From contig NW_003314524.1 in NCBI RefSeq assembly GCF_000143415.4, forward strand, positions 1 through 16,110: 16,110 nucleotides of DNA, in the 5' to 3' direction. Numbering within the stretch: the first letter of the stretch is position 1; each line of letters begins with the position of its first letter. The DNA is from Selaginella moellendorffii. Its lineage: Eukaryota > Plantae > Lycopodiophyta. The position numbers and the translations under genes were made by a program. Shown here one piece after another: positions 1 through 16,110 of this stretch. The notes under the pieces were generated by a model. That model worked only from the letters and a program-made list of their open reading frames with translations. It searched no databases and had not been told where the DNA came from.

Positions 1-3000
1 ACTTGTAGCTCCGGAAAAAAGCTACGCCTACAAACCGAGAACCGGCGGCCCGCATCAGCTGTCATGAGAGCTTTGAGCAGCTCGTTACGCTTTCCACAGA
101 ATGGGACCAATCTGTGAACGTCTCCACAGCCAAGATACACTCTCCAGCTCAAAGCTTGCATAGCGTTCTTCAACGTGACGACGTAGAAGCCTTCTTTTCC
201 GTCGAGAACAACCCTGAGGCTGTACTTCATGTCTTCTGTACTTGAAATTCTTCTGCTGAGCAGCACATTCTCATCGGTGAGGTAGTCTTCCTCGGGAAAC
301 ACCTCCACTTCCATCTGCAAAAGTGAAAAATAAGTATTTTTGCATGGATAAGTTCTTCTTGGGTGAGAAAACAAGGAGCCAACAAAACAACCTGTTCGAC
401 GATTTCATTGCTCAGAAATCCAGGAAGGTTGAGCTCGTCGCGTGCTTCAAACTTGAGAGCTATTTCTTCCCCGCAGCCTCCGGCAATTACTTGTGCTTCA
501 CAAACAAGTTTACAAGCAGCCGCCAGTTCAACTTGAATCTGGAAAGATCCAAAGGTGTTCATAATTATGAATGAAACGTGCTTGGCGTAGTACCTCGAAA
601 GCTAAGCTCATAAGTTGATAGTCCGAGTGCCATGCTCGTCCTTCCCACAATCCAGGAGTCTTTGGCACAGTGAGTCCCCTTAGCTGACACTGTCCCTTGT
701 TGACGACATAGCATATGTCTTTGTCCCAGCTCATTGAGATTGTGCCTCCTATTGCTGTGTCGACGTTACCAGCTTCGTCCACAACATGAACGTTGAGTCC
801 GGTAACTTCCCGTCCAATGTAAGATCTTTTTGGTTGCTGAAAGCAAATACAGTTTCGCTTCTCGAATGAAAAATGGATAGGCATATTGTGCTCACCTCAA
901 ATGCAAATTTCNNNNNNNNNNNNNNNNNNNNNNNNNNNNNNNNNNNNNNNNNNNNNNNNNNNNNNNNNNNNNNNNNNNNNNNNNNNNNNNNNNNNNNNNN
1001 NNNNNNNNNNNNNNNNNNNNNNNNNNNNNNNNNNNNNNNNNNNNNNNNNNNNNNNNNNNNNNNNNNNNNNNNNNNNNNNNNNNNNNNNNNNNNNNNNNNN
1101 NGACTTCTTGCTGTGAGAGGTGTACGCCAGATAGCTGGAGACGCATCCGAGTTCCCTGGCTAACGGAGTTTCCCCATTCATCGAATCCCTGCAGCATTAC
1201 AATCTACATTAATATGGTGCAATGAGAAGAACAGTGCCTACCTTGAACACCATGCACGGGAAGTAACTGTCGGGATCCAGTGGTTGCTTGACGCAAAACA
1301 TCGATCCAGAAGGAGCGAGCTCGAGAGAGCTATTCACAAGCTCCAGTCGTGCAAGCTTGCCAGGATAAACTGCGGAAGAAAAACAGAGCGTCATTGAGGA
1401 AGAAACAACCGAAGCTATCAAGATAACAGCTGATAACCTTGACATCTCCAGTGTCCAAGCTTCTGGTTTCCAACGTAGAAGCATAGACGAGCGTCGTGAG
1501 CCGGCAGTATGCAGCCCCGAACTATGAAGTTCTGTGGAGCAGACATTATAAGCAAACCCGAAAAGAGGTTTGAGACTTACTCCGACATTCATTTTGTCCT
1601 TCTTTTGGGAAAAGCTCACGCTCTCACGTCCAAGCGAAACTGTACTAAGCCTCGTGCTCTCCAATGTCTCGAGAACCATGCACAAATTCGGACAAGGCTG
1701 TGAGAATGGCACCAGATTGTCGTAGGTGTCAAATCCCTGAACAGTAAAGTTCTGCGTTACTAGCTCCTCCAAGCTGTAGAATTTAGAACATAGATAGTAG
1801 TTAATAGCAATAAAAGATAAGCTTACGTACGTAATCCCGGTGCATGCCTTGGTATCAACATGCCATCTGGAAACGAACTCCAAGGATTTGATATTCACCT
1901 CCCAAACTGCTGGCTTAAGGTCCGGATGCCCATCAATCGAGAACTCCACCTTGTACTTCCCAGCCTTGCAAAGATCTGGAAAGATTGTGCCCGCAGCGAA
2001 GGCATAGATTCCCTTGATACCGTTTCTGGCTTCAACCTCCGCGTAGTAGCACCCTTGCATCTTCGTCTCGTCACGATCTTTCGACGAGAAATGCACTTCC
2101 GCCTTCATCCGGTGGGGGTCTGCAACAATCGCCGCTTGCTTGCAACTCGCTCCAGTGCCTTGCTGTGGACGCACCACGACCAGAAACGAGTCGATTTGGA
2201 GCACGTATCCCGCTTCGAACGTGAGGTTACTCCGATGCAGATGTTTCCCCCCAAACACTCGCCTGTCGTCGTTGTTGAGAAGCTCTACGAATGCCGGCAG
2301 CTTTCCCTTCAGCCGATTCTCCTGTGTATGCCACTCACTTGGAGTCATGCGGTGGCACTTCTCCGAATTCAGAACGCTGCAAGGAAACCACCTGCACCTG
2401 TTGAGCTTGAAGCTGCAAATCTGTGCCGTCTCAATCTTGCTCTCTTCTTCCGTAGTCAGTAGCTCCACGGGCCTGCAAACCATCTTCACTTCCCCGTATT
2501 GTTCGTCGATTCCATCGCAGAAGAACCACTCGATGACACCGTAGAAATTTTGCTTGCCTTTGTATAGCTCTTTCTGTAGCTTCACCATATCGCCCGCTCT
2601 CCAGTCCCCACGCGGATCTTTGAGGCACTTGTGAAAACAGAGAACTGAAACAATGTAAAAGTTAGTTTGTCATACGCATGAACGAGATCAACGCAAAAAG
2701 CTTACCTTCTTTTTCGACCTTTAGAAGCCTTTTCAATTCACTTTGGCCAATGACGTATGTGGGATCGTCTCCAAATTCGACCTCCCGGTCAAATTCTTCA
2801 TGCATTCTCTTCGTCCAGTTTGCAAATTCGGCAATGACCTGAGGAGGCTCCAACACCTTGCTTTGAAAGTATATCGTTGTTTTCACGTCTGGAACATTCA
2901 CAAACATTTCAAGAGTGGATACAAACCATATCAAAAGCTCTTACCTGCTGGGACTGTATCCTCTTCCATGCTGCCAAGTTGCTTTAACGCAGTCGTAAAA

Positions 3001-5286
3001 GGATGATCCTCCACAAGTTTCGTCTTGCTTGGGGTTGGATGGAACCCTGCATCCACATCTGGAAATTCGATGTTAAGAAACCACTGCGAGGATAGAATGT
3101 GTATCTCTTGCCTGCAAACACTTTCACCCTCTTTATCCAGCGTAGCACACTCTTTTTAGAAGCTGCATCCATAAACGGCATGCTATTCTGTAGAGATCAA
3201 TGTCAGAAATATGGTAACTGGTATACTAATCTGGTTTACCCATCTTGCATTCGGCAGAAGTCGTCCCAACCATCTCAGTCCCACCCTGGGAAATGTGTCG
3301 AAGTTTTCCTTGAAGTCTTTTCTGCAACTCTTTAGATCTTCAATGACGTCACTCAGCTTTTCCCTTCCCTGAAACAAAGCTCCATTAGAGTCTGAATTTT
3401 TCTGATTAAAAATGGAGTATACCTTGATGCTTGGAAAGTACTGGCATGTCAAACGTGCATGGGCTTCCTCCGAAGACGCTGAGAACAAGAGTGAGAAACG
3501 AGCGATAGAACTAGTTCGGGCTCTTACCAGAAACAAGGCGCAGATCTAGAATAAACGGTTCTCCAGGGGAAGAGTGCTGGTTGCAGCTTGTAATCTCGCC
3601 GCCAAGCTCCTCCAGCAAATTCTCTCCGTTCACCTACAATTAAAACATTCGGAATTTCTGAAGTCAATTATAATCACAGCACCTCAAACTCAACAGGAGT
3701 CATAGTTCCACTCGAGCTCCCAACACCATCGTACTGTAATAAAAAAAGGTGACAGACAATGCACTTTAGTCTCAGTCATATTAGATTTACCTGGATATAC
3801 AGAGAATATATGTCTTTGAGCATTTGCTTCACTTGCTTCAAGACCCAGTACTGCCGTTGTCCTTCGATACACGCAGAAGATTTCAGGTCAGATATCTTCA
3901 CCTGCAACGCAAAACCAAGTCGAGTTTAAACAGTAGTGCGAATCAATCACACACACTTACACAAGTAAAACTTCCGTGAGGTGACTTCTTAGCCTCCTCC
4001 TCAGTCATCAGATGAAAGCCTCCGCGGGTTCTCCAAATCCGACTGCCTCCTCCTGTTTCCATTGCAGCTTTGCTGAATTTGAGGCTGACCACTCGCTTGG
4101 ACTTCCTCGTCTTCGAGCGAACTTCCACAGACCTGAAGATCCGAAGCCAACAACCAGTTTCCAATAAAGAAGAAATGGACGACTTACAAGCCAAGGAAGA
4201 GAGCAGCAGCGACCCCTCCAGCACCGTACTTCCCAAGATAAGGCTACAACCCAAAGTATGATCGAGAGGACCAACGAATATCACACAGATACCTTGAGAA
4301 ATGGAGGATCGCCGCCAATTCCCTGTCGATGAACATTCCGGTGATTGGAAGCTCCCACGGTTCCCCTACTCGCATTCGTGTCAGCCATAGCAAGAAGTAA
4401 TCAAACTACGTACCATTTCTCGATTGAATCTTGAGCCGTGGCATCCATTCCCATTCCCGTATCAAAGATTGTAATGGTATCTTGATCAATCTCCACGCTG
4501 AGGCAAAACCTAGCTCTCGTGAGTATACAAGAACAGAACGAAAGAGAGTTAAAGAATCTACCTGACGAGTCGCCTGAAACCTGGTTGATTCTCCCACACT
4601 GCTTGCAGTGCATTGTCCTGTGAAAAAAAGAAAGAGAGAAAATCTTCCAACACGGAGAAAGGCCGTTTCATCCATACCACATGATCGGCTAGAGCTGTCT
4701 CTAGCGTGTATCCGTCCGGGAGCCTCTCTAGCATTTCAACTTCTGGTGTCACGTTCCACTGCAAAAGAAAAAACGAAACCGATGGAACGAAAAACAAACA
4801 AGATTGCTTACCCAATACCGGTGAACCGTGCGCTTGTTCCCATCCTGGAGACACAAAAAACGCTGAGAAAAGGAACTCGAAAGGGAGTGGAAATGAAGAG
4901 CCACATACCTGGACAAGGATCTTCCTCCGCGCGCCCTCGGAGAAAAGCTTCCCGATATCATCGATTCTTTCGCCACTCTCATCCTCGACCCACATTTCCT
5001 TGCTCCAATCGAGCTTCCGCACCCCATCGGGACCATCTGCAGGCCGCTCTGCAAGATCGTCGAGCAAGGCATCCACATTTTCGTAGGAAGATCTCTTGAT
5101 CTCCACGCCGCTCACAACCTCGCCATTTGGTAGCAGGAAATCTGCCGAAACTATATCCAGCGACACCTGATCCTTGAACTTGAGCTTCTTGCGAGCCGTG
5201 GAGTCGGGATTGAGCGACGGCCTGCGAAAGCCTCGCCTCTTGCGCGGGATCATCGCTGGCGCTTCCATTCTATCGCTGCTCTCCAT
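1..5286 (-). CDS. GMI1: GMI1/SMCHD1-like protein with N-terminal GHKL ATPase; multi-exon, 3' part truncated by the window edge
   Basis: Spliced exons 5286-4909, 4844-4812, 4758-4678, 4617-4562 and following give WNVTPEVEMLERLPDGYTLETALADHV-DNALQAVW (N box), IFDTGMGMD (G1 box), GTVGASNHR..GIGGDPPFLK-PYLGKYGAGG (G2 box), and later GRLLPNARW and VKVFADVDAGFHPTPSKT. These match plant GMI1-type motifs as recalled. Many short GT-AG introns. No SMC hinge was identified within the window, and not all downstream exons were resolved. Confidence 0.82.
912..1101. other. Assembly gap (190 N) inside the GMI1-like gene
   Basis: Run of N characters. Confidence 1.
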
Positions 5287-5689
5287 CTATCAATCCTGTC
5301 GATCCATCGATCATCGCCCTAGAGCATTACGATCGCCTGACACCAAGAAATATCCTCTTCGGCTGAAAGTTATTAGAATCATAAATCGTCGTCTTTCTTC
5401 TACGTATCGGAAATCTCCTCGGTCAAAACAAGAGCGCAACTTATAATACTACTTGAATCCAAGATTGGACTTGAGAAGATTATTTAGACCTCATCACACA
5501 GTGTGGCAGCGCCAGATCATCGCTACTTAGTGTTGCAAGTAATTGATATAGTCTTAAGCTCAAACCACGTGTTTGCATGAATATGGATGTGAGCAAAAAA
5601 GAATTTTTCCTACCCACTGCCGATCGCTCGCCCATGTTCGTTTGCCATGTTCGTTTGCGTGTGATGCACAAACTCTTTCACATCTAGAC

Positions 5690-5696
5690 TATATAA
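5690..5696 (+). promoter_or_regulatory. Putative TATA box of the thaumatin-like gene
   Basis: TATATAA about 40 nt upstream of the ATG at 5734. Confidence 0.5.
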
Positions 5697-5733
5697 GAAA
5701 CTTGAAATAGAGAACGTATCATATATAATTCCA

Positions 5734-6333
5734 ATGGCAAGCTCTAATGCGCTCCTAGCTGCTCTTGTTGCTTTAAGTCTTTGTTTTGCAGCAATCCCAC
5801 TCGCAGCAGCCACTTCCTTCAACGTTGTCAATCGCTGCGGGGGCTCGCTTAATATCATCGTCCGCGAGAACGCCGGAGGCCCCTCGATTGGAACCTCCGG
5901 ATTCACTCTCTCCCCCGGCGCATCTCGCCGACTAAGTCCTCCGAATCGCTGGGCGGGAAACATCGGCACTGGAACTCCCGGCCTCCTGGCCGAGTTCTCG
6001 ATCAACAGCAACAGGAACCTTGATTTCTACGACATCAGCGCCGTGGATGGCTTCTTCATCGGCACTGGGATGAGCATCACTGGATCTGGCAGGGGTCTGA
6101 CTTGCCGAGCGGATGCTGGAACTTGTCCTCCCCAGAACAGGAATGGGAATACTTGCGCCAGTCCCAACAGGAACGATCCAAACTCGCAGTACGCGCGGAA
6201 CGTCCGTGCCTCATGCCCGGATGCTTATAGCTGGTCTGGTGACGACACCAAGACTTTTGCTACTGGAACCGGAGGAACTTTCAGCATTACGTTCTGCCCG
6301 TCATCAATCAATCTCTTTGCAGCAAATAAATGA
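5734..6333 (+). CDS. Secreted thaumatin-like (PR-5 family) protein, short form, intronless, 199 aa
   Basis: Hydrophobic signal peptide, then TSFNVVNRC, GFTLSPG, LAEFS, DFYDISAVDGF, CPDAYSW..DD and FSITFCP, all hallmark thaumatin-family motifs. Confidence 0.92.
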   Translation: MASSNALLAALVALSLCFAAIPLAAATSFNVVNRCGGSLNIIVRENAGGPSIGTSGFTLSPGASRRLSPPNRWAGNIGTGTPGLLAEFSINSNRNLDFYDISAVDGFFIGTGMSITGSGRGLTCRADAGTCPPQNRNGNTCASPNRNDPNSQYARNVRASCPDAYSWSGDDTKTFATGTGGTFSITFCPSSINLFAANK

Positions 6334-6920
6334 ATTCCGGTCTTCTACTTGAGTTGTCTATAGTTATTATATCCATGGCCACCTCCACAACGCGTCCACG
6401 TCGCACGGGGCAAGAATGTACCGCGCGTCATCCACGCGTCCCGCGCGGCCAAGTCCACCATGCACCGAGAATACGGGGTTTGTTTAATTATATGGTATGA
6501 TATTTTATTGTAAGAACCCGGTTGCTGAGATGATGGCTATGCCGAAGGGTCCACTCAACAAGGATTAACAATTTGCTCTTTACCCCTTGTTCTGGTCACA
6601 AGCTCAGAAAAACAGCTTAGACTAGTCATTTAGGACATCGGTCTCCCAAAAAAACGTCAAACCTTGCCAATAGTAATTTAAAATAGAATAAAGTAAACAA
6701 TATTCTTAGCTCTAAGTTTACGAAGTCCAAACACAAAATAAATTCGGGAAGGAAATGCCGGGTCGCTCACACCATTGAAGATGGTAGCGTTGGACGCGCT
6801 CGGTTTTCTCATTATCATTCTCGATAGAGTCACTTTAAGTTGGATATCTGAGATACGGTGCACAAGCTTGATTCTGTGCGATCATCATAAAACCTGCACA
6901 GAAAAATAAAACACAGCGTC

Positions 6921-7025
6921 GGCACACTCCCTTCGCAGGAATTATCCTGATCAGGTCGTGAGGGTCTCATCTCAGCCTACCCTTTCAGAAGAAAGACTCT
7001 TTTCAGGGCAAGCACCCCTGGTGCC
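6921..7025 (-). ncRNA. TPP (thiamine pyrophosphate) riboswitch aptamer in the THI1 3' UTR
   Basis: Minus strand reads GGCACCAGGGGTGCTTGCCCT...AGGGTAGGCTGAGATGAGACCCTCACGACCTGATCAGGATAATTCCTGCGAAGGGAGTGTGCC. It shows P1 (GGCAC/GTGCC), a P3 stem, the CUGAGA motif, the ACCUGA..AGGAUAAUUCCUGCG.AGGGA P4/P5 element, and lies 176 nt after the stop codon of a thiamine-biosynthesis gene on the same strand. Confidence 0.96.
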
Positions 7026-7200
7026 AGATTTCATCAGTTTCAAGAGCTTAAGCTTGCAAACCAAATTACCAAACAAGTAGTAGCAAACAGAAAAATACTT
7101 ACTGAAAAAACAGAAAGTAGCAGCCTTATCCCATGGAGAACCACACGCTCGGAAGATGATTCACTCCACTCGTAAAACCAGAGATTTTTCGAGTGAGTGA

Positions 7201-8527
<1,327 letters not shown>

Positions 8528-8638
8528 CTACGATTGATCCTGGTCTCTACAAAGATTTGTCAATGTTAAACTTCGAGCGAGCATAAGTTGGAGCTCCTGT
8601 CTCGAGACAAATCAAATCACAGACAAAGATCGGGAATT

Positions 8639-9694
8639 TTAGTAGATTGTGCTGGCGAGAGACTTGACCTCTTTGGAGACGTCCGTGTAATCCTCCATGA
8701 AGCCTTGCTTTTCTTCGTCCTCCAGCTTGCCTTTGACAGGATTTAACAGCACCAGCATGCAGCAAGCCGGACGCTTCTGAGCGGCGGCGCCTCCCAAATC
8801 CTGAAAAGATAGAAAAGGAATGAGTACAAAGGTAAAAAAGGATGAGAAACAAAAACGATGCCTCTTTTGAAGGAACGTAGATGTAAGGAATGTCCGACTC
8901 TTCGCAGAGTATTGGCAAGTGTGTGATTACATCGATTGGTGAGATATCTCCTGCGATTACACAGAGCCTGCAAAGTAGAAAGCAGAAAGATGGATCTGGC
9001 ACTGTAAGATTGCAAACTGGAAGCTCTTACCCCTTCTGTCCCCGGCGAACAGCTTTTACGACCTCCTTTACTCCCCTCCTGAGTTGCTTGTTCTGAGCCG
9101 CTGCAAAAACAAAGACCGCAAATCTTGTCACATAAGAGAGTAATACTTGTAAGAAAAGATAACCTCAGACAGCGAATAGCAGCAGCAAGGCGAGAAAAAT
9201 CCCACCTTTCAGCCGGTAATTCCAGAAAAATTAAGTCATCATAGGCCTAAAGACCAAGAGCAGGAAAAAAAACTTAAGAACGAAACACAGGGCCTCAGCC
9301 AGCCTAAAGTCGCAGCACCAAGGCGAAGCAAAACTTCGTCTTTCAGCCGGTAATTCCAGAAAAACGAAACATCATCGGCCAAAAGAACAAAAAAAGAGAG
9401 AGAGAAAAAAAAAGTGGAGAAATAAAGCAGAAAAGCCTCAGCAGCCAAATCGCAGCATCAAGGCGAAGAGATCCTCGCCTTTAAGCCGGTAATTCCAGAA
9501 TCAAAACGATCCAAACATCATCGGCTATTGCACGCATTCATTCTTCCTTCTAGATCCATACCTCTCCGGACGAGCTTGAGCGTCTTCTTACAAAGGCGCT
9601 TGCCCGCTAGTGGCCTGGCGATGATCGACACATGCTGCCGCTTCTTGCGATCCTTTTCCTTGTCTTTCTTGTTGCCCTCGCCGTCACTCACCAT
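8639..9694 (-). CDS. NHP2: H/ACA snoRNP subunit NHP2 (L7Ae family), 4 exons (9694-9562, 9100-9031, 8967-8862, 8800-8639), 156 aa
   Basis: Spliced product contains [77 protein letters not shown] and KRPACCMLV. Exon phases are consistent (133+70+106+162 nt). Confidence 0.93.
9161..9247 (-). ncRNA. Box C/D snoRNA copy C (snR77/SNORD65-like), in NHP2 intron 1
   Basis: Terminal stem GGCC/GGTT, canonical C box ATGATGA, guide CTGGAATTACCG plus D' CTGA, internal hairpin AAGGTGGGA/TCTCGCCTT, D box CTGA; ends about 60 nt before the 3' splice site. Confidence 0.88.
9291..9380 (-). ncRNA. Box C/D snoRNA copy B (snR77/SNORD65-like), in NHP2 intron 1
   Basis: Terminal stem GGCC/GGCC, C box ATGATGT, guide CTGGAATTACCG followed by G and D' CTGA, internal hairpin CGAAG/CTTCG, D box CTGA. 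Confidence 0.86.
9434..9526 (-). ncRNA. Box C/D snoRNA copy A (snR77/SNORD65-like, 18S rRNA 2'-O-methyl-U guide), in NHP2 intron 1
   Basis: Terminal stem AGCC/GGCT, C box ATGATGT, guide CTGGAATTACCG, degenerate D' CTTA, internal hairpin AAGGCGAGGA/TCTTCGCCTT, C'-like TGATGC, D box CTGA. Confidence 0.82.
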
Positions 9695-9703
9695 TGCCAC
9701 ATA

Positions 9704-9748
9704 AAACCCTAGCCCCTAAACCCTAAGCCCTAAATCATGAACCCTAAA
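9704..9748. promoter_or_regulatory. Telo-box cluster (AAACCCTA and variants) directly upstream of the NHP2 ATG
   Basis: AAACCCTA at 9704 and 9718, plus CCCCTAAA, GCCCTAAA and AACCCTAAA variants within 45 nt. Telo-boxes are typical of plant ribosome-biogenesis and snoRNA genes. Confidence 0.75.
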
Positions 9749-11171
9749 CATTCCAAAGAACGATCAAACCGTCAACTTTTCTTATAGTGGAACGTTAGGT
9801 CTCAGTGGTTGAAGCGTCCAAAGTATCTCTCTCCTTTTTTTCTTTCTTTTGACCCATGGTCTTAAATGTCCTGTGCGTGCTTTTGATAACGACCAAGTTT
9901 GAAATGTATGACACTCTTCCATGTTCCTTGTCCTGCAAAGTTTCACGTAGCTCCACACCGAAACACGAAATCTCCAACTTAACCTTTTGCGGCCAAGATC
10001 AAGAGCACTGAACGAAAACAAGTTCTCCCAGCCCAATGCGTGAATCAAAAGCCAACAGCCAGCGAAAAATGCGTGAGTTTTGGCCCCATGATTTTATTTC
10101 AGTCACATCCTTCTCATGAGACTGGCCTCCTGTTTGATCGATGCCAACAAAAGCTTGTGCAAGTGGATTCAACACGGAACATTCCACGGATCCTTCATGA
10201 CAAAGTCAACGTTTGGATCACGCTTCTAATCGCGTGTAAACCTCCAAAAGGCCCCCATGCTCCAGCGTTGAAGAAATCGGGATCGATCGTTCGTAGCTTT
10301 ATTCGATTCAATCACGGAAGTTGAATCCAAACACATGTTGCTAAGAGCCACTGGCCAGCATCTGATCCTACGCAAAATAGAAAATCACTATCCAATTTCT
10401 TCTAGACTTCCAAATGTAGGGGAAGAAAGGTTGCAGGCGCAAAGATATGTTGACCCGGAAAATACTGAATGGTAAAATCTAGGATCGTATTTTAGGGTTT
10501 ATGCGAAACTTCTAAAGTTCCGACGCGAGCTCCCTATGCCCCTAGAAAGCCACAGGACTTGTCGCGATGCCCTTGTCCCAAGATAAACACCGTTTGAATT
10601 TCCCGCCATTTTAAACTAAGGAGTTGAATAATCGGGGGTCTTCGTTTGCCCCAGAGCTTCGTAGTGTTATTTATTCTCGCATTGTCTCGCCGTTCGTCGT
10701 GTTCTTCGTCGCGTCGCCGCCGTCGTGATTCGCGGGACCGCCCTCGTTTGCTGTCGGCCTGGTAAGATGATCGATTGGCGTGGTTTGATCCCGATTTCTC
10801 GCAGATTTTGATGTTCCTTTCGGTTAGGTCTGCTCGTTCTATCGATCGAGGTGCTCTAATCGATCGATCGTGAGTGGCGTGTATGCCGCTACTCCATCAG
10901 CCGCAAAGATCCCGTGGAAATCGTCTTCGTTCCCAAATTTCCGCGCACAGGTGTCGCGTTTCTACAATTCCGTTGTGGGACTGACCGTGGGACTCTCTTA
11001 AAACAGAGAAAAGGAGGGAGGGAGGGACTGACGTCTCGCAACAACCACTGCTGTGAAAATATCCTTTGTGTCCGGGAGCGCTTTAAAGCACTGGGCAGGA
11101 AGAGCGCTTTGGATGGATGGCTGCTGGCTGGGCCGAGGATTTGTGGCAAACTTTTAAGCTCCGAATTTATC

Positions 11172-11174
<3 letters not shown>

Positions 11175-11207
<33 letters not shown>
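11175..11207. repeat. (CT)16 microsatellite
   Basis: Directly visible dinucleotide run. Confidence 0.97.
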
Positions 11208-11209
<2 letters not shown>

Positions 11210-11883
11210 TTTTTTTCTTCTTTCTGGTCCATCTCGAAACACCACTGCCTAATCGCGTGAAGTGCTCCAGAGCTTTCAGAGGTAGAGGAGAGGAGCTGTA
11301 GCAGCTGGTCTGAGAGGGACGCGCGGTTTATTACTGTGAAGGTATAGCTCCTCTCCTGGCAGATTGTTCTTGTTTGTTTTTTGTTTTCTGAAAAAAAAAA
11401 ACCTCATGCGTGTCCGTTTTAAATGCAGTTCGGTGGAGATTGTCACACTGGCATGTGTTGGGCGAATTCTCTAAAGGCTTCGCAAACTTACGGAAACGGC
11501 AAAAGAGGTCAAGATCTCTCAACTTACGAGTGCTCGCTAGAAAGGTTGCGCTGCTGCCTTTGTTTTGTTCGTCCTTGGCCTTTTCTTTCTTCTTCGAGGT
11601 TTGCTTGCATCTATCGAGTCGAGCTGTGAGATCGACCTTGCGCTCGCTCAGTGCGCATTGCGCAACGTACTGACGAGGCCTTTTCCCTGAGCCTCTTTTT
11701 CCTTTCGAAAGTGAAACTCTGCATCTTTGGTGGCGTCATGGCTTTAGTGGCAGTGGTCCATTCTAGCTGGCTACGTTCCTCGTAGGGCTTGCTCGGTTTT
11801 CTTTGAAAAAAATGCGAGGCGGCATAACCGGTCTCTGGGGCTAAACTGTTGTGTTTTTCCAGGCCTGAAAGCTTGAAGTGACG

Positions 11884-13445
11884 ATGACGATGATCGTGCG
11901 GGAGATGATTCTGCTGGATCAAGCGTGCTTCGAGCCGGATGATCCCCACAGCTTCAACGATGATTCAGGATGGTTGGGACCTCCCAGTGCTGTTCCATTC
12001 GCCTGGGAGCTGGCTCCTGGAACTCCGAAGCAGGAGAGAAAATCAGCTCCTGAAGTGTCGGATTCAACAAGGGAGGCTTTCTCTGGAGAAGTTTGCAAGG
12101 CAATTGTCAAGGTTGAATCTGAAGGGGAGGACTCCGGCGAGCCGGACAGGCACTCAGTTCACATCTTAGAAAATGCCCCTCGCTCCTTCCTGGAGTCCCG
12201 GAACAGCGAAGTCTCAGGCGAGCCAGCGGATCATTTCAAGGAACGGACAGTCGCGTTCAAGTGGGAGATGGAGCCTGGCATACCGAGAGATCCATTGACG
12301 TGTCGGGAAGTTCTCGACTGCCCGCTTACGCCTCCGCCAGTGTTCCACTCCCGGAGCATGGTCGTGTACTCTAGCAGGAGCAGCAAGAAGACATTTTCTC
12401 TGTCCGAGAGATTGAGAAGCTTGCTGTGGATACAGCCGCACAGGAAGCAGCCCGACTTTCAAACGCGCCTGAATCCTCCAGGAAGGGCTTCCTCGAAGAC
12501 CACAAAGGCGACGCTTCTGCTCAAGAATTCACCGCACAACGGCTCAAGCAATTCGCTGTCGAAGAAGAACGGTGCTGCTCATTCGGACGAGGAGGAGGAC
12601 CTCTCACCAGTAAGTGTTTTGGATTACAACAGCTCCATGAGGTCCAGCAGCCACCCTGCGGATAACAGCAACAACAGTAACAGGCTTTCGTCGGCGTCGT
12701 CCTCGAGACGCTCGCACTATCACACGCCACAGCACTCTTTCTCCGGGGATGTCAACGCAGCAAACTTATCGTCGACAGGCAGCTTCACGTCGTTCATCGG
12801 ATCTAGCAAGCGAAGCAGTCTCTCGGCTCTTCTCATCCGGAGGAACAAGAACAGGGAGCCGACGGGCTGCTTGACGATGCTCCGCTCGAATTCATTCGCC
12901 ACTACAAACGACTCGTTTGAAGAGGCAGTGAGCGAGGTCAACAGCAGTGACAGATCCTCGTCTCTCAGCAGCGACGAGAATCACAAGAAGCCAGGCACCA
13001 ACAAAGACTGTGGCGAGAGCTCCGACGAAGACGCTCGATCGGTTTACTTCTCGCCGGCTCCAAACATCGAGAGTCCGAGGAAGTCATTCTCGTTCCAGAG
13101 CAGAGCCATGGACGACGAACGGGACGCCGCCAAGTTCAAGATCATTGACCGAGTCGACTCTCTGGAGACGATCGATCCGGGCTTTGCTCCATCGGAGCTT
13201 GGCGACGTTAGCTACCAGCGCAACATTCTCAACAGGATGACGAGCTGTGCTCGCTGGCAAAGGAAGCAGGCATCGATCAAGCAGACCAGGAGTGGCAGCC
13301 ATCTCGTAAGTTCTTTCACTTCATTTTTTTATCAAGATCTCTGCTAACACTGAGTGTACCAAAAACAAAATCTCTGTTCCAGGCCAGGAGCTTGTTTGGG
13401 CGAGTGACAGTGTGCTGCTACGTCCCGCGTGAAGATCAATGCTGA
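11884..13445 (+). CDS. Ser-rich, probably disordered plant protein with two DUF688-like motifs; probable exons 11884-13305 and 13383-13445
   Basis: Long ORF with PSAVPFAWELAPGTPK and VAFKWEMEPGIPR..LTPPP motifs and an SPVSVLD motif. First ATG is at 11884 (track start 11878 is GTG). Phase-0 GTAAGT donor at 13306, branch-like GCTAAC, acceptor at 13382 give the tail ARSLFGRVTVCCYVPREDQC. If unspliced, the ORF stops at 13347. Confidence 0.7.
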
Positions 13446-13617
13446 TGGCATTCATGGTCGACTTATTAGAACTCAACAAAAGCCAGCCAGTTCGTGATAG
13501 GAACAAGTGCTGCGTGTAAAAACAAAATGAAAATACAAAAAATTCTCATTGCGGCGTGCTTTAAGCTTGCTGAATGTACTAAGATTTTCAACGGTAAATA
13601 GTTTGGGTGAACAAAGT

Positions 13618-13804
13618 TTGGCAAGAACATATCTTGCAGAGAGATTTTAAGAACTTTGGTAGTTGCTTAGTGTTGGCAAGAAAATATCTTGAAGTGGAAC
13701 TTTGGTAGTTAGTTTAGAGGTTGGTAAGAAAATATCTTGAAGAGCATGGCTCGTGGATGAAGTTAAAGTTTAGTGATTTAAAGAAAGTATCAAGAAGAGC
13801 ATGG
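13618..13804. repeat. Degenerate tandem repeat, about 48-55 nt period, 3 copies plus a partial fourth
   Basis: TTGG(C/T)AAGAA(A/C)ATATCTTG starts at 13618, 13673 and 13721; GAACTTTGGTAGTT occurs twice; GAAGAGCATGG occurs twice. Confidence 0.75.
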
Positions 13805-13960
13805 ACGACGAGCAAGAGATTTCAAACTTTATGGTTGTCTCCAGCACGGCCTAGACAAACTTCTCGATCTTTTGGCGGTTCTCGAAGATCCAACCTTTAC
13901 GCCAGCGTAACGTCAAGCGATGTAAAACAAATTGTAATTTGAATAGCTCAGAGATTCAAT

Positions 13961-14033
13961 CGCCGCCCGAGGGGCTCGAACCCTCGGCCACAAGGTTAAG
14001 AGCCTTGCGCTCTGCCGACTGAGCTAGGGCGGC
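13961..14033 (-). tRNA. tRNA-Lys(CUU), 73 nt
   Basis: Minus strand GCCGCCCTAGCTCAGTCGGCAGAGCGCAAGGCTCTTAACCTTGTGGCCGAGGGTTCGAGCCCCTCGGGCGGCG folds as a full cloverleaf: acceptor stem GCCGCCC/GGGCGGC, anticodon stem CAAGG/CCTTG with loop CTCTTAA, T loop TTCGAGC; A and B boxes intact. Confidence 0.96.
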
Positions 14034-14103
14034 ATTAGCGGGAAAGAGAGTCGTTTAATTCAAACTCGATATTTAAACACACTTTTCTGATTTAGCGGCC
14101 ATT

Positions 14104-14109
14104 TATAAA
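14104..14109 (+). promoter_or_regulatory. Putative TATA box of the PIP gene
   Basis: TATAAA about 85 nt upstream of ATG 14192, followed by a pyrimidine-rich leader. Confidence 0.55.
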
Positions 14110-14191
14110 GAAACCACTGCTTCGTTCCTCTTTTCCCCTTCCTTGCTCGAGCCTTTCGTGTTTGTGAGAGCGCCCGCCCGCCCTCTCCACC

Positions 14192-14667
14192 ATGAGCAAG
14201 GACTTGGAGAATGGCAATGCCGCCAAGGATTTCTCTGAGCCCCCGCCGACGCCTCTCATCGATCTTGCGGAGCTCAAGTCGTGGTCGCTCTACCGGGCTT
14301 GCATCGTCGAGCTCGTTGCCACGCTCTTGTTCCTCTACATTGGCGTCACTGCGCTCATCGGGCACGCCAGGGCGCAGGCGGCCGCGGGCGGGGATTCTTG
14401 CGGCGGGATTGGGCTGCTGGGCGTCGCGTGGGTGTTCGGCGGCATGATCTTCGTCCTCGTCTACTGCACGGCCGGCGTCTCTGGTACGCATCGATTCATC
14501 CATCGCTTTCTTTCTCCGATTGCCCGTCTTGTTTTGCCGCTTCTTTCTCGTTTCTTGATTTTCAAAATAGTTCGTGCCGCCATTGGCGATTTCTTTACTC
14601 TGTTCTTCCCCAATTCTTCTCCGCGATCCAGCTTCCTCCCAAGAACAAGAAATCCCTGGGATCCATA

Positions 14668-14703
<36 letters not shown>

Positions 14704-15614
14704 CACAGATTTCTTCTGGCTGTGTAGGTGGTCATCTAAATCCTGCCGTTACATTTGGCATGTTCTTGGCCCGGAAGGTTTCGATTCCCCGTGCGCTGCT
14801 CTACGTTGCGTCCCAGGTCGCGGGCGCGATCTTTGGGGCGGGGCTGGCCAAAGGCTTCCAGGCCAGCTTCTACAATGGCAACATGGGTGGCGCCACTTTC
14901 ATCCAGAATGGCTACACCAAAGCCGAGGGACTGGGCGCTGAGATCATCGGGACTTTTGTGCTCGCTTACACTGTCTTCTCCGCCACTGATCCCAAACGAG
15001 TTGCTCGTGACTCTCACGTTCCGGTAAGTGTTTCTCATGCCTCTTTTCCACCTTTTTCCTCTTTCATCCTGAATAGTCATTCATTCTTAGTCCCTTTTTC
15101 TTGCTCTTTTTCTCCTGTGCTTCTGGATTCATGCCGAGCGCCAAAAAGAGAGGAAAAGAAACAAGGATCGACTCAGGTTGATCGTGACTCCCTGCTTGAC
15201 TTACAGGGAACTTGACTGACTCAGACTTAGCAGCCGCGGGTTGTAGTGGAACTAATTAGTTCTAGTTTTGATTTTCAGGTCCTCGCTCCGCTCCCGATCG
15301 GATTCGCCGTGTTCATGGTTCACCTGGCTCTGCTGCCCGTGACTGGCTCGAGTGTGAATCCGGCTCGCAGCTTTGCAACGGCTGTCATCTACAATAACAG
15401 CAGAGTTTGGAACGATCAGGTAAGTTGGTTCTTCCGCATTTAATTCGCAGCCGAAAGAAAGAAAAAATTCGTTTGTTTGGATCTCCAGTGGGTTTACTGG
15501 GTTGGACCGCTTCTTGGAGCTGCGCTCGCCGCAATGTATCATCAATACATTCTTCGTGGCGGAGCTCGCGCCGTCAGAGCTCTCAACTCTTTCAGGAGTT
15601 CGTCCATGCACTAA
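14192..15614 (+). CDS. Plasma membrane intrinsic protein (PIP aquaporin, PIP2-like termini), 4 exons (14192-14483, 14728-15023, 15279-15419, 15489-15614), 284 aa
   Basis: [58 protein letters not shown], second NPARSF, WVYWVGP, C-terminal SFRS. Three GT-AG introns at the usual PIP positions (internal exons 296 and 141 nt). Confidence 0.96.
14671..14700. repeat. (GA)15 microsatellite in PIP intron 1
   Basis: Directly visible dinucleotide run just upstream of the 3' splice site. Confidence 0.97.
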
Positions 15615-15775
15615 AACGACGTAGAAGTAAGTTGGCTTATGTGTTCTAATTAATCACTAGTTACAAAGTAGATTTCCCATTCACTTGTAAAAAAAATGTT
15701 TACACACAAGCAAAGCAAGCACAAGAAAAACTATTTACTTGAATCCACCACACTCGTATAGACACACAAGTAATT

Positions 15776-16110
15776 TTAGATGGGAGCTACCTTGCTAAAG
15801 AGACGCAAGATTCCAAACGTGACAAGCATTGCCATCCATCCTCCCAGCACGACCCTTGCAATCGACTTTGGCAGCGGGCTCCCGCCCATCCACGCCCCAA
15901 TCGCCCCGAAAATGAAGAGCCCAGCGCTGGTTGACACCGCCAATGCGATCATCCGGAGCTTGAATCCCTCCACAAACGCCCCGGCAAGCAGGGGAATCAT
16001 CCCCCCGGAGGAAAACGCGGTTGCGGACGCGAGCGCTGCCTGGATAGGATTGGCGAGATCATCCACATCGATCCCGAGCTCCTCCCGCGCGTGGATTTTC
16101 ACGGGATCCT
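15776..16110 (-). CDS. VIT1/CCC1-family vacuolar iron transporter-like protein, C-terminal part only
   Basis: HAREELGID..LANPIQAALASATAFSSGGMIPLL and ARVVLGGWMAMLVTFGI are VIT1/nodulin-21-type motifs; 5' part lies beyond the window. Confidence 0.88.
   Translation of the reverse strand, partial: DPVKIHAREELGIDVDDLANPIQAALASATAFSSGGMIPLLAGAFVEGFKLRMIALAVSTSAGLFIFGAIGAWMGGSPLPKSIARVVLGGWMAMLVTFGILRLFSKVAPI

What the first reader, a model, noticed from the sequence alone, without database searches (positions are those of the whole stretch)
6894..7102. TPP riboswitch on THI1 (not THIC) with a candidate splice-based expression platform
Seen: a complete TPP aptamer at 7025-6921 in the THI1 3' UTR; a strong donor GTAAGT at 7102 and a weaker GTAATT at 7069; a CAG acceptor inside the aptamer (GCACCAG, 7018) preceded by a branch-like CTGAT; and a second strong acceptor TTTATTTTTCTGTGCAG at 6894 just past the aptamer. 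Established: flowering plants carry this riboswitch in the THIC 3' UTR, where it controls alternative splicing and mRNA stability; THI1-linked copies are reported for early-diverging land plants. Inference: TPP may choose between intron retention, an 85-nt intron that cuts the aptamer, and a 209-nt intron that removes it whole. The last option would differ from the THIC model.
Basis: partly seen in the sequence, partly recalled or inferred. Interest (0 to 1): 0.8.

Follow-up and report, generated by a model that had tools for sequence, protein, structure and literature searches.

The report
Thiamine riboswitch in spikemoss THI1 tail
This is a genuine thiamine-pyrophosphate riboswitch in the 3' untranslated region of the spikemoss (Selaginella moellendorffii) thiazole synthase gene THI1; an 85-base intron there is spliced in some transcripts and ends inside the sensor. 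The kind is already published and closely resembles the well-studied THIC riboswitch of flowering plants.

Summary
Rfam finds a full TPP aptamer at 6910-7029 (-), 58.8 bits against a threshold of 54.3. It starts about 170 nt after the stop codon of a Thi4/THI1 gene of Selaginella moellendorffii.

RNA-derived contigs from four studies show the 85-nt 3'UTR intron (donor 7102, acceptor 7018) both spliced and retained. The proposed 209-nt intron to 6894 and the donor at 7069 were not seen.

The 85-nt intron does not depart from the THIC model. [quoted passage not shown]

THI1-linked TPP riboswitches in non-seed plants are published, so the kind is known.

I add three things:
- A branch-point-like CURAY motif before the aptamer and the CCAG|G acceptor are kept in all 8 THI1 loci compared, covering liverwort, moss, lycophyte and fern.
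- The second acceptor-like site just past the aptamer is kept in 19 of 22 plant loci, THIC as well as THI1. It is therefore not THI1-specific, and its use is unproven.
- Related moss transcripts include one spliced to a third acceptor inside the aptamer and one polyadenylated, fully unspliced form.

TPP dependence and the masking mechanism remain inferred.

The parts
7421..8326 (-). THI1 (thiamine thiazole synthase) CDS exon 1, 302 codons
   Evidence: Pfam Thi4 369 bits; 100% identical to SELMODRAFT_163429; covered by RNA contigs
7366..7420 (-). CDS intron, 55 nt, GT..AG
   Evidence: Joint 7364/7420 (cut +1) in all four runs at full CDS depth
7201..7365 (-). THI1 CDS exon 2 with stop codon 7203-7201
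   Evidence: Reading frame continues GAPRM|GPTFGAMM as in all homologues
7103..7200 (-). First 98 nt of the 3'UTR, up to the 3'UTR donor
   Evidence: RNA contigs 7102-8318 and 6988-7131
7018..7102 (-). Alternatively spliced 85-nt 3'UTR intron: donor GTAAGT 7102-7097, acceptor CCAG 7021-7018. It removes the 5' strand of P1 and the first two bases of P2.
   Evidence: Joint 7016/7102 (cut +1), skipping 85 nt with CT..AC ends on the + strand, in X1, X2, X3 and X6; unspliced contig 6988-7131 in the same runs
7033..7037 (-). Branch-point-like CTGAT, 16 nt before the acceptor AG
   Evidence: A CTAAT/CTAAC/CTGAT motif at the same place in all 8 THI1 loci of alignment A1; inferred function
6910..7029 (-). 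TPP riboswitch aptamer (P1 7025-7021/6925-6921; long P3 with a 26-nt insertion)
   Evidence: RF00059 58.8 bits, E 1.5e-09; orthologues score 68-74 bits; RNAalifold recovers P1-P5 with 3 compensatory pairs in P3
6894..6916 (-). T-rich, AG-free tract ending in TGCAG|G: second acceptor-like site just past the aptamer
   Evidence: Conserved in 19 of 22 plant loci against 1 of 98 bacterial aptamers with the same core (alignment A1). No joint to it in four runs.
6707..6893 (-). Rest of the 3'UTR; RNA contigs stop at about 6707-6717, the probable poly(A) region
   Evidence: Contigs 6707-6787, 6717-6802, 6777-7017; the end itself is not shown by contigs

Best explanation
This is the THI1-linked TPP riboswitch of a lycophyte. 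The aptamer lies in the 3'UTR of the thiazole synthase mRNA.

An 85-nt intron starts 98 nt after the stop codon and ends at the CCAG|G that forms the junction of helices P1 and P2. The pre-mRNA is therefore either left unspliced, with the aptamer whole, or spliced, with P1 destroyed. Both forms are shown here.

The following steps are inferred from the homologous THIC riboswitch, which uses the same acceptor. Low TPP leaves the aptamer partly unfolded, and part of it occupies the donor region. Bound TPP folds the aptamer and frees the donor, so the intron is removed. The spliced mRNA is then expressed less, which gives negative feedback on thiazole synthesis.

One possible cause of the lower expression is nonsense-mediated decay (NMD), because the exon junction lies 98 nt past the stop codon.

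Unlike the textbook THIC case, I found no sign that the productive form ends at a poly(A) site inside the intron. The unspliced THI1 mRNA runs through the aptamer and ends about 200 nt beyond it.
For: - Aptamer above the Rfam threshold, with orthologous aptamers at 68-74 bits behind THI1 in Sphagnum, two Adiantum species, Riccia and other mosses.
- P1-P5 recovered, with compensatory changes in P3 and invariant ligand-contact stretches.
- THI1 identity.
- Spliced and unspliced 3'UTR forms in four RNA data sets. Unitig depths are crude, but the spliced share is roughly 45-61%.
- Same acceptor as THIC-III, which lacks 7 nt at the aptamer 5' end (PMC5853225).
- THIC mechanism as published (PMC10226581; PMC4841613; PMC3597705).
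- THI1 riboswitch reported in non-seed plants (PMC11521341; PMC10226581).
- Conserved branch-point-like motif and CCAG|G in all 8 THI1 loci.
- A Sphagnum-type mRNA is also spliced from a donor just after the stop into the aptamer.
- A moss THI1 mRNA with the whole aptamer carries a poly(A) tail about 530 nt downstream of it.
Against: - No data here relate isoform ratio to thiamine or TPP.
- The masking helix is not established. The best 5' splice-site/aptamer duplex in Selaginella (20 consecutive pairs with 7 G-U, -15.6 kcal/mol) is only marginal against shuffles (p about 0.04) and is not significant in the mosses.
- Forcing the aptamer fold does not change predicted donor accessibility in a consistent way.
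- The same duplex test also fails on THIC control loci, so these negatives carry little weight.
- The spliced form is about as abundant as the unspliced one, which does not suggest efficient decay.
- No canonical AAUAAA lies in the 85-nt intron, so the poly(A)-removal step of the THIC model may not apply.
Confidence: 0.6

Rival explanations
1. Acceptor-choice switch. One branch point just upstream of P1 serves two acceptors. With the aptamer unfolded, the first AG (7018) is used. With TPP bound, P1/P2 bury that AG and the compact aptamer brings the AG at 6894 within reach, so the whole aptamer is removed as a 209-nt intron.
For: - The first AG after P1 is a YAG|G behind a T-rich, AG-free tract in 19 of 22 plant loci, against 1 of 98 bacterial aptamers with the same core.
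- A branch-point-like CURAY motif lies 16-20 nt before P1/CCAG in all 8 THI1 loci.
- In Selaginella, predicted accessibility of the 6894 site rises from 0.11 to 0.47 when the aptamer fold is forced.
- A Sphagnum-type mRNA shows that acceptor use around the aptamer is flexible.
Against: - No 7103|6893 joint in contigs of four RNA runs in which the 85-nt joint is plain.
- In THIC, which carries the same downstream motif, the published TPP-induced product uses the inner acceptor.
- The accessibility effect is absent in three of five species.
- An unstable product could still have been missed.
Confidence: 0.12
2. Opposite polarity. TPP binding stabilises P1/P2, hides the acceptor at 7018 and so favours intron retention. 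The retained form, not the spliced one, would then be the poorly expressed product.
For: The acceptor AG lies inside P2 next to P1. Its predicted accessibility falls when the aptamer is forced in four of five species. Both isoforms are abundant.
Against: In the homologous THIC switch with the same acceptor, TPP raises the spliced form. A fully unspliced, polyadenylated moss THI1 mRNA looks like a normal mature message.
Confidence: 0.13
3. The aptamer no longer regulates. The 85-nt intron would be an ordinary, inefficiently spliced 3'UTR intron, and the riboswitch a conserved but silent relic, as reported for predicted diatom riboswitches.
For: No ligand-response data are available here. One paper reports predicted eukaryotic TPP riboswitches that do not respond to thiamine (PMC9544697, title and abstract).
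Against: Ligand-contact stretches are invariant, P3 changes are compensatory and the splice signals are kept from liverworts to ferns. That argues for continued selection on both the fold and the splicing context.
Confidence: 0.1

Closest known systems
THI1-linked TPP riboswitch of non-seed land plants (Bocobza et al. 2007, as cited in PMC10226581 and PMC5853225; Genome Biol Evol 2024, PMC11521341)
   Same: Same host gene, same 3'UTR location and same plant-type aptamer, in a lycophyte, one of the groups reported to keep it. Orthologous copies were found here in Sphagnum, Riccia, Adiantum and other mosses.
   Different: Nothing in kind. The papers I could read give no splice map for the Selaginella THI1 3'UTR. 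The 85-nt intron, its retention and the conserved flanking signals are details added here. Bocobza 2007 itself was not available to read.
Plant THIC 3'UTR TPP riboswitch (Wachter et al. 2007; Bocobza et al. 2007; summarised in PMC10226581, PMC4841613, PMC5853225)
   Same: Aptamer in the 3'UTR. A donor lies upstream in the 3'UTR and the acceptor a few bases inside the aptamer, so the spliced form lacks its 5' end. Retained and spliced forms coexist. The T-rich tract plus CAG|G after the aptamer is also present in the THIC loci found here.
   Different: - The host gene is THI1.
- The intron is only 85 nt and has no AAUAAA, whereas the grass-like THIC loci L111 and L074 carry AATAAA in the intron.
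- THI1 transcripts run through the aptamer to a downstream end, so a short-3'UTR product was not evident.
- Pairing of P4-P5 with the donor could not be shown.
Fungal NMT1 and NCU01977 TPP riboswitches (Cheah 2007; Li and Breaker 2013, PMC3597705)
   Same: Aptamer placed among alternative splice sites. Ligand-dependent folding decides which sites are available.
   Different: In fungi the aptamer lies within a 5' intron and the outcome is upstream ORFs or a broken ORF. Here it lies in the 3'UTR and the coding sequence is untouched.

Membership tests
TPP riboswitch aptamer (Rfam RF00059) | Covariance-model score at or above the curated gathering score over the full model | tested here: met
   58.8 bits against 54.3, model 1-105, E 1.5e-09
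TPP riboswitch aptamer (Rfam RF00059) | Helices P1-P5 supported by comparison of related sequences | tested here: met
   RNAalifold on 8 THI1 loci recovers P1, P2, P3, P4 and P5. Three P3 pairs have changes on both sides, and P1 has one-sided changes.
TPP riboswitch aptamer (Rfam RF00059) | Conserved ligand-contact stretches (CUGAGA; ACCUGAUCAGG..UAAU..CCUGCGAAGGGA) | tested here: met
   Present in the window and invariant in alignment A1
TPP riboswitch aptamer (Rfam RF00059) | Binds TPP | not testable with these tools
   Needs in-line probing or ITC on RNA 7029-6910
THI1-linked riboswitch of non-seed plants | Aptamer in the 3'UTR of a Thi4/THI1 gene of a non-seed land plant | tested here: met
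   Thi4 domain; Selaginella moellendorffii protein; aptamer starts 172 nt after the stop and lies inside RNA contigs
THIC-type splicing expression platform | Alternatively used donor in the 3'UTR upstream of the aptamer | tested here: met
   Donor at 7102 seen both spliced and unspliced in four runs
THIC-type splicing expression platform | Acceptor a few bases inside the aptamer (THIC-III lacks 7 nt of its 5' end) | tested here: met
   Acceptor at 7018 removes 7025-7018, that is P1 5' strand plus CAG; THIC description in PMC5853225
THIC-type splicing expression platform | Donor region pairs with P4-P5 of the unliganded aptamer | tested here: inconclusive
   The best duplex involves P2/P3 rather than P4-P5 and is marginal. 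Ensemble modelling shows no consistent effect. The method also fails on THIC controls.
THIC-type splicing expression platform | Main poly(A)/processing site inside the regulated intron, giving a short stable 3'UTR when retained | tested here: inconclusive
   No AAUAAA in 7102-7018. The unspliced contig runs on through the aptamer. A moss THI1 mRNA is polyadenylated far downstream. Contigs cannot show RNA ends.
THIC-type splicing expression platform | Spliced fraction rises with TPP and expression falls | not testable with these tools
   Needs plants with and without thiamine
THIC-type splicing expression platform | Host gene is THIC | tested here: not met
   The host is THI1. I therefore treat it as working like the THIC switch, not as a member of it.

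The most novel reading that the evidence does not exclude
All land-plant TPP riboswitches, on THI1 and on THIC, may keep two acceptors around the aptamer that are served by one branch point just upstream of P1. Ligand-driven folding of the aptamer would then select between cutting the aptamer (inner AG) and removing it whole (outer AG). On this reading the outer product has been missed because it is rare or unstable.
Probability: 0.12. Interest if true: 0.6.

Novelty: already known. Interest (0 to 1): 0.3.

Why it matters
This locus is a clean, RNA-supported example of the second plant TPP riboswitch, the one on THI1 that seed plants lost. It shows that the THI1 switch uses the same acceptor inside the aptamer as THIC, so both branches of thiamine synthesis were once controlled in the same way.

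The comparative result is the only part that could lead further. A branch-point-like motif, an inner acceptor and an outer acceptor-like site are kept from liverworts to ferns, and the outer site also in THIC. This gives a concrete and cheap test: RT-PCR across the aptamer, with and without thiamine and with decay blocked. The test would show whether the outer site is used.

Tried and rejected
- **Donor at 7069 (GTAATT).** No joint in four runs.
- **209-nt intron.** No joint in four runs. I keep it only as a low-probability rival.
- **Duplex search between the donor window and the aptamer.**
  - Selaginella gives 20 consecutive pairs: intron +1 to +12 with 7019-8, and exon -8 to -1 with 7005-6998. 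This is only about 1.8 SD below mononucleotide shuffles.
  - In all five THI1 loci with a GTAAGTA donor, the intron start lands on the GUGCUUGC of P2/P3. Ferns have a different P3 and different candidate donors without matching changes.
  - The same test finds nothing better than shuffles in three THIC control loci, where pairing is published. The method therefore lacks power.
- **Scan of the upstream UTR against P4-P5.** The best partners are not at the donor.
- **MFE fold of 7160-6880.** Does not even form P1/P2, so it is uninformative.
- **Partition-function accessibility with and without a forced aptamer.** No consistent change at the donor.
- **Unitig depths.** They hint that the CDS is deeper than the sum of the two 3'UTR paths in three of four runs. 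Depth per contig is too crude to claim a short isoform.
- **Primary papers.** Bocobza 2007, Wachter 2007 and Sudarsan 2003 are not held in the library. I therefore could not check whether the outer acceptor or the THI1 splice pattern is already described there.
- **Other THI1 loci.** The Ceratodon THI1 copy (L003) and transcripts L005, L006 and L129-L136 carry no aptamer.

Full report
**What is in the sequence**

On the minus strand, the window carries a two-exon gene: 8326-7421 and 7365-7201, with the stop at 7203-7201. Exon 1 scores 369 bits on Pfam Thi4. Its product is 100% identical to Selaginella moellendorffii SELMODRAFT_163429, a thiamine thiazole synthase, and the source contig is 16110 bases long, the same length as the window.

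A scan of the window against all of Rfam gives two matches. One is a tRNA. The other is the TPP riboswitch aptamer at 6910-7029 (-), covering the full model at 58.8 bits against a gathering score of 54.3, E 1.5e-09. The modest score comes from a 26-nt insertion in the variable P3 arm.

**RNA evidence**

I laid Logan contigs of four runs from four studies on 6300-8700. The 55-nt CDS intron is spliced out in all four and no contig retains it, so these are RNA-derived assemblies.

All four runs show a joint that skips 85 nt, 7102-7018, with GT..AG on the minus strand. All four also have a contig, 6988-7131, that runs unspliced across the donor and into the aptamer. By unitig depth the two forms are of similar abundance, roughly 45-61% spliced, but this measure is crude.

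Contigs continue through the aptamer to about 6707-6717. No joint from 7103 to 6893 and none from 7069 was reported. Contigs drop rare variants, so this shows only that such forms are not common.

**Comparison with the THIC model**

The published THIC switch works as follows. At low TPP, the P4-P5 part of the aptamer pairs with a donor in the 3'UTR. The intron, which holds the main processing site, is retained, and a short stable mRNA results. At high TPP the donor is free, the intron is removed, and long unstable 3'UTRs follow (PMC10226581; PMC4841613; PMC3597705).

[quoted passage not shown] That is the same CCAG|G used here at 7018.

THI1-linked TPP riboswitches in non-seed plants are also published (PMC11521341; PMC10226581; PMC5853225, all citing Bocobza 2007).

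**Related loci**

I fetched THI1 loci of other non-seed plants. I also scanned metagenome contigs for the aptamer core.

- TPP aptamers of 68-74 bits follow THI1 in Sphagnum (L001, L011, L026, L061), Riccia (L004), two Adiantum species (L002, L007) and other mosses (L055, L124, L137).
- One Ceratodon copy (L003) has none.
- The alignment of eight THI1 loci (A1) and RNAalifold recover P1-P5. Three pairs in P3 have changes on both sides, and the ligand-contact stretches are invariant.

Three flanking features are conserved:
1. A CTAAT/CTAAC/CTGAT motif lies 16-20 nt before the inner acceptor in all eight loci.
2. The CCAG|GGGTGC acceptor is invariant.
3. The first AG after P1 is a YAG|G at the end of a T-rich, AG-free tract.

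The third feature holds in 19 of 22 plant loci. These include THIC loci of a moss, a dicot-like and grass-like sources, which I identified by their upstream THIC coding sequence. It holds in only 1 of 98 bacterial aptamers that share the same core. The 22 loci represent about 12-13 independent lineages or paralogues.

The outer acceptor-like site at 6894 is therefore real and ancient, but it is a general trait of plant TPP riboswitches, not of THI1. Two unchecked first-reader notes from this scan say the same of the THIC locus of this genome.

**Transcripts of relatives**

- L128 is a Sphagnum-type mRNA. Compared with genomic L061, it is spliced from a GTAAGT donor 13 nt after the stop to a third acceptor, GCAG|GCTGAGA, at the 3' end of P3. 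This is a 277-nt intron. It also has a second 3'UTR intron of 176 nt further on. Selaginella has TAG|G at the homologous place (6979-6977), with no joint seen.
- L137 is a moss THI1 mRNA with a poly(A) tail. It is wholly unspliced in the 3'UTR and carries the complete aptamer, with the tail about 530 nt past it.

Together with the Selaginella contigs, this indicates that the long, aptamer-bearing THI1 message is a mature mRNA. A THIC-like short form ending inside the intron was not evident. The 85-nt intron has no AAUAAA, whereas the grass-like THIC loci L111 and L074 carry AATAAA in theirs.

**Mechanism**

Shown here: the aptamer, the host gene, the two isoforms and the conservation.

Inferred: that TPP controls the choice, and in which direction. 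By homology with THIC, I take TPP to promote removal of the 85-nt intron and so lower expression. One possible route (from general knowledge) is nonsense-mediated decay, because the junction lies 98 nt past the stop. The high level of the spliced form argues against strong decay.

My attempts to find the masking helix were inconclusive. The same test fails on THIC controls, so it cannot decide either way.

Rivals, with my confidence in each:
- Choice between the two acceptors: 0.12.
- Opposite polarity: 0.13.
- A silent relic: 0.10.

**Verdict**

The kind, and almost certainly this instance, is already known. The added value is the RNA-backed splice map and the conserved pair of acceptors with a shared branch-point-like motif. 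The function of the outer site is open and easy to test.

Noticed in passing
window 6761-6806: Contigs in X1, X2 and X6 share about 45 nt here and then continue with similar but diverged sequence on both sides (loose ends of 255 nt). This suggests a second expressed copy or allele of this 3'UTR. A scan note (s1-344412) describes an orphan TPP riboswitch copy elsewhere in this genome, which might be the source.
   Followed up: partly
window 6861-6890: In X2, X3 and X6, but not in the shallow X1, the assembly graph breaks between contigs 6861-7017 and 6777-6890. This implies an alternative continuation at 6860 or 6891. It does not fit a junction at 6893. The cause is unknown: an allele indel, an RNA end, or another splice.
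   Followed up: partly
window 5734-6333 (+): Convergent thaumatin-family gene (Pfam PF00314, 63 bits). In run X3 a contig runs from it to 6787, overlapping the 3' end of the THI1 transcript on the other strand.
   Followed up: no
window 13960-14034 (-): tRNA-Lys (CUU), 68 bits in Rfam and called by ARAGORN.
   Followed up: yes
window 6977-6979 (-): TAG|G at the 3' end of P3. This is homologous to the GCAG|G acceptor actually used in the Sphagnum-type mRNA L128. No joint to it was seen in Selaginella.
   Followed up: partly
L128:1283-1415 versus L061 (genomic): The Sphagnum-type THI1 mRNA is spliced into the aptamer at the P3/J3-2 boundary (277-nt intron) and has a further 176-nt 3'UTR intron. 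Its remaining aptamer part carries two base changes relative to L061.
   Followed up: yes
L137:1337-2233: Polyadenylated moss THI1 mRNA with a fully unspliced 897-nt 3'UTR that holds the GTAAGT donor, the whole aptamer and the outer acceptor-like site.
   Followed up: yes
L003:5297-5455: A U1 snRNA gene (124 bits) lies about 1.3 kb downstream of a Ceratodon purpureus THI1 copy that has no riboswitch.
   Followed up: no
L111:2300-2420 and L074:1340-1445: Grass-like THIC loci carry AATAAA signals inside the riboswitch-controlled intron, as the THIC model requires. Their donor reads G|GTAAGCAGG, which resembles a complement of the CCUGC of P5 and of the start of P3.
   Followed up: partly

Follow-up and report, generated by a model that had tools for sequence, protein, structure and literature searches.

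The NHP2 gene and its spliced first intron

The DNA analysed here (the window, 16,110 nt of Selaginella moellendorffii contig NW_003314524.1) carries on its minus strand, at 8639..9694, the coding region of NHP2 (H/ACA ribonucleoprotein subunit 2), which on spliced translation is divided into four exons (9694-9562, 9100-9031, 8967-8862, and 8800-8639) and encodes a protein of 156 aa. Both the span of this model and its 156-aa product are those of an L7Ae-family gene called in GCA_000143415.2 on scaffold GL377828.1, of which the window is the entire sequence in reverse orientation, exon 3 matches Pfam PF01248, and residues 1-156 of the spliced protein are 63-64% identical to angiosperm H/ACA ribonucleoprotein complex subunit 2. 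This end-to-end identity to named subunit 2 proteins supports full-length orthology to NHP2, the name given to the gene in the original prediction, and the codon position of intron 1 is common to the NHP2 genes of Magnolia, Acorus, Nelumbo, and Selaginella. With NHP2 exon 4 as the query, a protein word search gave no candidate and a representative search matched mostly mis-called fragments, and all NHP2 proteins listed in a search seeded with gene call P0017 were angiosperm. The neighboring gene encodes a thiazole synthase, with a first exon that is 100% identical to SELMODRAFT_163429.

Intron 1 (9101..9561, minus strand) is a GT-AG intron of 461 nt, compared with 63 nt for intron 2 and 61 nt for intron 3, the latter being of the GC-AG type, and the spliced model together with the RNA-seq junctions upholds the size difference noted in the original prediction. 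It consists of a 35-nt leader, three snoRNA-like units, two spacers between them, and a trailer of 59-60 nt that separates the end of unit 3 from the 3' splice site. The RNA-seq data covering 8600-9760 comprised one raw stranded run (X29) and three contig sets, all of them long-RNA libraries or contigs. In X29, the 9100|9562 junction is crossed by 124 reads, which bears out the splicing of the cluster intron as predicted, and the junctions of introns 2 and 3 are crossed by 100 and 86 reads, respectively; the 9100|9562 joint is also present in contigs from X1 and X19. Depth in X29 is about 60-165 over the exons and 0-5 over intron 1, and intron and exon reads agree in strandedness, in an orientation that fits minus-strand RNA. 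A 519-nt unspliced contig from X1 (9073-9591) contains exon 2, the whole intron, and exon 1 without interruption, at a depth of 20.6 versus 2376 for the exons (about 1%), and because this contig spans from exon 2 through the intron to exon 1, intron 1 is transcribed within the NHP2 pre-mRNA. The intron is co-transcribed with NHP2 and spliced out, with a small fraction of the RNA staying unspliced.

Three telo-box cores, minus-strand elements that read AACCCTA on the plus strand, are located at 9705-9711, 9719-9725, and 9740-9746, which places them at -17, -32, and -52 from the NHP2 ATG, around the transcript start, and substantiates the telo-box promoter that had been proposed for the gene. 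RNA-seq depth drops between 9692 and 9730, with molecule ends accumulating at 9693 and 9707. A different origin for the cluster would be a transcript of its own that starts inside or upstream of the intron and not as part of the NHP2 pre-mRNA, such that residence in the intron is incidental, and from the work of Leader et al. in 1999 the processing of plant clusters is reportedly not thought to need splicing. Published Arabidopsis snoRNA clusters, in addition, are mostly independent pol II units with telo-box promoters. In the case of NHP2, however, we regard a separate transcript as highly unlikely: the X1 contig is continuous across both exon-intron borders, the strandedness of the X29 intron reads matches that of the exons, no pile-up of molecule starts is present within the intron in the RNA-seq over 8600-9760, the sole telo boxes are those at the NHP2 start, and the 35-nt leader between exon 1 and unit 1 is too short for a promoter. 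We therefore treat the NHP2 pre-mRNA as the source of the cluster, whose three units lie on the sense strand of one spliced pol II intron, the arrangement by which an intronic cluster is recognized.

Architecture and conservation of the three units

Each of the three units displays a C box, a D box, a terminal stem, and an antisense element of at least 10 nt with its predicted target nucleotide opposite position 5, and these are the features of the box C/D class. Unit 1 (9434-9526, minus strand) is closed by an AGCC/GGCU stem and contains a C box (9515-9521), the guide (9486-9498), a D' box CUUA (9482-9485), an internal hairpin (9460-9481), a C' box UGAUGC (9455-9460), the pentamer GGCUG (9442-9446), and a D box (9438-9441). 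Unit 2 (9291-9380, minus strand) has a GGCC/GGCC stem, with the C box at 9369-9375, the guide at 9347-9359, D' CUGA at 9343-9346, a hairpin with one A.C mismatch at 9320-9342, C' UGGUGC at 9315-9320, GGCUG at 9300-9304, and the D box at 9295-9298. In unit 3 (9161-9247, minus strand), a GGCC/GGUU stem encloses the C box AUGAUGA (9236-9242), the guide (9213-9225), D' CUGA (9209-9212), the hairpin (9187-9208), C' UGCUGC (9182-9187), CGCUG (9170-9174), and the D box (9165-9168). The C boxes of units 1 and 2 both read AUGAUGU, and each unit has CUGA as its D box. The units are 87-93 nt long, as anticipated for three copies of about 90 nt sharing one layout, and their start-to-start spacings are 134 and 139 nt, with a repeat finder, alignment, and a pattern search in agreement.

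The 13-nt guide CUGGAAUUACCGG is identical in the three units, and the 15-mer CTGGAATTACCGGCT, which comprises the guide and the start of D', occurs three times in the window, always on the minus strand of intron 1, against an expectation of 0.02; none of 200 shuffles reached three copies. Identity among the copies is 100% in the guide and 75-92% in the stem and C box, and it is 31-50% in the spacer from the C box to the guide and 31-67% in the flanks, as would be expected under constraint on the functional elements of every copy. The terminal stem has 4 bp in each unit, with 100% of the alignment cells paired and an outermost pair that is A-U, G-C, or G-U, and when the stem and the hairpin are taken jointly, 97% of the cells are paired, compared with 32-54% for slid-partner controls. 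Two hairpin pairs and one terminal-stem pair have changed on both sides, but the pairing control is not significant with three sequences, 82 of 500 shuffles scoring equally well, and the compensatory changes give qualitative support only. The hairpin is contained within the minimum free energy (MFE) fold of unit 1 (z -2.6) and of unit 3 (z -2.4); the MFE fold of unit 2, in which the hairpin has its A.C mismatch, does not include it.

The description in the original prediction therefore held for the layout and the pairing, and it needed correction in its details, with D' being CUUA in unit 1, C' being degenerate in units 2 and 3, and the hairpin of unit 2 being mismatched. There is one degenerate internal box per unit, with the result that individual copies could be weak, and this raises the prospect that only one or two of the copies are working methylation guides, the others being drifting duplicates or units that serve in assembly or as chaperones. 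Along with the CUUA of unit 1, the C' boxes of units 2 and 3 (UGGUGC and UGCUGC) do not contain the GA dinucleotide, the mutation of which cuts methylation 5-10-fold in a test construct (PMC3116282), the unit 2 hairpin is mismatched and outside the MFE fold, and the accessory pentamer of unit 3 is CGCUG and not GGCUG. On the other hand, even strongly divergent C'/D' motifs bind snoRNP proteins and function (PMC3116282), and in all three copies the C and D boxes are intact, the terminal stems are paired, and the guide is preserved at 13 of 13 positions, though their non-functional parts have fallen to 31-50% identity. The absence of haplotype differences within the units also speaks against drift of some copies, and we judge a cluster with only one or two working guides to be unlikely, though it is the alternative that deserves most weight; three working copies are the reading adopted here.

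Those haplotype data come from a second copy of the locus on GL377585.1, which was found through the 90%-identity cluster of the neighboring gene and also contains the three units. Between the two haplotypes, intron 1 shows five differences, of which three fall in spacer 1 (9381..9432, minus strand; 52 nt, 69% U, and 92% pyrimidine) and two in spacer 2 (9248..9290, minus strand; 43 nt and 58% U), and none within the 270 nt of the units. Only about three of the five differences are substitutions, and the spacers carry mutation-prone homopolymers, so that this pattern is a suggestive but weak pointer to constraint on the units, because homopolymer runs mutate easily. The composition of the two spacers matches the U-rich character ascribed to them, and spacer 1 is presumed to be a site of endonucleolytic or exonucleolytic separation of the units. 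Run X19, which was considered as an independent related species, was rejected in that role because it carries the alleles of the second haplotype at 9617 and 9665.

Family assignment and the predicted 18S rRNA target

A search of the whole window at the Rfam gathering threshold returned only a tRNA and a TPP riboswitch, and no snoRNA. In a permissive Rfam search of 9000-9700 (701 nt), RF01178 (snoR77Y) was the best family for all three units, with 27.4 bits (E 0.0071) for unit 1, 31.3 bits (E 0.00073) for unit 2, and 34.4 bits (E 0.00012) for unit 3, scores that remain below the gathering score of 52. In the RF01178 alignments the consensus guide UGGAAUUACCG is identical to the guide core of the units, and the internal hairpin is scored as an insertion, which accounts in part for the shortfall. 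A check with Infernal and Rfam had been suggested from the start, and it identified the expected family, to which a custom covariance model also assigns the units, at scores under the Rfam threshold.

The custom model (R1), intended as a line of evidence that does not depend on the Rfam seed, was derived from a scan of metagenome contigs with a pattern consisting of the C box, a gap, the guide, and D', which matched at least 120 contigs and provided, among the matches listed, 33 distinct full-length candidates in which a D box and a terminal stem are present, 27 of which were aligned to build the model. R1 was searched against both strands of 68.7 kb, made up of the window, the second-haplotype locus, and the NHP2 loci of three angiosperms, and it found only the three units in each haplotype, with 33.4 bits (E 2.8e-5) for unit 1, 38.8 bits (E 1.6e-6) for unit 2, and 39.5 bits (E 1.1e-6) for unit 3. 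The guide contributes to these scores by construction, because the training set was chosen by the C box/guide/D' pattern and units 2 and 3 match that pattern exactly, unit 1 having D' CUUA; the alignments are full-length, however, and the similarity continues beyond the guide through C', GGCUG, the D box, and the stem. The two model searches together support the assignment of the units as box C/D snoRNAs of the snR77/SNORD65/snoR77Y family.

The same evidence bears on whether the units are snoRNA genes at all, and not a tandem repeat with chance antisense to 18S rRNA, such as an antisense rDNA insert or a splicing-regulatory repeat. This reading can draw on the sub-threshold Rfam matches and on the RNA data being long-RNA reads and contigs, but the complementarity to 18S rRNA ends exactly at the guide, with a G next to D' and no rDNA-like flank, the C box, D box, stem, position of C', and GGCUG align with those of members from many unrelated eukaryotic contigs, and the terminal stem has a compensatory change. 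We consider it the least probable of the alternatives, to be entertained only barely, and continue with the units as snoRNA genes.

The family to which they are assigned has a well-characterized target. Arabidopsis 18S Um582 was mapped by RiboMethSeq, with AtsnoR77Y as its guide, and is equivalent to human Um627 and yeast Um578 (PMC8583080); Neurospora crassa CD24, which has a D' guide for 18S Um575, has been equated with snR77, snoR77Y, and HBII-135 (PMC2780460); and AtsnoR77Y (given there with Um580), HBII-135 (Um627), and snR77 (Um578) form one clan that is traceable to the last eukaryotic common ancestor (PMC3511168). These three reports confirm the yeast and human sites that the original prediction had named. 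The 18S context used here was taken from the universal primers CCAGCASCYGCGGTAATTCC and GCGGTAATTCCAGCTCCAA and not from Selaginella rDNA, 18S rDNA having been looked for in the retrieved loci and found in none. Positions 2-13 upstream of D' form 12 contiguous pairs with 18S CGGUAAUUCCAG, position 5 from D' is an A that faces the U of CGGU, and the target context CCAGCAGCCGCGGTAATTCCAGCTCCAA matches the universal 18S primers. The base adjoining D' is a G, with no match to rDNA. The arrangement is that of a D' guide to the 530-loop uridine, in line with the D'+5 placement on the U of CGGU that had been proposed, and the predicted target is the U of CGGUAAUUCC in Selaginella 18S rRNA, which would be equivalent to Arabidopsis U582.

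A further element may assist this interaction. In 23 of the 33 distinct members among the matches listed, the D box is preceded by GGCT(G), which lies at a variable distance within 16 nt; in Selaginella it is GGCUG in units 1 and 2 and CGCUG in unit 3. GGCUG is complementary to 18S CAGCC, which is situated one base 5' of the target duplex, and extra base-pairing is reported to stimulate methylation (PMC3116282), so that GGCUG probably adds extra pairing to 18S CAGCC. We infer this pairing from complementarity, since the main text of PMC3116282 does not name snR77. A second guide located upstream of the D box was considered and rejected, as the region upstream of D differs among the copies in both sequence and spacing and only the 4-5-nt element is common.

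Compared with snoR77Y (RF01178), snR77 (RF01181), and SNORD65/HBII-135 (RF00571), which make up clan CL00057, the Selaginella units have in common the box C/D architecture, a guide located upstream of D' and not of D, the antisense core UGGAAUUACCG, the same predicted target uridine (At Um582, Sc Um578, Hs Um627), and a D-proximal (U)GGCU(G). They differ in the 22-23-nt hairpin insertion between D' and C', which is absent from most members listed, in the G next to D', which is U in most members listed, in the two C boxes that end in U, and in scoring under the RF01178 gathering score.

Proposed processing of the cluster and its place among plant snoRNA genes

The best explanation of the locus, and one in which we have considerable confidence, is that NHP2 intron 1 contains three tandem paralogous genes of the snoR77Y/snR77/SNORD65 (HBII-135) family, with processing and 18S guiding proposed as follows. 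SNU13, NOP56, NOP58, and fibrillarin would assemble on the C/D kink-turn of each unit, and the precursor would be cleaved in the U-rich spacers, as in other plant polycistronic and intronic clusters, for which RNase III-initiated processing is a precedent. Exonucleases would then trim the products as far as the terminal stems and leave three RNAs of about 87-93 nt. Pairing with 18S CGGUAAUUCCAG in the 530 loop would involve the 12 nt upstream of D', as suggested by the complementarity and by the site mapped in Arabidopsis, yeast, and human, and the U of CGGU, opposite the fifth position from D', would receive the 2'-O-methylation. The lineage-specific hairpin of 8-9 bp between D' and C' may bring both degenerate boxes together.

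One minor splicing event touches on unit 3. A 63-nt alternative mini-intron with GU..AG ends (9101..9163, minus strand) is represented by the joint 9100|9164 in one X9 contig and one raw X29 read; its donor comes directly after the D box of unit 3, within the 3' half of the unit 3 terminal stem, and the resulting isoform retains the whole cluster and encounters a stop codon 14 codons into the retained intron sequence. This isoform may be splicing noise. It also suggests a regulatory role for the cluster, in which the C/D snoRNP on unit 3 hides the mini-intron donor and favors productive NHP2 splicing, and in which failed assembly exposes the donor and yields a transcript with the whole cluster and an early stop codon. 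We think such a role very unlikely, but if it were true, the supply of C/D snoRNP proteins would tune the output of an H/ACA protein, which would amount to cross-talk between the two rRNA-modification systems.

Several aspects of this organization have counterparts in rice, where 25 intronic snoRNA clusters are known; most of them have telo-box and site II promoters, and many reside in ribosomal protein genes. Rice Cluster 4 is an intronic same-family triplet (snoR28e-f-g), and Cluster 17.1 is an intronic, mixed cluster that includes snoR77Yc; rice intronic clusters such as these share with the Selaginella locus the placement of several snoRNAs in one intron of a pol II gene and telo boxes in host promoters, and Cluster 4 also shares the three tandem copies of one family. 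The hosts of rice clusters are often genes of translation or ribosome biogenesis, as is NHP2, though NHP2 is not among the snoRNA hosts found; the comparison with Clusters 4 and 17.1, which is one between a lycophyte and an angiosperm, covers their organization. In rice the snoR77Y family itself occurs in mixed clusters (snoR29-30-31-10-77Y-U49-snoR2), whereas in Selaginella it forms a same-family triplet.

Genes for snoRNP proteins are known as hosts as well. In human, the NOP56, NOP58, and DKC1 genes host snoRNAs, and in Arabidopsis the fibrillarin genes do. NHP2 resembles snoRNP-protein host genes such as Arabidopsis fibrillarin in having the guide in an intron, with protein and guide RNA coming from one transcript, but it differs in being an H/ACA-class protein gene that hosts C/D-class guides. 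In the NHP2 genes of Magnolia, Acorus, and Nelumbo, Rfam finds no snoRNA, the guide motif is absent, and R1 has no match, so that the pairing of the cluster with NHP2 either was lost or did not exist in the ancestral angiosperm NHP2. Among the matches listed (at least 120), no snoR77Y-family metagenome contig has NHP2 nearby; an L7Ae-like match on contig L113, 9 kb from the snoRNA, was rejected as NHP2 because it is like ribosomal protein L7a/eL8. No paper on NHP2 as a host of snoRNAs came up in a phrase search of the literature, which is a weak negative. A 2016 survey of 24 plant species, S. moellendorffii among them, does not include snoR77Y in its list of families conserved across land plants, nor did a search of its supplements find a C/D snoR77Y entry.

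The importance first attached to the cluster was overrated, as intronic clusters, same-family triplets, telo-box promoters, and a snoRNP-protein host have all been published in plants, and its organization was thus already known from the rice intronic clusters and the Arabidopsis fibrillarin hosts. What is new is NHP2 as the host, which is apparently undescribed, the lycophyte lineage, and the same-family triplet for snoR77Y. The cluster is real but biologically ordinary, and the view of how snoRNAs work is unchanged by it. The Rfam gathering thresholds miss the Selaginella cluster in genome annotation, and its absence from NHP2 in three angiosperms is in keeping with reports that snoRNA genes move from host to host. 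The locus adds a lycophyte orthologue, in three copies, to a snoRNA family that has been traced to the last eukaryotic common ancestor, and it indicates that the rice-type intronic same-family polycistron under a telo-box promoter is also present in an early-diverging vascular plant.

Splicing of NHP2 and its two haplotypes

Intron 3 of NHP2 (8801-8861, minus strand) has GC-AG borders, which 86 junction reads confirm, and in the second haplotype 8 nt are inserted right behind its donor, while intron 2 of that haplotype has lost 7 nt. The called NHP2 product is 159 aa in the second haplotype versus 156 aa in the window. At both 9617 and 9665 the alleles of the RNA-seq data set X19, which is labelled organism B, are exactly those of the second S. 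moellendorffii haplotype, and the label probably denotes no separate species.

An alternative intron of 63 nt (9101-9163, minus strand) is seen in one contig of data set X9 and one raw read of X29, and its GU donor begins directly 3' of unit 3's D box in the snoRNA cluster. Its removal leaves the entire snoRNA cluster exonic and brings in an early stop codon.

Other RNA elements in the window

A TPP riboswitch aptamer (6910-7029, minus strand; RF00059, 58.8 bits, above gathering) lies 3' of the coding region for THI1/thiazole synthase, whose first exon is at 8326-7421, and the second haplotype also has this aptamer (L002:7298-7417). The tRNA gene at 13961-14033 (minus strand; RF00005, 68.3 bits), found in the second haplotype at L002:270-342, probably encodes tRNA-Lys, because its anticodon loop reads CUU.

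The snR77/SNORD65/snoR77Y family in metagenomes

Four snR77/snoR77Y-like matches at an exact spacing of 3397 nt occur in the metagenome contig SL_4KL_010_BRINEDRAFT_10000661 (L064:2123-12351), and they form a tandem array of ~3.4-kb units with one snoRNA in each. Among the matches listed, further contigs (L008, L040, L070, L084, and L085) hold two copies with the same guide 0.5-2.1 kb apart.

In the alignment of 27 metagenome family members (A4), GGCU(G) is conserved right upstream of the D box, with GGCACCAG in its place in some lineages; the corresponding positions in the window are 9442-9446, 9300-9304, and 9170-9174. This D-proximal motif complements 18S CAGCC or CUGGUGCC, which directly precedes the methylation target on its 5' side, and it is a candidate for extra base pairing throughout the snR77/SNORD65/snoR77Y family.
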